Shown piece after piece: positions 1 through 64,000 of a stretch of DNA of 64,000 nucleotides; within the stretch, counting starts at the first letter, position 1, and the number at the start of each line of letters is the position of its first letter. Made by a program: the position numbers and the translations under genes. Source of the DNA: Candidatus Saccharimonadota bacterium (GTDB taxonomy: Bacteria > Patescibacteriota > Saccharimonadia > Saccharimonadales > Saccharimonadaceae); contig JAFQXL010000004.1 in the NCBI GenBank assembly GCA_017406985.1, forward strand, positions 59,708 to 123,707, written 5' to 3'. The notes beneath the pieces were generated by a model. The model made no database searches. It was given only the letters and a program-made list of their open reading frames with translations, and had not been told where the DNA came from.

Positions 1-189
1 CCCTTCTTGGGCGAAAGCCGACGCAAGGTTTGCGACGAGGAAAGATTTTCCATCGCCCGATTCTGGCGAAGTCATAAGAATAGTTTTAAAGTCTTTATCG
101 ACCGAAGAGAAAGTAATATTAGTTTTAATTAACTTAATCGCTTCTGCGAAAGACGATTTTGGGTTTGTTGCGACAATTAAATCTTCCAT
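1..189 (-). CDS. CpsD/CapB-family bacterial tyrosine kinase, 5' part (runs off window edge)
   Basis: Manual translation MEDLIVATNPKSSFAEAIKLIKTNITFSSVDKDFKTILMTSPESGDGKSFLVANLASAFAQEG; Walker A variant typical of BY-kinases; starts 2 nt after the cpsC-like stop. Confidence 0.85.
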   Translation of the reverse strand, partial: MEDLIVATNPKSSFAEAIKLIKTNITFSSVDKDFKTILMTSPESGDGKSFLVANLASAFAQEG

Positions 190-190
190 T

Positions 191-859
191 TTAAGCCTCC
201 ACTTTCGGGACAACACCAACAACGGTTAGTCCGAGTTTCTTTTCGACGGTTTCCGTATCTTTAACTGTTTTATCTAACATATATAAAAGCGTTCCGACGC
301 CGATTCCAAGGATTAAGCCGGCGACAATATATATAATAGTTTCTTTTACGACACTAATATTATAAGGACTGTCGCTTTTAACGGCTTTATCGACGATTTG
401 GACGTTATCGATTCCGTAGATGTTTTTAATTTCTTCTTTAAAGACCGAGCCGATTTCGTTCGCGATTAACTCGGCGCGTTCGTTATTTTTATCTGAGACT
501 TTAATCGTAATAAGCTGGGTAGAAGTTACGGAAGAAACAGAAACTTTAGAGGCGAGCGCTTCATAAGACTCGTCGAGTTCGAGGTTTTCTTTAACCTGAT
601 TTAAGACGTTTCTCGATTTAACGATCTCCGAATAAGTTTTAACGAGGTTATTCGAAAGAGTAACGTCGTTATAAGTAATTTGTTTCGTACTAGAGGAATC
701 CGAGATAAGAACGACGTTCGTACTCGAGCTATACATCGGAGTTTTTATGAGGTTTGTATAGACCTCACCCCCAGAGACGACTGCCGCTAAAATAATCAGA
801 ATTAGCCAGATTTTCTGGACTAAATAGAGCGACAGCTCTTTAAAGTTGATTTCTTCCAT
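191..859 (-). CDS. Wzz/CpsC/CapA-type polysaccharide chain-length regulator (BY-kinase membrane activator)
   Basis: Two TM helices flanking an extracellular loop; 'LVKTYSEIVKS' motif; C-terminal 'LGLTVVGVVP'. Confidence 0.85.
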   Translation of the reverse strand: MEEINFKELSLYLVQKIWLILIILAAVVSGGEVYTNLIKTPMYSSSTNVVLISDSSSTKQITYNDVTLSNNLVKTYSEIVKSRNVLNQVKENLELDESYEALASKVSVSSVTSTQLITIKVSDKNNERAELIANEIGSVFKEEIKNIYGIDNVQIVDKAVKSDSPYNISVVKETIIYIVAGLILGIGVGTLLYMLDKTVKDTETVEKKLGLTVVGVVPKVEA

Positions 860-888
860 AATTCTCCCAAATTAGTTAAATTAACTAT

Positions 889-917
889 ATTATAGCACAA
901 ACGGAATAAAAAATCAA
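889..917 (-). promoter_or_regulatory. sigma70 promoter for cpsC-cpsD
   Basis: TTGATT-17 nt-TATAAT with extended TG on the minus strand. Confidence 0.6.
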
Positions 918-941
918 GAGTTAGAACATAAAAGTCTAGGG

Positions 942-970
942 TTGATAAAAAAAGTGTGATTTGATATAAT
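942..970 (+). promoter_or_regulatory. sigma70 promoter of the tRNA-Tyr/Thr pair
   Basis: TTGATA(942-947)-17 nt-TATAAT(965-970). Confidence 0.65.
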
Positions 971-1014
971 TATGAAATCAGAGTGTGGTTGGCGCGAGCC
1001 AAGCTCTCTGATAC

Positions 1015-1099
1015 GCTGGAATCGTCTAGTGGCAATGACAAGAGACTGTAAATCTCTCGCCTTCGGGCTTCGTAGGTTCGAGTCCTACTTCCAGCACCA
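1015..1099 (+). tRNA. tRNA-Tyr(GUA)
   Basis: Cloverleaf: GCTGGAA/TTCCAGC acceptor, AGAGA-CTGTAAA-TCTCT anticodon arm, long variable arm, TTCGAGT T-loop, encoded CCA. Confidence 0.95.
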
Positions 1100-1100
1100 T

Positions 1101-1177
1101 GCCATCTTAGCTCAGTTGGCTAGAGCAGCCGCCTTGTAAGCGGCAGGTCGTCGGTTCAAATCCGACAGATGGCTCCA
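1101..1177 (+). tRNA. tRNA-Thr(UGU)
   Basis: Cloverleaf: GCCGC-CTTGTAA-GCGGC anticodon arm, TTCAAAT T-loop, encoded CCA. Confidence 0.95.
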
Positions 1178-1286
1178 TTTTTTATTTTGCGTTTTTAAGA
1201 AGAAAAGGCGTCTATCCGAACGCGGAAAAACATCGCGAAATCCAGAAGCTCTCGGAAGCAAAATTCGAAATATGAATCTTAAAGAG

Positions 1287-1314
1287 AAAAGACCGCGAAA
1301 AAGCGGTCTTTTTT
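1287..1314 (+). terminator. Intrinsic terminator after the tRNA pair
   Basis: aaaagaccgc-gaaaaa-gcggtctttt hairpin plus T-run. Confidence 0.7.
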
Positions 1315-1324
1315 AAAAAAGCTC

Positions 1325-1353
1325 TTTACAACAAAAGAATTTATGCTTATAAT
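1325..1353 (+). promoter_or_regulatory. sigma70 promoter upstream of the DGR target leader
   Basis: TTTACA(1325-1330)-17 nt-TATAAT(1348-1353). Confidence 0.6.
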
Positions 1354-1358
1354 GGAAT

Positions 1359-1609
1359 TGCAACAACATTTACATAAACGACGTGTTTATTTGATACCTT
1401 GTTTTAGGTATCAGGCAATACGACAGGTTAACGAATATTGCGCAGACATCGGCGTCACGAGAACCCGATAAAGTTCAATATTCGTTAACACGTCTATTGT
1501 TATGTAGATACGGTTGTTGCACTCGTGACGCCGTATTTGTTTACGGGGGATGTTCGTGGAAAGGCTTTCTCCTCTAAACAAACAACACTCATCTAAGGCG
1601 ACGTCACGA
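1359..1609 (+). ncRNA. Candidate structured 5' leader with pseudoknot (unknown family)
   Basis: Nested stems 1359-1387/1487-1521, 1392-1399/1406-1413 and 1427-1440/1476-1489 (perfect 14 bp); loop 1451-1461 is the exact complement of 1522-1532. Confidence 0.55.
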
Positions 1610-1639
1610 CCAAACATAAAATAAGGAGGTAAACTTAAA

Positions 1640-3343
1640 ATGGGTCGGGTGACTACAAAAACTAAACGGAGCGTGGATATTCTGACGATAGTCGGTGTCT
1701 TCTCCGGATTTTTATTATTAACATTATTAGCTGTGTATCTACACTCGCCGGTAATAAAAACCAGCGCGACAGACGAGGCTTCGAGCGCTTCGGTCTATGT
1801 CGAGCCGGTGGCGAGTATCTCGGTTGATCCAACGGTAAGTCTAGACATTACGCCGTCCGGAACGGGCGGAGTTGCCGATTCGGAACAACTCGACGTTAAA
1901 GTTATGACAAACGCGGAAGTCGGCTATGTTCTAAAGATGGCGGCGGAAGGAAGCTCGGCGGAAATGACCAGTCGAACTTCGAGCGATACAATTACTTCGG
2001 CCTTTACAGGCGGACTAACGCTCGAGAATATGTCGCCGAATACTTGGGGGTATTCGACTGATAACTCGACGTTCTATAAAGTTCCAGTAACTGGTAGCGA
2101 AGTTACGCTTGCTTCTCCAAGTAGCTCGACCGCGGAAGCATGGGAAACAACAACGATTTATTTCGGCGCGAAAGTCGACTCTTCGACCGAAGCCGGTTCT
2201 TATTCGAAGAACGTTGTCTTTACCGCAGTCGCGAACCAAAGACCACGAACTTTCTATGATATTACTTATATGCATGAGATGTCCTCGGCTATTTGTTCGA
2301 ACACCCCGACCGCTTCGAGCTATAGCGTAACTGCGACAACTCCAAACAATACCCTCGCAGAAGCGAAGACCGGAAACTATATCGCCCAGACGACTTTAAT
2401 CGACTATCGCGATATGAAGAGTTACCTTGTTCGTAAATATGCCAACGGCGAATGTTGGATGGCGCAGAACCTCGAGCATGATTTCTATTCGGCGGGAGAC
2501 TCTGTTGCGGACGGTTCTAGTAACACTGGAACTTATGCGACGACTTCAACCGGAATTAATACCTCCGCTAAGACAAACGCTGCTTCGACGCTCGGTTCGA
2601 ACAACTTTAGCAAATGGGTAAGTTATTCCGATATTAATAACGAAACCGCCTTTACGGCTTCTACGAACGCTTATGGCGCGGGTAAGTTTTACGCAACTCA
2701 GAACTTCTCTGGAAGCTCATATGGTTGGGCAGATAACGGAACCGACGGCGCGAGAAGCTATTCGACGAACGCGGCGGGCGCGGCGAACTATATTACAAAG
2801 ACTGGCTCGACGGCAGGTGACGGTTATTATACCTTCCAAGAATCGACAACTGGACAACCATATCAGAGAGTTGGTAACTATTATAACTTCGCAGCGGCGA
2901 AAGCCGGTTATCTCGGAACCGCAACTGGCGGTGATGACTCAAGCTCGACTTCGAGCACAACTGAAGTTCCTGATAACTCGATTTGTCCTCGTCACTGGAC
3001 TCTTCCGAAGAGCGGAACACACCTCGCTGGAACCGCTAAGTCCTTTGATAACCTAATTCGTCTTTACTATGGCGCAGACTGGACTAACGGCGCAAATAAT
3101 ACTACACTTTATAACTTCTTAAATGGAGCGCCGCTCGATTTCTGGCGTGCCGGCTTCTACTATCGTAGTTACGGTACGGTCGTCGATCGTACTACCAATG
3201 GCGGCTGGTGGTCTCGTAATGCCTCTTCTACCGCGGGTGCTAACGCCTTGGGTACCCGCATCAATAGTAATACGGGCTACGTCAATGCGCAGTATAGCTA
3301 CTACCGAGGCTACGGCTTGCCTATCCGTTGCGTAGTCCGCTAG
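1640..3343 (+). CDS. DGR target protein: membrane-anchored surface protein with Ig-like stalk and C-terminal Fib_succ_major/CLec-type domain
   Basis: N-terminal hydrophobic segment; 'CWMAQNL', 'GNYYNFAAA', 'ICPRHWTLP' and terminal 'PIRCV' motifs; C-terminus encoded by the VR; SD aaggagg. Confidence 0.85.
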   Translation: MGRVTTKTKRSVDILTIVGVFSGFLLLTLLAVYLHSPVIKTSATDEASSASVYVEPVASISVDPTVSLDITPSGTGGVADSEQLDVKVMTNAEVGYVLKMAAEGSSAEMTSRTSSDTITSAFTGGLTLENMSPNTWGYSTDNSTFYKVPVTGSEVTLASPSSSTAEAWETTTIYFGAKVDSSTEAGSYSKNVVFTAVANQRPRTFYDITYMHEMSSAICSNTPTASSYSVTATTPNNTLAEAKTGNYIAQTTLIDYRDMKSYLVRKYANGECWMAQNLEHDFYSAGDSVADGSSNTGTYATTSTGINTSAKTNAASTLGSNNFSKWVSYSDINNETAFTASTNAYGAGKFYATQNFSGSSYGWADNGTDGARSYSTNAAGAANYITKTGSTAGDGYYTFQESTTGQPYQRVGNYYNFAAAKAGYLGTATGGDDSSSTSSTTEVPDNSICPRHWTLPKSGTHLAGTAKSFDNLIRLYYGADWTNGANNTTLYNFLNGAPLDFWRAGFYYRSYGTVVDRTTNGGWWSRNASSTAGANALGTRINSNTGYVNAQYSYYRGYGLPIRCVVR

Positions 3344-3383
3344 GTCGTCTCCATCGTAGTTTTCCGCTACCAGCAGCTCGCGT
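3139..3383 (+). repeat. DGR variable repeat (VR), including 40 nt past the stop codon
   Basis: 245-bp ungapped match to the reverse complement of 5451-5695; 24 mismatches, 22 at TR adenines. Confidence 0.95.
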
Positions 3384-3432
3384 GAAAACGGAAAAAGGGC
3401 CGAAAAAAGTGGATTAAAACAGAGGAGATAAA

Positions 3433-4269
3433 ATGACGCTAGTCAACGAAAAGAAACCGGATAAGCTCGGAGCGAAACAAATGGTTCGCTCCGAGCGCGA
3501 GCGCTATCGGAAAATTAAAGCTACGATCTATGAAAAAGAACTGACGAACGATCAGCACGTATATGTTTATCGTTCGTCGAAAGAATGGTGGAAAGTCGGG
3601 GGAAACTCGGCGCTCTACTATAAATATATCCTCGGCCCGAGGCTGAAGGTTGCGATAAACCTGAAGCGGGACGAGGATCATTATTCTACCTTCAACTTTG
3701 GGGTTGTCTCGATTCGGGACATAAAAAGTTTCAAAGAGAGAATGAAGAAAGCGGGGATGGTTCCCGGGCCGGAAAACGATAACGCGATAAAGTTTTCGTT
3801 CAAGGAAAAAATTAGCCTCTCGACAATCGACGCAATCAAAGAAGATGTCGAGTTCCAGCACGAGCGGATAAACCGGCTGGTCGAGACGAGGAAGATTGCG
3901 CCGGACATGTTCGTCCTGATTCGCCAGTTCATGAGCGAATTTTGGCACTATTCAAAAAGATATAATAAATATGAAGCGCGGAAAACAATCACGAGCGAAG
4001 TTGTCGTCGAGATGATGAAAATGAAGCGGGCTTACGCCCACATGGCGAACGGAGATGTCGAAATTTTGGACGGGATGCTTGAGATAAAAAGTTGCGCCGA
4101 TTCCCTAATGTCGGATATTTCGTTTCTCGAAGAAGTAAAAGAAATGGGGTTCGACAAGGCGATGAAACTCAGTATGCACCTCGGAGATATAAAGCGAATT
4201 GTTAACCGCGAACTAAAAAAGGTGGTAAAAGAAAATGAGCGGATTAATTCTGACGGAAGATCGGAGTAG
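3433..4269 (+). CDS. DGR accessory protein: putative MutS-domain-I-like N-terminus fused to an Avd-like four-helix bundle
   Basis: Sits between VR and RT and overlaps the RT start by 35 nt; N-terminal pattern resembles MutS domain I; C-terminal ~115 aa helical and Avd-like (judged by eye). Confidence 0.65.
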   Translation: MTLVNEKKPDKLGAKQMVRSERERYRKIKATIYEKELTNDQHVYVYRSSKEWWKVGGNSALYYKYILGPRLKVAINLKRDEDHYSTFNFGVVSIRDIKSFKERMKKAGMVPGPENDNAIKFSFKEKISLSTIDAIKEDVEFQHERINRLVETRKIAPDMFVLIRQFMSEFWHYSKRYNKYEARKTITSEVVVEMMKMKRAYAHMANGDVEILDGMLEIKSCADSLMSDISFLEEVKEMGFDKAMKLSMHLGDIKRIVNRELKKVVKENERINSDGRSE

Positions 4270-5368
4270 GTTTTTTGACTATCTCGAACAGATGCTCTGG
4301 AGGGCGTATTATTGCGCGAGAAAGGGTAAGCGGACGACCGAAGACGAACATAAGTTCGAGATAAACGCGGCGGAGAATATACACCAGCTCGCAATCGACA
4401 TCATGACGCGAAACTATCGCCCGACGGTCGGGATTGCGTTTATAACGAAAGAGCCGGTAATCCGAGAGATTTTCGCGGCGCCGTTTCGAGACCGCGTCGT
4501 TCACCACGTTTTATTTAACGCCTGTAGCGGATGGTGGGACAGGCGACTTATCTATGATTCTTATTCTTGTCGCGTCAATAAGGGGACGCATTTCGGGATT
4601 AGGCGATTACACCACCACATGCAGGCTTGTTCGGAAAACTTTACTGTTCCCTGTACGATTGTTAAATTAGATATACAGGGATTTTTTATGAGCCTAGATA
4701 GAGAGAAGCTACTTAAACGGATTCTCTGGGGGCTAGACCAGCAGTTTAAAGGAAATTATAACGAGCTTTACCACGTTTTAAAGTTTCTTTGGACTTCGGT
4801 CATTATGGACGACCCGGTTCAAGGAGTTCGGCTCCGCGGAAAGCGGTCAGATTGGGACCAGTTACCGACAAATAAGAGCCTGTTTAATCAGCCGGAGGGC
4901 GTCGGAATCGTGATCGGGAACTTAACTTCTCAGCTCGCTTCGAATATTTTTCTCGACCCGCTCGATAGATATGTTATTTCGGATTTAGGGCTTAAACATT
5001 ATGGGCGATATGTCGACGATTTTTATTTTATCGTTCCGGATTCGGAGAAAGAATATGCGCTCGCTTGTATCGATACGATTTCGGAGTTTCTGTCGAAGCT
5101 CGGACTAACTCTACATCCGAAGAAACATTATATCCAGCCGATTTCACACGGCGTGCCGTTTCTCGGGGCGGTCGTTTATCCGCATTGTACCGTCCCTGGG
5201 AAGAGGATAAAGAAAGAGTTTATTCGGGCGGCTTATGAGTTTGCGTCGGGGTATGAGAGTATTGAGTCTTTGATTTCTTATATGGGAATGTTGTCGAATT
5301 TCCAGAGTGCGAAGTTCGAGAAAGAAGTGTTCGAGAGTTTAGGGTGGGATTATTATAGTAAGTTGTAG
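4235..5368 (+). CDS. DGR reverse transcriptase
   Basis: Motifs 'FRDRVVHH', 'KLDIQGFF', 'GIVIGNLTSQLASNIFL' and catalytic 'YGRYVDDF'; 377 aa with no maturase or endonuclease domain. Confidence 0.95.
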   Translation: MSGLILTEDRSRFFDYLEQMLWRAYYCARKGKRTTEDEHKFEINAAENIHQLAIDIMTRNYRPTVGIAFITKEPVIREIFAAPFRDRVVHHVLFNACSGWWDRRLIYDSYSCRVNKGTHFGIRRLHHHMQACSENFTVPCTIVKLDIQGFFMSLDREKLLKRILWGLDQQFKGNYNELYHVLKFLWTSVIMDDPVQGVRLRGKRSDWDQLPTNKSLFNQPEGVGIVIGNLTSQLASNIFLDPLDRYVISDLGLKHYGRYVDDFYFIVPDSEKEYALACIDTISEFLSKLGLTLHPKKHYIQPISHGVPFLGAVVYPHCTVPGKRIKKEFIRAAYEFASGYESIESLISYMGMLSNFQSAKFEKEVFESLGWDYYSKL

Positions 5369-5394
5369 GGGGCGTTTTTTATGCGCTTTTAGAA

Positions 5395-5440
5395 AAAACG
5401 TAGTGCTTAAGTTTCTTGCGATTCTTAAACACTACGTTTT
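5395..5440. terminator. Bidirectional hairpin between the RT 3' end and the TR 3' end
   Basis: aaaacgtagtg-c-ttaag (5395-5411) pairs with cttaa-a-cactacgtttt (5424-5440); A/T runs on both sides. Confidence 0.65.
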
Positions 5441-5450
5441 ATTTTGTTTA

Positions 5451-5695
5451 ACGCGAGCTGCTGGTAGCGGAAAACTACGATGGAGACGACCTAGCGGACT
5501 ACGCAACGGATAGAAAAGCCGTTGCCTCGGTTGTTGCTATTCTGCGCATTGACGTTGCCCGTATTACTATTGATGTTGGTATTCAAGTTGTTAGCATTCG
5601 TGGTAGAAGAGGCATTACGAGACCACCAGTTGCCATTGGTAGTACGATTGATGACCGTACCGTTACTACGATTGTAGTTGCCGGCACGCCAGAAA
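5451..5695 (-). repeat. DGR template repeat (TR), inverted relative to VR and RT
   Basis: Minus-strand copy carries 20 in-frame AAY codons where VR has substituted codons. Confidence 0.95.
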
Positions 5696-6109
5696 AATCC
5701 ACCGCCAAAGAACCGGTTAGTGCAAATGGCTCGAGCCTTATTCTAACGAGCCAAAACTCAGAAGAACAAGAGACCAAAGAGCTGCTTCTTCCCCGGACAC
5801 CCCGTAAAGCGTCCGGGTTCCGACCGGTTCGACTTTTACGTCGTTATCTGCGACTTTTTGAGTCGCTTTTGCGTCGGCTAGACTTCGCGAAAATGAAGTG
5901 AGCTCTCCAGCTCGCGTGGGGACAGCGTAGATTTCAAGTGGATAAGATACGATATTCCCGTAAGGTCCCTTGCACTTTTAAACGCTACGGATATTCCAGC
6001 TTATCATTTAACTTTCCACCTAGCTTCACATCCCCTAGTTATATTATAATGCTTATGGTTTTTTTGTGAGGTTTTGTGTAATATAGGATATTATGTTATA
6101 ATAATTCTA

Positions 6110-8910
<2,801 letters not shown>

Positions 8911-8919
<9 letters not shown>

Positions 8920-8939
8920 AAATAGAAATTTAATATAAT
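8911..8939 (+). promoter_or_regulatory. Near-consensus sigma70 promoter with no downstream + strand ORF
   Basis: TTGACT(8911-8916)-17 nt-TATAAT(8934-8939). Confidence 0.65.
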
Positions 8940-8945
8940 ATAAGC

Positions 8946-9030
8946 ATAAAAGAGAAGCTTCTTCTAGGAAGAAAACCTCTCTTATAACGAGTTGTTTAAC
9001 TCACCGATCGTCTGATCGGTGAGTTTTTTC
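8946..9030 (+). ncRNA. Candidate ~85-nt antisense sRNA
   Basis: Lies between the promoter above and a 12-bp terminator hairpin (8998-9009/9014-9025 plus T-run). Confidence 0.45.
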
Positions 9031-9093
9031 GAAAGTTGCCTTGAATCTTATTAAGTTCCAAAGAAACGAAACGTCTATACTTCTTTTAGTCAT
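9001..9093 (-). CDS. Small ORF, 30 aa (MTKRSIDVSFLWNLIRFKATFEKTHRSDDR)
   Basis: Manual translation; SD GAAAGGAGG at 9102-9110; extended -10 TGcTATACT at 9244-9252 on the minus strand. Confidence 0.5.
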   Translation of the reverse strand: MTKRSIDVSFLWNLIRFKATFEKTHRSDDR

Positions 9094-9258
9094 ATAGAAT
9101 TCCTCCTTTCTAACGAACTCGAACTCTCGGATTACCTAGAACTTCGCTTCTTGATGTTATCTTGAAGAGCGGGTTGAATTCGTTGAGAGATGCCCGTCTG
9201 TATAGAATTCAAACCTTGCTCAAGTTAAACCCCTCGTTTTTTCAGTATAGCATATTTT

Positions 9259-11448
9259 TTAGTTTCCGGCGAGAGAGTCGAACTCTTCGAGTGAAGAGAT
9301 TAAGACGTCGCGCGGTTTATTCCCGTTTTGAGGGCCGATAACGCCGATTTCTTCGAGCCAAATCGCGAGTCCAGAGACGAAGCCGTGTCCTTTTCCGAGG
9401 TAAGTCTGGAGCGAGGCGGTCGAGAACTTACCTTTAGAAAGCGTAATCTCGACGGCTTTTCGAACGACCGGATCATTCGGATCATAGCGACGGCCGAGGT
9501 CGCCGATCGCGCCGCCGTCGGACGGGCCGAGACCTTTAATCTGAACGGCCTGAGAGATGACTTCGTCGTTATATTCCGGAGCGCGCTGTTCTCTTAAGAA
9601 GTTTGTTAGTTTGTCGATGTCGGCGTCAGGAGCGAAAGCGCCCTGGATTCGGCGAGGCTTTCCCATCATTTCGGTTGTCAGCATAAGCATATCACCCTTT
9701 CCGAGCAGTTTTTCGGCGCCGCCCATGTCGAGCATGATGCGTGAGTCGGTATTATTATTAACGGCGAAAGCAATCCGTCCAGGGACGTTCGCCTTGATTA
9801 GACCGGTAATAACTTTAACTTCTGGACGCTGTGTTGCGAGGACGAGGTGCATACCGGCGGCACGACCTTTCTGAGCGATACGGACGATTAGCTGTTCAAG
9901 GTCTTTCCCTGCCTGCATCATTAAATCCGCCATCTCGTCGATAATAATCACGATATAAGGCATCTTTGTTCCGTCTTCAACCTGTTCCTTCGACATTTTA
10001 GTGTTATAGTCTTCGATTTTCTTAACCTTTTGTTCTGCCATCTCGGTATAACGACGTTCCATCTCGTTTACTGCCCACTTCATAGCGGAGAGAGCTTTAT
10101 CGGTCGAGTTTATAATCGGGGTTAAGAGATGCGGAATCGCGTCATATTGAACCATTTCGACCTGTTTTGGATCGACGATAATTAACTTTAAATCGCTCGG
10201 TGCGTTCCTGTAAAGGAGCGAAGATATAAGAGTGTTTGTCATAACGGACTTACCAGAACCGGTAGTTCCGGCAATTAAGAGGTGCGGCATTTTCGCGAGG
10301 TTCGCGACGACAGAGTTACCGGAAATGTCTTTTCCGACAGCGAAAGTTAAAGCGTGATTATCTGGCTTGTTCCACTCTTTACTTTCTAGAATGGCGCGGA
10401 GAGTTACGTCTGCCGGACGGACGTTCGGGATTTCGACGCCGACGCTTCTAGTCCCCGGAATCGGAGCTTCGATACGAACTTTATCAACCGCGAGATTAAG
10501 CGCTAATTCCCTATCGCGCGCGGTAATCTTCGAGAGGTTAACGCCGGCAGGCGGTTTCATTGTATACTGGGTAACGCGCGGGCCGACATTCGCGCCTTCG
10601 ACTTCGACGTCGATTCCGAATTCGGCGAAGGTAGATTTAATGATATAAGCGTTTTGTTGAATATTTCCGCCGTCCGGAGGAGTCTGTTTCTTCGAGAGAA
10701 GCTCGGTCGAAGGCATTTTCCAGTTCGGATCGGAAACGGTCGTAAGAGAGCGCTCCGGCTCTGGAGCCTTTGTCTCTTCGGAAGGTTTCTTAATATTAAG
10801 TTTTCGGTTTTCTTTGTCTGCTTCGATAATCGACGGGGCGTTAATCTTGAGGTCTTTAAGCTTTCCGGTTCCGGCTTCGACATTTGCTTTCTTGGCGATT
10901 TTAGCGTTTTCGCGGTCTTCGCTTTGACGAGTTCCCCTAAAGAGATTTCCAATAAAGCGGAAAACGGAAGCAGGCGAAATCGACAGGATAAAAATCCCCG
11001 TAATAAAGATAAGAACGGCATAAAGGAAGAAAACTACGCCTTTATCGAGAATCTGTGTCGCGACGGAGTTTAGGCTTTCGCCGAGGATTCCGCCAGTCGG
11101 GTTCGGTTCGCCAATCGTCGGGACGCCGAAGATTCCGGCGAGCCAAGCAACCATAATAATGCTCGCAAACCAAGTCGAAAGAGGAAGCTGGTTCGTTTCG
11201 CTTCGGAAAATCATTACTGCAAGATAAACAAGCAAGACAGGGATAAAATAAGAAGCGTAGCCGATTAGATAAAGAGTTCCCTGATGGATATTATTAAGAA
11301 GAGTTCCTCCGCTTCCGAACCAAGTCATAACTAAAGTTACGGCGATGGCGAGAAGAAGAACCGCGCCAACCTGACGCCAGAAACCACCCGGAAGCTCATG
11401 TTCAGGAGCTACATCCCTTGTTTTACTTTTACGTTTTTTCCTAGCCAT
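9259..11448 (-). CDS. ftsK: FtsK/SpoIIIE DNA translocase
   Basis: N-terminal TMs; 'MPHLLIAGTTGSGKS', 'IIIDEMADLM', 'GMHLVLATQRP', gamma domain. Confidence 0.95.
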   Translation of the reverse strand: MARKKRKSKTRDVAPEHELPGGFWRQVGAVLLLAIAVTLVMTWFGSGGTLLNNIHQGTLYLIGYASYFIPVLLVYLAVMIFRSETNQLPLSTWFASIIMVAWLAGIFGVPTIGEPNPTGGILGESLNSVATQILDKGVVFFLYAVLIFITGIFILSISPASVFRFIGNLFRGTRQSEDRENAKIAKKANVEAGTGKLKDLKINAPSIIEADKENRKLNIKKPSEETKAPEPERSLTTVSDPNWKMPSTELLSKKQTPPDGGNIQQNAYIIKSTFAEFGIDVEVEGANVGPRVTQYTMKPPAGVNLSKITARDRELALNLAVDKVRIEAPIPGTRSVGVEIPNVRPADVTLRAILESKEWNKPDNHALTFAVGKDISGNSVVANLAKMPHLLIAGTTGSGKSVMTNTLISSLLYRNAPSDLKLIIVDPKQVEMVQYDAIPHLLTPIINSTDKALSAMKWAVNEMERRYTEMAEQKVKKIEDYNTKMSKEQVEDGTKMPYIVIIIDEMADLMMQAGKDLEQLIVRIAQKGRAAGMHLVLATQRPEVKVITGLIKANVPGRIAFAVNNNTDSRIMLDMGGAEKLLGKGDMLMLTTEMMGKPRRIQGAFAPDADIDKLTNFLREQRAPEYNDEVISQAVQIKGLGPSDGGAIGDLGRRYDPNDPVVRKAVEITLSKGKFSTASLQTYLGKGHGFVSGLAIWLEEIGVIGPQNGNKPRDVLISSLEEFDSLAGN

Positions 11449-11524
11449 ATAGTTATATTATAACATAAGGTTTATGGTTTTTAGTTGAAAAAAAGCAAGC
11501 TTTGCTTGCTGTTTTTTCTTGAAA

Positions 11525-11601
11525 TGGTACCCGTGAAGGGACTCGAACCCCCGACACCTTGTTCCGAAGACAAGTGCTCTAATCCACTGAGCTACACGGG
11601 C
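11525..11601 (-). tRNA. tRNA-Arg(UCG)
   Basis: Cloverleaf with CTTGT-CTTCGGA-ACAAG anticodon arm, TTCGAGT T-loop, encoded CCA. Confidence 0.9.
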
Positions 11602-11624
11602 TTTTCTATATTATAACACATCTA

Positions 11625-12806
11625 TTATTTTTGGTAAAACTTTACGTTTCCGAGTTCTTTCGGGAGATAAGAAGTATTTAAGTGAAAACCGGCTTCCCAT
11701 TTCTGTCCTTTTCCGAAACCTAAATCTTTCATTAACTTCGTCGGGGCGTTTCGAAGCTCAATCGGAACAGGGAGGTTCATTGAGTTCTTCGCGGCTTCTT
11801 TCGCGCGGAGAAAAGCGTCATAAGAAGCGCGACTCTTTTTCGAGAGAGCGAGAGCGGTCGCGACATGAGATAAGATAATCTGACACTCGGGCATTCCGAC
11901 GCGTTCGGTCGCCTCGAAAGCGGCGACAGCGAGATTTAGTCCGCCGTTTCCGGCGAGTCCAATATCTTCCGAAGCAAAAATAACCATTCGGCGAGCAATA
12001 AACTTCGGATCTTCGCCCGCTTCTAGCATTCGCGCGAGGTAATAAAGCGTTGCGTCGACGTCGGAACCACGCATAGATTTTATAAAGGCGGAAATATTAT
12101 CATAATGTTTATCGCCGGCTTTATCATATCCGGGGACTTTTCTCCCCGCCGCTTCTTTAACGACTTCTTCGTCGACTTTTTCAGAAAGACTAAGCGCTAG
12201 TTCTAAATCGCCGAGGGCGCTTCTAGCGTCGCCACCGGAAAGCTCGGCGAGATAATCAATCGCCTTTTTACTAACTCTTTTAGTCGCTTTTTCGGCTTTT
12301 ATCGCGCGTTTTAAAACTTCGATAATCGCGTCTTTACTAAGGAGATTTACGATAACGACGCGAGAGCGAGAAAGAAGCGGAGAGATAACCTCGAAACTCG
12401 GGTTTTCGGTCGTCGCGCCGATTAGGATAATTAAACCACTTTCGACGTGCGGAAGAAAAGCGTCTTGTTGTGCCTTATTAAAACGGTGGATTTCGTCGAC
12501 GAAAAGGACGGTTTTTATCTGTAAGTTCCAGTTTGTTTTTGCGCGTTCGACGACAGTTTCAATATCCTTTTTCCCGGCGGTAACGGCGGAAAGCTCGATA
12601 AAGTCCGCCTCAAACTCTTTTGCGAGAATACGCGCGAGCGTCGTTTTTCCCGTCCCTGGAGGCCCCCAAAAAATTAAGTTAACCGGTTCGCCTTTCTTGA
12701 CGATTTCGGTTAAAATCTTCCCTTCGCCGATTATATCGTCTTGGCCGACGACTTCGTCGAGGCTAGTCGGGCGCATCCGCTCCGCTAAAGGTCTCCGATT
12801 TTCCAT
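11625..12806 (-). CDS. rarA: Replication-associated recombination protein A (RarA/MgsA)
   Basis: 'PLAERMRP', 'WGPPGTGKTT', 'DEIHRFNKAQQD', 'SAFIKSMRGSD'. Confidence 0.95.
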   Translation of the reverse strand: MENRRPLAERMRPTSLDEVVGQDDIIGEGKILTEIVKKGEPVNLIFWGPPGTGKTTLARILAKEFEADFIELSAVTAGKKDIETVVERAKTNWNLQIKTVLFVDEIHRFNKAQQDAFLPHVESGLIILIGATTENPSFEVISPLLSRSRVVIVNLLSKDAIIEVLKRAIKAEKATKRVSKKAIDYLAELSGGDARSALGDLELALSLSEKVDEEVVKEAAGRKVPGYDKAGDKHYDNISAFIKSMRGSDVDATLYYLARMLEAGEDPKFIARRMVIFASEDIGLAGNGGLNLAVAAFEATERVGMPECQIILSHVATALALSKKSRASYDAFLRAKEAAKNSMNLPVPIELRNAPTKLMKDLGFGKGQKWEAGFHLNTSYLPKELGNVKFYQK

Positions 12807-12955
12807 AGTTTTATTATATCATACCGAGAGAGAATTGACTATTATTCCCTTTTGTGGTATAATAGAAGTGAATATGGTTGTTTGGGGGATATAGATGTAA
12901 CTATAGTTAGTCAAACGTTTAGTTTGGCGCCATTGTACCTTTGGAGGTAAGTATT

Positions 12956-13561
12956 ATGCGAAATGTTTATCTTAGAATTGAATCGAAGCCTGGAGAAGAA
13001 CTGCCCGGAAGTATAGCGAACGAGAGCGGGTTAACTCAGCTTCTCGACGACTTATATAACCGACTGCTCGACAACATGGCAATAGAGATTCACATTTATC
13101 GCGAGTACGTTTTAATTGGAACTCGCGAAAAAGGACACGGCGATAAGATGTTGAAGAAATTTATCAACTTCGGATTTTCGCCAAAGAGACACGATAATAA
13201 GTCTGAAGCTTTAACTTATGCGATTCGGAATATCGACGGCGGTGGATTACCGGATTATTGCTACGACGCAATAAATGGTGACCTTCAGGCGTTGAGACTG
13301 ACGACAGAACATTTAGTTAGAGCTTATGACGCCAAAGTTCGGCGAATGAAAGAGAAAGGCAAAACTGCTTCAGAAATTGAAACTTTCGCGCTCCGCCGTG
13401 ATGCAGCAAAGAGGCGTCTTACGCTTGAGGACGAAGATTTTATGGAAGTTTCGGAACCGATAATTATCGAAATCCCGAGAAATCCGGATACTTTCTACTC
13501 AGAAGAGGACGTCTATATAACGAGCCAACTTATAGAGGAGGAAGAGCCGAAAGAGGCTTAA
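12956..13561 (+). CDS. Hypothetical protein
   Basis: ~200-aa ORF with SD ggagg before ATG 12956 and an upstream TTGACT-17-TATAAT promoter; no recognisable family. Confidence 0.65.
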   Translation: MRNVYLRIESKPGEELPGSIANESGLTQLLDDLYNRLLDNMAIEIHIYREYVLIGTREKGHGDKMLKKFINFGFSPKRHDNKSEALTYAIRNIDGGGLPDYCYDAINGDLQALRLTTEHLVRAYDAKVRRMKEKGKTASEIETFALRRDAAKRRLTLEDEDFMEVSEPIIIEIPRNPDTFYSEEDVYITSQLIEEEEPKEA

Positions 13562-13664
13562 TTCTCCGAAAGGAGGAAGCCGATGAAAAAGTTTAAACCC
13601 CATAATACAACCTAAAAAAAGGCCCCGAACGGAATCGAGGTCTTTTTTAAACGAAACGTTTTTT

Positions 13665-14648
13665 CTAATAATTATCGGCGGTCTTTATCGCGGATTCGAT
13701 ATTTCGGCCGAGCTTAACGAGTTCAGACGGATCGGTCGAGCGAGTTAAGACGATTGCGATATAATTTCGCTCGGGGACGGTTTCGCCGTCGTTATTCGTC
13801 GTTTCAGGGAAGTTTAAGAAAGCGGCGTCGGCGTAATAATTCCAATGTCCGTTTCCGTCTCCCCACCAGCCAACTTTATCATAAACTTTTGCGGTAGCGA
13901 AGCCAGACGGGAGACCTTTTCGCCAGTTTTGTTGCATCGCGGAATAAGCGTTTTTCGGAGCGTCTTGATTAATCATACTGTCTTTTATTGCGCCCCAAGA
14001 ATCTTCCGAGAGGTCAGAATGTTTCCAGAACATTTGATAAAGTTTTACGAGGTCGCTCGGAGTCGAAGTAATTCCGGCGATATTCGTCCCAGTAAAGCCT
14101 TTTTCGTCATAGATTTTCTGGAGAGCGTCGTGTCCGATTTTCGCCCAGAGGTTTTCGGCACAAGCCGAGTAAGAATAGCGAACGGCATAGTCGAGACAGA
14201 GCGAATAAGTAAACGGTTTTCCATCGTAGTTATTTCCGAGACCGATGCTAGCCGTACCGTCCCAGATTCCGTGATCGACGCGATAATAACCTTCATAGAC
14301 GACAAACATTTTATAAATCGAAGCGATATACATCGAAGTATCTTCCTGAAAACGCGCGACAACGGCTTCGTTATCGAGGTCATAGATCATTACTTCGGCG
14401 TTCGTTCTCTTCGAGAGCGTGTCGAGCCACTTATCAACGGTTAACTGTAAGTCGATTTTTTCAGGAGTTTTCGGCGTTTCTTCAACTGGCGCGGTAGTCG
14501 TTGTTGTCGCGACCGGCTCGTCCGGTTTTTCAAAGAGTTTCGGAATAAAGACGATTCCGGCAGCAACTGCGACGACGAGAAAGACGACGCCGAGGACGAT
14601 TAAAACTATCTTTTTAATATCGAAAACTTTTTCTTCTTGAGGCCTCAT
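13665..14648 (-). CDS. Membrane-anchored serine hydrolase, class A beta-lactamase/DD-peptidase-like
   Basis: SxxK 'SIYK', SxN-like 'SYS', KTG-like 'KVG'; N-terminal TM. Confidence 0.75.
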   Translation of the reverse strand: MRPQEEKVFDIKKIVLIVLGVVFLVVAVAAGIVFIPKLFEKPDEPVATTTTTAPVEETPKTPEKIDLQLTVDKWLDTLSKRTNAEVMIYDLDNEAVVARFQEDTSMYIASIYKMFVVYEGYYRVDHGIWDGTASIGLGNNYDGKPFTYSLCLDYAVRYSYSACAENLWAKIGHDALQKIYDEKGFTGTNIAGITSTPSDLVKLYQMFWKHSDLSEDSWGAIKDSMINQDAPKNAYSAMQQNWRKGLPSGFATAKVYDKVGWWGDGNGHWNYYADAAFLNFPETTNNDGETVPERNYIAIVLTRSTDPSELVKLGRNIESAIKTADNY

Positions 14649-14649
14649 T

Positions 14650-16248
14650 TTATTTTCCTTTCGGGCTAGACTCGATTAAGCGGGCGATAAACTTTTCAGA
14701 AGTAGCTTCGTCGGTTAAGTAAACCTGATGTTTTTCGTCATAGAAAGTCGGGGAGATACGAGTATTTAAGAGTTTTCCATCTTTAAAATAGTGAGTTAAG
14801 ATATAACCACGTTGTGTCCCCGGCCAATAAGTCTGGTCGAAGAAGAGGTTCCCGAGGCCATAATAAATCGGTTTATCTTCATAATATTCGAAAGTCTGAG
14901 GATGGTGAGCCTGAGTTCCGATAACGACGTCCGCGCCCCAGTCGATAAATTGCCTAAAGAAAGCCTGTTGTCCAGAAATCGGCTTATCACAGCTCGGCAT
15001 CTCGACATAGCCGTCCGGATAACTATAACATTCGGAATATTGAATATCGACGATAATAATTCCGCCACGCTCTTTCGCCGCCTTTATATCGGCTTTAGCT
15101 TTGGTCTCGGAATAGCCGTTTGCGCCCGGGCGAGAGCCGCTCGCGAGTTCGCCGTTTCCGACGGTCGAGGTAGAGTGGTTATAAGCGAGGAAGTTAATTT
15201 TATTTCCCTTTTCGTCGAGTTCGAGGACTTTCGCAGCTTCTTCTTCGTTAATTCCGCCGCCGACAGTCTTCATTCCGAGCTCATGATATTTTTCGATTGT
15301 CTTTATATTCGCTTCGGTTCCGTAGTTATTATTATGGTTTCCGGTTAACTCGACAATGTCGGTTCCGATTGCGGTAATCGTATCAAGAGCGCGCCAGTCC
15401 GCGCAGAGGCTCATTGTTCCGGTCGAGCCTTTACAGCCGTCGATAAAGCTAACTTCGTTCGAGATATGAGTTAAGTCTTTAGAAGCTAGAAAATCTTTAA
15501 TATTATCGGCGAAATAAGAACCGCGACCGCCTGCGCGCCCGTTAAGGGTGATCGTCATAGCGCGAGTTAAAGCGGTTACGCCAGTTTGAGCGAAGCTTAA
15601 GAAGTCGGAAGCTTTCGCCGGGAGTTCGTCGAGAGATTGTCCGTTTCCGACGAGCCAAATCGCGGTATTTTTATCGGAAGAGGTTTCATAGCTAATATAA
15701 GTATATTTAGCGCCGTTTTCAACGCTATCGAAGAAATAATTATTGTCAATCGAGACAACGCGATCTTCAGCCGTGAGTTTTTTATAGTCAACCCAAGAAA
15801 CGACGTCAGTCTTCGATTCGGCAGAAGTAACGTTTAACTCGGAGTCATAAAAATCAACGGTTGGGACTTCGATTTTAACGAGAATATCGTTTTCTTTCGC
15901 CTCAGACATAGAATAGACGACTTTTTCAGAATAGGTAATATCGTAGTTAATTTTATTTCCGCTATTTTTCCAAGCTTCGATATTATTTTCGATAATTGTT
16001 TTATACTCAGAAGAAAGGCTAGAATCGAAAGAGACTTCGCCCGGCTTCATAAACGGGTTATTTTTCTTAAAGAGAATAACTCCGCCGAGAACCCCGCCGG
16101 CAATCAGAATTAAAACGACGAGAACGGCGATTAACTTTCCGTGTCCGCCTTTTTTCTTTTTTGATTTTTCATGAGCGCGACGAAGAAGCTCCTCTCGATA
16201 AATAGCTTCTCTCCGCTCGCGATTTCCTTCGACTCTTCGTCCTTGCAT
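14650..16248 (-). CDS. CapA/PGA_cap-family metallophosphoesterase with N-terminal TM
   Basis: 'GNHNNNYG', 'GADVVIGTQAHHPQ', 'YYGLGNLFFDQ'. Confidence 0.8.
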   Translation of the reverse strand: MQGRRVEGNRERREAIYREELLRRAHEKSKKKKGGHGKLIAVLVVLILIAGGVLGGVILFKKNNPFMKPGEVSFDSSLSSEYKTIIENNIEAWKNSGNKINYDITYSEKVVYSMSEAKENDILVKIEVPTVDFYDSELNVTSAESKTDVVSWVDYKKLTAEDRVVSIDNNYFFDSVENGAKYTYISYETSSDKNTAIWLVGNGQSLDELPAKASDFLSFAQTGVTALTRAMTITLNGRAGGRGSYFADNIKDFLASKDLTHISNEVSFIDGCKGSTGTMSLCADWRALDTITAIGTDIVELTGNHNNNYGTEANIKTIEKYHELGMKTVGGGINEEEAAKVLELDEKGNKINFLAYNHSTSTVGNGELASGSRPGANGYSETKAKADIKAAKERGGIIIVDIQYSECYSYPDGYVEMPSCDKPISGQQAFFRQFIDWGADVVIGTQAHHPQTFEYYEDKPIYYGLGNLFFDQTYWPGTQRGYILTHYFKDGKLLNTRISPTFYDEKHQVYLTDEATSEKFIARLIESSPKGK

Positions 16249-16270
16249 ATAACTCCTTTTTTATATTATA

Positions 16271-18244
16271 CTATGATTTATAAATTCTGACAGCAAAACC
16301 TCCGCCCGGAGCCATCCAAATGTCTAGATAGTCCTGTTTCGAGATTTTTCTAGCTTCAATCGTAATTCCGAGCTGATTATCGCGATAGTGGGCGGTGTCC
16401 GAGTCGCGATAGATTTCGGCAGTATAGAAAGTGTCTTCGTCGAGAAAATCGAGATTTAAGCGGACACGGTGTCCTTCTTCGTTTGTAACGCCGCCGATAT
16501 ACCAGTTATTAGATTCGCGAGCTTGGCGCGCGACGACATAATATTCGCCGATTTTTCCAAGCAAAGGAACGGTTCTTTCCCAACTTACGGGGACGTTTCG
16601 GATAAATTCATAAGCTGCGGGATTTACCTCTTCATAGAATCTCGGACGGTCCGCCGCCATCTGCATCCCAGAATAAATCGTCACATAATAAGCGAGCTGG
16701 CGCGCGAGCGTCGAAGCAAGACGTTTTGCAACGTTCGTCACGTCGAAAATCCCGCTCGTGTAGTCCATTCCGCCGGCGAGAAGCCTTGTAAACGGAATAA
16801 TCGTCGCGTGAGACGGAGACAAGGCTCCGCCCTCATATTCTTGTCCTCTCGCGCCTTCGCGAGTTAAGAGGTTTGGCCAAGTTCGCTCGGTTCCAGTTCC
16901 CTTAATCGGCTCGTGGACGTCGAGACAAATATGATATTTTGCGGCGAGCTCTAAAGCCTTTTGATAATGGCGAACGCCAGCTTGAGAATGATGAAACTCT
17001 TTTCGGCCTTGAATCGTCATCATTGAGCCGGCATAACCAGGTTTAATATAATTTATCCCGAGTTCGCTATAAAACTTATAAGCTTCTTCCATCTGGGCTT
17101 CATAGTTATCGATAAAGCCGACAGTTTCGTGATGTCCGATTAAGCTAATTCCGTTTTCTTTCGCATAGTTTGCGACTTCTTTTAAGTCTAAATCTTCGAC
17201 CGGATGGAGAAAGTCGGTCGAGGCGCCGTTCTGAAGCCAGTCTCCTTCCCAGCCGTTATTCCAGCCTTCCATTAAAACGCCGTCGATATTTAAGCGCTTC
17301 GCAGCGTCGATATATTCTTTAGCGTGTTTAGTCGTTGCGCCGTGACGCTCGCCCGGAGCCCAAGTCCATTCTCCGACGAACATCGCCCACCAAATCCCGA
17401 TAAACTTCAAAGGTTTTACCCAGGAGAAATCTTGTTTCGGGGGGTCGTTTAAGTTTAAAATATCGCGGTTTGTAATTAATTCAATCGGCGAGTCGCCAAT
17501 CATAACAACGCGCCAAGGCGTATTAAACGGCAAATCGACATAAGCACGCATTCCGTCCGAGAGCGGGGTAATATCTGACTGAAGACAATTTCTAGTGTTT
17601 AATTTTAAGGTCATCGAGCCATAGTTATAGAGAGCGGCTTCGTGGATACTAATATAATTTCCAAGCGGAGTTTCAATCGTTAAAGGAGTATGGACGCTCG
17701 AAGCGAGAGCATAAACCGGACGTTTTTCGTAGTTATATTCATAACGGTCAGGCTGATAAGCGGGGATACGCCAAGCGTTCGAGTTACTATCGACATTAAA
17801 CTCGGTCAGCTCGTCCGAGATAATTAACCTCTGGAAGCGAGGTTGAGGCGGGATTTCATAGCGAAAAGCGACGCCGTCGTCAAAAATACGGAAGCGAACG
17901 GTAAACATTCGTCCGTTTTCGGTCGTTTCGGCGAGATAGAAGGCGGTTTCGTTATAATTATTTCGAATAATCCTTTGTTCGCCGACGAGTGTTGTCCAAG
18001 TTTCGTCGAGCTTTTTATCTTGGATTCGGACGATCGAGAGGCCGGTTTTTAGAGGCTGTTCGCCTTGAAGATTTATCCCGAGACCAGAAGTTCTTAAGAT
18101 AATTTTACCGTCTTTTTTAACGGAATAAGTTAGCTCGCCGAGCTTTAACTTTACGCTACAAATAATCCTTCCGTTCGGGGAACGAAGTTCCTGTTCGTGG
18201 TCTAGCTTTGGTTTTAGACCGAAAAGATTACGCCAAAAGCCCAC
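16271..18244 (-). CDS. Glycoside hydrolase family 97 (SusB-like alpha-glucosidase)
   Basis: 'FRIFDDGVAFRY', 'TPWRVVMIG', 'EGWNNGW', 'IGHHET', 'REGARGQEY', 'PFTRLLAGGMDYT'. Confidence 0.9.
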   Translation of the reverse strand: MGFWRNLFGLKPKLDHEQELRSPNGRIICSVKLKLGELTYSVKKDGKIILRTSGLGINLQGEQPLKTGLSIVRIQDKKLDETWTTLVGEQRIIRNNYNETAFYLAETTENGRMFTVRFRIFDDGVAFRYEIPPQPRFQRLIISDELTEFNVDSNSNAWRIPAYQPDRYEYNYEKRPVYALASSVHTPLTIETPLGNYISIHEAALYNYGSMTLKLNTRNCLQSDITPLSDGMRAYVDLPFNTPWRVVMIGDSPIELITNRDILNLNDPPKQDFSWVKPLKFIGIWWAMFVGEWTWAPGERHGATTKHAKEYIDAAKRLNIDGVLMEGWNNGWEGDWLQNGASTDFLHPVEDLDLKEVANYAKENGISLIGHHETVGFIDNYEAQMEEAYKFYSELGINYIKPGYAGSMMTIQGRKEFHHSQAGVRHYQKALELAAKYHICLDVHEPIKGTGTERTWPNLLTREGARGQEYEGGALSPSHATIIPFTRLLAGGMDYTSGIFDVTNVAKRLASTLARQLAYYVTIYSGMQMAADRPRFYEEVNPAAYEFIRNVPVSWERTVPLLGKIGEYYVVARQARESNNWYIGGVTNEEGHRVRLNLDFLDEDTFYTAEIYRDSDTAHYRDNQLGITIEARKISKQDYLDIWMAPGGGFAVRIYKS

Positions 18245-18247
18245 CCT

Positions 18248-18757
18248 TTAAACCTCCTTTGCAGTAACGATAAAGCGGTGAGAGAAGTCCTGACCGCCAA
18301 GCGATTCTCCATAACAAGTCATAAGAACAAGGGTATTTTCTTCAGTTTCAGAGACGATTTCGTTCATGTCGATTACGGATTTTTCGAGGATTTCAATCTT
18401 TTTAACGATATAACTTTTATTATCGAAGTTAAACTTATCGCTAATTTTTATATTATGTAGGTCTTTAAAGATTGTGCTAGAATGTCCGATTATGACGGTT
18501 TTATGAGCCGTCGCGAAATAGGCGCCGGCGATATAGTCCGGAGATTTTAGAGTATTTCCCTGTCGTTCTATATTCTCGACGCGGGCGACAAGACCGATAC
18601 TCGGGATAAACAGACGCTCGTCCGAGCTCGCATCGACCGGTTTCGGAACGAAGAAATAGGTCGTTAAGCCGGCGGCGACAAGAAAATAGATAATACCGAA
18701 AATAATACCAATTTTCGGGCGCTTTAATTTAAAGCTATTATTAACTCTCACTCCCAT
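18248..18757 (-). CDS. Sortase-family protein
   Basis: N-terminal TM; catalytic His ('IIGHS'), 'LMTC' and Arg ('HRFIV'). Confidence 0.8.
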   Translation of the reverse strand: MGVRVNNSFKLKRPKIGIIFGIIYFLVAAGLTTYFFVPKPVDASSDERLFIPSIGLVARVENIERQGNTLKSPDYIAGAYFATAHKTVIIGHSSTIFKDLHNIKISDKFNFDNKSYIVKKIEILEKSVIDMNEIVSETEENTLVLMTCYGESLGGQDFSHRFIVTAKEV

Positions 18758-18808
18758 TTACTTTATTTTATCATAAACGGAATGAAAATGTTAGTGTTTT
18801 TTAGAAAA

Positions 18809-19531
18809 TTATAAGCCAATATAGAGTTTATTTTCGGCGCGGAGCTCTTCGAGCTCGTCGTGGATTACGCCTTTTCCGGCATCGGCGTCTTCTTTCGAGA
18901 GGACAGCTCTAATCGAGTCGAAGATAACGCGGATATCGGTTATAATCGAGTAGCTTTTTACATATTCAAGGTCAAGGTCGATTTTCTGGTGGATAGAGAT
19001 GCCGTTTCGGCCGTTCGCCTGCGCTAGACCAGTAATTCCTGGGCGGACAACCGTCCTCATTCGTTCGCGATAATTCATCGCTTTATAATATTCCGTAATC
19101 CAAGGGCGCGGGCCGATAAAGCTCATTTCGCCTTTTACGATATTAATTAATTGCGGAAGCTCGTCGAGCGAGGTTTTTCGAAGGAAGCTACCGATTTTTG
19201 TATGTTTATCGGCGCAAGATTTATCGTTTACGTCATTTTCGACCGGCATAGTCCTGAACTTATAGATATAAAAGTCTTTACCGTTTCGACCGGTTCGAAG
19301 CTGTTTAAAGATAATCGGATCGCCGTCTTCTTTCTTGATTAAGATAGAGATAATTAGAAAAGCAGGAGAAAGGATGATTAAAGCAAGGAGCGCAAGGCTA
19401 AAATCGAAGACACGTTTAATTCCGGAGTAGATAAGGAAGTTAGAACGATAAACAAAGCGCTTTAGGCTAGAGAAAAGGCTCGGCATTTCGACCGATTCGC
19501 TTAAATAAGCAACACTTTCGACGGCGCTCAA
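18809..19531 (-). CDS. Priming sugar transferase (CpsE/EpsL/WcaJ C-terminal domain type)
   Basis: 'IKRVFD', 'YKFRTM', 'FLRKTSLDELPQL', 'GPRP', 'RPGITGLAQ'; TTG start; TTGACT-17-TATAAT promoter at 19566-19594. Confidence 0.9.
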   Translation of the reverse strand: MSAVESVAYLSESVEMPSLFSSLKRFVYRSNFLIYSGIKRVFDFSLALLALIILSPAFLIISILIKKEDGDPIIFKQLRTGRNGKDFYIYKFRTMPVENDVNDKSCADKHTKIGSFLRKTSLDELPQLINIVKGEMSFIGPRPWITEYYKAMNYRERMRTVVRPGITGLAQANGRNGISIHQKIDLDLEYVKSYSIITDIRVIFDSIRAVLSKEDADAGKGVIHDELEELRAENKLYIGL

Positions 19532-19659
19532 GATAACTCCTTTTACATTAACCTATATTATCTTCATTATAGCACAGATTTCTCTTAAAGTCAATGGAGC
19601 TACCTCTGTTAATGCTTATGGTTATCGTTTGAAATATGTTGTAATATATTTTGCTATAA

Positions 19660-19778
19660 AAAATAAGCTCCTAATTTTCTCGGACTACGTAGTCCCTACC
19701 CCTGTCTTTACGGGGTAGGGCTCCTCTGCCTCAGGCGCTGGCCTTCCGGCAGGTCCTCGAAAACTAGGAGCTTATTTT
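19660..19778 (-). repeat. Structured intergenic element, copy 1 (3' of rpsH)
   Basis: Terminal inverted repeats; conserved cores shared with 36905-37058. Confidence 0.7.
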
Positions 19779-19796
19779 CTTATTAGTGTTATTAGA

Positions 19797-20198
19797 TTAG
19801 TAAACCTTTACTAAGATTTCGCCGCCGAGACGGTTTTTACGAGCTTCTTCGCCGCTCATAATTCCCCTAGAAGTTGAGACGAGGACGATTCCGCGTCCAG
19901 ATTTAACTTTTGGGATTTCGTCTGCCGAAGCGTAAACGCGACGACCCGGTTTTGAAACCTTTGTAATTTCGTTTATCTTAGCGATTTCGCCAAGGTTGTT
20001 AATCGTAATGTGGAGGATTCCGCGAGGTTTCGCGTCTTCAACTTCGACATTAGCGAGATAACCACCTTTTTTCAAACCTTCCGCGACCGCGACTTTTAAT
20101 TTCGAGGTCGGAACACGAATTTCGTTCTTTCCAACGAGAATAGCGTTACGGATGCGGGTGATAAGGTCTGCTACTTGATCGGTTGATTGTAATGACAT
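19797..20198 (-). CDS. rpsH: 30S ribosomal protein S8
   Basis: 'DQVADLITRIRNA', 'SKPGRRVY', 'GGEILVKVY'. Confidence 0.97.
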   Translation of the reverse strand: MSLQSTDQVADLITRIRNAILVGKNEIRVPTSKLKVAVAEGLKKGGYLANVEVEDAKPRGILHITINNLGEIAKINEITKVSKPGRRVYASADEIPKVKSGRGIVLVSTSRGIMSGEEARKNRLGGEILVKVY

Positions 20199-20215
20199 AT
20201 CTTCTCCTTTCTCCT

Positions 20216-20485
20216 TTACCAGCTACTCTTGGTTACACCAGGGATTTCGCCCTTGCTTGCTTTTTCACGGAAGGTAATACGACTCATTCCGAAACGGCGC
20301 ATATAACCACGCGGACGTCCGTCGAGGAGGTCGCGATTTTTAAGGCGCGTCGGGCTAGAGTTTCGAGGGAGTTTCTGTAGGCCCTCGAGATCGCCAGCCG
20401 CTTTAAGCGCAGCGCGTTTCTCTTTATACTGGTCATACATCTTTTGTCGTTTAAGGTCACGGAGGACTGCAGATTTCTTAGCCAT
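20216..20485 (-). CDS. rpsN: 30S ribosomal protein S14 (long, Cys-free form)
   Basis: '[13 protein letters not shown]', '[11 protein letters not shown]'; start revised to MAKKS. Confidence 0.95.
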
Positions 20486-20486
20486 C

Positions 20487-21059
20487 TTATTTCTCCTCCT
20501 TCTCAAACGGCATTCCGAAGAGTTCTAACAATTTAGTACTTCCTTCCTTTGAGCCATTTTTAATAATGAAAGTAACTTCGAGGCCGTGGAGAACGGACGA
20601 ATCTTCGAAAGTAATTTCCGGGAAGACGGTCTGTTCTTTAAGACCTAGTGAATAGTTACCCTGTTTGTCGAACGAATTTTTCGAGACGCCGTGGAAGTCA
20701 CGAACGTGCGGAAGCGCAACGTTAATTAAGCGATCGACAAATTCATACATCTTATCGTTACGAAGGGTAACGAGATAGCCGACTGGGTCGCCCATACCTT
20801 TACGAATTTTAAAGGTAGCGATCGACTTTTTCGCGAGGCGAGAAGTCGGAGCTTGTCCAGTAATCTTCGTAAGAGTTGTATTAACGGTTTCGATAAAGCG
20901 TTTATCTTCACGTTTCTTACCTACGCCACAAGAGATAACGACTTTTTCGAGTTTAGGAAGATTATTAACGTTATCGATTTTAAGTTCCTTCTCGAGAGCC
21001 TTAACATATTCTTTATTGTAGGCTTCTTTTAATCTTGGGACATATTTTTTATCAGCCAT
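20487..21059 (-). CDS. rplE: 50S ribosomal protein L5
   Basis: 'PRLKEAY', '[12 protein letters not shown]', 'RDFHG'. Confidence 0.97.
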
Positions 21060-21061
21060 AA

Positions 21062-21286
21062 TTACTTACCCTCCTTCTTTAAGTTAGAGAGATGGATTCC
21101 GACATGAATATCCTTTTTACCGGCATTGCGGTAAGCGCTTTTTGCGACGTGACGTTCACGAACGCCAATTCCTTCAATAAGCGCGAGGTTATTTTTTCGG
21201 TCCATTTTAACGATTTTTCCGGATTTACCTTTATTTCCACCCGCAATAATCGTTACTTTATCGCCGGATTTTAGATTCTGTGCCAT
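21062..21286 (-). CDS. rplX: 50S ribosomal protein L24 (short)
   Basis: KOW motif 'GDKVTIIAGGNKGKSG'; operon position. Confidence 0.9.
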   Translation of the reverse strand: MAQNLKSGDKVTIIAGGNKGKSGKIVKMDRKNNLALIEGIGVRERHVAKSAYRNAGKKDIHVGIHLSNLKKEGK

Positions 21287-21287
21287 A

Positions 21288-21656
21288 TTAGAGTACCTCC
21301 GGTGCTAAGCTGATAATTTTATTAAAGCCGAGGTCGCGAAGCTCACGCGGGACCGGTCCGAAGACACGAGTTCCACGCGGAGTTTTATCGTCGTTAATTA
21401 AGACGGCGGCGTTGTCGTCGAAACGGATGGTCGAGCCATCTGGACGACGAATCTGACCGCGAGTTCGGACGATAACTGCGCGAACGACTGCTTTTTTCTT
21501 GACGTTTCCGGTCGGGGAAGCGTCTTTAACACTCGCTGTAACGATATCGCCAACGCGAGCATAGCGGGCGCGAGTACCGCCGAGGACACGGATCACTCCA
21601 AGTTCCTTGGCGCCACTGTTATCAGCGACGTGTAATCTAGTTTCCTGCTGTATCAC
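21288..21656 (-). CDS. rplN: 50S ribosomal protein L14
   Basis: '[17 protein letters not shown]...LAPEVL'. Confidence 0.97.
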
Positions 21657-21658
21657 AA

Positions 21659-21982
21659 CTAATTCTCCTTTTCTTCAGCGTCTTCGACCTTTTTAGTGAC
21701 GCCTTCGATTTCATTAACATCTTCTTTAAGCGCGACGATGCCGTGAGACTTCTCGAGGACTTTAACTAATTTATAGCTACAAGTCTTAGAGAACGGACGG
21801 CAGGCCTCAATCTCGACTTTATCGCCAAGCGCGGCCTCATTTTTCTCGTCGTGAGCAGTATATTTTCGCGTATGCGAGAACTGTTTACGATAGAGAGGAT
21901 GAGTTTCGCGAGAGGTAATCGAGACGGTGATAGTCTTATCACGCTTGTCGGAAGTAACGGTACCGATTAATGTCTGTGCCAT
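21659..21982 (-). CDS. rpsQ: 30S ribosomal protein S17
   Basis: '[11 protein letters not shown]', 'HPLY', 'AHDE', 'RPFSK'. Confidence 0.95.
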
Positions 21983-22188
21983 TACTTATCTCCTTTCTCT
22001 TTTGCGGAGTTTTCCGCGGTTAATTTTCGAGCAATCTCTTTACGGATCGCTTTAATATGATGTGGATTCGCTAGAGTTCCGTCGAAGAGACCTTTCTGAG
22101 CGAGGAGAAGGTCAGCTTTTAATTCAGTGACAGTCTTCTTGCTCATGTCGGCTTTCGGAGCTTTCTTTGTAGCTTTTTTATCTGCCAT
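21982..22188 (-). CDS. rpmC: 50S ribosomal protein L29
   Basis: 'NPHHIKAIRKEIAR'; lies between rplP and rpsQ. Confidence 0.9.
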   Translation of the reverse strand: MADKKATKKAPKADMSKKTVTELKADLLLAQKGLFDGTLANPHHIKAIRKEIARKLTAENSAKEKGDK

Positions 22189-22190
22189 AA

Positions 22191-22610
22191 TTAGAACTCC
22201 TCTCTCTTAACGATTTTACAGCGAACTGGAAGTTTGTGTGATGCTAGACGAAGAGCTTCTTTAGCCTGTTCTTCGGTTACGTCCGCGATTTCGAACATAA
22301 TCGTTCCAGCTTTAACTTTAGCGACGAAGAACTGCGGTTCGCCTTTACCACTACCCATCTTAACATCAAGAGGTTTCTTGGTAACAGGGGTGTGCGGGAA
22401 AATACGAATCCAGATTTTACCACCACGCTTAACATAACGGGTAATGGCTTGACGAGCAGCCTCGATTTGTTTCGAGTTAATGCGTTCGTTATCAAGCGAC
22501 ATTAGACCATAATCGCCGAAAGCGACATAATTACAGCGGGTAGCAACGCCTTCGTTTTTACCTTTGCGGACCTTACGGTGAGCGGTTTTCTTTGGAAGTA
22601 GAATAGCCAT
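22191..22610 (-). CDS. rplP: 50S ribosomal protein L16
   Basis: 'QIEAAR', 'WIRIFP', 'MGSGKG'. Confidence 0.97.
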   Translation of the reverse strand: MAILLPKKTAHRKVRKGKNEGVATRCNYVAFGDYGLMSLDNERINSKQIEAARQAITRYVKRGGKIWIRIFPHTPVTKKPLDVKMGSGKGEPQFFVAKVKAGTIMFEIADVTEEQAKEALRLASHKLPVRCKIVKREEF

Positions 22611-23239
22611 TAGTGTTTCTCCCCTTTATAGATCCAAACCTTCACGCCGACGATACCTGCGATTGTAGGTGCGTGATGGCAGTAGAAATCGATATCAGCA
22701 CGAAGAGTATGTAGAGGGACGGAGCCTTCAATAAACTTTTCGCGACGAGACATCTCTGCGCCGTTAAGACGACCAGCAACTTCGATACGAACACCTTTAG
22801 CGCCGGCAGCCATTGTAGACTGGCAAGCCATTTTAACCGCGCGACGGAAGTTCATACGCTTTCCGAGCTGAAAACCGATATTCTCGGCAACGAGTTTAGC
22901 GGAAAGTTCTGGTTTCTTAACCTCTTCAACATTAAGACGAATTGGCTGAGAGACGAATTTCTCAAGTTCTTTCTTTAATTCGTTAATACCGGCGCCCTGT
23001 TTTCCGATTACCGCGCCAGCCTTTGCGGTCTGGATTGTGACGGTTGTAAGGTTATCAGTACGCTCGATATTGATTTTTGCGATAGTTGGGCGAGCCTTGA
23101 AGCGTTCTTCAATTGTCTCGCGAATCTTAATATCTTCAACTAACCATTTTCTAAAATCGGTTTTCTTAGTAAACCACTTCGAAGACCAATCTTTACTAAC
23201 CTGAAGACGATAAGATAATGGATTAACTTTCTGTCCCAT
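22610..23239 (-). CDS. rpsC: 30S ribosomal protein S3
   Basis: 'MGQKVNP', 'GRLNGAEM', 'VPLHTLRADID'. Confidence 0.97.
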   Translation of the reverse strand: MGQKVNPLSYRLQVSKDWSSKWFTKKTDFRKWLVEDIKIRETIEERFKARPTIAKINIERTDNLTTVTIQTAKAGAVIGKQGAGINELKKELEKFVSQPIRLNVEEVKKPELSAKLVAENIGFQLGKRMNFRRAVKMACQSTMAAGAKGVRIEVAGRLNGAEMSRREKFIEGSVPLHTLRADIDFYCHHAPTIAGIVGVKVWIYKGEKH

Positions 23240-23631
23240 TACTTCTCCTCCTTCTCAGCTTTTTTCGTAGTAGCTTTTTTAGCTTTCTCTTCTCCAGCAA
23301 CTTCGACAAAGATGTTGCTAGAAACTTTTTCGAAAGGTAAAGCGCGACCACGCGAAGCTGGAACATAACGACGAATACGAGTTCCGGCGGTAACCGAGAT
23401 ACGAGCAACGCGGATTGTCTTTGGATCAATCGAAGCGCCAGAGTTTAAAAGATTTGCTTTAGCGGATTCGATCGCCTTTTTAACCGGGCGAGCAGCACGG
23501 CGAGGCGTATTCTCCAAAATGACGAGAGCGTCAGCGACGTAACGGTCGCGAGCGAGGCTAGCAACGATGCTAGTTTTTCTCGGCATAACGTCGATTCCTT
23601 TAATATATGCATGAGCAAATTTAGTAGCCAT
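23239..23631 (-). CDS. rplV: 50S ribosomal protein L22
   Basis: 'PRKTSIVA', 'SAKAN', 'PASRGRA'. Confidence 0.93.
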   Translation of the reverse strand: MATKFAHAYIKGIDVMPRKTSIVASLARDRYVADALVILENTPRRAARPVKKAIESAKANLLNSGASIDPKTIRVARISVTAGTRIRRYVPASRGRALPFEKVSSNIFVEVAGEEKAKKATTKKAEKEEK

Positions 23632-23927
23632 TATGCGGTACCTCCTTTTGCTGCGGCAGCTTCAGCGGCTTTTTTACCGCCGTGACGTCTAAACGTCCTA
23701 GTTGGGGCAAACTCGCCGAGTTTATGACCGACCATGTTTTCCGAGATAAGAACCGGAATGTGTTTGCGACCGTTATGAACGGCGATGGTGCGTCCGACCA
23801 TTTCTGGAGAAATTGCCGAGTTACGCGCCCATGTTTTCACAATAGTACGATCTTCGAGCGAGAGAGCCTTGATTTTCTTCTCAAGTTTGTAATCTACAAA
23901 CGGGCCTTTTTTGAGACTTCTACTCAT
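23631..23927 (-). CDS. rpsS: 30S ribosomal protein S19
   Basis: '[10 protein letters not shown]', '[11 protein letters not shown]'. Confidence 0.97.
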
Positions 23928-23930
23928 AGA

Positions 23931-24767
23931 TTATTTCCTCTTTCCTTCGTGTCGACTACGCACGATCATTTTATTAGTTTTCTTATTATGGCGAGTACGG
24001 TAACCAAGGGTTAACTGTCCCCAAGGAGTTCGCGGAGCCTTACCTGAACCGTGACGACCACCGTCACCACCACCGTGTGGGTGATCTGTTGCGTTCATAA
24101 CGACACCACGGACTGTCGGGCGAATACCTTTACGGCGATTACGACCAGCAGCACCCTTTTTAACGTTCTGATGTTGGATATTCGAAACAGTTCCGATACT
24201 AGCTTCGCAAGTTTCGAGAACTTTACGAACTTCGCCAGAAGGCATACGAAGAGTAGCGTAGCCATCTTCTTTAGCCATTAACTGTGCGCTTGCGCCAGCG
24301 GAGCGAACCATCTGCGCGCCACGGCCCGGAGTAAGTTCAATCGCATAAACGACTGTACCGACCGGAATCTGAGCGAGCGGAAGACGATTCGAAGTTTCAA
24401 CTGGAGCTTCGTCGCCAGTTTCAATCTTTGAACCTTTTACCATCTCGGTATTAGCGAGAATGTAATAATAAACACCGTTCTGATCTTTAACGCGAGCGAT
24501 TCGAGCGCTTCGGTTTGGATCATATTCAATCTCTTCGACAGTTAACTTTAAGTTCTTCGGGAGATTATGAGTAAGAAGACGATAGTGGCGTTTTACGCCG
24601 CCGCCACGATGGCGAACGGTAATACGACCTTGGTTGTTCTTACCAGCGTTCTGTTTCTTAGCCTTAAGTAAAGACTTAAGAGGTTTTTTAGTTGTAATTT
24701 GATCGAAATCCTGAGTCGTCTTTTGACGCTGAGCAGGAGTGGTTGGGCGATATGCTTTAATTGCCAT
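23931..24767 (-). CDS. rplB: 50S ribosomal protein L2
   Basis: 'HRGGG', 'EYDPNRSARIA', 'DHPHGGG'. Confidence 0.97.
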   Translation of the reverse strand: MAIKAYRPTTPAQRQKTTQDFDQITTKKPLKSLLKAKKQNAGKNNQGRITVRHRGGGVKRHYRLLTHNLPKNLKLTVEEIEYDPNRSARIARVKDQNGVYYYILANTEMVKGSKIETGDEAPVETSNRLPLAQIPVGTVVYAIELTPGRGAQMVRSAGASAQLMAKEDGYATLRMPSGEVRKVLETCEASIGTVSNIQHQNVKKGAAGRNRRKGIRPTVRGVVMNATDHPHGGGDGGRHGSGKAPRTPWGQLTLGYRTRHNKKTNKMIVRSRHEGKRK

Positions 24768-25180
24768 TACTTCTCTCCTTTCTTCTCAGTTTTCTTAGTT
24801 TCTTTAGTTTCTTTCTTCTTCTGATTCTTCGAATCAGACGCCTCTGCTCTCGTTCGAGACGAAGAACTCTTCGAGCTCTTCTCCTCTCCCTCGTTTGAGT
24901 CGTCGAAGACTTTGATTTTATCTCCATCTTTAAGAGTAACGTAAGCTAATTTCTTATCACGACGGAAAGTTGTTCCTGGATAAGCATGTTTACCCTTAGA
25001 ATAGCGGATAGATTTACCCTTACGGGTTAAGACGCGAATATCTTTAACGGTGACATTGAATTGTTCCTCGACGGCTTTTCTGATAGCTTGTTTCGAGCCA
25101 TTTTCCGGAACGTAGAAGACATACGTGTTTTTTGCCTGCTGCCCATAAGTTTTTTCAGTTGCGCGAGGGATAACTAACAT
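24767..25180 (-). CDS. rplW: 50S ribosomal protein L23 with low-complexity C-terminal tail
   Basis: 'PRATEK', 'KKLAYVTL'; operon position. Confidence 0.9.
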   Translation of the reverse strand: MLVIPRATEKTYGQQAKNTYVFYVPENGSKQAIRKAVEEQFNVTVKDIRVLTRKGKSIRYSKGKHAYPGTTFRRDKKLAYVTLKDGDKIKVFDDSNEGEEKSSKSSSSRTRAEASDSKNQKKKETKETKKTEKKGEK

Positions 25181-25782
25181 TATTTGTTCTCCTTTCCGAG
25201 CAACCAGCTCTCAGTATCTTTCAAACCTTCTCCGCCGAAGACGATAGCATCAGCATTCATAATGTCGAAGACGTTGAGATAAGTTCCACGAACGAGTTTA
25301 ACATTAGGAAGGTTATTAGTCGAGCGAAGGATTTCGTCGGTTTTCTCGTGACAGACGGCGAGAACGTTTTTATTCTCAAGGTCATGTTTCTTTAAAATAG
25401 CGACTGCATCTTTCGTTTTACCTTTAAGTTTTTCAGAACTGTCAAGAACGATAATTGCTTTATCTTTATTCTTGAGGGAGAGAGCCTGCTGTACTGCGAC
25501 TTTCTTAGCGTTTCTAGCGAGATTCTTTGTAAAGTTCTCTTCGCCAGAACGACCGCCAGCGACACCACCATGGCGCCAGATAGGGTTTCTTGTCGAGCCG
25601 AAACGAGCGCGACCGGTTCCTTTCTGTTTCCAAGGTTTCTTACCACCACCGCGGACTTCGCCACGCTTTAGAGTTTTAGCGTGAGAGCTACGGGAGTTAG
25701 CAAGATAGCTATCGTAAGCGACTTTAATTAATTCGTGATTTGTAACTTCGAGATCGAAGATATCTGGATTTAAATCTGCCAT
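25180..25782 (-). CDS. rplD: 50S ribosomal protein L4
   Basis: 'EVRGGGKKPWKQKGTGRAR'. Confidence 0.97.
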   Translation of the reverse strand: MADLNPDIFDLEVTNHELIKVAYDSYLANSRSSHAKTLKRGEVRGGGKKPWKQKGTGRARFGSTRNPIWRHGGVAGGRSGEENFTKNLARNAKKVAVQQALSLKNKDKAIIVLDSSEKLKGKTKDAVAILKKHDLENKNVLAVCHEKTDEILRSTNNLPNVKLVRGTYLNVFDIMNADAIVFGGEGLKDTESWLLGKENK

Positions 25783-25783
25783 A

Positions 25784-26395
25784 TTACTCCTTTCCCTCCA
25801 CAGTTACAATACCTTTTTTCGGTCCAGGGACTGCGCCTTTAAGACCGAGAATGTTATTTTCCTTGTCGATATAAGCGACGACGAGGTTTTTAACAGTAAC
25901 CTGATCGTGGCCCATGCGACCTGGCATCTTTTTACCCTTGAAGACTTTTTGTGGATACATCGAGCCGATCGAACCGACGCGACGAATGTTCCCCTTGAAG
26001 CCGTGGGTATTTCTGGACTCTTCGAAGTTCCAGCGTTTAACGGTACCGGCGAAGCCTTTACCCTTGCTTGTGCCAGTAACCGTAACCTTGTCGCCGATTT
26101 CGAACGCCTCGACAGAGATACTGTCGCCGACTTTCATTTCGGTTTCGGAATCCGTACGAAATTCCTTTAAGATTTTAGGAGTGACACTAGCCGTTTTGAC
26201 GTGGCCAGTAACCGACTTGCTCAGATTCTTACCCTGACCGTAACCGAATTGAACAGCGTTATAACCGTCTTTTTCGACAGTTTTAATCTGAGTCGCTGTA
26301 ATCGGGCCAGCTTGGAGGATAGTTACAGGAGTAACTAAGCCATCTTCGCCGATGATCTGGGTCATACCAACTTTGGTGCCGATGATAACTTTCAT
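25784..26395 (-). CDS. rplC: 50S ribosomal protein L3
   Basis: 'GTKVGMTQ', 'SKGKGFAG', 'KMPGRMG', 'GAVPG'. Confidence 0.97.
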   Translation of the reverse strand: MKVIIGTKVGMTQIIGEDGLVTPVTILQAGPITATQIKTVEKDGYNAVQFGYGQGKNLSKSVTGHVKTASVTPKILKEFRTDSETEMKVGDSISVEAFEIGDKVTVTGTSKGKGFAGTVKRWNFEESRNTHGFKGNIRRVGSIGSMYPQKVFKGKKMPGRMGHDQVTVKNLVVAYIDKENNILGLKGAVPGPKKGIVTVEGKE

Positions 26396-26710
26396 CTTAT
26401 CCTTTCCTTTATGGAGACACTCTTATACCTAGACAATTTGGAGAGTTCCGCTACGATTCGCTGTTTGGCCTTTTTTCTCTGTTATTTTAGAGAAAAATAC
26501 AGTAGGAGCCGTAGGGCTTTTCCTCTTGTCTAGTCACTCAAATGTCACCTTGATAAACTATACTTAATGATTATACTACAGATTTTAAGATTTTACAAGG
26601 GGTAAAATTAGCTTATCTTTACAAAAAGCTTAAAATATGTTATAATGGAATTAGTAACTCGATACCGAGGTGGTTTTTTCGGTATGGCACATCACAGAAG
26701 GAGGTTTCGT

Positions 26711-27298
26711 ATGAAAAGAAACTATTTCAAAAGAAGAGGTAACCTGTTAACCATGGCACTTGTCGTCGCGCTCACTCTTATGAGCGTTTTTCCAAGCCTA
26801 ACGGTCTTCGCTTCAACGACTCAGTATGAAAGATACTGGAACGACGCGGATGACGACGATTGGGACTGGGATGAGGACGAAGATGCCCGCTACAACAAGG
26901 GCGCGAAATACTTAAAACTCGGAAAGACTAATTATTTCTCCGACGTTAAAGGTTCGCGCTATGGCAAGTATGTAAACTGGTGCGCGAAGCACGGCTTACT
27001 GAAGAAAGTTGCTAAGAAAGGCAAGAAGTTCTATCCCGACAAGATTATGACGAAAAAAGAGTTACGCCAGATATTAAAAAACGGTTACGGCTCGGAACTC
27101 TCAATGAAAGTTGGCTCTTCGAAAGCGCCGGTTACACAGAAATATTTCTGTAACCTAACCGCAAAAGCGGCGAAACAGCTTGGCTATAAGCTGAGCTGGA
27201 ACGATATTTCGAAAAGCCAAATGGACCGCGGAATGGTTTGTTATTGCGTCTATCAGATGATAAAAACAAGCCAAGGTGCGATGTATACCATTGATTAA
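26711..27298 (+). CDS. Secreted S-layer homology (SLH) domain protein
   Basis: Signal peptide ending 'VFA'; SLH-like 'FSDVKGSRYGKYVNWCAKHGLL...FYPDKIMTKKEL'; SD aggagg; start revised to 26711. Confidence 0.7.
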   Translation: MKRNYFKRRGNLLTMALVVALTLMSVFPSLTVFASTTQYERYWNDADDDDWDWDEDEDARYNKGAKYLKLGKTNYFSDVKGSRYGKYVNWCAKHGLLKKVAKKGKKFYPDKIMTKKELRQILKNGYGSELSMKVGSSKAPVTQKYFCNLTAKAAKQLGYKLSWNDISKSQMDRGMVCYCVYQMIKTSQGAMYTID

Positions 27299-27406
27299 AA
27301 CCATTGCTATTCTCGCTTCTTGAAAAGTCTTTCAACAAATCCAACTTAGTTCTTTAATTTCTACAAAAAGGGGCTAGTCTTTCGGCTAACCCCTTATTTT
27401 TATGTT

Positions 27407-30400
27407 TTAGGCTTCTTTAACCTCTTCGGCAATTTCTTCCTCAGAGACGCCTTCTTCTCTAGCATCTAATCTCGCCTGAACTTCAGCCGGATCTTCCGCC
27501 GGGATTGGGTCTTTACCTGTTCCTACCGGAATCTTACGTCCGATAATGACGTTTTCCTTTAGACCGTGGAGCTTATCGACGCGTCCGTTAATCGAAGCGT
27601 TAATAAGAACGCGAGTTGTATCCTGGAAGGAAGCCGCCGAGAGGAACGAGTCGCTCCAAATTGAGACTTTCGTAATACCGAGAAGAAGCTGAGTATATTT
27701 CGCCGGAGCTTTCTTCTTTTTCGCGAGTTCTTCGTTTTCAGCGACGACCGCAGCGTTAGAAACAATGTCGCCAACGACAAAGTTTGAATCGCCTTCTTCG
27801 TCGATTACGACGCGCGAGAACATCTGGCGGACGATAATCTCAAGGTGTTTCGCCGAGATTTCGTGACCCTGAGCGGCATAGACCGCGAGGACGTCGTTCA
27901 TAATATAACGAGCAGTTTCTTCTGCGCCTTTATATTTAAGCTGATCTTGAAGGTTAAGAGAACCAGTAGTTAAGCGATCACCAGCGGAGACAGTATCGCC
28001 AGATTTAACGAGCATTTCTGCTTCGACCGGGATTTCAATCTTAACTGGAGAGCCAGCATCGGCAGTAAGGACGATTCCGCCCTCAACGAGCTGAGCAATT
28101 CCGTCGAAGCTTGCGACGATTGGCTCGACGCCTTTATTCTTCGAAGCGATAACATCGCCAGCTTTAACTTTAGCGCCGTCTTTAACCTTCGCGCGACGAC
28201 CTTCAAGCATAACTTTTTCGGTTTTACCAGCGAGCGGAGTAATTTGGACGACGTAGTGATTACCGTCTTCCCAGACTTCGCAGGTTCCGTCGATAGTCGA
28301 AATCCAAGCCTGACCTTTCGGATTTCTAGCCTCGAGAAGCTCCTCAACACGCGGAAGACCGCGAGCAATCGCACCAGAACCCGCAACACCAGAACCGTGT
28401 TTCGTATCGAGGGTAAGCTGGGTACCCGGTTCGCCGAGCGACTGTGCCGCGATAACGCCGACCGGCTGATTTGCGGCGACGAGCGAACGAGTCGACATGT
28501 CGATTCCGTAAGCCTTACGAGGGATACCATTAACGGCCTTAGTCGTAAGAATCGACTGGATTTTAACAGATTCGATATTATCGTCTTCGTCGAGCTGAGC
28601 TGCGATTTCAGGAGTAATTAGTTCGTCAGCTTCGAGATAGCCTGGGATAGGAGCGGCAGTAAAGCGGCCCGAAATCCAAGCGCTAAATTCGACGCCGGCA
28701 TCTCTAACTTCACTCTTAATCACGGTAAAGCCTGGATCTTCAGCTTCTTCGTCGGTCGTAAAGACATCTTGAGCGACATCAACGAGACGACGGGTTAGAT
28801 AACCAGAGTCCGCAGTACGGAGAGCGGTCGAAACCTGTCCCTGACGAGCGCCTCGAGTCGCAATGAAGGATTCGAGAGTGTTAAGACCTTGTTTATAAGA
28901 ACTCTTAACCGGAAGCTCGATTTCGTTGTTGTTAATATCGACCATGATACCGATTTCTGCCGAAGCGAGCTTAATGTTGCTGACGGAACCACGAGCACCA
29001 GAATTTGTCATAACCGCGATGTCGGTATCGAGAGTAGATAACTTGTCCTTAAGGAAGTCGGAAATCTTCTTATCGATATCACGCCAGTTAGCGATTGTAA
29101 GTTTCTGACGTTCTTCTTCAGTAACGAGACCTTGGTTAAACTGATCCTGAATAAGAGCAGTTTTCGAGTCGCCTTCGGCGATGAAATCTTGAATTTCTGG
29201 ATAAGTCGGGTAGTCGTCTTTACAGGTAGAGACAGACGCAACCGTTTCATATTCGAACGCAAGATTCTTGAGAGCATCAGCGGTTTTAACGGTAACTTCT
29301 GGACCATAGTTATCGAAGATGTTCGCCATAACCTTCTTAAGTTGTTTGCTAGTCTGGACATTATTATCGAACGGATAATCTTCAGGGAGAATCTCGTTAA
29401 AGATAACACGACCGAGAGTTGTATTTCGAATCTCTTTTTTCGCGAAGACGCGAATCGGAGTCTGGAGTGCGATATCGCCGTTATCATAAGCCATTTCTGC
29501 TTCATAAATCGAAGAGTAGGCTTTAACGTTTTCAGTATCGGTTCCTGGTTTATCATAGGTTAGATAATAGATACCGAGAACAACGTCCTGATAAATAGCG
29601 AGAACAGGTGCACCATCAGCCGGCTTAAGTAAGTTTTTACCAGCAGACATAAGTTCGCGAGCCTCGGCTTGCGCCTCGTCGGAAAGCGGAAGGTGAACCG
29701 CCATCTGGTCACCATCATAGTCCGCGTTAAAGCCTGAAGCGACGAGCGGATGAAGCTGGATAGCTTTACCGTCGATAAGCTTTGGCTGGAACGCTTGAAT
29801 CGAGAGACGGTGAAGAGACGGAGCACGGTTTAAGAGGACGTAACGGCCTTTAATTACTTCGTCGAGCGCATCCCAAACAACCGATTCGCCAGCTTCAATC
29901 ATTCTTGAAGCGATACGAGGGTTTGTCGCGTGTTCATTAGAAATGAGCCAAGAGACAACGAACGGCTTAAAGAGCTCGAGCGCCATCTGTTTCGGAAGAC
30001 CACATTCGTTAAGCTTCAAATCTGGACCGACAACGATAACCGAACGACCAGAATAGTCGACACGTTTACCGAGAAGGTTCTGGCGGAAGCGTCCCTGTTT
30101 ACCTTTAAGAAGGTCAGAGAGGGATTTAAGTTTCCTACGACCGTTCTGAGAGTTCGCAGCGCGACCATGAGAAGCGTTATTGTCGATAAGAGCATCGACC
30201 GCCTCTTGAAGCATACGCATCTCGTTATGAACGATAACTTCTGGGGCGTTAAGATCTAATAGCTTTTTAAGGCGGTTATTACGGTTAATAACACGACGAT
30301 AGAGGTCGTTTAAGTCCGAAGTCGCGAAACGACCGCCTGGAAGAGCAATCATTGGGCGAAGATCCGGAGGGATAACCGGAATAACAGTTAAGATTAGGTC

Positions 30401-31273
30401 AGAAGGCTTAATTCCTGCCGCTTTCATACCTTCGACAAGTTTAAGGCGCTTAACGATTTTACGTTCTCTTTGGCCTTTAGCCTCTTCAGCTTCTTTAGCT
30501 AAGCTTTCAATCATCTGATCGACGTCAATTTCGTCGAGCATTTTCTTAATCGCGCCAGCGCCCATCTCCGCGGTAATAAACTCTTCATATTCTTCAGGAA
30601 GATTTCTAAAATCAACCTCAGAGATAGTTGCACCTTTTTTGAGACCTTCGAGAATAGATTTATTGTTCTGATATTCAACTTCGAGTTCTTCAGTCTCTTT
30701 AGCCTCTTTTTCAGCGAGCTCTTTAGCGTTTGCGCCTTCAGCTTTAGCCTCTTCTTCATAGCGAATTTTAATCGCCGAGAGAGCAGCTTCATGCTGAGCG
30801 GTTAAATCATTTAAAGTAGTCGCGATTTCGTCGTCTTTCGCATCTACGATAAGATAAGAAGCGAAATAAACAACTTTCTCGATATTCTTAACGGTTAAGT
30901 CAAGAAGTAGAGAGATTGCAGACGGAGTTCCGCGCATAAACCAGACGTGCGCAACTGGCGCTGCAAGTTTAATGTGTCCCATACGCTCGCGACGAACAAT
31001 CGACTTCGTAACGAGATTACCGTCTTTATCGACTGCGGCTTCGCGAGAACGAACACCTTTAAGTTTAGAATCGTGAGGGTTAATGTCTTTTACTGGACCG
31101 AAGATACGTTCACAGAAAAGACCATCACGCTCAGGTTTTTGAGTTCGGTAGTTAATCGTCTCCGGTTTTGTAACTTCACCATAGCTCCAGCTTAAAATAT
31201 CTTCTGGGCTAGCGACGCTAAGGCGAATTGAATCGAAGTCCGAGGCCGAAATATAATTATCCATCCAAGCCAT
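27407..31273 (-). CDS. rpoC: RNA polymerase beta' subunit
   Basis: 'NADYDGD' catalytic motif, 'GKRVDYSGR', 'GEPGTQLT'; start revised to MAWMDN. Confidence 0.98.
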   Translation of the reverse strand: MAWMDNYISASDFDSIRLSVASPEDILSWSYGEVTKPETINYRTQKPERDGLFCERIFGPVKDINPHDSKLKGVRSREAAVDKDGNLVTKSIVRRERMGHIKLAAPVAHVWFMRGTPSAISLLLDLTVKNIEKVVYFASYLIVDAKDDEIATTLNDLTAQHEAALSAIKIRYEEEAKAEGANAKELAEKEAKETEELEVEYQNNKSILEGLKKGATISEVDFRNLPEEYEEFITAEMGAGAIKKMLDEIDVDQMIESLAKEAEEAKGQRERKIVKRLKLVEGMKAAGIKPSDLILTVIPVIPPDLRPMIALPGGRFATSDLNDLYRRVINRNNRLKKLLDLNAPEVIVHNEMRMLQEAVDALIDNNASHGRAANSQNGRRKLKSLSDLLKGKQGRFRQNLLGKRVDYSGRSVIVVGPDLKLNECGLPKQMALELFKPFVVSWLISNEHATNPRIASRMIEAGESVVWDALDEVIKGRYVLLNRAPSLHRLSIQAFQPKLIDGKAIQLHPLVASGFNADYDGDQMAVHLPLSDEAQAEARELMSAGKNLLKPADGAPVLAIYQDVVLGIYYLTYDKPGTDTENVKAYSSIYEAEMAYDNGDIALQTPIRVFAKKEIRNTTLGRVIFNEILPEDYPFDNNVQTSKQLKKVMANIFDNYGPEVTVKTADALKNLAFEYETVASVSTCKDDYPTYPEIQDFIAEGDSKTALIQDQFNQGLVTEEERQKLTIANWRDIDKKISDFLKDKLSTLDTDIAVMTNSGARGSVSNIKLASAEIGIMVDINNNEIELPVKSSYKQGLNTLESFIATRGARQGQVSTALRTADSGYLTRRLVDVAQDVFTTDEEAEDPGFTVIKSEVRDAGVEFSAWISGRFTAAPIPGYLEADELITPEIAAQLDEDDNIESVKIQSILTTKAVNGIPRKAYGIDMSTRSLVAANQPVGVIAAQSLGEPGTQLTLDTKHGSGVAGSGAIARGLPRVEELLEARNPKGQAWISTIDGTCEVWEDGNHYVVQITPLAGKTEKVMLEGRRAKVKDGAKVKAGDVIASKNKGVEPIVASFDGIAQLVEGGIVLTADAGSPVKIEIPVEAEMLVKSGDTVSAGDRLTTGSLNLQDQLKYKGAEETARYIMNDVLAVYAAQGHEISAKHLEIIVRQMFSRVVIDEEGDSNFVVGDIVSNAAVVAENEELAKKKKAPAKYTQLLLGITKVSIWSDSFLSAASFQDTTRVLINASINGRVDKLHGLKENVIIGRKIPVGTGKDPIPAEDPAEVQARLDAREEGVSEEEIAEEVKEA

Positions 31274-31274
31274 A

Positions 31275-34200
31275 TTATAGCTCCTCCTCATCGCCGAAGT
31301 CGACGGTTCCATCTTCGCTTTCTAACTCTTCGTCAGTCGGCTCTTCAATTTCTTCGCCATCTTCGTCGGTTATTGTTATTCCTTCGCTGTCGAGGGCTTC
31401 GCGTGATTCTTCTTCGGTTAAATCAATCGTATCATTTCCCTCTTCAGGCTTATTCTTGTTATAAATTAATTTATCGTCTTGAGCTTTCTCAATTTCGCGA
31501 GAAGTCTGTTCAATTACAGAGTCAGCATCTGCCGATTCGCCGTGATCTAAGAGATCAACTTTAAGACCAAGACCTTGAAGCTCTTTAACGAGGACGTTAA
31601 AGCCTTCAGGAAGCTTTGGACCTTCAATCGGCTCATGTTTAATAATCGACTCATAAGCCTTCGCACGTCCATAGACATCATCAGACTTAATTGTTAGCAT
31701 CTCTTGGAGAGTAGAAGCGGCACCATAAGCCTCGAGCGCCCAAACCTCCATTTCTCCGAAACGCTGACCACCGTTCTGCGCCTTACCGCCGAGAGGCTGT
31801 TGAGTAACCATGGTGTAAGGACCAGTCGAACGAGCGTGAATCTTATCTTCAACCATGTGGTGAAGTTTAATCATGTGCATAACGCCGACCGAAGTCTTTT
31901 CGTTAAACGGTTCGCCAGTAAGACCATCATAGAGCTGGACACGGCCGTTTCGATCGAAGCCGGCTTTTTCGAGCTCGTCAGAGATAGTTTCGTCCGCGAC
32001 ACCGTTAAAGGAAGGGGTGGCGACTTCATATCCTAAGGCTCTTGCCGCCATACCGAGGTGGATTTCAAAGAGCTGTCCGAGGTTCATACGGCTCGGGACG
32101 CCCATCGGAGAAAGAACAACGTCAATCGGAGTTCCGTCTTCCATGAACGGCATATCTTCAACCGGAAGGATTCTCGAGACGACACCTTTGTTACCGTGAC
32201 GACCAGAGAGCTTATCGCCGACTTGAATCTTTCTCATTTCAGCGACAAAGATTTTAATCTGCATAATTACGCCAGCTTTAAGCTCGTGGCCCTGTTCGCG
32301 AGTATAGACACGAACGCCAACGACCTTACCGCTAGAGCTTCCGTTCATACGAACCGAAGTATCGCGAACGTCTTTAGCTTTTTCGCCGAAGATAGCGCGG
32401 AGGAGTCTTTCCTCAGAACTTAATTCTTGTTCGCCTTTCGGGGTAATTTTTCCGACGAGAATATCGCCCGCGGAAACTTCAGAACCAACGGTAACGATAC
32501 CGTCTTCGCCGAGATGTCTTAAGGCGTGTTCAGAAACGTTAGGAATATCTCTTGTAACCTGTTCCGGTCCGAGTTTAGTTTCACGAACTTCAACGTCGAA
32601 ATCTTTAATGTTAATCGAAGTTAAACTATCGTCTTCGACGAGTCTTCTAGAGATAACGATTGCGTCATCCATGTTATAACCACGCCAAGGCATAAAGGCG
32701 ACAACGAGGTTCTGTCCGAGCGCAAGTTCGCCGTTATTAATCGAAGCACCTTCGATTAGAGCGTCGCCCGCTGAGACTTTTTGTCCGCGCGAAACAACGG
32801 TTCTCTGGTTATAACAACGGTCGTCGTTAGTTTTCTCAAAGTGGTTAACTTTATATTCTTTTTCGCCAAGTTTTCCGTCATATTTAACGATAACAGATTC
32901 GCCATCGGCTTTAATAACGGTTCCTTTAGCTTCAGCCATAATAAGCTGGGAAGTATTTTTAGCGACTTCTTTTTCAATTCCGGTTCCAACCGTCGGAGCC
33001 TCAGTGTGGAGTAGAGGCACAGCCTGTTTCTGCATCGCGCAAGCCATGAGCGAGCGGTCAACACGGTTTTTCTCAACAAACGGAATTAAGGAAGCGGAGA
33101 CGCCGAGAATTTCTTTATGAGCGGCGTCGATATGAGTAACACGAGAAGACTCGACTTGAGCCGGCTGTCCGTGAACACGAGCAGAAACCCATTCGTCAAC
33201 GAATTTACCGTTTTTATCGAGCTTAACGGATGTATCCGCGATAATCATATTCTCTTCTTGAGCGGCGTCGACATAGACGACTTCGTCAGTAACTTTACCG
33301 TTTTTAACGACGCGATAAGGTGCTTCGATAAAGCCATATTCGTTAATTCTTGCGTAAGTCGCAAGATTAAGAACGAGACCGACGTTTCCACCTTCTGGAG
33401 TCTCAACGGTACAGATACGACCGTAGTGAGTAGGGTGAGCATCGCGGACATCGAAGCCGGCGCGTTCCCTCGTTAGACCACCAGGTCCCATCGAGCTTAG
33501 ACGGCGCTTATGCGCAAGCTCAGAGAACGGGTTAGTTTCGTCCATGAGCTGTGAAAGCTGGGACGTAGAGAAGAACTCTTTTACTGCCGCCGTAACCGGA
33601 CGCGGATTTAAGAGCTGGCTCGGAGTAACTTCTTCCGGATTAGCCATCGACATACGGTCGAGGATATTTCGCTGTAAGCGAAGCATACCGAGACGGAATT
33701 GTCTCTGGACGAGTTCGCCGACGAGTTTAACACGGCGGTTCGCGAGCGAGTCAATATCGTCTGCCGGTTCTTGAGTATTATTTAAGCGGATAATTTCGCT
33801 AATAATCGCGATAAGATCCTGCATCTGAAGAGTTCGGTGTTTCGAATCGTTCGGAGTATCGAAACCGAGCCTCTGATTCATCTTAAAGCGACCGACCATA
33901 GAATAATCGTAGCGCTTATAATCGAAGAAGGTTCTCTCGACCATTGATTTTGCGTTCTCGACCGTAGCGAGATCGCCCGGACGGAGACGGCGATAAACCT
34001 CAAGAAGCGCCGTCGCTTGAGAGCTCGAAGTATCTTTCGAGAAGGTATCTTCAATATATTTAACTGGACCGTTATCGACTTTCTCGAAGTTTTTCTTAAT
34101 TTCGTCCTCTTTCATACCGAGAGCACGAAGGAAAGTCGTTACCGGAATTTTACGGCGACGGTCGATTTTAACGAAGATTCCGCCAGAGACCGCAGTCTCG

Positions 34201-34706
34201 AACTCGAGCCAAGCACCGCGTCCCGGAATAACCTTTGCGCCATAATAATTTTTACCGTTAACGTTTTCAGCGTTGAAGAAAACGCCCGCCGAACGGATTA
34301 ACTGGGAAACGACAACACGCTCAGTCCCGTTAATAATAAAGGTTGCGCGGTCGGTCATCCAAGGATAATCACCGAAGTAAATATCTTGTTCTTTTTTCTC
34401 GCCAGTTACCTTATTTAAGAGTTCGACCTTAACGTGAAGCGGAGCTTCATAGGTCGTCATATTATATTTAGCTTCTTCGACCGTCATTTTCGGTTCCTTG
34501 AACTCATAGTCGCGGAAGCTAAGGGAGAACTTTTGCCCGGTATAGTCGTCAATCGGGTTTAGTTCAGTAAAGACCTCTCTGAGGCCAGATTTAACGAAGT
34601 CTTCAAAAGAATCCTTCTGGTGAGTCGTTAAATCAGGAATCGGAAGCTCATCGCCCTCTGTAAAAAAGACGCGAGAACCGACTTTATTAGTGGTTTTATC
34701 AGTCAC
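31275..34706 (-). CDS. rpoB: RNA polymerase beta subunit
   Basis: 'GDKLSGRHGNKG', 'GGQRFGEMEVWALEAYGA'. Confidence 0.98.
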   Translation of the reverse strand: MTDKTTNKVGSRVFFTEGDELPIPDLTTHQKDSFEDFVKSGLREVFTELNPIDDYTGQKFSLSFRDYEFKEPKMTVEEAKYNMTTYEAPLHVKVELLNKVTGEKKEQDIYFGDYPWMTDRATFIINGTERVVVSQLIRSAGVFFNAENVNGKNYYGAKVIPGRGAWLEFETAVSGGIFVKIDRRRKIPVTTFLRALGMKEDEIKKNFEKVDNGPVKYIEDTFSKDTSSSQATALLEVYRRLRPGDLATVENAKSMVERTFFDYKRYDYSMVGRFKMNQRLGFDTPNDSKHRTLQMQDLIAIISEIIRLNNTQEPADDIDSLANRRVKLVGELVQRQFRLGMLRLQRNILDRMSMANPEEVTPSQLLNPRPVTAAVKEFFSTSQLSQLMDETNPFSELAHKRRLSSMGPGGLTRERAGFDVRDAHPTHYGRICTVETPEGGNVGLVLNLATYARINEYGFIEAPYRVVKNGKVTDEVVYVDAAQEENMIIADTSVKLDKNGKFVDEWVSARVHGQPAQVESSRVTHIDAAHKEILGVSASLIPFVEKNRVDRSLMACAMQKQAVPLLHTEAPTVGTGIEKEVAKNTSQLIMAEAKGTVIKADGESVIVKYDGKLGEKEYKVNHFEKTNDDRCYNQRTVVSRGQKVSAGDALIEGASINNGELALGQNLVVAFMPWRGYNMDDAIVISRRLVEDDSLTSINIKDFDVEVRETKLGPEQVTRDIPNVSEHALRHLGEDGIVTVGSEVSAGDILVGKITPKGEQELSSEERLLRAIFGEKAKDVRDTSVRMNGSSSGKVVGVRVYTREQGHELKAGVIMQIKIFVAEMRKIQVGDKLSGRHGNKGVVSRILPVEDMPFMEDGTPIDVVLSPMGVPSRMNLGQLFEIHLGMAARALGYEVATPSFNGVADETISDELEKAGFDRNGRVQLYDGLTGEPFNEKTSVGVMHMIKLHHMVEDKIHARSTGPYTMVTQQPLGGKAQNGGQRFGEMEVWALEAYGAASTLQEMLTIKSDDVYGRAKAYESIIKHEPIEGPKLPEGFNVLVKELQGLGLKVDLLDHGESADADSVIEQTSREIEKAQDDKLIYNKNKPEEGNDTIDLTEEESREALDSEGITITDEDGEEIEEPTDEELESEDGTVDFGDEEEL

Positions 34707-34870
34707 TTTTACCCCTGTTTAATTAAGTTATTTAGTTTGATATCTTTGGCTACTTAAAGATACTGTTTCGATTTTACAGAGTGCCGTCGCCAGAGCACCC
34801 CGCTCCACAAAAAATCAAAACAAACTACTTCTGTTTCTATCTTACATTATTTTTAAAAAATTTGCAATAG

Positions 34871-35003
34871 AAAAAACCAAAAAGGCGCCTTTTTCGCTAG
34901 TCTCTCACGCTAGCAAGGCGCGTTTTTAGTCATATAAGCTCTCAACTTATTATTGTATAAGTTAAGCTCGCAGTTTAGTTTAACTTATATCATTTAGAAC
35001 TTA
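34871..35003 (-). ncRNA. Candidate orphan sRNA (~130 nt)
   Basis: TTGACT(35032-35037)-17-TATACT(35009-35014) promoter; internal hairpins; terminator 34885-34921 plus T-run. Confidence 0.45.
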
Positions 35004-35134
35004 TATAAAGTATAAAGCGTAGGCTTTTTAAAGTCAATAGGTTTTTTGAAGATTTTTTAAGTATTTTTTACAACACTTAAGCTTTCTACCTCTGTTTCAG
35101 ATGTGGATAAAATTTAGGTAAATTTTACAACAAA

Positions 35135-35557
35135 TTAAATATCTAAGTCATCTAAATCGGCGAGGTCGGCGCGAGTTTTCTCGGCAAGATCACTTGTCGG
35201 CTCTTCGATTCCGTCGATTTCTTCGTCAGCAACGGTTCTTACCGCGGTCGGCTCGGTATGTTCATAGTCATTTTCGCTATCGTCGCTCGAAATTGTTCCG
35301 ACGCGGTCTCCGTCGGTATTAACGATTTTAAGATTATAGCGAGCATCATTTTTAGTTCCGAGAGCTCGGAGAAGCGTGCGGATACTTTGTGCGGTAGCGC
35401 CGCGACGGCCGATAACTCTTCCGACATCTTCCGGATCAACACTAAGGCTTAAAAGGACACCTTTTTCGTCGATTTTACGTTCAATATCTACTTTGTCTGG
35501 ATTGTTTACGAGGGTTTTTACGATATATTCTACGAATTGCTGGTCAATTGTTGCCAT
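35135..35557 (-). CDS. khpA: KH-domain RNA-binding protein (KhpA)
   Basis: 'DVGRVIGRRGATA'; downstream of rpsP. Confidence 0.9.
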   Translation of the reverse strand: MATIDQQFVEYIVKTLVNNPDKVDIERKIDEKGVLLSLSVDPEDVGRVIGRRGATAQSIRTLLRALGTKNDARYNLKIVNTDGDRVGTISSDDSENDYEHTEPTAVRTVADEEIDGIEEPTSDLAEKTRADLADLDDLDI

Positions 35558-35645
35558 GTCTGGATCTCCAAATTTTTAGTTTTTAATCTAATTTTATTAT
35601 ATCATAACCATTAAAAAATCTCGCGAAATTGCGAGATTTTTTATA

Positions 35646-36011
35646 TTAAGCCTCCGCAGGAGTTTCAGCAGGGGCTTCCGCCGGAGCTTCTTCTTCCTTT
35701 GGCTGATTCTTACGGAGCTTATCGGCGTGTTTTGCTTTGGCATGTTTAACCGGAGCATCTTTAACCCAAGACGGGAGTTTTACGCCGTTTTCCTTAAGAA
35801 CGCGCGCAACGCGAGTACTCGGTTTTGCGCCATTTTTAAGATAAAACTCAACCTTTTCCTTATCAAGGACGGTATTTTTAGTGTGGGGGTTATAATTGCC
35901 GACCTCAGCCACAACGCGTCCCGAAAGAGGGTGACGTTGCGATTCTTGGACGACTATCCGATACACAGGTAAATGTGTTCGGCCATTACGCTGCATTCTA
36001 ATCGCAAGCAT
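35646..36011 (-). CDS. rpsP: 30S ribosomal protein S16
   Basis: 'MLAIRMQRNG', 'YRIVV', 'GNYNP', 'GAKPS'. Confidence 0.95.
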   Translation of the reverse strand: MLAIRMQRNGRTHLPVYRIVVQESQRHPLSGRVVAEVGNYNPHTKNTVLDKEKVEFYLKNGAKPSTRVARVLKENGVKLPSWVKDAPVKHAKAKHADKLRKNQPKEEEAPAEAPAETPAEA

Positions 36012-36102
36012 GGTTTCTCCTTAAAATTAATTAACTTTAATCATAATATCATATTCTTAATAAAAATTCAAGAGAAAAGCCCCAGAGATTTCTGAGGCTA
36101 TA

Positions 36103-36837
36103 TAAGTGATTTAGCTAGGTCCTTTGTTCTTTGGATTCATTCGAGCGGCGCGGTTATTTCGGTCGCGCGCTTTCGCCTTTTCGCGCTTTTTCTTGAAGTT
36201 TACTTTATAGCTTTCGTTTTCTGCGAAAGCTTTTTCCATCTCCCTTATATTTATCGGCTCAACATAGCCGTAAGGATTTTTCTTAAACTTCAAGAGCGCT
36301 TTCTTTACAAACTTATTGCGATAGAACTCGCGGCGACAGGGGCCGTCCCAGTCTTCGCGAGCAAAGGCGCTCATAAAGGTCTTCTTGTATCCTTCCGTAA
36401 TTCTCGGATCGACATTCGCCTCGATAGCGGCTTTTTTGAGAGCTTCGAAAGAGTCTCGATATTCGTCCCATTCTTTCGCCGCCTTACTAAAGAGCTCGTC
36501 TTGGTTATTACAGCCATGCTTATCGGTCATAAGATAGATATGATAATTATAGGCGAGTTCCTTCTCAGGGTTATCTTCAAAGTCTTTCGGCTCGGGAGTG
36601 TCCCGAAGAGCTAAATAAAGGTGCCATGTCTGGGAAAACTTTCCGGATTTATCAAGAAACTCCTTTAATTTTTCCCAATAGCGCCTTGACTGATAAGGTT
36701 TACAGATCTGAATCTTTTCTTCTTTATAAAGCTCCTTCTCACCGTTTAGATTTATATACAGTTGACCAGGAATGCTACTATTTTTTAACTTGCTTGCCAT
36801 TTTACCACCTCCCCTGGTAGAATAGCTAAATCACTTA
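36103..36837. repeat. 15-bp perfect inverted repeats (36103-36117 / 36823-36837) flanking one gene
   Basis: taagtgatttagcta and tagctaaatcactta. Confidence 0.85.
36111..36800 (-). CDS. Hypothetical protein (basic C-terminus)
   Basis: 229-aa ORF with SD ggaggt; no recognisable family. Confidence 0.65.
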   Translation of the reverse strand: MASKLKNSSIPGQLYINLNGEKELYKEEKIQICKPYQSRRYWEKLKEFLDKSGKFSQTWHLYLALRDTPEPKDFEDNPEKELAYNYHIYLMTDKHGCNNQDELFSKAAKEWDEYRDSFEALKKAAIEANVDPRITEGYKKTFMSAFAREDWDGPCRREFYRNKFVKKALLKFKKNPYGYVEPINIREMEKAFAENESYKVNFKKKREKAKARDRNNRAARMNPKNKGPS

Positions 36838-36904
36838 CTTATATTATAGCATAAACGGCTTAAAAAAGCAAGTATTATATAATACAAGCGGGGTTTTGTC
36901 CGGT

Positions 36905-37058
36905 AAAAAAGTAAGTTCCTAATTTTCTCGGACTACGGAGTTCTCCGGCCCGTCTTCACGGGCGGAGCCTCCTCTGCCTGAGCTTCGCTCACGCGTCCCA
37001 AGGGGCGAACGCTAGCTGAGCTCCGGCAGGTCCTCGAAAACTAGGAAACTTACTTTTT
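36905..37058 (-). repeat. Structured intergenic element, copy 2 (3' of rnc)
   Basis: Same conserved cores as 19660-19778, with compensatory changes in the stems. Confidence 0.7.
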
Positions 37059-37086
37059 CTACAAAAGGCGGCGCCACCCCTCGCTT

Positions 37087-37956
37087 TTATAGACTTTTAG
37101 GCGAAAGCCTTCCGTTGTCGATTTGATCAAGGTTCTTCAGCGACTTATAATAGCGAATCGCTTCTTTTGCAGCGAGAGTTTGCGCCTCTTGCTTCGAATG
37201 GCCGGAGCCTTCGCCCCGAACCGTCTTACCGACTTGAACAACAACAGTATAAAATCTATTATGATCTGGGCCTTCTTCGCTAACCGTGCGATAGACCGGA
37301 ATAACCATCTCAGTTTTCTGTGTTAGCTCTTGAAGATAAGACTTCGGATCGCGCCAAGATTCCTCTTCGACCATCTTTTCAGTCTTTGAGAGGATATATT
37401 TATAAATATGTCTTTTCGCGGCTTCATAACCCTGATCGACATAAATCGCGCCGGTAACCGCTTCAAAACAGTCCGCAACAATAGATTGATGGGAGCGCTC
37501 GCCGTTTTTTCCACTCTGTTCGCCTTTCGAGAGGCGAATTAAGTGGACATAGCCGATTTCTTCGCTAGCTGCGGCGATAGACTCCGTTCGGACTAAAGCC
37601 GAGCGCCAAGCGGTCATAATCCCCTCATGTTCGTTAAAATGACGGAAGATAAAATCAGAAGTCACGAGCTCTAAAATCGCGTCGCCGAGAAACTCGAGGC
37701 GTTCGTTATGTTCGATATTAACCTTACGATGTTCATTAACATAACTACGGTGAGTTAAAGCGGTAATAAAAAGGGTAATATCTCTAAACTCAAAACCGAG
37801 ATGTTCTTTTGCAAAATCTTGATATTCCTTGAGAGTCTCTTCAGAAAAAACCTCTTTCGGACGGTTGTCGTCTTTGGCGTCGCCTAAAACGTTAATCTGT
37901 TTTTTTATTCTCTCAATTGAGATTCCGAACTCCGCCGGATTTAAGCCTTCGTTCAT
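37087..37956 (-). CDS. rnc: Ribonuclease III
   Basis: 'HNERLEFLGDAIL', 'ADCFEA', dsRBD 'DPKSYLQE...GEGSGHSKQEA'. Confidence 0.95.
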   Translation of the reverse strand: MNEGLNPAEFGISIERIKKQINVLGDAKDDNRPKEVFSEETLKEYQDFAKEHLGFEFRDITLFITALTHRSYVNEHRKVNIEHNERLEFLGDAILELVTSDFIFRHFNEHEGIMTAWRSALVRTESIAAASEEIGYVHLIRLSKGEQSGKNGERSHQSIVADCFEAVTGAIYVDQGYEAAKRHIYKYILSKTEKMVEEESWRDPKSYLQELTQKTEMVIPVYRTVSEEGPDHNRFYTVVVQVGKTVRGEGSGHSKQEAQTLAAKEAIRYYKSLKNLDQIDNGRLSPKSL

Positions 37957-37958
37957 AA

Positions 37959-38549
37959 TTAAAAATCTCCTGCGCGAATTTTTTTCTTCGCAATCAGCAT
38001 TAGTTTTTCAATATCTTCATATTCAATCGCGTTTAACGCGTCGTTAAACTTGAACCATCTAATTCCGTTCATCCATTTTTCTTTCGTCGGGGTTTCGCTT
38101 TTATCGATTGCGCGGACGAGATAGACTTGAGTCGTCATAAGGACTAGTTTATCTAGCCTACGATATTTAAAATGGATTTTTCCGAGCCAAGTTAAAACTT
38201 GGATATGCTGTAGACCGGCCTCTTCGCCAATTTCGCGAATCGCGGTCATTTTAGCGGTTTCTCCCTGTTCGATATGTCCTTTAGGAATAGTCCAACGGTT
38301 TTTAGAATCTTGAATCAATAAAATCTCAATATCTTTGCCGTCAGGGGTAATCCGAAAGACGATACCGCCAGAGGTTGGCTCGCGGACGATTTCTTGAATC
38401 GCCGGTTTTCGATGAAAAGTTCCTCGATGGATTTTAGAATTAGATGACTCGTCAAATTTTTCAGGCAGGGCTTCGGGAACCTTACGCGTCTGCCTTCTCG
38501 TCGGAGTCGACTTTCGCGTCGGCGTCCTTCGGTTCTTTGGACTTGTCAT
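37959..38549 (-). CDS. NUDIX hydrolase
   Basis: Nudix box '[23 protein letters not shown]'. Confidence 0.9.
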
Positions 38550-38994
38550 TCTTATTTTCTTCCTCTTCTCCTAAACCAAGCTCTTTAAACGCAGTTCCAA
38601 GTACGCCGTTAATAAAGCGCGACGAATTATCCGAGCCGAAGGCTTTCGCTAACTCGACGGCTTCGTTAATCGCGACTTTCGGCGGAACGTTTCTGCTCTC
38701 GAGTTCGTAAAGTCCAATTCGGAGGACGTTTCGATCAATCGCAGCGATTGTATCGATCGGCCATTCCGGCGCAAGCGGGCGAAGTTCTTCGTCAAGTTTC
38801 TGAGTATTATCGACTACGCCTTTTGCGAGACCATAAACAAACTCGGTATCACCAAGAGCCTTAGAATAGGGTTGAATATTTTTTGCGACAATGGTATTTA
38901 TATCGGCTGTGGCGTCGCCCGCCTTAATACGGAACTCGTATTCGTACAAGCTCTGTAACGATATAATTCTGCCTAGGTGCCGATTACTTGCCAT
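38482..38994 (-). CDS. nusB: Transcription antitermination factor NusB
   Basis: 'DRNVLRIG', '[11 protein letters not shown]', 'FINGVLG'. Confidence 0.95.
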
Positions 38995-39230
38995 TATTTA
39001 CCGCTTTTCTTGCAATTTTTACACTTACAATCTTTACAGTCGCACTTTCTACAGTCACAACCACAAGCTTTGCATTTATTAGTTTTTACCTTTAAATTAG
39101 GCGTTTTTTTCGCGGTCTCGAAAGCCTTGACCGGAGATTTCTTGTTAACCATGCGAGCAAGCTTCAAGCGAAGATGGCTTCTTCGAAGGCCAGTCTTTCT
39201 CGGGCTACTCTGTTTTTTAGGTTCAGGCAC
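38994..39230 (-). CDS. rpmF: 50S ribosomal protein L32 with Cys-rich C-terminal extension
   Basis: '[16 protein letters not shown]'; position upstream of nusB; tail [22 protein letters not shown]. Confidence 0.85.
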
Positions 39231-39301
39231 TTTATGCTCCTTTTTTAATACGTAATTTAGACTATAATATCACTTTTTGAAGCGATTTGCAAGGGGTAAA
39301 T

Positions 39302-40282
39302 CTAATATAAAACTACGTCGGGGAGGATTTTATTATCTTTTTCTGAAGTTTTAGGCGCATAATCGCCAATTTTAAACTGGATATAGTCGATTAGATTATC
39401 AAAATGATCTTCGCTATTTCGGACTAATTGCGTCGCGAGAGCGATAGTCGGCTCGAAGAGCTTAGAACCGAAACGAGTTCGACTTTCGTCGAAAGTTCCA
39501 GCGATATTAAAGAGACCGTTAGTTAAAACACCTTCACGGTCGCCCTGGAGACGCCTTAAGCGGGATTTATTATCTTCGCTCGGTTCTTCAATATAGTCTA
39601 TTAGAGCGTTAGAGAAAGCGACTTCAGCGTCTGCCCGACTATTTCCGAGCGTTCTTAAAGTATTTCCGACATAATAGTCGTTTTGGCTTCCGTCGACAGT
39701 AAAGATTTTCGACAAGTCCTCAATCACATCCGCAGACATTCCGCTTCCTTTTAAAACGGCACGACGATAATCATCTTTTAGGTCTTCAATTTTTCGGGCG
39801 CCGTTTTCCAGCTCGTTCGAGAACGGATTAGTTAAAACTCCTTGATTTTCCTGTTTATAAGGGGAAGGGTATCTTGCGTCGACATAGCTCATTAAAGATT
39901 CTAGGACTTCGCGGTTACTATTTTTCGAGAGGTTAGTTAGACTATCGAAAGAATCTTCAACTTTTTTCGCATTCGGGTTATGAAACTGTTTAAAAATCTT
40001 CGAATATTCGTCGCCAGCGTCGAAAAGGTATCTCGCGTCTCTATCAGCGGTATGTTCTAGCTCATAGATTAAGTCTTTTTCTTTCGTCTCATATCGACGT
40101 TCCGCTTCGGATTTTTCTTGTCTAGATTCAGGTATATCATAAGTATTTCGCTCGGCAATTTCTTGTGTTTTTCGGACAAAATCGTCGTCAGAGAATTCGT
40201 CTTTCAAACTATCCCATTCGCTCGCCGGAGACGGAGCTTCTTCGTCCGCCTCAGAAATAGGGATATGATATATTTCGTTCAT
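39302..40282 (-). CDS. Hypothetical acidic helical protein
   Basis: 326-aa ORF with an extended -10 box 6 nt before ATG; no recognisable family. Confidence 0.65.
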   Translation of the reverse strand: MNEIYHIPISEADEEAPSPASEWDSLKDEFSDDDFVRKTQEIAERNTYDIPESRQEKSEAERRYETKEKDLIYELEHTADRDARYLFDAGDEYSKIFKQFHNPNAKKVEDSFDSLTNLSKNSNREVLESLMSYVDARYPSPYKQENQGVLTNPFSNELENGARKIEDLKDDYRRAVLKGSGMSADVIEDLSKIFTVDGSQNDYYVGNTLRTLGNSRADAEVAFSNALIDYIEEPSEDNKSRLRRLQGDREGVLTNGLFNIAGTFDESRTRFGSKLFEPTIALATQLVRNSEDHFDNLIDYIQFKIGDYAPKTSEKDNKILPDVVLY

Positions 40283-40466
40283 GTCTTCATTATACCATAA
40301 GCTTTATAAAAAGTAAGAAAAATAGCGGGGTCCTGTCACCGCCATAAAGTTCCCCGCCGTGCTCAGACGCGGCTTTACCAAGCCTCTCGCGTGTCCGCGA
40401 ATCGGCTTGGATCCGCTTACCTGCGCGCGGCGGGGTCCCCAAGGCGGTGCCACCCCTCGTGCAATC

Positions 40467-42860
40467 CTAAATTACAACGTTAATTAGTTTTGCTTTTGGC
40501 GGGATAATAACTTTTTTCGGCTCGCCGTTTACAAGATATTTTTTGACGTTTTCCTCCGCTAGGGCAAGGCTCGTAAGTTTATCGGTATCGGCAAGATCGT
40601 CAATCGAAACGGAGAGTTTCGCACGGAGTTTTCCGTTAACTTGGACAACGACCTCGACGACGTCGGCGACAAGCGCAGATTCGTCCCAAGTCGGCCATTC
40701 GTCGTCCGCTTTTAACTCTTCAAGCATTTCCGAAGCGAGGTGCGGAGCGAACGGTTTTAAGAGTTTAGAGAGAATAACTAAATCTTCTCTATTTGCTCCG
40801 TTTTTATAAAGCTCGTTTACAAATTCCATTAAAGCCGCGACCGCGGTGTTAAAGCCGGCGCGATGCATATCTTCGGTCACCTTTTTCGCGGTTTTATTTC
40901 GAATTACGAGATTAGTTTTTTCGTCCGCCTCTTTTTCAGGATTAAAGACGAGGTTAAAACAGCGATTTAAGAAGCGATAGACTCCACCGATAGCCTTCGT
41001 TGACCAAGCAGCATCTTCGTTATATGGACCAATAAAGAGTTCGTAAGTTCTTAAGGTATCGGCGCCATAGCCAGAATCGATTACATCGAGCGGATCAATT
41101 ACATTTCCCTTAGACTTAGACATTTTTTTACCGTCCGGGGCGTTAATATAGCCATTATAGAGAAGCCTTTTAATCGGTTCTCTAAACGGAAGATAGCCCT
41201 CGTCCGCAAAGAACTTACACCAGAAACGAATATAGAGAAGATGCGCAACAGCGTGGTCTCCGCCACAATAAATGTCGGTTGGCGCCCAATATTTAATTTC
41301 TTCCGGGTCCCAAGCAGCGGTTTCACAATCTGGCGAAACATAGCGCCAGAGATACCAGCTTGAGCAGGCGTAGCCGTCGAGCGTATCGGTTTCACGAGTC
41401 ATTTCTTCGCCGTCGATTGTCACTTTAAGCCAGTCTTTCGCTTTTGCGAGAGCGGAACGACCGGTCGAATCTGGTTTATAATCTTCAACTTCAGGGTGGA
41501 TTACTGGAAGCTGATATTCTGGGATGGCGTGCGGGTTTCCGTCTTTATCATAAGCAATCGGAATCGGACAGCCCCAATAACGCTGACGAGAAATGAGCCA
41601 GTCGCGCATTTTATAGGTAACTTTCATTTTGCCGATACCCATTTCTTCGAGCCAACTAACAATTCCCTCTCTTGCGTCGGTCGATTCAACACCATTAAAG
41701 CGGTCAGAGTTAATTAGTTTTCCTTCGCCGTGATAACATTTTTCGGTTACGTCGTCCGGTTTTTCGATAACCTCGATAACCGGTAAGTCAAATTTATTCG
41801 CAAATTCAAAGTCGCGCTCGTCATGCGCCGGAACCGCCATAATCGCGCCCTCGCCATAGCCCATTAAGACGTAATCGGAAACCCAAATCGGAATTTTCTT
41901 TCCGGTCGCCGGATTAATCGCGTAAGCGCCGGTAAAGACGCCGGTTTTCTCTTTATTTTCTTGACGCTCAATTTCTGATTTTTTAATCGCGGTTTTACAG
42001 TAGTCGAGGACTTTTTCTTTACAGTCTTCGCTCATAATTTTCGAAATCATCGGATGTTCCGGAGCGAGGACAAGGAAAGTTGCGCCAAAGAGCGTATCGG
42101 GACGGGTAGTAAAGACTTTAATAAACTGATTTTTATCATTTTCAATCTCAAAGCTAATTTCCGCCCCCTCGCTTCGTCCAATCCAGTTTTTCTGAGCAGT
42201 CTTAATTTTTTCTGGCCAATCGAGGCTGTCGATTTCGGAGAGAAGCTCGTCGGCGTAGGCGGTAATCTTAAAGAACCACTGTTTCATTTTCTTCTTCTCG
42301 ACCTCAGTTCCACAGCGCCAACAATGTCCATTCTCGACTTGCTCATTTGCAAGGACGGTCTGATCGACCGGACACCACCACTGATAACTCTCTTTCTGAT
42401 AAGCTAAGCCTTTTTCAAAGAGTTTTAAGAAACACCACTGAGTCCATTTATAATATTTCGGATCGCTTGTGTTAATTTCTCTTGACCAGTCAATCGCAAA
42501 GCCAAGGCGCTTTGCCTGTTTGCGGAAGTTGTCGATATTTTGTTTAGTCGCGACCTCAGGGGAAATTCCGGTTTTAATCGCATAATTTTCCGCCGGAAGG
42601 CCAAAAGTATCATAGCCGAACGGGCGTAAAACGTCGAGACGTTGTTGAGTATAAAAGCGAGTCAAAGCGTCGACGATACTAAAGTTTCGGACGTGGCCAA
42701 CGTGTAATCCGGCGCCAGACGGATATGGAAACATCTCGGCAAGAAACATTTTCTGGACCGGTTTATCAGATTTTTTAGACTTTTTCGCCTTAAATTCCTG
42801 ATTTTCCTCCCAGATTTTCTGCCATTTTTCTTCAATTTTAATTGGATCATATTTTTTCAT
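40467..42860 (-). CDS. leuS: Leucine--tRNA ligase
   Basis: 'MFPYPSG..LHVGH', 'DWLISRQRYWG', 'KMSKSKGN'. Confidence 0.97.
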   Translation of the reverse strand: MKKYDPIKIEEKWQKIWEENQEFKAKKSKKSDKPVQKMFLAEMFPYPSGAGLHVGHVRNFSIVDALTRFYTQQRLDVLRPFGYDTFGLPAENYAIKTGISPEVATKQNIDNFRKQAKRLGFAIDWSREINTSDPKYYKWTQWCFLKLFEKGLAYQKESYQWWCPVDQTVLANEQVENGHCWRCGTEVEKKKMKQWFFKITAYADELLSEIDSLDWPEKIKTAQKNWIGRSEGAEISFEIENDKNQFIKVFTTRPDTLFGATFLVLAPEHPMISKIMSEDCKEKVLDYCKTAIKKSEIERQENKEKTGVFTGAYAINPATGKKIPIWVSDYVLMGYGEGAIMAVPAHDERDFEFANKFDLPVIEVIEKPDDVTEKCYHGEGKLINSDRFNGVESTDAREGIVSWLEEMGIGKMKVTYKMRDWLISRQRYWGCPIPIAYDKDGNPHAIPEYQLPVIHPEVEDYKPDSTGRSALAKAKDWLKVTIDGEEMTRETDTLDGYACSSWYLWRYVSPDCETAAWDPEEIKYWAPTDIYCGGDHAVAHLLYIRFWCKFFADEGYLPFREPIKRLLYNGYINAPDGKKMSKSKGNVIDPLDVIDSGYGADTLRTYELFIGPYNEDAAWSTKAIGGVYRFLNRCFNLVFNPEKEADEKTNLVIRNKTAKKVTEDMHRAGFNTAVAALMEFVNELYKNGANREDLVILSKLLKPFAPHLASEMLEELKADDEWPTWDESALVADVVEVVVQVNGKLRAKLSVSIDDLADTDKLTSLALAEENVKKYLVNGEPKKVIIPPKAKLINVVI

Positions 42861-42869
42861 AATTTCTCC

Positions 42870-43400
42870 CTAACTTTCTTCTGCTAATATTTTATAGAGT
42901 GCGATTCCGGTCGCGACCGAGACGTTAAAGCTTTCTTTTCTTCCTTTCATCGGTATTTCAAGGAAAACGTCGATTAGGTCATATAGGTCTTCTGATATTC
43001 CGTTTACTTCCTCCCCGAGGAGGAGCGCGGTTTTATTTCCGAAAGTTGCGGCTCTTCCCAAAGTCGATTGTAGTTCAGGAGAGTTTAGCTTTTTCTTTCG
43101 CCGGTCTTTAATATTATTTTCAAGACCGATTATCCGATATTTTTCGCTTTTTAGTTCTTCCAAGGCTTCTCTAACGTTATTTGTATATTCAGTTTTTAGA
43201 TAGTCTTCGGCGCCAAGAGCGGTTTTATGAATCGAGTCTTTAATTTTTTCTCTTATATGCGGTAAATAAGTCGGGTTACCAGGACAAGGGGTGTAGCCAC
43301 TAAAAATCACGCGCTCCACGCCAAAGCCTTCGGCGGTACGTAAAATAGCGCCGACGTTATAGAGAGAGCGGATATTATGCACGATAACTACACACTTCAT
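42870..43400 (-). CDS. SpoU/TrmH-family RNA methyltransferase
   Basis: 'HNIRSLYNVGAILRTA', 'GEEVNG', 'IPMKGRKESFNVSVA'. Confidence 0.9.
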   Translation of the reverse strand: MKCVVIVHNIRSLYNVGAILRTAEGFGVERVIFSGYTPCPGNPTYLPHIREKIKDSIHKTALGAEDYLKTEYTNNVREALEELKSEKYRIIGLENNIKDRRKKKLNSPELQSTLGRAATFGNKTALLLGEEVNGISEDLYDLIDVFLEIPMKGRKESFNVSVATGIALYKILAEES

Positions 43401-43430
43401 TATCTTATATTATAACATATAAGAGAAGAA

Positions 43431-44168
43431 TTAGATATGTTTATAGCCGGAGTCATAAATTGATTCGTCGACTTTAACGTGACCGATTTTATTCGCCGCT
43501 TTTACAATATCGTTAATATCGTCCGTCAGTTTAACCAGTTTTAAATCTGAAGCCTTAACCATACCTTCCGCAACCAGCTTCTTTTCCCAGTAACGATAAA
43601 GTGGTTTCCAATAAGCCTTCCCGACTAGAAAAATCGGCATTTTTGGCATTTTATCCTCTTGCATTAAAATCATTACTTCCGACAATTCATCAAGGGTTCC
43701 GAATCCGCCCGGGAAAAGCGCGTATGCTTTCGATGCCATCACAAGCATCACTTTACGCGTAAAGAAGTATCTAAAAGTCATTGTGTCGGTTAGATAAGGG
43801 TTCGGGAATTGTTCATGGTCGAGAGCGATATTTAGCCCGACGCTTCGTCCGCCATACTCAAAGGCACCTCTGTTCGCCGCTTCCATAATCCCCGGACCGC
43901 CACCGGTAATCACGGTATGTCCGTTTTCGGCAAGAAGATTTCCAAGCTTCCTTGCGAGATTATAATATTTACTATCTTCCGGAACGCGAGCGGAACCAAA
44001 AATCGTTACTCCTTGAGAGAAAGTTCGAAGGAGCTTCATGCCTCGACCAAGATCGATCGCATATTTTAGCGCGCGTTTAGCATCTTCTTCATGTAGACCA
44101 TATTGCATAAAGAAAGGAATTTGTTTTTGTAATTCCTCTTCTGTCATTTCCATATTATGATTATTCAT
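43431..44168 (-). CDS. LOG-family protein (TIGR00730-like)
   Basis: 'TIFGSAR', 'TGGGPGIMEAANRGA', 'PGGFGTLDE'. Confidence 0.9.
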   Translation of the reverse strand: MNNHNMEMTEEELQKQIPFFMQYGLHEEDAKRALKYAIDLGRGMKLLRTFSQGVTIFGSARVPEDSKYYNLARKLGNLLAENGHTVITGGGPGIMEAANRGAFEYGGRSVGLNIALDHEQFPNPYLTDTMTFRYFFTRKVMLVMASKAYALFPGGFGTLDELSEVMILMQEDKMPKMPIFLVGKAYWKPLYRYWEKKLVAEGMVKASDLKLVKLTDDINDIVKAANKIGHVKVDESIYDSGYKHI

Positions 44169-44333
44169 ATAGTTATTATAACATAAGCAGTATTTTCAAG
44201 CGAAAAAGCTAAACTTGCAAAAATATGAAAAACGTGTTATTATATAGATATAGGGCTAAATAGCCTAAAGCACACGGAACTGGGGGGGTTAAAACCCCTA
44301 CGACTAGTACATTTCATTAAGGAGGAAGGTTAT

Positions 44334-45053
44334 ATGAAGATTAACCTGAACAAGTTGCATGTAAAGCCTATCACTACGTCTGTTCTGTTTCAGACTCCCC
44401 ACGTCCCCGCGGAGGCATTAAGAGATGCCGACGAGGGAATCAAGATTTTGGAGAGGTTCGTAACAGAGATGCTCGAACACGGATGCCAGCCGGATTCGCT
44501 TCAGATCGAGGAGCTTTCCAATATGATTGGAGCCGATTTGAAGAAAGCGAAGGACAGCATCAAGCACGCCCAGAAGGTAGCGTATCGCTATTATGACGGG
44601 ACGTTCGACAAGCCGGCGCCGGTTTCGCCGGAGAAGTTGCTCTATGTTTTAGGAGCGATTCTGATTGCGGAAGATGGTCGGATGAGCGATGATGTCGTTC
44701 AATATACAGTTCGGACGTCGATGGACATGTATTTCGACCTGTCCGCGCTGGAGACGCCGAGCGACTTTGCTTGTTTCGTTTTCCTGATCGAGTATTTCGA
44801 GACTTGTCTTTCAAGCAAGAGGATTCCGTTTACGCCGTATCTTAGGAAGTATAGTAAGAACAATCCTTTCGTCTCCGATCGTCGGTTAGCGACGTTTCTT
44901 CGGAAGAACTGGTGGTATGGAGACGAAGAAGAGACGTCAGATCTCTTCATGCTAAGTACGACGACGCCGAGTTCAGCTAGTGTCGCAGGAGCGATGCTCG
45001 AGAATCTGAACAGATTTAAAGCAGACACAGAAGAGCAGAACTTTGAGGCTTAA
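44334..45053 (+). CDS. Hypothetical protein
   Basis: 239-aa ORF with SD aaggagg; no recognisable family. Confidence 0.65.
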   Translation: MKINLNKLHVKPITTSVLFQTPHVPAEALRDADEGIKILERFVTEMLEHGCQPDSLQIEELSNMIGADLKKAKDSIKHAQKVAYRYYDGTFDKPAPVSPEKLLYVLGAILIAEDGRMSDDVVQYTVRTSMDMYFDLSALETPSDFACFVFLIEYFETCLSSKRIPFTPYLRKYSKNNPFVSDRRLATFLRKNWWYGDEEETSDLFMLSTTTPSSASVAGAMLENLNRFKADTEEQNFEA

Positions 45054-45126
45054 AGCGCGCAACTTTTCCTCAAAAACCCCGCTACGAAATCTGTAGCGGG
45101 GTATTTTTGTTGCGTTTTTACGCGAA

Positions 45127-45606
45127 TTATGCTCTCGCAAAGTGAGCGAAGGCGCGGTTCGCTTCAGCCATACGATGGCAATCTTCCTTCTTCTTGAAGG
45201 CAGCGCCAGCTTCGTTATAAGCATCGACGATTTCCGCCTGTAAGCGCTTCTCGTAAGGCATTCCCGAGCGAGCACGGGCAGACTGGACTAGCCAAGAAAA
45301 GGCAAAGTGAAGCTGTCTATGTCCCGAAATTGGGAATGGAATCTGGTAGTTCGCACCACCGACACGACGAGATTTAACCTCGAAGTCCGGAGAAACGTTA
45401 GCAATAGCTTTTTCAAGAACCTCGACCGGATTTTCCGATTTAAGCTCTTTTGCGGCGCCTTCAATAGCAGCATAAACCGCACGTTCAGCGACCTGTTTTT
45501 TACCGTCTAGCATCGATTTATTGATTAATCTTTGGACTAAAATCGACTGATATTTACGATCTGGATTAACTTTTCTCTCAAGAGAGGTAGTAGTTTTTCT
45601 AGGCAT
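45127..45606 (-). CDS. rpsG: 30S ribosomal protein S7
   Basis: 'SRRVGGANYQ', 'HRMAEANRAFAH'. Confidence 0.97.
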   Translation of the reverse strand: MPRKTTTSLERKVNPDRKYQSILVQRLINKSMLDGKKQVAERAVYAAIEGAAKELKSENPVEVLEKAIANVSPDFEVKSRRVGGANYQIPFPISGHRQLHFAFSWLVQSARARSGMPYEKRLQAEIVDAYNEAGAAFKKKEDCHRMAEANRAFAHFARA

Positions 45607-46019
45607 TACTTATCCTCCTTCTTAGCACCGTATTTCGAACGGCCCTGTTTACGACCCTGAACACCTTGAAGATCAAGGGTTCCACGGACGATATGGTAGC
45701 GGACACCCGGAAGGTCAGGGACACGACCACCACGAACAAGCACAACTGCGTGTTCCTGAAGGTTATGACCTTCGCCACCGATATAAGCCCAAACTTCCTG
45801 TCCGTTAGTTAAGCGGACGCGAGCAACTTTACGAAGAGCCGAGTTCGGTTTCTTCGGGGTTTTTGTAGTAACTTTAATACAGACACCACGTTTTAGAGGT
45901 GCTGGTTGATCGTAATACTTAGTTTTAAGAGTATTAACAATCGAGCCAAGAGCCGGAGCTTTCGACTTTTTTGCCGCCTTATGACGAGGCTTTCGAATCA
46001 ACTGATTGATTGTTGGCAT
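45606..46019 (-). CDS. rpsL: 30S ribosomal protein S12
   Basis: 'MPTINQL', '[16 protein letters not shown]', 'DLPGVRYH'. Confidence 0.98.
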
Positions 46020-46190
46020 TTATTTTCCTCTTTAATTAACTTTAATAATTGCGAAATGTTCAGATTAAACACTTCGCCCGTTCGACAACTGGATGGGTTG
46101 TCTTTACTAGTTTTCTTACAGCAATAAAAACTAGTTTGAAACTCTTAAGATTATCTTATCATATTCTTCAGAAAAATTCAAGAGAAGCGC

Positions 46191-47000
46191 CTATTTAGTC
46201 GCCTTTTTAAAAGCTTTTTTATAGATATTTTTCGCGATTTGATAGTTTTCTTTTGACTGTCCGCCGAAATAACTTAAGGAAACGGAAGAATTTACCTCTA
46301 AAATCTCTAGACCTAAGTCCGCAGTTTCGACAATGTCGACGCTAGAAAACTCGAGTTTTAAGGCTTTTGTCGCGCGTTTCGCGAGAGCTTCGAGTTTCTG
46401 ATAATTCTTGTCTTTTTCGGTTAAGACTTTCGACTTTGCGCCGAGACAGAGATTATGTCTAAAATCGTCGCTAGTTCTAATTTTATCAAAAATTAGCTCG
46501 ACTTTTCCGCTTAAAACGATTACGCGATATTCATGTTCAATAACACGAAACGGGGATAAAACGACCTCGTCATTACGGATAAAGAGAGTTTTTAATAACT
46601 TTTTTAAGTCACGTTTTCTCGAAACTAACTCGACACCGATTCCGGAAGAGCCTTCCGCCGGCTTAATAACGAGCGGCCAGCCCTCGCGTTTTATAACCGC
46701 GTTTTCTCGTTTTTCATTACGCTTTTTCTGGTCTCCGAAGAAATTATAAGTTTCTGGATTATAAATCCCGAAATGCGGGACGACGGGGAGGTTATTACGC
46801 TTTAAAACAGCATAAGTTTGACCTTTGTTCGAACAGAGCTGGCTAGAGAGAGCCGAGTTTAAACCGAAGTTTCGCCCCCTAAAATAAAGTTTTTTATTTC
46901 CCTTTTTCAGCTCAAAAACATTATCTAAAACGCGAGACAGATTATAGCCGTTTTCTTTAGCGATTTCGGATAACATTTTATAAAAAGAAGCTAATTTCAT
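46191..47000 (-). CDS. RimK-like ATP-grasp protein
   Basis: 'PLVIKPAEGSSGIGV', 'EYRVIV', 'ILEVNS'. Confidence 0.8.
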   Translation of the reverse strand: MKLASFYKMLSEIAKENGYNLSRVLDNVFELKKGNKKLYFRGRNFGLNSALSSQLCSNKGQTYAVLKRNNLPVVPHFGIYNPETYNFFGDQKKRNEKRENAVIKREGWPLVIKPAEGSSGIGVELVSRKRDLKKLLKTLFIRNDEVVLSPFRVIEHEYRVIVLSGKVELIFDKIRTSDDFRHNLCLGAKSKVLTEKDKNYQKLEALAKRATKALKLEFSSVDIVETADLGLEILEVNSSVSLSYFGGQSKENYQIAKNIYKKAFKKATK

Positions 47001-47007
47001 ATTTTCC

Positions 47008-48510
47008 TTAAAGTAGTGGCGCGAAGAGCCTTAAAATTGCTTGCCAAGAAGCCTTGAATATACCGGTTTTAACGTCTTTATCTTCTAAAATCTTACAGTC
47101 TTTAAAAGTATCTTCAAAATCCTTTTTCATAGCCTTAATTTCCGAGACGTTCTCGAGATAAACGCCGTTTTCAAAATGGAGATAGAGACTACGATAATCG
47201 AGGTTGATCGTTCCGACGACGGCGCGTTTATCGTCGACAACAAACATTTTTGCGTGGACAAAGCCTTTTTTATAAATATGAATCTTAACGCCGTTTTTAT
47301 GAAGAACCTCGAAGAAAGAGGTGGTCAGAGTATAGACCAGTTTTTTATCCGGTATTCCGGGGACGACGATATTTACGTCGACACCGCGCTTCGCGGCGCG
47401 AATTAAAGCGTTCTCCATATCTGTATCAACGATTAAATATGGCGTCATAATATAGAGATAATCTTTAGCGGAGTTAATCATGTTTATATAAACATCTTCG
47501 CCGATTAGCTCGTCATAAACCGGAGAGAGACCATAAGGAAGAACGAGTCCGTCTTCAGTATTTACGGTCGATTTTATAAGATATTTTTCATAGCTAGAGT
47601 CGGTTTTTAAATTCGCGTTCCAGAGATTCAAGAACATAACTGTAAGATTTAAAATCGCTCCGCCCTCGATTTTAATCGCGTTATCTTTCCAAGTTCCGAA
47701 ACGGCTAACCTCGTTAATATATTCGTCGGCAAGATTTAGGCCGCCGGAAAAAGCGACTTTTCCGTCGATAATTGTCATTTTCCTGTGGTCGCGATTATTC
47801 ATGAATAACCCCTTAAGCGGACTAATTTTATTAAACGGGATACATTTTATACCGAATTTCCCTAAAACTTTCGGGAAATTTTCCGGAAGCATCGATAAAC
47901 TTCCGACATCGTCATAAATTAAGCGAACCTCGACGCCTTCCTTAGCTTTTTCTTTTAAGATCTCCAGAATCCCGCGCCACATTTTCCCGTCGTCGATAAT
48001 GAAATATTCCATAAAGATAAACTTTTTCGCTTTTTTCAGCTCTTTTAGATATTCTAGATAAAACTTTTCGCCAAAATCATAATAAATGACTTTATTATTC
48101 TTCGTAACGGGATAATTCGTGTTATTAACTAGATAGTTTAAGACGTCGAGATTTTCTCGCTTAATTTCTTTTTTGATTTTTTCGTCTTGAACTAGATAAT
48201 TTTTATTCTTTTTCTCTTCTTTAATAATGTTATTAAAAAGCTGGCTCGTTTTTAGGTTCGACCTAGTGATTAAAAAGAGGACAGTTCCGAAAATCGGAAA
48301 GACGAGAATTAAGATAATCCAGGGGATGTCGTTCGAGAGTTTTCGGCTGTCGCGGATAATATTTAGGACGACGAAAGCGCCGATTATATCGAGGAAGGCC
48401 GAGATTAGCTCGAACTGTTCGTCGAGAAAGAAAAAGACGAATAGCCAGAAGCCGATTTGTAAACCTAACCCAAGCGCCACGATCAACCCGCGGCGAATCG
48501 CCGTATTCAT
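47008..48510 (-). CDS. cls: Cardiolipin synthase
   Basis: Two HKD motifs ('DHRKMTIIDG', 'HAKMFVVD') and N-terminal TMs. Confidence 0.92.
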   Translation of the reverse strand: MNTAIRRGLIVALGLGLQIGFWLFVFFFLDEQFELISAFLDIIGAFVVLNIIRDSRKLSNDIPWIILILVFPIFGTVLFLITRSNLKTSQLFNNIIKEEKKNKNYLVQDEKIKKEIKRENLDVLNYLVNNTNYPVTKNNKVIYYDFGEKFYLEYLKELKKAKKFIFMEYFIIDDGKMWRGILEILKEKAKEGVEVRLIYDDVGSLSMLPENFPKVLGKFGIKCIPFNKISPLKGLFMNNRDHRKMTIIDGKVAFSGGLNLADEYINEVSRFGTWKDNAIKIEGGAILNLTVMFLNLWNANLKTDSSYEKYLIKSTVNTEDGLVLPYGLSPVYDELIGEDVYINMINSAKDYLYIMTPYLIVDTDMENALIRAAKRGVDVNIVVPGIPDKKLVYTLTTSFFEVLHKNGVKIHIYKKGFVHAKMFVVDDKRAVVGTINLDYRSLYLHFENGVYLENVSEIKAMKKDFEDTFKDCKILEDKDVKTGIFKASWQAILRLFAPLL

Positions 48511-48639
48511 AGCTTAATTATAACATAAAAACAAGTTTTTTATTTTTATCGACTTCTACGCCGTCCGAACCCTACGGGTTCTCGTGCCACTCCATCTACG
48601 AAATTAAAAAAGAACCCTTCGGGTTCTGTTTTAATTTCG

Positions 48640-48716
48640 TGGTGAGCTGGGAGGGGCTCGAACCCTCGACACCGGGCTTAAAAGGCCCGTGCTCTAACCA
48701 GCTGAGCTACCAGCCC
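48640..48716 (-). tRNA. tRNA-Lys(UUU)
   Basis: Cloverleaf with CGGGC-CTTTTAA-GCCCG anticodon arm and encoded CCA; long terminator-like hairpin at ~48598-48640. Confidence 0.95.
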
Positions 48717-48780
48717 ACAACGAGCGAGTCAATGTCTCGCACGTTAACTATTATACTCTATTTTTCTCGAAAAATCAACC

Positions 48781-49665
48781 CTAGATTTCGATAAGCTCGT
48801 ATTCGCGTGAGCCGAGGCCGAGTTTTTCGGCGTATGGAAGGATTTCGCGGCCGAGACGAGAATCAATACGCTCCTTTAATTTCTCAGCACCAGAATCTTT
48901 CGAGTTCCAAACCATATCGATAAATGCTTGGTCATTCGCGACCGGATCGAGCGAAGCGACAATACCTAAATCTTCCATCACTGGATCATCTTGGTTCGCG
49001 TCGCAGTCACAAGAAGTCGAAATCGCGTTCATAACCGTAATATAAATAATCTGTTTTCCTTGAGACTTTACATAGTCCGCGACCGCCGTCGCCGCTTCCG
49101 CCATAGATTCAATAAAATCAATTTGTTCATGCTCGTCAGACCAACAAGCGTCTGGATCTTCAGTATGGCCGGCGGAATGGATATAAGCTTTACCATTTCT
49201 TGAAGCGATACCGATTGACTGGTTTTTTAAGTTTGCGCCGAAACCGCCCATCATGTGTCCTTTAGCGTGCGCAAGGTTAATATAAGAATCGTAATTATCC
49301 CAGTTTTTACCGATTAAGTCATACTTTAAGTGTTTACCGTTTTTAACCGGAATCTTTATTTCGCCATCCGCGTCCATAATATCGACATTAGCAAAGCTCA
49401 TAAACCCATGCTCCTCGGCAACTTTAAGGTGATCTGAGGCGGTGTTTCGCGCACCTGGATAAGCAGTATTACATTCTAGAATCGTTCCGTTTAAACTTTT
49501 CACGAACGGGCCAATTAAATCCGCCTTAAGATAGCCCTTTGCGCCTTTTTCACCGGTCGAGACTTTAACGCCGATTTTTCCAGTTAGTTCAATACCGAGC
49601 GCTCGATAAATCTTCTCGAGACCAGCCGGACTAATTTCCCTTGTAAAATAAACTTTTGAGCTCAT
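48781..49665 (-). CDS. DUF362-family protein
   Basis: 'VKVSTGE', 'ECNTAY', 'LAHAKGHMMGGFGANLKN', 'CDC', 'ASLDPVANDQA'. Confidence 0.8.
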   Translation of the reverse strand: MSSKVYFTREISPAGLEKIYRALGIELTGKIGVKVSTGEKGAKGYLKADLIGPFVKSLNGTILECNTAYPGARNTASDHLKVAEEHGFMSFANVDIMDADGEIKIPVKNGKHLKYDLIGKNWDNYDSYINLAHAKGHMMGGFGANLKNQSIGIASRNGKAYIHSAGHTEDPDACWSDEHEQIDFIESMAEAATAVADYVKSQGKQIIYITVMNAISTSCDCDANQDDPVMEDLGIVASLDPVANDQAFIDMVWNSKDSGAEKLKERIDSRLGREILPYAEKLGLGSREYELIEI

Positions 49666-49687
49666 AATTCTCCTTTTCTATATTATA

Positions 49688-51220
49688 TCAGAAATTATGG
49701 AGAAACTTCATCGCGAGAATACAGCTATTGATAAAAATCCCGAAGAGAAAGACATAGTCTACACTTAAAGGTTTTTTGGATTTTTCAGACTTAAGTGGGC
49801 AAAAGATTAAAGGAATTAACCCGACGAGCGGGAGGAAATAGCGCCCTTGAGTTCCCTCGATAATTACTTCGTCGGTTTTAGTATATTGCCACTGTGTAAA
49901 AGAGACGAAATAAATTAAACTAATAACGATAATTGGGATTAGCCAGTAAATATACTTCTCAATTCTTTTTAAAACGATTTTCTCGGAATTACGAACACAG
50001 AGTAAAACAAGAAGAACCAAGGCAAGGTAAAGGTAGATATCAACGAGCGGAACATAATGCCCGTAAGCGAGATTTAAACCTAGCCCAGATTCCGCATAAT
50101 AACCCGGATTCGCGCCGAGCGCAGTTCCGACCATCATAACTAAAAATCTTAAAAGATTCGCGAGAACAAAACTTAAGTTTTCCGTATTGGCACTAACGGA
50201 AGATTCTTGAGTTAACATCCAAGAAAGATTTACGACGAGCGCGAGCGCAAAGCTTAAAGCTAAATGAAGATATTTATGCCATTTTTTCTTAAACTTATTT
50301 GCCGGAATTAAGAAAAACAGCAGAAAGAGCGGAAGATAAATAATCTTTTTACAGATTGAAACGAGTGTCGTTAAAAGATAAATCGAGGCAATCTGTTTTT
50401 TATTTAATTTTTTATCGTCGCCGTAAATATATTTAAAGGCTAAAGCCGTTAAAAGCAGAGCGGAACCGATTAAAAGCCCGTCGGCAGAATAAGCCATTCC
50501 CTGCTGTAACATTTCCGGAAAGAAAGCGAAGAAGACGAAAAATTCTTTAAACTTCGGGACAAGTTTAATCGCGAAGAAGCAGAGAATAAGAAAGACTATA
50601 AGCGCGAAAATCCGCCCGAGATACATTGTTAAGACAATCGGAAGATGTAAAAACTTTCCGACTAAAATCCCCATGACCTGCGGAGCATAGACAACAGGAT
50701 GATAACCGGCGGTATTTGAATAAGACCAACACCAAAGTTCGTCGCTAGTTTTAGAGAGAAAATTATCTTTTAATTTTTTATAATATTCCGAGTCGCCTTG
50801 TGCATTGTTTAGAACTTCCCAATAAGTCCGCGAGATACAAGAGCGATAATCGCCGTTTTCGTCCTTTTCGCCGATTAGTTTTCCTTCGGAAATCGCATAG
50901 GCACGGAAGATATGGCCGATTTCGTCCGGAAGCTGATTCATTGGGGTTAAGAAAACGTGCGCTAACCCGAGAATTCCCGCGAGGGCGAGAAAAATCCTTT
51001 CGATTTTCCAATTTTTCTTTTTTAAGAAATTATATAGAACAACTAGTCCGACTTCGGCGACGATTTGAATTAAAATTAGCGGGATTAGATATTTAGCGTG
51101 TTTTCCGGTATCGACTTTTTCATAGAGAAAATTATAAGCGAGAAGAACCGAATTTAAAGCGATAAGTCCGAGAGAGACTTTCCAATATTTCTTAAAAAAT
51201 GTTTTTAAAACTTCTTTCAT
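49688..51220 (-). CDS. Polytopic membrane protein, DUF2142 / GT-C-like
   Basis: 'PDEIGH', 'YHPVVYAPQ', 'QGRYFLP'; many TM segments. Confidence 0.75.
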   Translation of the reverse strand: MKEVLKTFFKKYWKVSLGLIALNSVLLAYNFLYEKVDTGKHAKYLIPLILIQIVAEVGLVVLYNFLKKKNWKIERIFLALAGILGLAHVFLTPMNQLPDEIGHIFRAYAISEGKLIGEKDENGDYRSCISRTYWEVLNNAQGDSEYYKKLKDNFLSKTSDELWCWSYSNTAGYHPVVYAPQVMGILVGKFLHLPIVLTMYLGRIFALIVFLILCFFAIKLVPKFKEFFVFFAFFPEMLQQGMAYSADGLLIGSALLLTALAFKYIYGDDKKLNKKQIASIYLLTTLVSICKKIIYLPLFLLFFLIPANKFKKKWHKYLHLALSFALALVVNLSWMLTQESSVSANTENLSFVLANLLRFLVMMVGTALGANPGYYAESGLGLNLAYGHYVPLVDIYLYLALVLLVLLCVRNSEKIVLKRIEKYIYWLIPIIVISLIYFVSFTQWQYTKTDEVIIEGTQGRYFLPLVGLIPLIFCPLKSEKSKKPLSVDYVFLFGIFINSCILAMKFLHNF

Positions 51221-51226
51221 TTAACC

Positions 51227-51571
51227 TCACTTTATAATCATTAAGAGAACACCGACTAAAACTAAAAGCGAGCCGGAAATCTTTGAGGCGGTCATAGGCT
51301 CATGGAAGAAGAAGACGGCGGTTAACATCAAGAGGATATAAACTAGACCGACCGTAACCGGAGAAACAAAAGAAAGTTCGAGCCGAGAGAGTAAAACCGT
51401 ATAAAGGACAAAGCTAACGCCATAGCTCAAAATCCCGAAGAGAGTTATAAGCGAGACCGGAAGGTTAATTAAAGGGACAGTAAAAAGCTCTTCGGCGCTT
51501 GCGCCGGCTTTTAAAAGCGTCGAGCCGACAACCGCGAAAACCACATATAAAGCGATATAAACCCAAGTCAT
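51227..51571 (-). CDS. Small 4-TM SMR/EamA-like membrane protein
   Basis: 114 aa with four hydrophobic helices; 'LSRLELSFVSP'. Confidence 0.7.
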   Translation of the reverse strand: MTWVYIALYVVFAVVGSTLLKAGASAEELFTVPLINLPVSLITLFGILSYGVSFVLYTVLLSRLELSFVSPVTVGLVYILLMLTAVFFFHEPMTASKISGSLLVLVGVLLMIIK

Positions 51572-52623
51572 CTTTTATTTCCTTTCTCGACGATTTCGGA
51601 CATTTTCTGAACCGTTTTTAGGCCCATTTCCGCCGATAAATATTTGTTCTCTTTTCTAGTTTCAACTGCCTTGATAAACTCGGCTAAAACCGTTTCGTGT
51701 CCATAAAGCAGGTTCTTTGAAATCATTTTAAAGCCATTTTTAATAAAACCGAGGCGGTATTGGTTTCCGCGCGAAAAATCGTTTTTAAAGACTTCTTTCG
51801 CATAATGTTCGCCGTCGGTCGGGAGATCTACTAAAATATCTTTAAAAAGGTCATAATAAATAATTCGCTTCTTAAAACAAAGACAATAATACCACTCACA
51901 GACTGGCGAATTAAAGTTTAAATACATATGAGTCGGGACTTTTCCGGCAACGAGATTGACCGAGAGGAGGCTCGGAGTATTATCTTCCTTGTCTGCGCCA
52001 TAGAGCGCGTAAGAGTTTTTAATTTCAAGCTCTCCGCCATGTCGCATTAAAAGATAAATAAAATGTGCCGCTTCGTCATAAAATAATCCCATCGGTAGTT
52101 CCTTATACCAGGTCGGGAGACGGCGATCACGATTTGTCAACTGGACTTCGGTTATCGACTGGATTTCGCCATATTTTTTCGTTTCGACGATTTCGTTAAT
52201 CTTTTTCATCCCGCTCGTAAAGTTAAAATTATGGACGACGTTTAAGATTTTATTTTTCTTCTTCGCGAGCGCGATTAACTCTTTTGCTTCTTTTTCGTTC
52301 ATTGTCATCGGTTTTTCGACGAGAACGTCCTTATCTAGAAGCAGGGCCATTTTGGCGAGCGGATAATGCTCCTTCGGGGGAGTTCCAATCGAGACCGCAT
52401 CGACTTCAGAAAACCACTCACATTTTCGGACTTTTTCAATGTCATTTTTCGGATCATTTACAATTAGGCTATTTTTAATTCCCTGTTCTCGACAGGTTCT
52501 CTCGACGTGTTTTTTATTTGAGCCGAGAACGCCGACAATTTCGACATTTTTAAGTTTTCTTAAGGCCGGAATATGGCGCGTATTCGAGATGTTTCCGCCG
52601 CCGATTATACAAACTTTAATCAT
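51568..52623 (-). CDS. Gfo/Idh/MocA-family NAD(P)-dependent oxidoreductase
   Basis: 'IIGGGNIS', 'VLVEKPM'. Confidence 0.88.
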   Translation of the reverse strand: MIKVCIIGGGNISNTRHIPALRKLKNVEIVGVLGSNKKHVERTCREQGIKNSLIVNDPKNDIEKVRKCEWFSEVDAVSIGTPPKEHYPLAKMALLLDKDVLVEKPMTMNEKEAKELIALAKKKNKILNVVHNFNFTSGMKKINEIVETKKYGEIQSITEVQLTNRDRRLPTWYKELPMGLFYDEAAHFIYLLMRHGGELEIKNSYALYGADKEDNTPSLLSVNLVAGKVPTHMYLNFNSPVCEWYYCLCFKKRIIYYDLFKDILVDLPTDGEHYAKEVFKNDFSRGNQYRLGFIKNGFKMISKNLLYGHETVLAEFIKAVETRKENKYLSAEMGLKTVQKMSEIVEKGNKR

Positions 52624-53686
52624 TTTCTAACTCCTTTCTGACTTTTTCTGCTGTTTTTTCTAAAGTAAAGTTTTCGCTAACTTTCTGAAAGATTTTTTCG
52701 CCATATTTTCGGATTTTTTCGGGCTCTTTTAGAAGTTTCTCTAGTTTTTCAGTTAAATCTTCCGCGTTTTCTTTTAAGATAATTCCGGAACTATCGTCAA
52801 TTAACTCGGTTATCCCGCCACGGTCGGTCGCGAGAACCGCGCACTTTTTCGACGCCGCCTCGAGGACAACCGTCGGGAAGCCTTCGGGGTATAAAGTCGG
52901 GTAGAGAAAGATATCGGTTTTTTCGAGTTCTTTTAAGACTTCATCTTTCGAGATAAATCCAGTAAAGTAAACATCTTTATATTCTTCTTTTAAAGAGTTA
53001 TAGAGTGGACCGTCGCCAATAACTATTAGTTCTAGGTCGAATTTATTTTTAAGTTTTCTAAAACTTTTTAGGACGAGCCTTATACCTTTTTCTTCAATCA
53101 GTCTTCCGGCGAAAGCGAGCCTAATTTCGGAGTTTTTCGGCTTTTTAAAATCTTTCACCTTAACGGCATTATAAAAAATCCCTTGAGTCTTTATCCCAAG
53201 CGTCTCGAGCCAGCTCGCGGTTCTTTTCGAGACAGCATAAAACTTCGGATTATATTTTAATATTTTCGGAAGACAAAATCTTTCATAAGGTTTTAAAATA
53301 TAGTCGCTTGAGTGGTCGATAATAATCGGGCGAATATTTTTAAGTTTAGCGAATTTTAATCCTTCGAAAGTCGTATAATAATATCTTGTATTGATAATAA
53401 CATAATCGACTTTTTCGGCTTTAATTCTCTTCATCAAATCCTTATATTCGGCGTTCTTTTTCGGAATCGGAAAACGCTCTTTTAAGAAGTTTTTAACCGG
53501 GAGACGAAAAATCTTAACACCAGCTTTCTCTTCATAGCTTTTAGACTTCGGGACGTTCGAAGTAACGACAATAATATTATAATCTTTCTTTAATTCTTCG
53601 ATTAAAGCGGAAGTATAAGTTTCGACTCCGCCGAGGTGCGGAAGAAAGAAGCCATTAAAGAAGATAATTGTTTTATTTTTTGCCAT
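52616..53686 (-). CDS. GT4-family glycosyltransferase
   Basis: 'GGVE', 'FAGRLIEEKG', 'EGFPTVVLEAA'. Confidence 0.9.
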   Translation of the reverse strand: MAKNKTIIFFNGFFLPHLGGVETYTSALIEELKKDYNIIVVTSNVPKSKSYEEKAGVKIFRLPVKNFLKERFPIPKKNAEYKDLMKRIKAEKVDYVIINTRYYYTTFEGLKFAKLKNIRPIIIDHSSDYILKPYERFCLPKILKYNPKFYAVSKRTASWLETLGIKTQGIFYNAVKVKDFKKPKNSEIRLAFAGRLIEEKGIRLVLKSFRKLKNKFDLELIVIGDGPLYNSLKEEYKDVYFTGFISKDEVLKELEKTDIFLYPTLYPEGFPTVVLEAASKKCAVLATDRGGITELIDDSSGIILKENAEDLTEKLEKLLKEPEKIRKYGEKIFQKVSENFTLEKTAEKVRKELEND

Positions 53687-54008
53687 TTTTCTTCGCCCTT
53701 AAAATATTTAATTCTTCGGTCGTATTAGTTAGTTTTTGTTCAAGCTCGTCGATTTTCTTATCTTGAATAAAACTCATAATAAAGAGAGCAGAAACGCAGA
53801 TAGTTAAAAGCAGGGCCGGAGGATAGCTAATTCCGAGCAGGCTCGCTACCCAGTCGAGAGAATAGGGGAAACAAGCTAAAACTAACATCGCGATACAGAA
53901 AAGAACCCAAGCGAACGAAACCGAAACGCTTAATTTTTCGCGCCGAATCGAAGAGATTATATAGATAATAATTATAATAGCGATAACGATAAAAGGCAGG
54001 TTATTCAT
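53673..54008 (-). CDS. DUF2304-family small membrane protein
   Basis: 'LGISYPPALL', three TMs, coiled-coil tail; follows the GT2; start revised to MNNLPF. Confidence 0.75.
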   Translation of the reverse strand: MNNLPFIVIAIIIIIYIISSIRREKLSVSVSFAWVLFCIAMLVLACFPYSLDWVASLLGISYPPALLLTICVSALFIMSFIQDKKIDELEQKLTNTTEELNILRAKKNGKK

Positions 54009-54723
54009 ATCTTCTCCCGACAAATTTTATAAAAATAATTACGCAAGAATAAAGTTGTTTAATCATATAGCCGACAGGGCTAAAAAATCCGTCATGCATC
54101 GAGGTGCCGTTTTTTCTCTGTTTCATTTTAACCGGAACCTCGATAATTTTATATTTCTTCATCAACATTTCGATAATTAAGCCGGCGTCAGGATATTCCG
54201 GATAGGCGCCGGACTCAGAATAATACTCAATTACACGGCGATTTAGAACTTGAAGTCCGGTCAAGGGGTCTTTTATTGTTTTATGACAGAAAATCCGAAT
54301 TAAGGATTCAAAAAGGCTCGTCCCAGCTCGGCGGAAAAACGGAGATTTATAGCCAGTGTTTTTCTTAAAGCGAGAGCCGAGAACAATATCGGCGTTCTTT
54401 TCTATCGCGGCGTCGAGACATTTTTTCGCCTCGGAGGAGAGATGTTGTCCGTCGGCATCCATCTGAATTACATAGTCATAATTATTTTCTTTCGCATATT
54501 TAATTCCGGTTTGAACCGACATCGCATAGCCCATGTTGTGGACATTGTTGATGTATGTACACCCCTTAACGCAACGAATTCTAGCCTCAGTCCGATCGGT
54601 CGAACAATCATTTATCACAAGGATATCGGCAGTTTTTATTTCCTTTTTAATATCAGAAATAACCGTCTCAATTGTTTCGGCTTCGTTATGAGCCGGAATA
54701 ACAACAATAGTCCTCGCTTTCAT
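54001..54723 (-). CDS. GT2 DPM1-like polyprenol-phosphate glycosyltransferase
   Basis: 'VIPAHNE', 'INDCSTD', 'QMDADGQH', 'VLGSRF'; start revised to MKARTIV. Confidence 0.9.
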   Translation of the reverse strand: MKARTIVVIPAHNEAETIETVISDIKKEIKTADILVINDCSTDRTEARIRCVKGCTYINNVHNMGYAMSVQTGIKYAKENNYDYVIQMDADGQHLSSEAKKCLDAAIEKNADIVLGSRFKKNTGYKSPFFRRAGTSLFESLIRIFCHKTIKDPLTGLQVLNRRVIEYYSESGAYPEYPDAGLIIEMLMKKYKIIEVPVKMKQRKNGTSMHDGFFSPVGYMIKQLYSCVIIFIKFVGRRYE

Positions 54724-54760
54724 TAGATACATTATATCACTTTTTAAGGCTTTCTTAAAG

Positions 54761-55115
54761 AAAAAGCCCTCGAACGATAATCTGTCCGAGGGCATATATG
54801 AAAAACTGAAAGCTAGGACTGTTCGAAAGTTATGCGCCTAAAGCGGCGCGGTTCCAAAATAGAAACTTCTTTCGATCTATGGGGCGGGCCAATGGGCCCA
54901 TGGTGGTGGTTTTCGTCTTCCTTTGCACACTTCGGCGCCCATCTGGCGCCCGTTTTCTCGCACATTTCTTACCGCCAAACGGCGGAGGAGGCAGAACGAA
55001 CAGCCCATAGCTTCAGTTATTCGCCTTAGAGAACAATATGTATTATGGGTGAGGTTCGAACACTTGACTCACACTTGAGATCTGGTTATCCCCTCACCCT
55101 TAGTGAAACATATCC
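54761..55115 (-). ncRNA. Candidate ~350-nt structured orphan RNA
   Basis: Perfect TTGACA-17-TATAAT promoter (55122-55150); ~21-bp closing stem 54804-54825/54997-55018; several GC hairpins; terminator 54766-54793 plus T5. Confidence 0.55.
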
Positions 55116-55127
55116 AATTATATTATA

Positions 55128-55748
55128 CTACTTTTTAGATTTTTTGTCAACAATTTTCGCTTCTTTTGCGTTATCTAAAAGCGATTTGGCGGATTTTTTC
55201 GCCGATTTAAAGTTCTCTTTAACGTCGTCGACGCGAGCCTTAATTGTCATAGCTTCAATTAAACCGGAGATACCATAAATCATCATTAAAACACCCGCGA
55301 TTTGCATAATCATTTCGGTCGATTCTCCCGGATGAACAAAGAGGATAACTCCACAGATTAGCCCGATAATATTTGAAATAATCGTCATTGTGTAGACGGT
55401 AGTATTTCTCATGTTTTGCATGAAGAGGAGCGAAGAAACGCTTGTAATAATCATATAAAGGCCGAGGATAATCATTACGATATTAAGAGTTTCCGGATGC
55501 ATCGCGATTAAAAGTCCTAACATAAAGAAGATAATCCCGACGACAATTCCGGCGGAGCCGTTTCTACTAGCACTTCTTAAAATCATACCGAAGCCGGTCG
55601 TAACCAAAATCGCAACCATAATCCAGCGTAAGACATTTAAAATCGCTCCCGGAAAGATGAAGAATATTAAGCCTAGCGCCGTCAAAATTAAGGTCGAGGC
55701 TATCGTCATTCCGATAAAGCCGTTGATTTTTCGTTCAATTTTCTCCAT
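55128..55748 (-). CDS. DUF308/HdeD-like membrane protein
   Basis: Six hydrophobic segments in repeated hairpins with 'FIFPG', 'MHPE' and 'VHPG' loops. Confidence 0.75.
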   Translation of the reverse strand: MEKIERKINGFIGMTIASTLILTALGLIFFIFPGAILNVLRWIMVAILVTTGFGMILRSASRNGSAGIVVGIIFFMLGLLIAMHPETLNIVMIILGLYMIITSVSSLLFMQNMRNTTVYTMTIISNIIGLICGVILFVHPGESTEMIMQIAGVLMMIYGISGLIEAMTIKARVDDVKENFKSAKKSAKSLLDNAKEAKIVDKKSKK

Positions 55749-55760
55749 TAAAACTCCTTT

Positions 55761-58700
55761 TTAATGTTTTCTTCTTATGATTATTTTATCACAACTTGCG
55801 AGGAGCGCAGGAAGAATTAAGAGAATTAAGATTGCGGCGCAGAGCGTTCCCTCGGAGACGGTAACGCAGATTTTCGAAGCAATCGCCGAACCGTTTTTAT
55901 CGAAGTTTCCAACAATCCAAGTAACGATAACGAGAACCGAAGCGGAAGTTAAAATCGTGTGAATTGACTTATTATAAGAGTCGATAATCGCAGACTTAAT
56001 ATTCTTATAATAAAGTTCCTTCGAGCTATCTTTCTGTTTTTTACGATGTTCAAGATAATAACTTGTATAGAGAATCGCGTAGTCGATCGTCGCGCCCATT
56101 AAGATTGCTTGGACGATAATAAGAGCGATAAAGTAAACGCTTGAGCCGGTAATACTTAAGATGCTCATTGTGATCCAAACGGCGGTCTGGATAATTAAGA
56201 CGAGGATAACCGGAATTAAGACGGATTTAAAGGTAATCGCAACGACGATAAAGATCGAAACCATAGTCAAAATCGTAATTAAAGTCATTTCGTCGTTAAA
56301 GGTTTTACTCATTTCGAGCGCCATCGGCGAAGTTCCGATTACGAAAGTTTCGGCTTTCTTATTATTTAACGCGGACTTTAGAGCTTCGAGGAAGTTGAAA
56401 GTTTCTTCGCCCTCGGATTCTAGGTTCGTATTTAAGATTGCGCGAGAATAGTTTTTTCCGACAAGCATTTTCTTCGCGTCGGCGATTTTTTCTCTTGCGG
56501 TAGAGATTTTCGAGCGCTTTTCGTCGTCGATTTTATTATTAAACCGCGCATCTTTCGCGATATTATCGTCTAGATAATTTACGAATTGTTCGAGCGTAAT
56601 CGTCCAGTCTTCATTATAATCATAGAGAGAACCATGATACATATAGAGCATGTCGAGGAGGTCTTTATTTAGATTACTTGAAAGCGGACTTAAGAGATTA
56701 TAAACGGATTTACTCGTGTAGTTCGTTCCGGCGAGCGAAGAATTCATTAAATCAGTTACGATCGCGAGTTTTTCCTTTTTAGCGTCGCTAAGAGAACCGC
56801 TATATTTACTATTATTTATAATATTTCCGTTAATAAAGTCGACAAGAGCTTTCGGGCTAAGGCTTAAACTTTTTCCGCTTTCGACATAGTTTAGAGAATA
56901 GAGCAGTCGGAGTTGGCTTTCGTCGAGACCGAAAGTTTTCGAGAGTTCTAAGTAGCTAAACTTTTTATCGGCGTTTACCGCGTCCATCACGGTTTTCGCG
57001 AGGTTAAGGCTAGCTAGAGTTCCGCTATCTAAGTTCGAAGCGAGCATTTCGTCGTTCTTATGTTCTAGAATAAAGTTTACAAATTCAAGCGGAGAGTTCG
57101 TGATGCTTGTCGCGTTTTCAGCGACTTCAGCTTCGATTTGAGCAGTATACGCTTCAATTTGAGCCTGAGCTTGAGCCTGGATGTTTGAAATCGCATTAGC
57201 GCCGTCTTCTTCGCTCATTAAACCGGCTTGAACCGCATATTGGACTTGAGAGATTAGGCTCGTAACTTGATTAGCGGCGGCCGTTTTTGTTGCTTCGATT
57301 TCGGCGCCATGTTCAGACATATAACTTAGATAAGCTTCATATTGGAAAACTTTTCCAACTTTTTCAGCCGAAACACCGAGGATTTTCGCGAGGCCGGCGG
57401 CGTTCGTCTTTGTATTTATCGTAGCTTTATTCGAGAGAGGTTCGAGCTGTTTTAATTTTGCTTTAGCTTCGCTCGAAATCTCAGAGGAATAATCTGGATT
57501 TGTTAAGACTTTAGAGTTAATAAAGTTAACAAACTCTGAGAGAGTCATCTTCGAATTTGTAACGGCTCGACCGAGATTAGAGTTTTTCTCGTTATTTCCA
57601 TATAGGACGAAGACTTTTTTAAGCGAGCTTTCGTCCATCTCGAGAATCGAAGCTAGCTCCGAGATTGAGCGCTCTTTGTTCATTTTCGACTTTACGACAA
57701 AGTTCGAAAGACGTTCGATTTGAGAACGAGTAGAAGCGCTAATGTCGCCCGAGAAATTCGGATTATTTTCAATCTCGTTTTGGATAAAGAGGACGAGCTG
57801 TTCTAAGGTCATTGTGTTATCTTCGTCGGGATTATAATAATGATAATAGAGCGTTTTAATTAGATAATCCTCAACCTCAAGGTTCGAGCCAAGTTCCGAG
57901 GCTTTATCTTTCATCTCATTATATTTCTCCGGTTCGCCGATCGTGTTTCCGTAGCAGAGAGCCTGTTTAACATTTTTATTATCTTCATATTCATGACAAA
58001 TTTCAGAAATCGCGCTCTCGTTTTCATTTTTATAGATAACCGCGACTTGGTTCGTTTCTTCGAAAATTTCGCCGATTTTATTATTACTGGCGCCAGTATA
58101 TTCGATTCCGACGTTTCCCTTTAGAATCATAGAACCGACAAGAATAAGCGCGAAAACCGGAAGCGCAAGATGGCGCGCGGCGTTAGCGAATTTACCGAGC
58201 AAGGTCATGTCGAGCTTCGGGGAATGCTTCTTTGCGTTTATAATTGGCTTATCGAAAATTAGAAGGAAAGCCGGAAGCGTCGTAAAGATAGAAACGAGAC
58301 TTAAAAGAACGCCTTTAGATAAGACAAGTCCCATGTCGCGACCGATTGTAAAGCTCATGAAAATCAAGACCGCGAGACCGACAATTGTTGTAACACTCGA
58401 GGCGGAAATCGAAGAGAAAGCATAATTTAAAGCTTTTTTCATCGCTTCGATTTTATTATCTTCTTTCGCGCGCTCTTGGCGATAGCGAGCGGCGAGCATA
58501 ATCGAATAGTCCATAGAAAGCGCAAGCTGAAGAACGGCAGAAATCGAATCGGTAATATGAGAAACGTTCGGGAAGATAATGTTTGTTCCCTTGTTAATTA
58601 TAACGGCGATTAAAATCGAAGTTAGATAGAGCCACGGCTCGATATAACTCTTGCTCATAATCGTAATAATTAAGAGCGCAACTCCGACCGCGAGGATAAT

Positions 58701-59216
58701 AATAACGACGTTTAAGACCGAGCCGTTATCGCTCGCGACATCGCCTTTTTCAAGAAAAGTATATTTTTCTTCCCCGTTTTCGGTTTTAGCATTTTTTAGG
58801 TGTTCGTGGATTTCGTTATAAACCTTACTGGCGTTTTCGGCGTCGGCTTCGCCATTAACCGTAATACTATAAAGTGAATACTGAGCGCCGTCTTTTTCGC
58901 GGTTATATTCTTCACTGTCGTCATAAGCAACTTCTTTAACTCCGTCAACACTCTCGAAATAAGCTTTCATCTCTCCGCGTTCTTCCTCTGGGAGATTTTC
59001 GAACATAACAGTATAGTTCGAAGTCGTTATTTCAGAAAACTCTTCTTCCATAATATCTAGCCCTTGGCTAGTCTCGGAAGACTCCGGCATATATTGCATA
59101 ATGTCGTGGTTAATTTTAACGTTTCCGGAGATAAAAGCCGAAAGCCCGGCGATCAGAATCATTACGGTCAAAACGACCTTGCTATGTTCAGCAATAAAAT
59201 CAGTAAGTTTTTTCAT
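55761..59216 (-). CDS. MMPL/RND-family transporter with large repeated extracellular insert
   Basis: 'LALSMDYSIML', 'MGATIDYAIL', two TM blocks; start revised to MKKLTDF. Confidence 0.88.
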   Translation of the reverse strand: MKKLTDFIAEHSKVVLTVMILIAGLSAFISGNVKINHDIMQYMPESSETSQGLDIMEEEFSEITTSNYTVMFENLPEEERGEMKAYFESVDGVKEVAYDDSEEYNREKDGAQYSLYSITVNGEADAENASKVYNEIHEHLKNAKTENGEEKYTFLEKGDVASDNGSVLNVVIIILAVGVALLIITIMSKSYIEPWLYLTSILIAVIINKGTNIIFPNVSHITDSISAVLQLALSMDYSIMLAARYRQERAKEDNKIEAMKKALNYAFSSISASSVTTIVGLAVLIFMSFTIGRDMGLVLSKGVLLSLVSIFTTLPAFLLIFDKPIINAKKHSPKLDMTLLGKFANAARHLALPVFALILVGSMILKGNVGIEYTGASNNKIGEIFEETNQVAVIYKNENESAISEICHEYEDNKNVKQALCYGNTIGEPEKYNEMKDKASELGSNLEVEDYLIKTLYYHYYNPDEDNTMTLEQLVLFIQNEIENNPNFSGDISASTRSQIERLSNFVVKSKMNKERSISELASILEMDESSLKKVFVLYGNNEKNSNLGRAVTNSKMTLSEFVNFINSKVLTNPDYSSEISSEAKAKLKQLEPLSNKATINTKTNAAGLAKILGVSAEKVGKVFQYEAYLSYMSEHGAEIEATKTAAANQVTSLISQVQYAVQAGLMSEEDGANAISNIQAQAQAQIEAYTAQIEAEVAENATSITNSPLEFVNFILEHKNDEMLASNLDSGTLASLNLAKTVMDAVNADKKFSYLELSKTFGLDESQLRLLYSLNYVESGKSLSLSPKALVDFINGNIINNSKYSGSLSDAKKEKLAIVTDLMNSSLAGTNYTSKSVYNLLSPLSSNLNKDLLDMLYMYHGSLYDYNEDWTITLEQFVNYLDDNIAKDARFNNKIDDEKRSKISTAREKIADAKKMLVGKNYSRAILNTNLESEGEETFNFLEALKSALNNKKAETFVIGTSPMALEMSKTFNDEMTLITILTMVSIFIVVAITFKSVLIPVILVLIIQTAVWITMSILSITGSSVYFIALIIVQAILMGATIDYAILYTSYYLEHRKKQKDSSKELYYKNIKSAIIDSYNKSIHTILTSASVLVIVTWIVGNFDKNGSAIASKICVTVSEGTLCAAILILLILPALLASCDKIIIRRKH

Positions 59217-59337
59217 ATATAACCTTTTCTTTTGGTATATTATAGAGATAGAACAGGGATAAATCAAGAACATTTTAATACATTTTGTCTAATTTTATAC
59301 ACTTGTCCTATATTTTGTGCTATAATAGGAGGTAGAG

Positions 59338-59919
59338 ATGAAAGAAATTAAATATAATTCCAGTAAAAGGACACACGAACGGATTAAACGAACGTTCGCG
59401 GAGCTTTTGTCCGAGAAAAAGACCGTTAATAATATTACGGTTGCGGAGCTAGCAAAACGGGCGGAGATAACGCGCGGAACGTTTTATGCTCATTTTAATA
59501 ATATTAAAGAGGTCTCGGAAGAAGTTGAAAAAGAAGTCGTCGAGCGCCTCCAAGTTTCGAATAATAAAATAGAGAATATCGAAGACTTTCCGATTTTTCT
59601 TCATGAGTTTTTCCAGTTTTTAGCAGAAAACGAAGAGCTTTATCGCCAGATTCTATCGAGCGAAGCGCCGATGGCTTTTGTTAATCGTCTAAACCTCCAG
59701 ATTACGCAAGCGGCGAGGGATGCGCTTAACGCAAACTCCTTTAAACACCCGATTCAAGAACTCGACGTCATGTTCTATATCGACGGAGCGACTTATATGA
59801 TTTTGAAATATTTTCGCGGGGAGATTTCGATGTCTCTTAATGAGATTGAGTGGTATTTAAAGGAGCGCGCGTTTGAGATGTTTCTTAAGGATTTTTCGAC
59901 GGAAACTCCGGAGGAATAA
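59338..59919 (+). CDS. TetR/AcrR-family regulator
   Basis: HTH 'ITVAELAKRAEITRGTFYAHF'; divergent from the MMPL gene. Confidence 0.92.
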   Translation: MKEIKYNSSKRTHERIKRTFAELLSEKKTVNNITVAELAKRAEITRGTFYAHFNNIKEVSEEVEKEVVERLQVSNNKIENIEDFPIFLHEFFQFLAENEELYRQILSSEAPMAFVNRLNLQITQAARDALNANSFKHPIQELDVMFYIDGATYMILKYFRGEISMSLNEIEWYLKERAFEMFLKDFSTETPEE

Positions 59920-60202
59920 CCTTTGGGCGTCTTAAAAAAATCCGTTCTAAAAAGGCCTTAAGACAGCGATGTTTTTTGTAACGACGAAGATATACCAGTT
60001 CTTCCGGCATTAAATCGCCTTTCTCGACATTACAGAATTCATGTGCGAGTTGATAATTCGCGAGGGTATTTTTTCCGCCACGGGTTAGCGGGATAATATG
60101 ATCAACAGTTACGTCGCGACAAGATTTAATTTTCTTGCCACAGATTCCGCAACGCCTTCCATATTGAAAGAGAAGCAAAAACTTCGCCTCTTGGGTTTTC
60201 AT
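59885..60202 (-). CDS. Stand-alone HNH endonuclease
   Basis: 'CGICG...VDHIIPLTRGG...NYQLAHEFCN'. Confidence 0.88.
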   Translation of the reverse strand: MKTQEAKFLLLFQYGRRCGICGKKIKSCRDVTVDHIIPLTRGGKNTLANYQLAHEFCNVEKGDLMPEELVYLRRYKKHRCLKAFLERIFLRRPKVIPPEFPSKNP

Positions 60203-60244
60203 TTTAATCCTTTCTTTTAATTTATAGTCAGGATTTTAGAGGCT

Positions 60245-60928
60245 TTATTTTCCGAAACGACGGTTTCTATTATTAAACTCTTCGATAACTTCGTCAAAAT
60301 CTTTTTCGGTAAAGTCCGGGAAGTATTTTTTAGGGAAAAGAAATTCAGAATAGCTAGCGCGCCAAAGCTGAAAACCAGAGATGCGTTCTTCCCCACTCGT
60401 TCGAACGATTAAGTCGCAGTTCGGAACTTCAGGATGATAAAGATATTGTGCGAAGACTTCCGGCGTGACTTCTTTAACGCCAGCCTCGATTAACTTTTTC
60501 GCGGCATCGGCGATTTCCCATTGTCCGCCATAGTTAAAGCAAACGACAACGGTTCCTCTTTTATTATCTTTAGTCGATTCTTCTAGGTCTTTTAGACTTT
60601 CTAAAATATCTTCCGGAGCCGGCTCGCTTCGTCCGAAGACGACACAACGGATATTCTCCTTAAGAAACTTTTTCTTTAGTCTCTTAATATTATGGCGGAG
60701 TAAGTCCATTAGATAACTTACTTCTTCTTCAGAGCGATTCCAGTTTTCGGTCGAAAAAAGATAGAACGAGACAAATTCACAACCTTGATCAATCGCGTAA
60801 GTCGCGATTTTTTCAACCTGATCAAAGCCCTTACGATGTCCCTCGAGCGTCGGAAGACCTTTTTCTCTCGCCCAACGGCGATTTCCGTCGACGATAAAGC
60901 CGATATGCTTTGGCATTTGATTATTCAT
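60245..60928 (-). CDS. uppS: Undecaprenyl diphosphate synthase
   Basis: 'HIGFIVDGNRRWA', 'FSTENWNRS', 'IVRTSGEERISGF'. Confidence 0.95.
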   Translation of the reverse strand: MNNQMPKHIGFIVDGNRRWAREKGLPTLEGHRKGFDQVEKIATYAIDQGCEFVSFYLFSTENWNRSEEEVSYLMDLLRHNIKRLKKKFLKENIRCVVFGRSEPAPEDILESLKDLEESTKDNKRGTVVVCFNYGGQWEIADAAKKLIEAGVKEVTPEVFAQYLYHPEVPNCDLIVRTSGEERISGFQLWRASYSEFLFPKKYFPDFTEKDFDEVIEEFNNRNRRFGK

Positions 60929-61008
60929 TGCTTATATTATATCATATTTCCGATTTTTTGGCGAGTTCTAGGGATTTATGATATACTAGAGAAAAGTAAA
61001 GGAGTTTT

Positions 61009-61536
61009 ATGGCACAAAAAGCAAACGATTTAGTTCAACGAACTTTAGTTCTCTGTAAGCCGGACGCGGTTCAACGCGGGATTGTTGGCGAGATTTTACA
61101 GAGATTTGAGCGAGTTGGGTTAAAAATCGTCGGAATCAAGATGGTTGCGCCGGACGCAGAGCTTTATGAAAAACATTACGAGGAAATCGGAAAACTAATT
61201 ACTCGCCGCGGCGAACAGACTTTCCGTTATAACCTTAACTACATGTTAACTGGTCCAGTTATCGCAATCTGTCTTGAAGGAATCGAAGCGGTCGAGCTTG
61301 TTCGTAAGATTGTTGGTCCGACCGAGCCAAAATCGGCGCCGATGGGAACAATCCGCGGAGACTATTCACACATGAGCTTTGGATATTCCGACGCGAAAGG
61401 TATCGGCGTTCCTAATCTTGTTCATGCGTCTGGTTCTGTCGACGAGGCGAAAGAAGAAGTTAAACTTTGGTTTACGCCGGAAGAGACATATGATTATGAA
61501 GATCTCTCTGAAAAATATACAAGGGGGAATTTCTAG
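61009..61536 (+). CDS. ndk: Nucleoside diphosphate kinase
   Basis: 'KPDAVQRG', 'GTIRGDY', 'NLVHAS'. Confidence 0.95.
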   Translation: MAQKANDLVQRTLVLCKPDAVQRGIVGEILQRFERVGLKIVGIKMVAPDAELYEKHYEEIGKLITRRGEQTFRYNLNYMLTGPVIAICLEGIEAVELVRKIVGPTEPKSAPMGTIRGDYSHMSFGYSDAKGIGVPNLVHASGSVDEAKEEVKLWFTPEETYDYEDLSEKYTRGNF

Positions 61537-62498
61537 TTAATTTTTTGAATTGGCATTGGGTGGAGATCGGTATCGCCATAAAGGATACCGTTTTTTGCGC
61601 CGAACTTTGAGACGACGGAAGTCGAGTTAGCGGAGCCGAAGATTAGCGCATCTTTAAAGCTTTTTCCGTTAGCTAGCGCTGCGAGGAAGCCAGAGCCAAA
61701 ACCATCTCCCGCGCCGGTCGTATCTCGAACCGGTAAGTCTTCATAAATCCCGAAACGATAAGTTTCTTCTCCATTAGTCGCGATAGCGCCCATCGCGCCA
61801 GTCGTAATAATAACAGTTTTAACGTAGTTTTTTAAATGAGAAAGTAGCTCTTCGAGGATTTTTCCAGGGACGATTTCCGCCGCTTCGACTTTATTCACGA
61901 GTAGGACATCGACATCTTCAAGCAGTCCGAGCAATTTCTTCTTTTCTTTTAGTTCGAGCTTCCCTGGATTAAACATAATTTTACAGCCGATTTCTTTTGC
62001 TTTCTCGAAGAATCGAAGGAGCGTGTCCATATCTCCGCGAAGCGACGTAACATAGAGCCAGTCCGGCTTAATTAAGTCGAGGTCGTCCTCGTTTAGATTA
62101 TCGAAACGCGCCGAAGCGCCGCGACAGGTCAAAATAGTACGCTCGCCGGATTTTGTGTCAAGAAGAATAACCGAAACGCCGGTTTTAATATTTTTAGGAT
62201 GGACAATATAGCTGGTGTCGATTCCCTCGTCGTCGAGCAGAGCTTCGACCGCTTGTCCCGCCGGATCGGTTCCGACGTTCCCGAGAAAGACAACTTCATG
62301 TCCAGAGCGTGCAAAAGTAACCGCGGAGTTAGTTCCGCCGCCACCAACTTCGAAAGAAATCTTATCAATATCGACTTTCGAGCCGACGTCGATTTGTCCT
62401 AATTTTTCGACATTTCCGACTTTAGAGCTAATAAAATCGTCATGGTCGATTAGATAAATGTCTTGAAGAGCGGAGCCGAGAGAAACAATTCTTGCCAT
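61533..62498 (-). CDS. PfkB-family carbohydrate kinase
   Basis: 'GGGGTNSA', 'DTTGAGDGF'. Confidence 0.92.
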   Translation of the reverse strand: MARIVSLGSALQDIYLIDHDDFISSKVGNVEKLGQIDVGSKVDIDKISFEVGGGGTNSAVTFARSGHEVVFLGNVGTDPAGQAVEALLDDEGIDTSYIVHPKNIKTGVSVILLDTKSGERTILTCRGASARFDNLNEDDLDLIKPDWLYVTSLRGDMDTLLRFFEKAKEIGCKIMFNPGKLELKEKKKLLGLLEDVDVLLVNKVEAAEIVPGKILEELLSHLKNYVKTVIITTGAMGAIATNGEETYRFGIYEDLPVRDTTGAGDGFGSGFLAALANGKSFKDALIFGSANSTSVVSKFGAKNGILYGDTDLHPMPIQKIN

Positions 62499-63175
62499 TA
62501 GATTAAAACTCCTCGCTGTGTCGCTTCTTCAGATAAATCTTCAAAAGCTTTTTTCGGATCTTCGGCCTTAATAATCGCCGAACCAACGTTTAAAATATTA
62601 ATGTCGGAATGAGCCAGAGCGCGAACATTCGTCATATCAACTCCGCCGTCCCAGCCAATCTCGACTTCCGGTTTTATCGCGCGGACAAGTTTAACTTTTT
62701 CAATCTGAAGTAAGTCCGCCTCGCCACCGTTTTTTCCGAGCGCACCGGCAAAAATCATAACGTGATCCGCCGCTTCGATATATTGTTTAACGTCGCCCGG
62801 ATAAGTTCTTTGGAGAAGAGCGACGCCGGCTTTAATTCCCGCCGCCTTAAGCTGATCGAAAAAAGGTAAAAGATTTTCGGTCGCTTCGGCGTGAAAAATA
62901 CAGAGATTCGGTTTTAATCTTAAGATATGTTGGATATGTTCGCTCGGGCGCGCCACCATCATATGCATATCGACTAAAATTCCCTGCGGGAGAGCAGTAA
63001 TCGCGGCTTCGGAAATCGTTGTTTGAGGAACAAAACTACCGTCGACAACATCGATTTGCATTCGTTTCGCGAAAGTCGGATAAAGCCCGATAAACTTTGT
63101 AAACTCCGTTGGATCGGAAGTAAGAAGAGTTGGCGAGATTATGACATCGCTTGGGTCGACAGCACTAAAATCCAT
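62498..63175 (-). CDS. rpe: Ribulose-phosphate 3-epimerase
   Basis: 'IDVVDGSFVP', 'DMHMMV', 'WDGGV', 'VGSAI'. Confidence 0.88.
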   Translation of the reverse strand: MDFSAVDPSDVIISPTLLTSDPTEFTKFIGLYPTFAKRMQIDVVDGSFVPQTTISEAAITALPQGILVDMHMMVARPSEHIQHILRLKPNLCIFHAEATENLLPFFDQLKAAGIKAGVALLQRTYPGDVKQYIEAADHVMIFAGALGKNGGEADLLQIEKVKLVRAIKPEVEIGWDGGVDMTNVRALAHSDINILNVGSAIIKAEDPKKAFEDLSEEATQRGVLI

Positions 63176-63183
63176 TTTCCTCC

Positions 63184-63645
63184 TTAATAAATATTATCCT
63201 CGTCAAGTCGAGCATTCCTTCTAATATAGCGCTCCTCCGGTAAAAATTCACACGATAAGAACATCGAAACGGAGCGGTCAATCGTTGTGTCGTCCATAAA
63301 ATCTGAAGACAGACATAAGACATTAGCGTCTTCGTGGAGGCGACCGATATGGACTAGCTCCGGAGTATAGCCACAGATAGCGCGGATACCTTTAAAGCGG
63401 TTAGCTTGAATCGAGATTCCGTGTGCGGAGCCACAGATTAAAATCCCGCGACTCCCCGGATTTTCTCGAACGTTTCTCGCCACATTTATCGCCGCGTCAT
63501 TAAAATCGTCTTCCGGCTTTAAAGTTGTCGGGCCGAGATCGATAATTTCATAAGCGCTTTTTAAATTAGAGCTACCGAGCTGAGCAAGTAAACGCTGTTT
63601 ATCGGCAAAGCCACGGTGATCCGAAGCGATAAAGAGGCGAGGCAT
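63184..63645 (-). CDS. rpiB: Ribose-5-phosphate isomerase B
   Basis: 'ASDHRG', 'ICGSAHG', 'ANRFKGIRA', 'DANVLCL'. Confidence 0.9.
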   Translation of the reverse strand: MPRLFIASDHRGFADKQRLLAQLGSSNLKSAYEIIDLGPTTLKPEDDFNDAAINVARNVRENPGSRGILICGSAHGISIQANRFKGIRAICGYTPELVHIGRLHEDANVLCLSSDFMDDTTIDRSVSMFLSCEFLPEERYIRRNARLDEDNIY

Positions 63646-64000
63646 TTATTTTCTCTTTCCAAAGTCGGCGGTAAGCTCGACGAGGCGGTTTGAATAACCC
63701 CACTCGTTATCATACCAAGCGACGACTTTAATTAAGTTTCCGCCGACGACGTCGGTCAAAGGTAAGTCGACAATACAAGAATGAGAGTTTCCTCGAAAGT
63801 CGCAAGAGACAAGCTCTTCGTTCGTAACGGCGAGAATCCCCTCATAATAAGGCTCTTTCGCGGCTTTTTCGAAGATTTTATTAATTTCTTCTTTTGTTAC
63901 GTCTTTTTTCACGACGGCAGTAATATCAGATAACGAGACAACCGGAGTCGGGACGCGAACCGATAGACCGTTAAACTTATCTTTAAGGCTCGGGATAGTT
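63646..64000 (-). CDS. gap: Glyceraldehyde-3-phosphate dehydrogenase, 3' part (enters from window edge)
   Basis: 'GLSVRVPTPVVS', 'KVVAWYDNEWGYSNR'. Confidence 0.95.
   Translation of the reverse strand, partial: TIPSLKDKFNGLSVRVPTPVVSLSDITAVVKKDVTKEEINKIFEKAAKEPYYEGILAVTNEELVSCDFRGNSHSCIVDLPLTDVVGGNLIKVVAWYDNEWGYSNRLVELTADFGKRK

What the first reader, a model, noticed from the sequence alone, without database searches (positions are those of the whole stretch)
1325..1639. 280-nt pseudoknotted leader with mutually exclusive pairings upstream of the DGR target gene
Seen: after a TTTACA-17-TATAAT promoter there is a long outer helix (1359-1387 with 1487-1521), a side hairpin (1392-1413) and a perfect 14-bp inner stem (1427-1440/1476-1489). 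Its loop (ggcgtcacgag, 1451-1461) is the exact complement of 1522-1532, giving a pseudoknot. A second copy of cgtcacga (1602-1609), just before the SD, could compete for the same 1523-1530 strand. A further hairpin spans ~1535-1582. I recognise no known riboswitch consensus. Inference: a novel switch-like cis-regulator, or an independent ncRNA, controlling adhesin expression.
Basis: partly seen in the sequence, partly recalled or inferred. Interest (0 to 1): 0.65.

Follow-up and report, generated by a model that had tools for sequence, protein, structure and literature searches.

The report
Pseudoknotted leader RNA before surface-protein genes
The folded RNA leader in front of this DGR target gene is real and belongs to a previously undescribed RNA family that precedes surface-protein genes in one family of Saccharibacteria, and it probably acts as an on/off switch whose trigger is unknown.

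Summary
The leader is not a one-off. Five diverged lineages of the same DGR target gene carry it, although their upstream neighbour genes differ.

A covariance model built from these lineages finds full-length relatives elsewhere:
- 24 of 121 genomes of the same genus, with up to 7 copies per genome.
- Genomes of 16 further genera of the family with matches (7 of those copies checked by eye).
- None in about 240 genomes of other families in the order.
- No Rfam 15 family matches.

Shared anatomy: a promoter; helix P1, which starts almost at the transcript's 5' end; and hairpin P3, whose large loop carries strand A. The 3' strand of P1 abuts strand B. A U tract (UUUUUGUUU) follows directly, then usually strand C, the SD and the gene.

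A:B was not in the model, yet it is 96.8% paired with 7 of 13 pairs compensatory. It contains many G·U pairs, which points to sense-strand RNA. B:C is significant in 24 of 37 members.

Downstream genes encode membrane-anchored surface proteins (34 of 40).

Best reading: a bistable cis-acting leader. A:B plus the U tract would mean off, and B:C would mean on. The output and the trigger are inferred, not shown.

The parts
1292..1315 (+). Upstream terminator hairpin (GACCGC-GAAAAA-GCGGTC followed by T6). It insulates the leader's promoter from the tRNA genes. It is already part of the block shared with locus L046.
   Evidence: Read directly from the sequence. The same sequence precedes the leader in L046/L047, where the upstream gene is DegV.
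1325..1353 (+). Sigma-70-type promoter: TTTACA (1325-1330), 17-nt spacer, TATAAT (1348-1353).
   Evidence: 11 of 12 positions. A -10-like box ends 2-7 nt before the first P1 pair in at least 31 of 48 family members.
1359..1387 (+). P1 5' strand: UGCAACAAC 1359-1367, AUUUACAUAA 1368-1377, GACGUGUU 1380-1387. It starts 5-6 nt after the -10 box, so it lies at or next to the transcript's 5' end.
   Evidence: -31 kcal/mol. P1 is significant in 43 of 48 members, each with a different sequence.
1392..1413 (+). P2 side hairpin at the junction. Its presence, number and sequence vary among members.
   Evidence: It is variable or absent in other lineages.
1427..1489 (+). P3 hairpin: stem 1427-1440 with 1476-1489. 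Its large apical region holds an A-rich linker, a weak P4 (AUCGG 1448-1452 with CCGAU 1465-1469) and strand A.
   Evidence: I17. All 13 P3 pairs show changes on both sides, with 89% of cells paired. P4 is only about 52% paired across the family.
1450..1461 (+). Strand A (C-GGCGUCACGAG) in the P3 loop. It is the 5' arm of the long-range pseudoknot A:B.
   Evidence: -25 kcal/mol. A:B is 96.8% paired in 38 sequences, 7 of 13 pairs are compensatory, and the helix was not part of the search model.
1487..1521 (+). P1 3' strand. It ends with GGUUGUUGCA (1512-1521), which directly abuts strand B.
1522..1533 (+). Strand B (CUCGUGACGCC-G). It can pair with A (pseudoknot) or with C (hairpin P5).
1534..1542 (+). 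Conserved U-rich tract (UAUUUGUUU here; UUUUUGUUU in the family) immediately 3' of the A:B helix.
   Evidence: U in 37-38 of 38 sequences at positions 3-5, and no C at any of the 9 positions.
1543..1584 (+). P6 hairpin inserted in the P5 loop. Its conserved apical sequence is GUGGAAAGGC (1556-1565). It occurs only in the window's own lineage (4 of 5 lineages).
1597..1611 (+). Strand C (GGCGACGUCACGACC; core 1602-1609). It pairs with B to form hairpin P5. When free, it can pair with codons 2-5 of the gene.
   Evidence: B:C -16.5 kcal/mol, p = 0.03. B:C is significant in 24 of 37 members. C:D is -12.7 kcal/mol, p = 0.16.
1625..1653 (+). Translation initiation region: SD GGAGG 1625-1629, ATG 1640-1642, and strand D GGUCGGGUGAC 1643-1653, which is complementary to C.
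1640..3343 (+). The regulated gene. It encodes a membrane-anchored surface protein (567 aa) whose C-terminal variable region (VR, 3139-3387) is the DGR target.

Best explanation
This is the 5' leader of the target-gene mRNA. It belongs to a previously undescribed family of cis-acting structured leaders found in one family of Saccharibacteria.

Shown by sequence, folding and covariation:
- Transcription would start a few nucleotides before helix P1.
- P1 pairs the 5' end of the RNA with the strand that abuts B.
- Hairpin P3 displays strand A in a large loop.
- A pairs with B, forming a 12-13-bp long-range pseudoknot.
- A U tract directly follows that helix, and an A-rich stretch precedes A.
- In about two thirds of members a downstream strand C can pair with B instead, forming hairpin P5.

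Inferred:
- The leader has two states. In the A:B state the GC-rich helix plus the U tract acts as an intrinsic terminator. P1 and P3 act as a scaffold that closes the terminator's 55-80-nt 'loop'.
- In transcripts that read through, the freed C strand masks the SD or start region. In this window that region is codons 2-5; elsewhere C carries CUCC, CCUCC or CCUCAC. The result is gene off.
- In the B:C state, A is idle and the ribosome-binding site is open. The result is gene on.

The signal that biases the choice is unknown. The junction is not conserved, which argues against a metabolite pocket. A kinetic cue (RNA polymerase speed, NTP or Mg2+ supply), a physical cue, or a shared trans-acting factor seems more likely.
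For: Structure in the window:
- z = -6.1 for the leader fold.

Conservation:
- Five lineages of the target gene (96-58% protein identity) keep the promoter, P1, P3, A, B, the U tract and C, although the upstream neighbour genes all differ.
- In L049, B changed G to A and both partner strands A and C changed C to U.
- Model R1, built from these lineages only, finds full-length matches in 24 of 121 genomes of the same genus.
- Model R2 finds matches in 17 of 95 genera of the family.
- Beyond the window's own copy, R2 finds none at E <= 1e-4 in the order-level sample of 251 genomes, about 240 of them from other families.

Covariation:
- P3 has changes on both sides in 13 of 13 pairs.
- A:B is 96.8% paired, with changes on both sides in 7 of 13 pairs. 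No shuffle out of 500 reaches the observed values, and slid registers pair at only 33-47%.
- A:B contains 59 G·U cells, which would be A·C mismatches on the other strand.
- P1 is significant in 43 of 48 members.

Other features:
- The U tract is nearly invariant. The flank 5' of A is A-rich and can pair with the U tract.
- B:C has p < 0.05 in 24 of 37 members.
- Anti-SD tetramers between the U tract and the SD occur in 16 of 44 members, against 6.5 +/- 2.2 expected.
- The two states are close in energy in the five lineages.
- An ORF with an SD follows on the same strand in 44 of 48 copies. Of 40 products of at least 45 aa, 34 have an N-terminal hydrophobic anchor.
- Terminator-like sites are enriched in this genome, 43 found against 27 +/- 5.6 expected.
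Against: - There are no transcript data.
- No intrinsic terminator closed by a pseudoknot, with a 55-80-nt structured 'loop', is known to me.
- In members without a P2 branch, P1 and P3 form a nearly continuous rod. A can then reach B only if the rod folds back, and this cannot be checked here.
- The lengths of the two arms do not correlate with each other.
- C lies downstream of the U tract, so it cannot act as a co-transcriptional antiterminator.
- No upstream competitor for A exists (0 of 36 members), so it is unclear what would prevent termination.
- B:C is absent or weak in about a third of members.
- Blocking B lowers the predicted accessibility of the initiation region only from 0.58 to 0.51.
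- C:D is individually weak (p = 0.03-0.3).
Confidence: 0.5

Rival explanations
1. Constitutive 5' stabiliser with no switching. P1 starts at the 5' end, and the A:B helix stacks on P1 so that the 5' terminus sits buried at the nick between them. This would shield long-lived surface-protein mRNAs from 5'-end-dependent decay. B:C would be incidental or a folding intermediate.
For: - P1 begins 2-7 nt after the -10 box in at least 31 of 48 members, and B abuts P1 with 0-2 nt between them.
- A:B (median -22.7 kcal/mol) is much stronger than B:C (median -13.7), and B:C is missing in about a third of members.
- The junction carries no conserved candidate ligand site.
Against: - It does not explain the near-invariant U tract right after A:B.
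- It does not explain why C is significantly complementary to B in 24 of 37 members, or why C covaries with B in L049 and L051.
- It does not explain the enrichment of anti-SD motifs in C.
- A simple 5' hairpin is enough for stabilisation in the known cases (my own knowledge: the ermC and aprE leaders).
Confidence: 0.2
2. Independent small RNA. Transcription normally ends at the U tract and yields a compact RNA of about 180 nt (1359-1542) with a trans-acting role. Its displayed or sequestered A loop might act on other leader copies or titrate a factor. The downstream gene would be expressed only by read-through.
For: - The arrangement of A-rich tract, GC-rich helix and U tract is terminator-like.
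- One copy (L127) has no ORF after it and is followed by a canonical terminator.
- Copies within one genome share nearly identical A and B strands, so pairing in trans is conceivable.
Against: - 44 of 48 copies are followed within about 30-145 nt by an SD and an ORF on the same strand, with no intervening promoter seen.
- The window's own genome has a single copy, so regulation between copies cannot be the general role.
- In a terminated RNA, A would be occupied by B.
Confidence: 0.12
3. Classical metabolite riboswitch. Domain 1 (P1, the junction and P3) would be an aptamer whose ligand controls A:B docking.
For: - The architecture fits: a structured domain followed by alternative pairings and a U tract.
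- The pseudoknot's 3' strand overlaps the expression platform, as in the ZTP and fluoride riboswitches (my own knowledge).
Against: - The junction between P1 and P3 varies in sequence, length and number of branches. About a third of members have no P2 at all.
- The conserved nucleotides are the switching strands and the U tract, not a pocket.
- The downstream genes are surface proteins, not transporters or enzymes.
- No Rfam family matches at E <= 1.
Confidence: 0.08
4. A DNA-level or DGR-specific element. A, B and C would be inverted or direct repeats acting as recombination or cruciform sites, or as signals for DGR retrohoming.
For: A and B are inverted repeats next to a DGR target. DNA hairpins are known to assist DGR homing at the 3' end of VR (my own knowledge).
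Against: - A:B contains 59 G·U cells and almost no A·C cells, so selection acts on one RNA strand and not on DNA.
- The element lies 1.5 kb upstream of VR.
- It precedes many genes with no RT or TR nearby, for example L051, and genes of other protein families.
Confidence: 0.02

Closest known systems
Intrinsic (Rho-independent) terminators and leader attenuators such as the trp and pyr leaders
   Same: - A GC-rich 12-13-bp helix is followed at once by a U tract and preceded by an A-rich stretch.
- It sits between a promoter and an ORF.
- One strand (B) has two mutually exclusive partners, as regions 2 and 3 have in classical attenuators.
   Different: - The two arms of the stem are 55-80 nt apart. 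The intervening RNA is paired with upstream strands, so the stem is a pseudoknot and not a hairpin.
- The alternative partner C lies downstream of the U tract, so it cannot act as an antiterminator in the classical order.
- There is no leader peptide.
Pseudoknot riboswitches whose 3' pseudoknot strand overlaps the expression platform (ZTP, fluoride, preQ1-II, SAM-II)
   Same: A hairpin loop pairs with a distal 3' strand, and that strand is shared with a downstream hairpin. Forming the pseudoknot therefore decides the fate of the platform.
   Different: - There is no conserved ligand pocket.
- The pseudoknot helix is far longer (12-13 bp).
- Here the U tract follows the pseudoknot helix itself, not the downstream hairpin, so the polarity would be reversed.
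- No sequence or structure match to any Rfam family.
Exoribonuclease-resistant RNAs (flavivirus xrRNA) and bacterial 5' stabiliser hairpins
   Same: The topology is similar: P1 carries the 5' end, a junction follows, and a hairpin loop pairs with the strand just 3' of P1, followed by a further hairpin. The 5' end is buried.
   Different: - This RNA is about twice as large, with a much longer pseudoknot helix.
- It starts at +1, so there is nothing upstream to protect.
- No three-dimensional evidence exists. The resemblance comes from memory only.
The DGR RNA of Bordetella phage BPP-1 (avd 3' end, TR and spacer)
   Same: Both are structured non-coding RNAs that belong to a DGR locus.
   Different: - The DGR RNA is the template for cDNA synthesis. 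In this window it is the separate minus-strand TR transcript (5447-5695 and its upstream flank).
- The leader studied here carries no TR or VR sequence.
- The leader also occurs at genes that have no DGR.

Membership tests
Any Rfam 15 family (riboswitches, T-box, 6S, ribozymes, leaders) | A covariance-model match at or near the family's gathering score. | tested here: not met
   No match at E <= 1 within 1320-1640 of the window. None in six other members either, apart from one tRNA elsewhere in a locus.
Intrinsic terminator | A GC-rich stem immediately followed by a U tract. | tested here: met
   The A:B helix is 12-13 bp with a median energy of -22.7 kcal/mol. The following tract is UUUUUGUUU, with U in 37-38 of 38 sequences at positions 3-5. 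The flank 5' of A is A-rich.
Intrinsic terminator | A simple hairpin with a short loop (about 3-8 nt). | tested here: not met
   The arms are separated by 55-80 nt that are themselves paired in P3 and P1. The simple terminator scan does not report it.
Intrinsic terminator | RNA 3' ends form at the U tract. | not testable with these tools
Metabolite riboswitch | A highly conserved ligand-binding core (junction or internal-loop nucleotides). | tested here: not met
   The junction varies in sequence, length and branching.
Metabolite riboswitch | An expression platform with mutually exclusive pairings. | tested here: met
   Both A:B and B:C are supported. In L049 both partners of B changed together with it.
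Translational operator that masks the SD or start codon | A conserved pairing that sequesters the SD or the start codon in one state. | tested here: inconclusive
   - C:D has p = 0.03-0.3 per lineage.
- Predicted accessibility of the initiation region falls from 0.58 to 0.51 when B is blocked.
- Anti-SD tetramers occur in 16 of 44 members against 6.5 expected.
6S RNA | A single-copy rod-like RNA with a central bubble, not tied to a downstream ORF. | tested here: not met
   Up to 7 copies per genome, each in front of an ORF. No Rfam 6S match.
CsrA-regulated leader (GGA in a hairpin loop plus GGA in the SD) | CsrA is encoded in the genome. | tested here: not met
   PF02599 is absent from the 98%-complete genome, and the positive controls were detected.

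The most novel reading that the evidence does not exclude
A new kind of attenuator. An intrinsic terminator stem would be assembled as a long-range pseudoknot by a scaffold (P1 and P3) that also buries the mRNA's 5' end. The choice between termination and read-through would be kinetic. For example, it could depend on how fast RNA polymerase crosses the U tract, and so on the nucleotide supply that these epibionts take from their host. The same leader sits on up to seven surface-protein genes per genome, including DGR-diversified ones. It would therefore act as a regulon-wide RNA switch coupling the display of attachment proteins to host-derived resources, in bacteria that have very few protein regulators.
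Probability: 0.2. Interest if true: 0.85.

Novelty: new variant of a known kind. Interest (0 to 1): 0.68.

Why it matters
Almost nothing is known about gene regulation in Saccharibacteria and other ultrasmall episymbionts. The literature searches found no native structured regulatory RNA described for them.

This motif has strong covariation support and a clear gene association: membrane-anchored surface proteins, including DGR targets that are thought to mediate attachment. Its architecture is also unusual, with a pseudoknot helix abutting a U tract and the 5' end buried in the fold.

It gives a concrete handle on how these organisms control their variable surface. If the termination reading holds, it would be an intrinsic terminator closed by a pseudoknot, an arrangement I do not know from any described system. 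It could also become a native expression-control part for the genetic systems now being developed for Saccharibacteria.

Tried and rejected
- **BLASTN of the leader.** Searches against the window's own genome and 60 relatives found only chance short hits. The family is too diverged for DNA search.
- **Exact-pattern scans.** The pattern CTCGTNNNGCCGTATTTGTTT was scanned in genome contigs and metagenome contigs. Of 33 loci, one was real (L062, a rumen Saccharibacteria MAG) and the rest were chance. A pattern scan of 401 genomes of the family found only the window's own copy.
- **Second protein search.** A search with the most diverged leader-bearing target found no further close homologues.
- **CsrA site idea.** The conserved GUGGAAAGGC loop might have been a CsrA site, but the genome has no CsrA.
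- **Upstream competitor for A.** A built-in antiterminator was looked for and none found (0 of 36).
- **Arm-length correlation.** A correlation between the P3-side and P1-side arm lengths was tested as a check on the fold-back geometry. There is none, although both lengths vary within narrow ranges.
- **P4 (AUCGG/CCGAU).** It is only about 52% paired across the family, so it is probably not a general feature.
- **Weak second model hit at 62406-62529.** It lies inside a kinase coding sequence on the other strand and is spurious.
- **Small ORFs in the leader** (1343-1471 on the + strand, 1411-1617 on the - strand). They have no SD, overlap the promoter or are antisense, and the conservation pattern is helical rather than codon-like.
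- **C:D pairing as a universal feature.** It is only tentative.

Full report
**1. The observation**

The window comes from a 731-kb genome of the Saccharibacteria type that is 98% complete.

- The promoter is TTTACA-17-TATAAT at 1325-1353.
- A long outer helix P1 joins 1359-1387 to 1487-1521, with a duplex energy of -31 kcal/mol.
- A side hairpin lies at 1392-1413.
- A perfect 14-bp stem P3 joins 1427-1440 to 1476-1489.
- Loop strand A (GGCGTCACGAG, 1451-1461) is exactly complementary to strand B (1522-1532).
- A second copy of CGTCACGA, strand C, lies at 1602-1609. The 8-mer occurs three times in 64 kb, and all three copies are here.
- A further hairpin lies at about 1543-1584.

The leader folds far better than shuffled sequence (z = -6.1). 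The opposite strand folds equally well, so strand assignment needed other evidence.

The gene downstream is a genuine DGR target. Its VR (3139-3387) matches an inverted TR (5447-5695) with adenine-specific differences, and an RT is encoded at 4235-5368.

**2. Conservation in the target gene's own lineage**

BLASTN found nothing in the genome or in 60 relatives. A protein search with the target found eight close homologues at 96-44% identity, and their contigs were fetched.

Five lineages keep a long upstream region: the window with L046/47, L048 with L062, L049, L050 and L051. In each, that region has the same parts in the same order, although the gene upstream differs in every case: tRNA-Thr, DegV, MMPL, an exonuclease and an unidentified one.

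P1 is maintained by wholesale sequence replacement. For example:
- GCAACAAC/GUUGUUGC in the window
- GCAAUAAC/GUUAUUGC
- GUACAAAC/GUUUGUAC
- GUAGUAAAAAA/UUUUUUACUAC

P1 energies range from -29 to -39 kcal/mol.

In L049 strand B changed from CUCGUGACGCC to CUCGUAGCGCC. Both partners changed with it, A to GGCGUUACGAG and C to CGUUACGA. This is direct evidence that both pairings of B are under selection.

L051 keeps the leader although no RT or TR lies nearby. The 45%-identity homologue L053 retains only B, the U tract and C, and L052 and L055 have none of it.

**3. A wider family**

A covariance model of the core was built from the five lineages (R1). The core runs from P3 through A, the P1 3' strand and B to the U tract.

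- R1 found full-length matches in 24 of 121 genomes of the same genus, several per genome: 7 in G019, 6 in G529 and 4 in G021.
- A model rebuilt from 38 sequences (R2) matched 28 of 301 genomes of the family, in 17 of 95 genera.
- R2 matched nothing beyond the window's own copy at E <= 1e-4 in the order-level sample of 251 genomes, about 240 of them from other families. That search also serves as a specificity control.
- Seven hits from other genera were checked by eye. Each has the promoter, P1, the A:B complement and the U tract.
- The window's own genome has only this one copy. A weak second hit lies inside a coding sequence.
- Rfam 15 has no match for the window's leader or for six other members.
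- Literature searches found no prior description.

**4. Covariation**

The counts were made on the 38-sequence alignment.

- P3 shows changes on both sides in all 13 pairs, with 89% of cells paired. The alignment was fitted to P3, so this value leans in its favour.
- The A:B pseudoknot was not in the model, so it is an independent test. It is 96.8% paired, and 7 of 13 pairs have changes on both sides. Examples are GGCG/CGCC, GGCA/UGCC and GGUG/CACC. No shuffle out of 500 reaches the observed measures, and registers slid by 1-3 columns pair at only 33-47%.
- A:B holds 59 G·U cells, which would be A·C mismatches on the other strand. Selection therefore acts on the sense-strand RNA, and not on DNA repeats or an antisense transcript.
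- P1 is a 12-17-bp helix joining the strand that abuts B to a strand that begins 2-7 nt after a -10 box in at least 31 of 48 members. It is significant in 43 of 48 members against shuffles.
- P4 is poorly supported at 52% paired. A therefore sits in a large P3 loop, flanked 5' by an A-rich linker.

**5. The U tract and strand C**

The nine positions after the A:B helix read UUUUUGUUU. U occupies positions 3-5 in 37-38 of 38 sequences, and C never occurs at any of the nine. The A-rich flank 5' of A can pair with this tract. The local picture is thus an A tract, a GC-rich stem and a U tract, which is the signature of an intrinsic terminator. The difference is that the arms are 55-80 nt apart and the RNA between them is held in P3 and P1.

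Terminator-like sites are enriched in this genome (43 against 27 +/- 5.6 expected), so this organism plausibly uses intrinsic termination.

Strand C is significantly complementary to B in 24 of 37 members. The median energy is -13.7 kcal/mol, against -22.7 for A:B. In the minimal members C lies 10-12 nt after B, so the U tract forms the loop of hairpin P5.

CUCC or CCUC tetramers occur between the U tract and the SD in 16 of 44 members, against 6.5 +/- 2.2 expected, and mostly inside C. In the window's lineage C can pair with the start-codon region. Here the pairing is GUCACGACC with GGUCGGGUGAC in codons 2-5, at -12.7 kcal/mol. The five lineages with a full leader plus the reduced homologue L053 give p = 0.03-0.3.

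The two global states are close in energy. Blocking B lowers the predicted accessibility of the initiation region only modestly, from 0.58 to 0.51.

**6. Gene association**

In 44 of 48 copies an SD and an ORF follow on the same strand within about 30-145 nt. Of 40 products of at least 45 aa, 34 have an N-terminal hydrophobic anchor.

Several products resemble the N-terminal region of the window's target. Others carry Fib_succ_major or Lcl_C domains (the fold class of the DGR variable domain) or Listeria-Bacteroides repeats. The leader therefore marks surface-protein genes in general. DGR targets are a subset.

**7. Mechanism**

What is shown: the anatomy, the existence and selection of A:B and, in most members, B:C, the U tract, the strand, and the gene association.

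What is inferred: a bistable cis-acting leader.
- In the A:B state the helix plus the U tract would terminate transcription. In read-through RNA the freed C strand would mask the ribosome-binding region.
- In the B:C state the ribosome-binding site is open.

P1 and P3 would act as a scaffold that brings loop A to B. B continues directly from the 3' strand of P1, so A:B can stack on P1 with the RNA's 5' end buried at the nick between them.

Weak points:
- No transcript data could be obtained.
- C lies after the U tract, so it cannot be a classical antiterminator.
- A has no upstream competitor, so it is unclear what permits read-through.
- Members without P2 form a near-continuous rod that must fold back for A to reach B.
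- The junction is not conserved, which argues against a metabolite pocket.
- The trigger is unknown. Candidates are kinetic (polymerase speed, NTP or Mg2+ supply), thermal, or a shared trans-acting factor.

I put 0.5 on this overall reading. Confidence that this is a real, conserved, cis-linked structured leader RNA is about 0.9.

**8. Rivals**

- A non-switching 5' stabiliser (0.2). It explains P1 starting at +1, but not the U tract or C.
- A stand-alone small RNA ending at the U tract (0.12). One copy without an ORF, L127, fits this, but almost all copies precede an ORF and this genome has a single copy.
- A metabolite riboswitch (0.08). The variable junction argues against it.
- A DNA-level or DGR-specific element (0.02). 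The G·U asymmetry and the occurrence at genes without a DGR refute it.

**9. Verdict**

The element is a member of a new RNA family with an unusual pseudoknot-plus-U-tract architecture, restricted to one Saccharibacteria family and tied to surface-protein genes. Its function remains to be shown.

Noticed in passing
window 1278-5440 versus L046/L047, L049, L050, L051: The whole cassette sits in different genomic neighbourhoods in different lineages. The cassette runs from the upstream terminator hairpin at 1292-1315 through the promoter, leader, target and accessory gene to the RT. Here it lies between tRNA-Thr and queA. Elsewhere it follows DegV, MMPL or an exonuclease gene. Identity with L046 begins at about 1278. 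The DGR and its leader therefore appear to move or be exchanged as a unit.
   Followed up: partly
L051:2443-5600: A 58%-identity homologue of the target keeps the complete leader, but no RT and no TR/VR repeat lie within 1 kb downstream. The next gene is a TraG/DUF87-like ATPase on the other strand. This may be an orphan or remote DGR target, or a former one.
   Followed up: partly
L053:4768-5000 (45%-identity homologue): A natural reduced version of the leader. The promoter is followed directly by B (CUCGUGAUGCC), a U-rich tract and C (GGCGUCAC), with no P1, P3 or A. The B:C hairpin may therefore work on its own, or it may be the ancestral core or a remnant of the element.
   Followed up: no
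window 1556-1565 (and L048, L049, L050): The apical sequence GUGGAAAGGC of the hairpin inserted in the P5 loop is conserved in 4 of the 5 lineages of the window's clade and is absent from the rest of the family. Its role is unexplained. It is not a CsrA site, because the genome lacks CsrA.
   Followed up: partly
L127:1501-1700: One family member has no ORF after it and is followed by a canonical terminator hairpin (AAAAAUCCGAGAG...CUCUCGGAUUUU). Its core also scores on the opposite strand. It could be a stand-alone RNA version or a decayed locus.
   Followed up: no
window 5395-6066, minus strand: The TR of this DGR is inverted relative to the RT and the target. It seems to be transcribed from its own minus-strand promoter (the -10 box near 6043-6048), with a GC-rich leader of about 340 nt. 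It shares the bidirectional terminator at 5395-5440 with the RT gene. L049 and L050 have the same inverted arrangement.
   Followed up: partly
G019, G529, G021 (loci L093, L106-L119): Copies of the leader within one genome share almost the same A and B sequences (GGCAUCAUGAGG / CCUCGUGGUGCC), while their P1 and P3 sequences all differ. This could reflect a common trans-acting partner, concerted evolution, or a strong constraint on these two strands.
   Followed up: partly

Follow-up and report, generated by a model that had tools for sequence, protein, structure and literature searches.

The window, a 64,000-nt stretch of a Saccharibacteria genome, carries a complete diversity-generating retroelement (DGR) cassette whose target, accessory and reverse transcriptase (RT) genes lie on the plus strand and whose template repeat (TR) follows them on the minus strand. 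The DGR is active, and the backwards placement of its TR is conserved across the genus. Taken as a whole, the account given here, of an active, chromosomally resident DGR of host-associated Saccharibacteria working by the mechanism proposed below, is in our judgement highly probable.

A DGR cassette with an antisense template repeat

The initial annotation of the window described a complete chromosomal DGR in the order target, accessory and RT, all on the plus strand, followed by an inverted TR downstream of the RT, and this description is borne out. The cassette lies in a 731-kb genome, on a contig of 554 kb, and the TR is placed 79 nt past the RT stop codon, on the opposite strand. The features of the locus are:

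1325-1353, plus strand: promoter-like site, putatively that of the operon (consensus match)
1640-3343, plus strand: target gene (ORF, 567 aa)
3139-3387, plus strand: variable repeat, VR (repeat search, gap-free alignment, five-allele comparison)
3433-4269, plus strand: accessory gene (ORF, 278 aa; AlphaFold2 and Foldseek)
4235-5368, plus strand: RT gene (ORF, 377 aa; RVT_1 and motifs)
5394-5439, both strands: two-way terminator-like hairpin (folding, T-runs on either side)
5447-5695, minus strand, which is its sense strand: TR (repeat search, alignment)
5696-6036, minus strand: predicted 5' leader of the TR RNA, non-coding, ~340 nt (folding)
6040-6070, minus strand: TR promoter-like site (consensus match and a 21-mer)

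The inverted repeat had been put at 245 bp; it is in fact 4 nt longer, the repeat search pairing the VR with the reverse complement of the TR over 249 nt at 90% identity. Gap-free alignment reproduces the 24 mismatches reported inside the 245 bp, 22 of which fall at TR adenines (11 A>G, 9 A>T and 2 A>C); the remaining two are neighbouring non-A changes at 3319-3320 (TT>GC), and a 25th mismatch, at 3384, lies at the repeat edge. Given 66 adenines among the 249 TR bases, an excess of at least 22 adenine sites in 24 mismatches has a binomial P of 3e-11. In the target frame, each of the 22 adenine-site mismatches is at codon position 1 or 2, positions that also hold 53 of the 54 TR adenines within the mutagenised span, and the TR contains the 20 in-frame AAY codons counted earlier (10 AAC and 10 AAT).

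DGRs misincorporate opposite the adenines of the TR RNA. Only in the minus-strand reading of the TR do the variable sites here come out as adenines; adenine-specific mutagenesis therefore requires a minus-sense template RNA. Since the TR follows the RT on the other strand, a transcript of avd and RT cannot contain it.

The target gene and its variable region

The target protein begins with a membrane anchor at its N-terminus, continues with a middle rich in Ser and Thr (30% S+T across the sampled residues 41-260) and ends in a C-terminal domain that bears the VR, which spans residues 501-567 of 567. The whole protein finds no match in Pfam or NCBIfam at E<=0.01. Its C-terminal 317 residues match Fib_succ_major below threshold (19.8 bits against a cut-off of 33.9), a sub-threshold similarity that hints at a lectin-like fold for the variable domain. 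The protein is probably surface-exposed and may serve in host attachment. A promoter-like TTTACA-17-TATAAT, matching the consensus at 11 of 12 positions, lies 287 nt 5' of the gene at 1325-1353; judged by that match, a target-accessory-RT operon probably starts from it.

The mutagenised span of the VR covers 3155-3311. The 3' part common to VR and TR (3312-3383, 72 nt) takes in the target's stop codon (3341-3343) plus the 40 nt that follow, and among five VR alleles no adenine varies beyond 3311; we call this segment IMH-like because its TR adenines never vary. Homology between the two repeats stops at 3383-3384. Folding reveals no stable or GC-rich hairpin after the VR at this locus (z = +1.06); such a hairpin is reported for only 34% of DGRs (Wu et al. 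2018, PMC5758913).

The predicted template RNA

The TR is framed by a promoter-like element on one side and a bidirectional terminator-like hairpin on the other, which makes a separate convergent TR transcript, as the initial annotation had proposed, plausible on sequence grounds. The promoter-like site (CTCACA-16-TATAAT, 10 of 12 consensus matches, -10 box at 6043-6048) is divergent from queA; because of this divergence, read-through into the TR from a gene upstream is excluded. Its -10 part falls within a 21-mer at 6040-6060, AACCATAAGC[A/G]TTATAATATA, that includes the perfect TATAAT. Allowing one mismatch, this 21-mer occurs only twice in the 731 kb, both times 5' of a TR and on the TR sense strand, the second copy lying in the leader of the genome's second TR. 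In 11 of 18 loci that share the layout, the nearest upstream ORF (of at least 90 aa) is likewise divergent from the TR, 220-600 nt away.

Between the RT stop codon (5368) and the TR 3' end (5447), the hairpin at 5394-5439 forms 17-18 bp with T-runs on both strands. Its minus strand folds at -22.5 kcal/mol and is followed by UUUUUU; its plus strand folds at -20.4 kcal/mol and is followed by UUUUAUUUUGUUU. The predicted TR RNA, running from 6036 to 5385, is strongly structured (-221.5 kcal/mol, z = -9.6), and a stretch of 10 nt in the leader (~5908-5917), beginning 222 nt upstream of the TR, matches the 3' end of the TR by complementarity. A 44-bp part of the leader (5822-5865) is missing from other strains, and a terminator hairpin is found in only some related loci. 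We infer both the ends of the TR RNA and the operon structure.

The strongest competitor is that the TR RNA arises elsewhere, from another site in the leader, as antisense RNA from in or beyond queA, or by processing of the leader, with the 21-mer being, for example, a regulator-binding site. Several observations would suit it: the CTCACA -35 box is weak; in two related strains it lies outside the conserved block, past a rearrangement breakpoint (~6060); the second DGR has a palindrome instead of a good -35 box at the matching place; and promoter-like matches 5' of the TR in other loci vary in strength and distance. Against this stand the perfect TATAAT, the confinement of the 21-mer to the genome's two TRs and the divergence of queA, and we regard a different origin as unlikely, though as a serious contender. 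Transcription from the site at 6040-6070 is thus our preferred reading.

Genomic setting and distribution

The cassette's neighbours are housekeeping genes: Wzz and capsule genes, two tRNA genes, queA, tgt, tsaC/Sua5 and ftsK. No phage, integrase or IS genes are seen within ~5 kb on either side, in agreement with the flanks first described. Of 36 genomes of the genus, 30 carry the cassette, frequently with 2-4 copies, and the RTs are only ~45-56% identical, a pattern of age and diversity and not of recent spread. Both observations count against its being part of a prophage or other mobile element, an idea that draws on the adjoining tRNA genes, on related strains with changed neighbours (DegV inserted upstream, the tsaC side inverted downstream) and on one RT from another family that nests in the genus clade, hinting at transfer. 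We consider a mobile origin quite improbable and take the cassette to be a resident cellular system.

Variation among strains

The VR is hypervariable and the TR invariant when compared between samples (assemblies) rather than within one sample, as expected of an active element. The TR is 100% identical in five assemblies (the window, L082, L083, L084 and L078) whose flanks differ by up to ~3%. Across the five VR alleles there are 33 variable columns, 30 of them opposite TR adenines. L082 and the window differ at 22 of 6,843 bases, every one of them in the VR (3155-3320).

These data leave a very small chance that the locus is an inactive remnant, with a decayed repeat pair and an RT gene no longer capable of homing. 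The two non-A mismatches at 3319-3320 and the absent hairpin after the VR might be read as decay. However, all cassette ORFs are intact, the TR is preserved among strains with 2-3% flank divergence, VR differences are nearly confined to TR adenines, a near-identical strain departs from the window in the VR alone, and the non-A pair is private to the window allele. The DGR is active.

The backwards layout is conserved

Among 28 TR/VR pairs near related RTs (~30 species), the TR lies on the strand opposite the RT in 25, so that a backwards TR is conserved across the genus. The exact layout of the window recurs in 18 of the 25, including the genome's second DGR, and in six related loci the accessory and RT genes are followed by a reversed TR and target. 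The window's orientation is repeated in independent ENA, JGI and Logan assemblies; a single contig, L078, joins RT, TR and queA, and L082-L084 join target, accessory, RT and TR.

A further possibility considered was that the TR segment is an invertible, phase-variable switch that at times shares the orientation of the RT operon, which would allow on/off control by inversion. Nothing was found in its favour: no inverted repeats bracket the stretch 5369-6073, a single orientation occurs in all assemblies of the species, and related loci are fixed in the opposite orientation, making such a switch extremely improbable. A mis-joined inversion at the 249-bp inverted repeat, conceivable since short-read contigs of other samples break at the repeats (L079 spans 3354-5480; L078 and L080 start at 3623), is effectively refuted by the junction-spanning contigs, the concordant assemblies and the opposite-strand TRs of the second DGR and the related loci, and the inversion stands. 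Two of the outcomes that would have refuted the initial annotation, a misassembled TR and an invariant VR, are thus contradicted by the assemblies.

Reverse transcriptase and accessory protein

The ORF at 4235-5368 contains the GIVIGNLTSQ and YVDD motifs, as annotated, and matches Pfam RVT_1; IGNLTSQ fits motif 4 of the DGR RT clade, [I/L/V]GxxxSQ, and YVDD the catalytic YxDD. The only solved structure matched by its sequence is the Bordetella phage DGR RT (8ub7_A, E = 3e-26), which places the protein, by sequence, among DGR RTs.

The accessory gene overlaps the start of the RT gene by 35 nt at its 3' end. Its 278-aa product is modelled by AlphaFold2 with a pLDDT of 91.8 and consists of a basic alpha/beta N-terminal domain to about residue 130 (pI 9.8) and an Avd-type four-helix bundle at residues ~131-278 (pI 6.4). 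The earlier identification of the accessory as Avd holds for the C-terminal half, for which Foldseek retrieves the Avd chains of 4dwl and 8ub7 (probability 1.00, TM 0.76-0.86 on the Foldseek target, 0.81-0.86 for all chains but one, rmsd ~2 Å), and fails for the N-terminal half. The Avd assignment is by structure only: Pfam Avd has no match in the sequence, and bAvd matches 1 of 23 homologues (E = 0.023). The N-terminal domain, modelled alone at a pLDDT of 94.4, has no structural match in the PDB or BFVD. The family is kept 5' of the RT in at least 23 loci, and 484 clusters of it were found. The accessory thus joins a basic N-terminal domain to the four-helix bundle of Avd, a fusion that may be new.

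Relation to known systems

In the Bordetella phage BPP-1 DGR the order is mtd-avd-TR-brt, all on one strand. The window shares with it an RT of the same family, an Avd-type four-helix bundle, an adenine-specific flow from TR to VR into the C-terminal AAY codons of a receptor-binding-type protein, and a 3' invariant IMH-like segment. It differs in that its TR follows the RT on the other strand rather than lying within a single avd-TR-RT transcript; in that its accessory is double the length, an additional basic N-terminal domain preceding an Avd half that is not basic; in having no GC-rich hairpin after the VR; and in its chromosomal rather than phage context.

The initial annotation's contrast with BPP-1 is right about the layout and overstates its novelty, since RT and TR on different strands were published in 2012, 2018 and 2019. 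Schillinger et al. [quoted passage not shown] 2018 (PMC5758913) described DGRs with TR and RT on different strands, and both papers state explicitly that this arrangement implies separate transcription units. MyDGR 2019 (PMC6602519) called it "rare". Group 4 and the window have RT and TR on different strands in common, but in the window the VR and target remain on the RT strand and the TR alone is reversed, so that VR and TR are inverted relative to each other; the Group 4 arrangement is instead that of the six related loci with reversed TR and target. Moreover, whereas different-strand DGRs are reported as rare, in this genus they are the rule, and a backwards TR as the rule across a clade may be new.

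Architecture B3, TR-(avd)-RT with avd reversed, is the layout that groundwater CPR DGRs usually have (Wu et al. 2018, PMC5758913). Like the window, it belongs to a CPR/Patescibacteria host and is cellular, not phage-borne, and one reversed component in either case calls for more than one transcription unit. In B3, however, the reversed component is avd, with the TR before the RT, whereas in the window it is the TR, after the RT; the accessory is here co-oriented with the RT, overlaps it and has the added N-terminal domain. The MSL (MutS-like) accessories, 112-283 aa, are also encoded beside DGR RTs (Wu et al. 2018, PMC5758913). The helix-strand order of the window's N-terminal domain and its motif WKMGGxSALxY (against YRMGDFYELFY) recall MutS domain I without statistical support, and the domain is fused to Avd, whereas MSL is a separate gene. 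Its identification as MutS domain I was rejected: no MutS appears among the best 50 Foldseek PDB matches (best TM 0.46), hhalign against E. coli MutS residues 1-132 gives a probability of 0.7%, and Pfam MutS_I matches only 1 of 23 members (E = 0.041).

A model for template-directed diversification

We envision that the three plus-strand genes (target, accessory and RT, the last two with overlapping frames) are probably transcribed as one operon, and that the TR is a separate convergent RNA gene on the minus strand. Its transcript would start from the promoter ~345 nt upstream of the TR and run through the structured leader and the 249-nt TR to the hairpin, which would also terminate the RT operon. 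The RT, together with the accessory ("long Avd"), would copy the minus-sense TR RNA into cDNA, misincorporating opposite template adenines, and the cDNA would take the place of the VR, at the 3' end of the target gene. This could recode as many as 20 AAY codons, changing the tip of a protein that is membrane-anchored and probably exposed at the surface. As first put forward for this locus, mutagenesis might be switched independently of RT/Avd expression, an idea we regard as speculative.

More tentatively, and as a possibility we rate well below even, the cassette may represent a distinct lineage of Saccharibacteria DGRs, in this genus and perhaps more widely, marked by an autonomous template RNA gene that has a promoter and a terminator of its own and converges on the RT operon. 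The long 5' leader would then serve as a priming scaffold or clamp that pairs with the 3' boundary of the TR, a role for which BPP-1 uses a 3' spacer, and the basic N-terminal domain of the long Avd would bind nucleic acid, replacing the basic surface of the classical Avd. If this is true, transcription of the TR would be the on/off control of mutagenesis in these bacteria.

A complete DGR with a reversed template repeat

The cassette runs in the order target, accessory and reverse transcriptase (RT) on the plus strand, followed by a template repeat (TR) on the minus strand. Its features are:

1015–1096 and 1101–1174, plus strand: two tRNA genes, directly upstream of the target's promoter-like site at 1325–1353
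1640–3343, plus strand: target gene (ORF map)
3433–4269, plus strand: accessory gene (ORF map)
4235–5368, plus strand: RT gene (ORF map), overlapping the accessory gene by 35 nt, with IGNLTSQ and YVDD motifs
5394–5439, both strands: terminator-like hairpin of 17–18 bp with T-runs on either side, between the RT stop and the TR 3' end
5447–5695, minus strand: TR, inside the 705-nt gap after RT, ahead of queA and tgt
6070–6043, minus strand: promoter-like site CTCACA-16-TATAAT, divergent from queA

Within the first 9 kb there is one strong inverted repeat, which pairs the variable repeat (VR, 3139–3387) of the target gene with the TR (5447–5695) over 249 nt, at 90% complementarity. A gap-free alignment of the plus copy with the reverse complement of the downstream copy contains 25 mismatches, at 22 of which the downstream copy has an adenine on its minus strand (11 A>G, 9 A>T and 2 A>C); the others are two neighbouring non-A mismatches at 3319–3320 and one at the repeat edge, 3384. 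Given 66 adenines per 249 bases in the downstream copy, the chance of at least 22 of 24 mismatches falling at A is P = 3e-11. Codon positions 1 and 2 of the ORF at 1640–3343 take all 22 adenine-site changes, and the in-frame template codons comprise 10 AAC and 10 AAT, the 20 AAY codons counted in the initial annotation. Its inverted VR/TR pair and substitution counts are reproduced by our alignment, and its gene order, strands and RT motifs by the ORF map; the window element is a real, complete DGR whose layout had been read correctly.

The RT matches Pfam RVT_1, and of all PDB sequences it matches only that of the Bordetella phage DGR RT (8ub7_A, E = 3e-26). The target, whose start codon is preceded by a leader of ~290 nt, has a hydrophobic N-terminal anchor and then a Ser/Thr-rich middle; a Fib_succ_major signal is sub-threshold only. 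An Rfam search of 900–6200 returned the two tRNAs only, apart from a spurious miRNA match on the terminator hairpin. We also looked for a hairpin or cruciform 3' of the VR, and there is none.

Reversed template repeats prevail across the lineage

A misassembled inversion could mimic this arrangement. Independent assemblies show the same TR orientation, including single contigs that cover RT, TR and queA, and the relatives agree. The 731-kb genome (4 contigs) holds a second DGR (L076, contig C1:38966–40054, minus strand) with an RT 55% identical to that of the window and likewise the layout target-accessory-RT-(TR), where parentheses mark the reversed strand. Its TR/VR pair spans 180 nt with 21/21 mismatches at TR adenines, and its target has 692 aa. 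Related RTs occur in 30/36 sampled genomes of the genus, versus only 2/24 from other families of the order.

We surveyed the layouts of 40 further RT loci (up to ±8 kb each) together with the window, the second DGR and loci L001 and L002, calling TR/VR pairs by adenine bias with explicit RT strands. The TR lies opposite to the RT strand in 25 of the 28 pairs obtained, so the inverted layout reported for the window is conserved in related Saccharibacteria. Eighteen of these 25 have target-accessory-RT and then a reversed TR, like the window; in six pairs accessory-RT precedes a TR and a target that are both reversed, and two have a reversed TR upstream of RT. Only three pairs are co-oriented, one with an unrelated RT (28% identity) and two nested inside the clade. 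On these layouts, the reversed TR is ancestral for this DGR clade. The locus closest to the window in the genome collection, L001, has the accessory and RT genes yet no TR/VR within ±6 kb.

The TR apparently moves around as a modular unit. At two loci, L041 (G030:C9) and L068 (G015:C11), a reversed TR lies upstream of the accessory-RT pair; at a third, L040 (G014:C9), the TR is downstream of RT and co-oriented.

The variable repeat is hypervariable between strains

VR diversity was judged between assemblies, using the target's protein cluster and exact-protein matches, whose DNA was then compared with the window. The target's 90% cluster contains five full-length variants that are ~99–100% identical over residues 1–505, with differences scattered over residues 506–560. 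The five VR alleles have 33 variable columns, 30 of them opposite TR adenines, and adenines 3' of 3311 vary in none. The TR is identical in the window and four other assemblies of the species (L082, L083, L084 and L078), despite flanks diverging by up to ~3%. In L082, assembled from another ENA sample, only 22 of 6,843 aligned bases differ from the window, all within 3155–3320. Of the five alleles, the window's alone has the non-A pair at 3319–3320, where the remaining four carry the TR sequence. An inactive relic would have an invariant VR; a VR that is hypervariable between samples beside an invariant TR contradicts this reading, and the window DGR is demonstrably active.

In other samples, short-read contigs of the window's strain (L079, covering window 3354–5480, and L078 and L080, both beginning at window 3623) break in or beside the VR and TR, as expected for an inverted repeat with one hypervariable arm. 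At another locus (L052, G001:C6), a perfect 82-nt direct repeat (7361–7442 and 7906–7987, zero mismatches) lies just downstream of a same-clade RT; it may be a VR newly reset to the TR sequence, or else a duplication.

A predicted separate template RNA

DGR RTs misincorporate opposite template-RNA adenines, as established for BPP-1. Since the variable sites here are adenines on the minus strand only, the template RNA must be minus-sense, and the accessory-RT transcript therefore cannot supply it. In the BPP-1-type phage element the template lies within the avd-RT transcript, whereas in the window clade it is antisense-oriented and not part of that transcript.

Sequence features around the TR fit a putative self-contained transcription unit. 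The candidate −10 box sits within a 21-mer, AACCATAAGC[A/G]TTATAATATA, that occurs (≤1 mismatch) in just two genomic places, window 6040–6060 (−) and C1:38540–38560 (+), both upstream of a TR and on its sense strand, at distances of ~345 nt (window) and ~175 nt (C1). The −35 box (CTCACA) is weak, and in two strains it lies beyond a rearrangement breakpoint. At the other end, the hairpin at 5394–5439 could terminate both converging transcripts. In same-layout relatives, the nearest ORF of at least 90 aa upstream of the TR is divergent in 11/18, at a distance of 220–600 nt. Among relatives, neither promoter-like hits nor terminator hairpins are uniform; the idea of a sigma-70 promoter conserved at a consistent position ahead of the TR was rejected, as hits were inconsistent across 24 related loci. 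At the second locus (C1), the 21-mer is closely preceded by a palindrome, TTTGTGGCA-n-TGCCACAAA.

The predicted 652-nt TR RNA folds far better than shuffled sequences (z = −9.6). Its MFE fold contains a long-range helix between the last TR bases (~5450–5459) and a perfectly complementary 10-nt leader segment, ACGCGAGCTG (~5908–5917, minus strand), which starts 222 nt upstream of the TR. Relatives give mixed evidence for such a clamp: a perfect-match test found leader complements of the TR 3' end of comparable length in 7/24 related loci (p ≤ 0.05 each), whereas RNAduplex energies against dinucleotide shuffles gave a weak signal (mean z = −0.62, one locus below −2). A leader stretch of 44 bp (5822–5865), overlapping a small hairpin at 5850–5866, is missing from three related strains (L078, L083 and L084).

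The accessory protein as a long Avd

All related loci have an accessory homologue directly upstream of RT. Neither Pfam nor NCBIfam gives a match for the window's accessory protein, and Avd is not detectable in it at the sequence level by Pfam, NCBIfam or a PDB profile search; among the methods tried, structure comparison alone revealed the Avd half. In an AlphaFold2 model built from 23 homologues (pLDDT 91.8), the C-terminal four helices superpose in Foldseek on Avd (4dwl and the Avd chains of the 8ub7 DGR ribonucleoprotein) with a target-normalised TM of 0.76–0.86 (0.81–0.86 without one chain) and rmsd of ~2 Å. S23-family relatives of Avd (2gsc, 2rld) were matched as well.

The N-terminal alpha/beta domain, modelled alone with a pLDDT of 94.4, gave no credible Foldseek match in the PDB (best TM 0.46) and none in BFVD. 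An identity as MutS domain I is unsupported: Pfam MutS_I matches only 1/23 homologues (E = 0.04), hhalign against E. coli MutS domain I gives a probability of 0.7%, and neither a profile search of PDB sequences nor Foldseek (PDB, BFVD) lends support. Because the domain has no credible structure or profile match, we term the accessory Avd plus an unassigned domain; going by the model, it is an Avd fused to an N-terminal domain of no known match. With a pI of 9.8 the N-terminal half is basic, unlike the Avd half (pI 6.4). A search of 1.84 billion representatives with a profile of the N-terminal domain finds 484 clusters (50% identity), nearly all of 245–395 aa with the domain close to the N-terminus, which leaves space for an Avd-sized C-terminal part. 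Two accessory homologues carry an additional N-terminal HTH_3 (XRE-type) domain (L015:2618–3724, minus strand, and L023:84–1103, plus strand; best E = 1.9e-8), which hints at possible DNA binding or autoregulation by the accessory family.

Genomic context

The cassette's neighbours are capsule and Wzz genes, the two tRNAs, queA, tgt, a Sua5/TsaC homologue and ftsK; as the initial annotation had stated, no phage or IS genes are seen among them. Four related strains (L083 and L084, from JGI 3300010998 and 3300011008, L085 and L086) carry the cassette at 96–97% identity in altered surroundings. They have a DegV insertion separating the tRNAs from the target, and past ~window 6060 an inverted tsaC/Sua5 region takes the place of queA; the surroundings of the cassette have thus been rearranged between strains. 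Two duodenal Saccharibacteria MAGs, from goat and roe deer, are the closest matches in the genome collection.

Pfam MutS_I was found in 0/41 genomes of the order (G000, which holds the window, and G037–G076) versus 11/14 control genomes. The lineage thus appears to be without MutS-type mismatch repair, which may bear on the survival of mutagenised cDNA heteroduplexes.

Discussion

The central proposal of the initial annotation, a template made apart from the RT transcript, is mechanistically sound. It is not new, because it has already been published. Schillinger et al. 2012 (PMC3521204) described 'inverted' DGRs, in which RT occupies the strand opposite to TR, VR and target. [quoted passage not shown] Wu et al. 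2018 (PMC5758913) described RT and TR on different strands, and MyDGR 2019 (PMC6602519) handles such strand-split cases, terming them rare. Three features are possibly undescribed: target-accessory-RT-(TR) as the norm of a whole Saccharibacteria clade, which we did not find described and which survey tables may list; the TR-specific promoter-like 21-mer, not found in the DGR literature, where a prior listing is possible; and the long Avd with a basic N-terminal domain, likewise not found, which earlier survey listings may hold.

A clade in which a separate antisense template RNA gene is routine would make trans template supply a stable natural solution, and the same clade offers direct evidence of DGR activity in natural populations, drawn from a clean data set. 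It is also a compact natural system in which to ask how RT and template RNA are matched without co-transcription, how mutagenesis is regulated and what the added N-terminal domain on Avd does. To our knowledge, DGRs are the only natural targeted protein hypermutation system of prokaryotes. They are under development as in vivo evolution tools, and mechanistic knowledge of them comes almost entirely from one phage element, with its template inside the avd-RT transcript. For the biology of Saccharibacteria, a 0.73-Mb genome that carries at least one active DGR directed at membrane-anchored proteins supports the idea, previously proposed for CPR bacteria generally, that rapid variation of surface binders is central to the epibiotic lifestyle.

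Follow-up and report, generated by a model that had tools for sequence, protein, structure and literature searches.

The window, by which we mean the whole stretch of 64,000 nucleotides that was analysed, carries a DGR in which the position directly in front of the RT gene is taken by an open reading frame for a protein that matches nothing in Pfam, NCBIfam or PHROGs. This raises the question what kind of accessory protein the gene encodes and what it may contribute to the retroelement. Avd is a well-characterised DGR accessory protein, and the preliminary description of this DNA proposed that the chain combines an Avd part with a part resembling MutS domain I. The evidence presented below makes the Avd part of this proposal firm and the MutS-like half probable, the latter on the basis of transitive profile comparisons, motif register, RT phylogeny and gene position.

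The DGR is complete, with the target gene and its VR followed by the accessory gene, the RT gene and an inverted TR. The target gene (1640..3343, plus strand) is an open reading frame of 567 amino acids with the VR at its 3′ end; its product combines a membrane/signal segment at the N-terminus with a variable region at the C-terminus, and shows a weak match to Fib_succ_major (DUF1566-like lectin class). In related loci, too, the accessory gene is preceded by a homologous target. The VR together with an identical 3′ stretch past the stop codon (3139..3387, plus strand) forms a 249-nt inverted repeat with the TR, which was located by repeat comparison at 5447..5695 on the minus strand and is inverted with respect to both VR and RT. 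The two repeats are 90% identical, and 22 of their 25 differences fall at adenines of the TR, which is the adenine-specific pattern of a DGR; the remaining three are at T (3319, 3320 and 3384). The RT gene (4235..5368, plus strand) encodes 377 amino acids matching RVT_1 (E 6e-12) and phrog_1423 (E 9e-75), and the protein is 39% identical to the DGR RT of Legionella pneumophila. It contains the sequence IGNLTSQ, in agreement with the [I/V/L]GxxxSQ motif of DGR RTs, and clusters with these enzymes. Between the RT stop codon and the TR, a hairpin can be read from the sequence at 5395..5440 (17-bp stem with one mismatch, 12-nt loop), which with its flanking A-run and T-run looks like a bidirectional terminator. 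In the single other assembly that covers the VR, this region is identical to that of the window. On another contig, the 731-kb genome harbors a further complete cassette that is laid out in the same way; its RT is 56% identical to the one described here, and its accessory protein is only 30% identical with the same architecture. The inverted TR is shared by this second DGR and by several related loci.

The accessory gene (3433..4269, plus strand) was delineated from its open reading frame, a Shine-Dalgarno site (GGAGA) upstream of the ATG start, the AlphaFold2 model and synteny. It encodes 278 amino acids (pI 9.4) and overlaps the RT reading frame by 35 nt. In this respect the preliminary description was accurate, both in giving a reading frame of this length that is translationally overlapped with the RT and in calling the protein over twice the size of a typical Avd (ca. 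120-130 amino acids). In all 18 related loci examined the gene lies directly 5′ of the RT gene, in most cases with an overlap. The protein belongs to a family of ca. 400-500 representative clusters (496 in an exhaustive profile search, 409 at E <1e-10), members of which are nearly all matched over their full length of 250-300 amino acids, and the identical protein occurs on 15 contigs from several samples. The 14 named genomic relatives are all Candidatus Saccharibacteria from gut samples. Whole-genome searches located the N-terminal domain (N-domain) in 22 of ca. 37 genomes sampled from the genus of the window, frequently as two to three copies, and in none of 185 other genera of the class; for the full-length protein, 401 genomes sampled from the phylum yielded only two carriers, the window's genome and one more of the same genus. 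Within the genomes searched, the family, as recognized by sequence, was found in one Saccharibacteria genus only. In this genome type, Avd-like and MutS-like gene products are represented by the accessory protein only. A literature search returned no paper on a Msl-Avd fusion or on the Saccharibacteria accessory family.

An AlphaFold2 model built with 150 relatives as alignment (pLDDT 94.1, pTM 0.80) predicts two domains, and the pTM value suggests that these are held in a defined arrangement. The chain starts with a basic helix (residues 11-37; 3463..3543, plus strand), delimited from the model and from conservation in the 150 sequences, which aligns with the helix preceding strand 1 of Msl and MutS_I proteins. 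It is followed by an α/β core (residues 38-128; 3544..3816, plus strand) that the model, conservation and the comparison with Msl profiles designate as Msl/MutS-domain-I-like. The core is predicted with strands at 42-47, 53-56, 91-94, 110-114 and 118-122 and helices at 57-71 and 97-106, giving a well-folded β2-α-β-α-β2 unit at residues 42-122 (pLDDT ca. 97), an order of secondary structure elements which we take to be the same as in domain I of the E. coli MutS structure. Within this core lie the motif W52-[WY]53-K54-x4-S59-A60 (3586-3612, plus strand) and the conserved pair D80 and D82 (3670-3678, plus strand). A connecting helix predicted at residues 129-150 (3817..3882, plus strand) leads to a four-helix bundle (residues 153-273; 3889..4251, plus strand) with helices at 157-176, 180-205, 211-234 and 240-273. 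The lowest column entropy of the whole protein is found in the N-domain: among the 150 sequences S59 and D80 are invariant, K29, E36, N39, D82 and G90 are conserved in at least 97%, with an aromatic residue (W/F/Y) at position 52 in 99% and K or R at position 54 in 90%. The N-terminal half has a pI of 9.6.

The C-terminal half can be assigned with confidence. The best Foldseek matches in the PDB were 2rld, 2gsc, 4dwl and the Avd chains of 8ube/8ub7, with TM scores (normalised to the target) of 0.80-0.86, a probability of 1.00 and rmsd values of 1.7-2.1 Å over ca. 108 columns that fully covered the targets; the predicted bundle thus superposes on solved Avd structures. Among viral models (BFVD), entries annotated as Avd-like protein head the list. 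Alignment by hhalign of the C-terminal half to 29 bAvd genes from CPR genomes gave a probability of 95.95% (E 5e-9, 109 columns), and the C-terminal half of the family HMM retrieves the same stand-alone avd genes as the Pfam model PF22296 (bAvd). The Pfam model itself does not match the accessory protein and matches only one of 150 relatives (E 1.8e-4), so membership of the Avd family rests on profile-profile and fold evidence. The gene position beside a DGR RT is that of an avd. The C-terminal half (ca. 153-273) is, by sequence profiles and modeled fold, a true Avd, which is firmly supported; the Avd helical pattern that had been noticed at residues ca. 155-265 is borne out by AlphaFold2, Foldseek and hhalign alike.

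Whereas the Avd half is readily recognized, direct comparisons of the N-terminal half with MutS domain I stayed at noise level. Scans of the protein, 150 relatives and 57 isolated N-domains against Pfam, NCBIfam and PHROGs gave no MutS_I match (Pfam MutS_I, 0/57 N-domains) and nothing informative. With hhalign, the N-domain scored 1.4-2.5% against a MutS_I alignment, no better than against an Avd control. Searches of PDB sequences with three profiles returned coiled or helical noise only, such as the GAT domain of GGA1, and two Foldseek runs against the PDB with full-length models listed no MutS chain among the best 50 matches, these lists being filled by helical matches to the Avd half. A word-index search for stand-alone homologs of the N-domain yielded three fragments only, a search for MutS_I among short proteins found fragments of MutS only, and none of the MutS_I tblastn matches in phage records was linked to a DGR. 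The preliminary description had placed MutS domain I at residues ca. 30-110 and expected profile or structure searches to reveal both domains, the lack of such a match counting against it. This check confirmed Avd for the C-terminal half but gave no direct MutS_I match for the N-terminal half, so that the outcome fell against the claim, which survives only through the intermediate sequences described below.

The only echoes in the database scans were YerC/TrpR (E 0.025) and phrog_1423 (E 0.06). Readings of the N-domain as a GIY-YIG, Toprim, PD-(D/E)xK or Alba-like domain were dropped, as Pfam scans gave them no support.

The intermediates are Msl proteins. The name Msl was introduced in 2018 for the product, neutral in pI, of a small separate gene that is invariably accompanied by a separate avd; the same study reported three RTs with MutS_I-like tails (PMC5758913), and Msl has also been described in Bacteroides pilus DGRs (bioRxiv 10.1101/2024.11.15.621889). 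We collected 80 IMG/VR loci with RTs that are 34-46% identical to the RT of the window. Of the 4,873 six-frame open reading frames in these viral loci, 51 constitute a Msl family located just upstream of avd or RT. The architecture of the loci varies: 31 of the 80 have Msl only, 20 have Avd only, 11 encode a fused Msl-Avd protein of 261-312 amino acids (L119, L124, L127, L128, L131, L133, L134, L136, L137, L140 and L154), nine have Msl with a separate, overlapping avd, and nine have neither. With fused genes in 11 of 80 related viral loci, Msl-Avd fusion is recurrent.

The viral Msl proteins are related to MutS domain I. Jackhmmer searches from three Msl seeds converged on 121 MutS_I sequences, the first MutS_I matches appearing at E 6e-8 in iteration 2 from a viral-only profile, and at E 8e-7 with an inclusion threshold of 1e-5. 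The step from Msl to the N-domain varies with the alignment used. An alignment of 49 Msl sequences matched the N-domain with 76% in hhalign (E 2.3e-5, 89 columns), a differently seeded Msl alignment gave only 9.8%, and the N-terminal halves of the 11 fused viral proteins taken alone gave 1.7%. Msl and N-domain sequences combined matched MutS_I with 67% (E 5e-5), and the fused viral Msl-Avd proteins aligned to the whole accessory family with 92.9% (E 3.6e-7) over 231 columns, co-linear over both domains. Avd and C-terminal half controls gave noise only and never cross-matched. A jackhmmer search started from the stand-alone Msl of viral locus L117 reached first the N-domains and from there MutS_I, without ever recruiting the Avd or C-terminal half controls; its first inclusion was borderline (E 9.6e-4) and the bridge is lost at a threshold of 1e-4.

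Additional indications come from weak matches and from the motif. When the N-domain HMM was run against the 4,873 viral reading frames, Msl accounted for nine of the ten best and 13 of the 20 best sub-threshold matches, all in a constant register; the corresponding hypergeometric p of ca. 7e-18 is inflated by kinship among the Msl reading frames, and the matches span at least five lineages. The spacing of the motif is identical in the three groups, which read F-[YW]-[RQHK]-x4-S-A in Msl, W-[YW]-K-x4-S-A in the accessory family and F-Y-E-x4-D-A in MutS. In the best alignments W52 is in register with Phe36 of MutS and K54 with Glu38; the Phe-X-Glu of MutS accordingly reads W52-[WY]53-K54 here, the glutamate being replaced by K or R. 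The protein of 278 amino acids possesses neither the ATPase (MutS_V) nor the core domain of MutS. As judged from these comparisons, the link between Msl and the N-domain appears to be of moderate strength and dependent on the alignment.

Phylogenetic analysis of the RTs, carried out with 92 sequences, places the locus among Msl-bearing elements. One clade (support 100/99) unites the Avd-only elements, among them the Legionella and Segatella plasmid DGRs, and the Legionella and Segatella plasmid elements examined carry no Msl. The 16 Saccharibacteria RTs all group together (100/100), nested in the other main clade (97/97), in which nearly every element has Msl. Their nearest neighbors are the 11 viral elements with fused Msl-Avd, be it with weak support (83/46). 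In RT lineage, and in cassette position upstream of avd or RT, the N-domain thus agrees with Msl, and the placement of the RT leads one to expect a Msl-derived domain at the position of the accessory gene. Taking all evidence together, we consider it highly probable that the N-domain is a diverged Msl module, and as such derived from MutS domain I. The Saccharibacteria family is an extreme, lineage-restricted and highly diverged variant that is missed by standard models.

The host background bears on what such a module could do. Neither the MutS_V domain nor the DNA_mis_repair domain of MutL is encoded in any of 41 genomes of this genus, in a search for which controls were positive in 11 of 14 reference genomes. 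Likewise, MutS_I was not found in the host genome, family or order, and stand-alone bAvd was not found in the host genome or order.

Two alternative explanations question the identity of the protein itself. The long reading frame might be an artefact: a frameshift or an error in sequencing could have joined separate msl and avd genes, or the gene could be in decay and no longer functional. In related viral elements msl and avd are indeed separate, overlapping genes. Such an origin does not fit with some 409 clusters that nearly all show the full-length frame, with an identical protein recovered on 15 contigs from several samples, with a continuous high-confidence model that includes the connecting helix, or with the 30%-identical paralog of the same architecture in the same genome; the single reading frame throughout the family effectively refutes it. 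More serious is the explanation that the C-terminal half is Avd but the N-domain is an unrelated, lineage-specific α/β domain, its likeness to Msl and MutS_I being convergent or coincidental. Every direct MutS_I comparison stayed at noise level and the Foldseek lists contained no MutS, the support for the Msl link swings from 1.7% to 76% with the alignment, and neither the invariant D80-x-D82 nor a GG at positions 56-57 is matched in Msl or MutS_I. An unrelated domain would, however, leave unexplained why Msl reading frames are so strongly enriched among the best weak matches with constant register, why the 9-residue motif has identical spacing, why the fused viral proteins align co-linearly over the full length, and why the RT is nested where nearly every element has Msl at the same position, all this while the controls never cross-match. 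We therefore regard an unrelated origin of the N-domain as improbable.

The other alternative accepts the Msl-like domain and concerns its role. In the shielding envisaged in the preliminary description, it would act as a decoy, sitting on the mismatched cDNA:VR heteroduplex and guarding it against repair by host MutS/MutL. It is plausible that a MutS head lacking the ATPase body would block competitively, and host-factor screens of DGRs reconstituted in E. coli have been reported, with mention of MutS (PMC12875486). Yet the host offers no canonical mismatch repair that would call for shielding, since all 41 genomes of the genus are without MutS and MutL, and MutS_I is absent from the genome, family and order searched. 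The N-domain is nevertheless the most conserved part of the protein, and the mismatch-reading glutamate is replaced by lysine. Blocking of host mismatch repair is thus an unlikely role for the N-domain in this genus, and we give the decoy explanation very little credence; the function of the MutS-like part probably goes beyond a block of host repair.

The explanation that we prefer, and which we consider likely, is that the gene encodes the sole accessory protein of a Msl-type DGR, composed of a diverged Msl module (ca. 1-150) and an Avd bundle (ca. 153-273), coupled to the RT and with a role in retrohoming. By analogy to the bAvd-bRT complex of Bordetella, the Avd half would oligomerise (bAvd is a pentamer) and dock the RT and the TR RNA, which would then serve adenine-mutagenic cDNA synthesis. 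The fusion would tether Msl-like domains to this ribonucleoprotein, one for each Avd subunit, and these heads may bind nucleic acid through their basic surface and the retained aromatic wedge W52, the likely substrate being the cDNA or the cDNA:VR heteroduplex. Because the wedge is kept and the mismatch-reading glutamate is a lysine, general or structure-specific binding is to be expected instead of MutS-like discrimination. With a host genus that lacks MutS and MutL, the most likely role of the Msl-like module is in a step that belongs to retrohoming itself, for which substrate capture, stabilisation or hand-over can be envisaged. A more far-reaching and still tentative proposal, to which we assign less than even chances, is that Msl is an integral subunit of the RT-Avd ribonucleoprotein and not an accessory anti-repair factor. 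A ring of degenerate MutS heads, all with the aromatic wedge and with a basic residue instead of the glutamate, would then capture the adenine-mutagenised cDNA or the cDNA:VR heteroduplex and promote its installation into the target.

Of the steps of mutagenic retrohoming, the installation of cDNA into the target is the one least understood, and this is where the protein may be informative. By 'Rosetta stone' logic, a natural fusion of Msl and Avd argues for a physical cooperation of Msl with the Avd-RT complex. That the Msl part is the best conserved one in a host without MutS and MutL argues that its role is not limited to antagonising mismatch repair. If Msl is indeed a subunit of the ribonucleoprotein, the Saccharibacteria family would constitute natural evidence for it, as the module is the most constrained part of the chain, is fused to Avd and occurs in a genus without MutS/MutL. 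The fusion protein and the RT form a compact two-protein system for reconstitution, in which W52, K54, S59, D80 and D82 are candidate residues to mutate; the host without mismatch repair and these residues for testing the role of Msl make up the main interest of the system. Since the Pfam MutS_I and bAvd models miss several hundred clusters of this family, surveys of DGRs probably undercount Msl-type elements.

In relation to known systems, the C-terminal half is closest to bAvd of Bordetella phage BPP-1 (4dwl, 8ube/8ub7, PF22296) and the related S23 ribosomal/four-helix-bundle proteins (2rld, 2gsc). It shares with bAvd the fold, profile homology, a basic charge and the coupling to an RT gene that follows directly downstream, but bAvd has ca. 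110-130 amino acids and lacks the N-terminal extension of ca. 150 residues. Compared to the Msl of 'Architecture D' (PMC5758913), the N-domain has the cassette position, the RT clade and the aromatic-aromatic-basic-x4-S-A motif in common, with a profile similarity of up to 76%. Whereas the described Msl is a separate protein of neutral pI next to a separate avd, the N-domain is part of one chain with Avd, basic (pI 9.6) and much more diverged, with conserved residues of its own (D80, D82, N39, E36 and K29). Similar to the accessory protein, the fused Msl-Avd proteins from IMG/VR have the same domain order and position just upstream of the RT, and their size is comparable (261-312 amino acids). 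They are only ca. 11% identical to it, and their N-terminal halves are readily recognized as Msl, unlike that of the Saccharibacteria proteins. With domain I of MutS (PF01624) the N-domain shares a conserved aromatic residue that aligns with the Phe36 wedge and a helix N-cap seven residues further on; Glu38 of MutS has become a lysine, and the connector, core, clamp and ATPase domains of MutS are absent from the accessory protein.

The Saccharibacteria genome that contains the window (G000, 731 kb) harbors a second complete DGR with the same layout, located on contig C1 at 38738-43035 (locus L107, 3239-7535). It comprises a target gene of 692 aa, a fused accessory gene of 270 aa and an RT of 370 aa, together with an inverted TR; the repeat is 180 nt long with 88% identity. 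The RTs of the two systems are 56% identical whereas the accessory proteins share only 30% identity, and the accessory gene thus evolves much faster than the RT.

A TR on the opposite strand and 3' of the RT, as in the window (5447-5695, minus strand), also occurs at L107 and at the compared loci L086, L091, L095, L098 and L001, making the inverted downstream TR a recurrent layout within the Saccharibacteria lineage. Since such a TR is opposite in strand to the RT, its RNA must be derived from a separate antisense transcript. In the window, a 17-bp hairpin flanked by A and T runs (5395-5440) separates the stop codon of the RT from the TR.

Three differences between VR and TR fall outside template adenines: at 3319-3320 the TR has TT and the VR has GC, and at 3384, a site at the repeat edge, T in the TR is replaced by G in the VR. 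Four independent contigs that belong to other assemblies of this species (L103-L106) start 48-79 nt 5' of the accessory gene, at points that coincide with the 3' end of the VR. Heterogeneity of the VR within these populations would be expected to produce such breaks, which give an indirect hint of DGR activity.

No MutS (MutS_I, MutS_V) or MutL domain was found in the 41 genomes of the genus to which the window belongs, and only 31 of the 151 genomes sampled across the phylum possess MutS_I. Stand-alone bAvd genes are present in 67 of 151 genomes from the phylum, but no genome of the window's own order has one. A 144-aa open frame in genome G495 (contig C2, 49006-49323) matches the N-domain alone (HMM positions 3-103), which corresponds to the conserved N-terminal half of the accessory protein, and is a rare copy of it, either stand-alone or truncated. 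Stand-alone N-domains are otherwise nearly absent, with 3 short matches among 5.8 billion proteins. Some relatives of the accessory protein carry an extra N-terminal helix-turn-helix domain (for example P0061, P0085 and P0056, 350-430 aa); HTH_3 was recognized in 6 of 150 relatives (best E-value 2.7e-8), and a small number of further relatives have domains of different HTH families.

Among plasmid-borne systems, the closest RT (39% identity to the window RT) belongs to a Legionella pneumophila DGR (L100, NZ_CP016869.1, 52915-63973), which has an Avd of 113 aa together with a DUF1566 target. No Msl ORF was detectable in this region; Wu et al. attributed MSL to a Legionella DGR (PMC5758913). A large group of 31 IMG/VR viral loci within L132-L190, of which 28 represent one RT clade, has an Msl gene of about 190 aa 5' of the RT. 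HMMs detected no Avd in these 31 loci, although MSL-containing DGRs were stated to contain avd as well (PMC5758913). The viral loci could be an Avd-independent lineage; alternatively, their Avd could be too diverged, or encoded too far away in the locus, for detection. In one viral locus (L188, 3806-5104), an Msl-like segment (residues 4-59) lies at the N-terminus of a 433-aa RT ORF. Besides the Msl-Avd fusions and the published RTs with C-terminal MutS_I tails (PMC5758913), this represents a third arrangement in which Msl is joined to the RT machinery.

Follow-up and report, generated by a model that had tools for sequence, protein, structure and literature searches.

[quoted passage not shown] The BPP-1 DGR RNA consists of the 3' end of avd, the template repeat (TR) and the spacer Sp (Handa et al., 2018, PMC6182149; PDB 8ub7/8ub8). 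The whole 140-nt Sp lies downstream of the TR. Read from 5' to 3', it begins with an Avd-binding stem-loop, the primer strand Sp47-56 and two nucleotides, continues with the stop-duplex strand Sp59-70, whose partner is located upstream of the TR, and a small stem-loop, and ends with unpaired adenosines, a thumb ring and an RT-binding stem-loop (10.1101/2023.10.23.563531). The first nucleotide to be reverse transcribed, TR G117, is immediately 5' of the TR:Sp duplex (TR117/Sp56; PMC6182149; 10.1101/2023.10.23.563531).

DGRs of CPR bacteria (Patescibacteria) have been described as architecture B3, TR-(avd)-RT (Wu et al., 2018, PMC5758913), and as clade 2 of Roux et al. (2021, PMC8144416). The locus studied here shares with both the host phylum and a reverse transcriptase (RT) with the DGR motif. 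Its gene order is not that of B3, being target, accessory protein, RT and antisense TR; the presence of TR and RT on different strands was already noted by Wu et al. (2018). We found no description of an upstream spacer or of a 5'-located priming module in the DGR literature searched. The published conservation survey of DGRs covered 40 nt on the upstream side of the TR and 100 nt on its downstream side, and would therefore miss such an upstream module.

Here, we analyse a DGR within a 64-kb stretch of DNA (hereafter the window, to which all coordinates refer unless stated otherwise) together with its relatives. Our comparisons suggest that its template is probably encoded by a stand-alone DGR template RNA gene, in which a 10-bp helix would be the conserved template:primer-type helix of a 5'-permuted DGR RNA.

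An active DGR with an antisense template repeat

The locus is an active DGR, with a target gene carrying a variable repeat (VR), an accessory protein of Avd fold, an RT and an antisense TR:

1640..3343, plus strand: DGR target gene, 567 aa, from the list of open reading frames
3139..3383, plus strand: VR, 3' end of the target gene, with the stop codon at 3341-3343 and then a 40-nt unmutated tail
3433..4269, plus strand: accessory protein gene, 278 aa, characterized by an AlphaFold2 model and Foldseek
4235..5368, plus strand: DGR reverse transcriptase, with an RVT_1 Pfam match, IGNLTSQ and YVDD
5451..5695, minus strand (sense strand): TR, 245 nt, from comparison with the VR

The target gene has no Pfam match. 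In the RT, whose gene (4235-5368) is overlapped by that of the accessory protein (3433-4269), IGNLTSQ at residue 227 and YVDD at residue 259 correspond to the DGR motif [I/L/V]GxxxSQ and the YxDD site. The TR lies downstream of the RT and antisense to it, the template cassette and the RT genes being convergent. Over 245 nt, TR and VR show 25 differences, namely 22 A-to-N and 3 T-to-N. A metagenomic contig with 97% identity to the window, L054, carries a TR that is 100% identical to that of the window, and the two VRs differ at 16 TR-adenine positions, which indicates that this DGR has been active recently. A non-adenine TR/VR difference, TT-to-GC at 3319-3320, is present in the VR of the window and not in that of L054. 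As originally predicted, the 40 nt that follow the VR stop codon are the same in TR and VR in our alignment, five unmutated adenines included, and no strong cruciform follows the VR, DNA structure there being at chance level (z = +0.69).

Pfam and PDB sequence searches gave no family for the accessory protein, which was identified by fold comparison alone. In an AlphaFold2 model built on 40 homologues (pLDDT 93) and compared by Foldseek, the C-terminal four-helix bundle matches BPP-1 Avd (4dwl_E; TM 0.84, rmsd 2.0) and also the Avd chain of a DGR ribonucleoprotein (8ub7_C; TM 0.80). As modelled, the protein is composed of an N-terminal alpha/beta domain and this C-terminal Avd-fold bundle. The N-terminal domain, of about 125 aa (residues 1-125, window 3433-3810), has invariant K29, E36, S59 and D80 and gave no convincing Foldseek match.

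A predicted stand-alone template RNA gene

The predicted cassette would span 6048-5389 of the minus strand: a -10 promoter comes first, then about 340 nt of structured spacer, the TR of 245 nt and finally a terminator. Its ends are marked by the following features:

6065..6070, minus strand: -35-like hexamer CTCACA, weak evidence, absent from L054
6043..6048, minus strand: -10 box TATAAT of the predicted TR-RNA promoter, retained in L054 and recurring in relatives
5389..5440, minus strand: predicted intrinsic terminator, a 17-bp hairpin and U6, from the fold; possibly also a protein-binding stem-loop

The promoter originally predicted here combines CTCACA (6070-6065), a 16-nt gap and TATAAT (6048-6043), with 10 of 12 consensus matches; a promoter scan by itself stays at chance level, with 2 sites against 1.3 expected. 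Homology between L054 and the window ends about 8-12 nt upstream of the -10 box, at about 6056-6060, because the neighbouring queA-tgt-sua5 block is inverted in L054. Since this limit falls between the two hexamers, the -10 box belongs to the cassette and the -35 hexamer does not. A TAWAAT box is found 55-150 nt upstream of the 5' strand of the helix described below (P1) in 25 of 28 relatives (1.7 expected), 13 of them with a TGn extension, and it is present even where the cassette sits just downstream of the target gene. The -10 half of the predicted promoter thus recurs in relatives, whereas the -35 half is not conserved. The inverted block covers 6061-9258 in the window and 5256-8134 in L054, with a breakpoint at about 6060; owing to the short distance of this breakpoint from the -10 box (about 8-12 nt), both the upstream neighbour and the -35 region differ between the two sequences.

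Between the predicted start near 6036 and the TR start at 5695, the expected 5' spacer of about 340 nt contains no open reading frame of note. At the other end, the announced hairpin with a T-run is recovered in the minimum-free-energy fold as 17 bp (5440-5424/5411-5395) followed by six U, located between the TR end, 10 nt away, and the RT stop codon, 21 nt away. The whole predicted RNA of 647 nt folds better than shuffled sequences (z = -5.8).

Of 369 genomes from the same genus of Candidatus Saccharibacteria, 185 carry the RT clade to which this element belongs. About 100 loci were taken and their TR/VR pairs called automatically, yielding 62 non-redundant cassettes. The TR is antisense to the RT and downstream of it in 57 of these 62; the VR is on the RT strand in 44, as in the window, and the other 13 have a target gene convergent with the RT and a TR placed after the VR. 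An inverted, separately transcribed TR therefore appears to be the rule in this clade. This layout and the recurrent -10 box agree with the original prediction of a stand-alone cassette, and we infer that 6048-5389 of the minus strand is a self-contained template RNA gene, separately transcribed as drawn.

A long-range helix at the end of the TR/VR homology

The two strands of P1 bracket the TR:

5908..5917, minus strand: P1 5' strand ACGCGAGCUG, proposed primer strand, exact complement of 5460-5451
5451..5460, minus strand: P1 3' strand CAGCUCGCGU, last 10 nt of the TR/VR homology, preceded by G5461, the predicted first templated nucleotide

The complementarity is exact over 10 nt, as had been claimed, with 5917-5908 (ACGCGAGCUG) matching 5460-5451 (CAGCUCGCGU), and in the ensemble fold nine of these ten pairs have probabilities of 0.87-1.0. 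Over all 64 kb of the window, the 10-mer CAGCTCGCGT is found at three sites: the VR end, the TR end and, in inverted orientation, the 5' spacer. The expected number is 0.13, and none of 100 shuffles contains as many as three. If the cassette is considered by itself, a 10-nt match of the TR-end zone to the spacer has p of about 0.04 by shuffling and 0.005 against other TR positions. The fold also extends P1 into the TR (5908-5901/5476-5469), an extension that has no comparative support and was rejected.

Direct alignment of the window spacer with that of its nearest genome relative, L002, found no alignable sequence, and we therefore used position-based tests of complementarity. For each locus, a 13-nt zone closing the TR/VR homology on its 3' side was compared with the 450 nt that precede the TR, and the longest perfect complement was ranked against the same statistic at every other TR position. 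Over the 62 loci the signal is strong (Fisher p = 2e-12), with a perfect match of at least 8 nt in 28 loci and of at least 7 nt in 43. In most cases the partner strand precedes the TR start by 70-230 nt, and the sequences paired at one locus are unrelated to those paired at another. When the 3' flank was taken as the partner instead, the 62 loci gave no signal (p = 0.83). Nineteen of the 62 lack a perfect match of at least 7 nt, and some of these have one-mismatch helices. The original prediction would have failed had the match been absent from homologues; instead, it recurs across these loci at the end of the TR/VR homology, each time in a different sequence. A compensatory change is directly visible between two tandem cassettes of L055, which pair as CGCGAAACG/CGTTTCGCG and CAGCGAAACG/CGTTTCGCTG. 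These cassettes (L055 4629-5543, minus strand) each have their own TATAAT and spacer module; in the second, the TR is reduced to its last 81 nt, with a terminator.

A covariance model built from a MAFFT alignment, of low power (0.44 bits per position, 6 matches at E<=1), recovered held-out modules upstream of TRs in sense orientation. At mismatches flanking P1, G-U and A-C combinations numbered 8 and 14; this absence of a G-U excess gives no strand-specific support. A metagenome scan with the RT gave no match.

The signal extends beyond the clade. In 18 distant DGRs of Patescibacteria, mostly with the TR upstream of the RT and on the same strand, a complement of the TR end is found upstream (p = 0.005), typically near -100 from the TR, and the downstream side shows no signal (p = 0.96). 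Six of them (L130, L133, L135, L136, L137 and L140) have a motif resembling AUAAAAUACAG after a small hairpin, about 50-60 nt upstream of the TR; it comes after the strand complementary to the TR 3' end and has no Rfam match. A second DGR of the RT clade is present in the same 731-kb genome as that of the window (G000 contig C1 38966-40054, L034), with an RT of 55% identity and the antisense-TR layout of the window. The pairing of its primer-like strand is located about 16-27 nt past the point where the TR/VR homology ends, and a terminal helix of 5' GGGGGAA with 3' UUCCCCC comes directly after this pairing.

A TR/VR mismatch hotspot beside the helix

We aligned 27 loci on the 5' end of the TR-side P1 strand and compared TR with VR, a feature that had not been used in choosing the helix. 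At position -1, just 5' of P1, TR and VR differ in 12 of the 27 loci (8/10 when the TR base is A, 4/17 otherwise). A single mismatch is present among the 270 cells of positions -12 to -3 (10 positions in each of 27 loci), and in the first 6 nt of the P1 strand one A out of 18 is mutated. The contrast of position -1 with positions -40 to -2 is significant (Fisher p = 4e-5). The hotspot is seen in the relatives only, since the -1 nucleotide of the window, G5461, is the same in TR and VR.

The simplest reading that fits this hotspot is that the helix boundary is the start of the cDNA. No mutations are seen at the adenines that separate the VR body from position -1, and this requires an additional assumption, either selection or the rejection of cDNA ends with mismatches in the tail. 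The pairing had originally been proposed to mark the start of reverse transcription or an IMH boundary, and both the recurrence of P1 and the mismatch peak at -1 support such a role.

Other elements of the spacer

Besides P1, the predicted spacer can be divided as follows:

5918..6036, minus strand: 5' domain, a long imperfect hairpin of 118 nt with 5' AGGGGAU at the predicted start, from the minimum-free-energy fold
5900..5907, minus strand: purine-rich linker GAGAGCUC, proposed stop-duplex strand; consensus of relatives G/GGAG/GAAG..C
5882..5899, minus strand: hairpin P2, ACUUC/GAAGU with an 8-nt loop, from the fold and relatives
5876..5881, minus strand: CUAGCC, window version of the conserved (G)UCUA / CAAUAC motif after P2, from relatives
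5696..5875, minus strand: variable part of the spacer with hairpins 5866-5850, 5817-5792 and 5785-5722, from the fold

The closing stem of the 5' domain (6035-6030/5923-5918) directly abuts P1. A 5' G-run shortly after the -10 box recurs among relatives, and in many of them it pairs with a C-run a few nt 3' of the TR (Fisher p = 0.011); such a pairing would stack on the same end of P1 as the closing stem of the 5' domain. This C-run partner is absent from the first 70 nt after the TR of the window, where a C-run is found instead just 5' of P1. The stop codon TAG of the RT is followed by GGGG (5366-5372), and the minus strand here, CCCCCUA, with CCCCUA at 5371-5366 overlapping the stop codon, complements the 5' UAGGGG of the predicted TR RNA. 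This C-run might serve as an alternative partner in a terminal helix, should transcription continue past the hairpin.

Among relatives, the linker finds its partner 10-40 nt ahead of the TR, with a perfect complement of at least 7 nt in 10 of 38 loci; mismatched pairs of loci reach 7 nt in 2.4% (permutation p<2e-4). In the window, the systematic test gives a 4-nt match in the expected zone, and inspection gives a weak candidate at 5907-5901/5782-5776. Relatives have a hairpin at the place of P2 with different stems (CCUCGG/CCGAGG, CCUUC/GAAGG, CCUG/CAGG), and this segment is more stably folded than its shuffled versions (mean z = -1.03, Fisher p = 3e-7). For P2, counting pairs in the MAFFT alignment gave a weak result, with 60% of cells paired and few double changes, because the alignment failed to place the stems in register.

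Two hairpins of the variable part, at 5817-5807/5802-5792 and 5866-5861/5855-5850, had been singled out in the original prediction. Both are indeed present in the minimum-free-energy fold but neither is conserved: in L054, a deletion of 46 nt (about 5823-5868) removes the gcgact/agtcgc hairpin together with one of the two strands of a predicted 8-bp helix, and a G-to-A substitution affects the stem at 5817-5792. With one deleted and the other weakened in a contig of 97% identity, these hairpins do not behave as essential elements. The 8-bp helix in question (5830-5823/5717-5710), considered as a conserved element from the fold, was discarded on the same ground. The segment 5823-5868 appears to be dispensable, the VR of L054 having diverged at TR adenines despite the deletion. 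Judging from the relatives, the conserved elements of the spacer are instead the linker, P2 (5899-5882) and the 5' domain.

Comparison with known systems

The resemblance to BPP-1 concerns the arrangement of the elements. In both cases the 3' part of the TR forms a duplex with a strand of the spacer, and the nucleotide templated first, predicted here, is just 5' of that duplex; the order of elements is the same through to the adenosines, a stem-loop domain precedes the primer strand, and a DGR RT is accompanied by a partner of Avd fold. The original prediction had invoked BPP-1 as a precedent for priming by flanking RNA. The logic of the elements is indeed shared, but the priming RNA is 3' of the TR in BPP-1 and would be 5' of it here. 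All spacer elements of the Saccharibacteria module lie 5' of the TR, as in a circular permutation, and the spacer is thus not downstream as it is in BPP-1; the 3' flank offers only 40-80 nt before the RT stop codon is reached, about 80 nt in the window. The RNA of the window also differs from that of BPP-1 in being a predicted separate transcription unit antisense to the RT, in using the very last nucleotides of the TR/VR homology for its helix and in having no sequence similarity to BPP-1 RNA, and its accessory protein has an extra N-terminal domain of about 125 aa. The stop duplex of BPP-1 has a counterpart in 10 of 38 relatives, and the window shows the 4-nt match and the weak candidate mentioned above. 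RNA of the BPP-1 type is primed in cis from a 2'-OH of the spacer, which gives a branched RNA-cDNA; a priming chemistry of this kind may apply to the window.

Rfam gave no match at E<=1 in window 1-12000 except tRNAs and chance-level matches, and none at E<=0.1 in 15 related loci, orphan RT-associated motifs being included in the search. In topology only, the cassette recalls retron msr-msd RNA, in which a terminal or long-range helix brackets the template and the start of reverse transcription adjoins the helix on the same RNA. Nevertheless, the RT of the window is of DGR type, without msDNA logic or an effector gene, and its template is a copy of a coding sequence that is written back into a gene, so that this is not a retron.

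Proposed mechanism and alternative explanations

The spacer is probably the functional counterpart of BPP-1 Sp, placed 5' of the TR, which makes the RNA circularly permuted. In this model, the spacer strand 5917-5908 would pair with 5460-5451 to form P1, a template:primer-type helix, and a complex of the RT and the Avd-domain protein would start the cDNA at G5461, just 5' of P1, priming from the end of the spacer strand. With priming from that end, the TR would be copied in the form of a P1-closed loop. Of the elements that come after the primer strand, the linker would correspond to the stop-duplex strand of BPP-1, P2 to its stem-loop and the A-containing motif to its adenosines. We infer that P1 positions the active site and that priming uses either a 2'-OH or a 3'-OH.

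Alternatively, P1 could be a real and conserved helix with a structural role, a clamp that holds the TR loop closed, makes the RNA more stable or sets its 3' end, with priming occurring otherwise, for instance from nicked target DNA or a separate primer. The conservation of a helix is by itself no proof of priming, the comparison of G-U with A-C mismatches was uninformative, and the unmutated state of the intervening adenines is not obviously expected if the whole cDNA from -1 is transferred. We nevertheless consider a purely structural role unlikely. The sharp TR/VR mismatch peak adjoining P1 is what an initiation site predicts; the primer strand, the linker pairing upstream of the TR, the hairpin and the A-motif mirror the priming module of BPP-1, and the accessory protein has the Avd fold.

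At the DNA level, the same 10-bp match is an inverted repeat with copies 447 bp apart, which could serve site-specific or homologous inversion of the TR segment, and the neighbouring queA block is indeed inverted in a related strain. However, the sequence of the repeat is different at every locus and no recombinase gene is linked to it; the TR segment has the same orientation in L054, whose breakpoint is elsewhere (about 6060), and the partner strand is embedded in an orientation-specific module with its own promoter. Such a role is therefore highly improbable. A chance match without function is the least credible explanation. The shuffling test within the cassette alone, with p of only about 0.04, would leave some room for it, but it is contradicted by the comparative statistics, namely the P1 test over 62 loci, the count of the 10-mer, the hotspot at -1 and the 18 distant DGRs. 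The reading that we favour thus remains that of a template:primer-type helix in a permuted DGR RNA.

Implications for DGRs of Patescibacteria

The window and about 60 relatives suggest that the priming logic of BPP-1 may operate with the RNA parts arranged differently along the molecule, and from a gene of its own on the strand opposite to the RT. They also offer natural covariation as evidence for a template:primer helix, and the hotspot at -1 could be a footprint of the initiation site that is visible in genomes. We tentatively extend this reading, as possible rather than probable, to DGRs of Patescibacteria (CPR) as a group: they may use a circularly permuted RNA whose primer, stop, stem-loop and protein-binding parts lie 5' of the TR, often as a stand-alone non-coding RNA gene, with the first templated nucleotide copied at low fidelity and carried into the VR. 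If this is true, transfer would include the cDNA up to its very 5' end, whereas in BPP-1 the IMH boundary is internal, and the RNA primer strand, taken together with the cDNA, would be collinear with the VR and its tail on the antisense strand. For elements of the CPR type, annotators and engineers should then seek the required flanking RNA upstream of the TR, and these cassettes may provide compact, testable designs for programmable mutagenesis.
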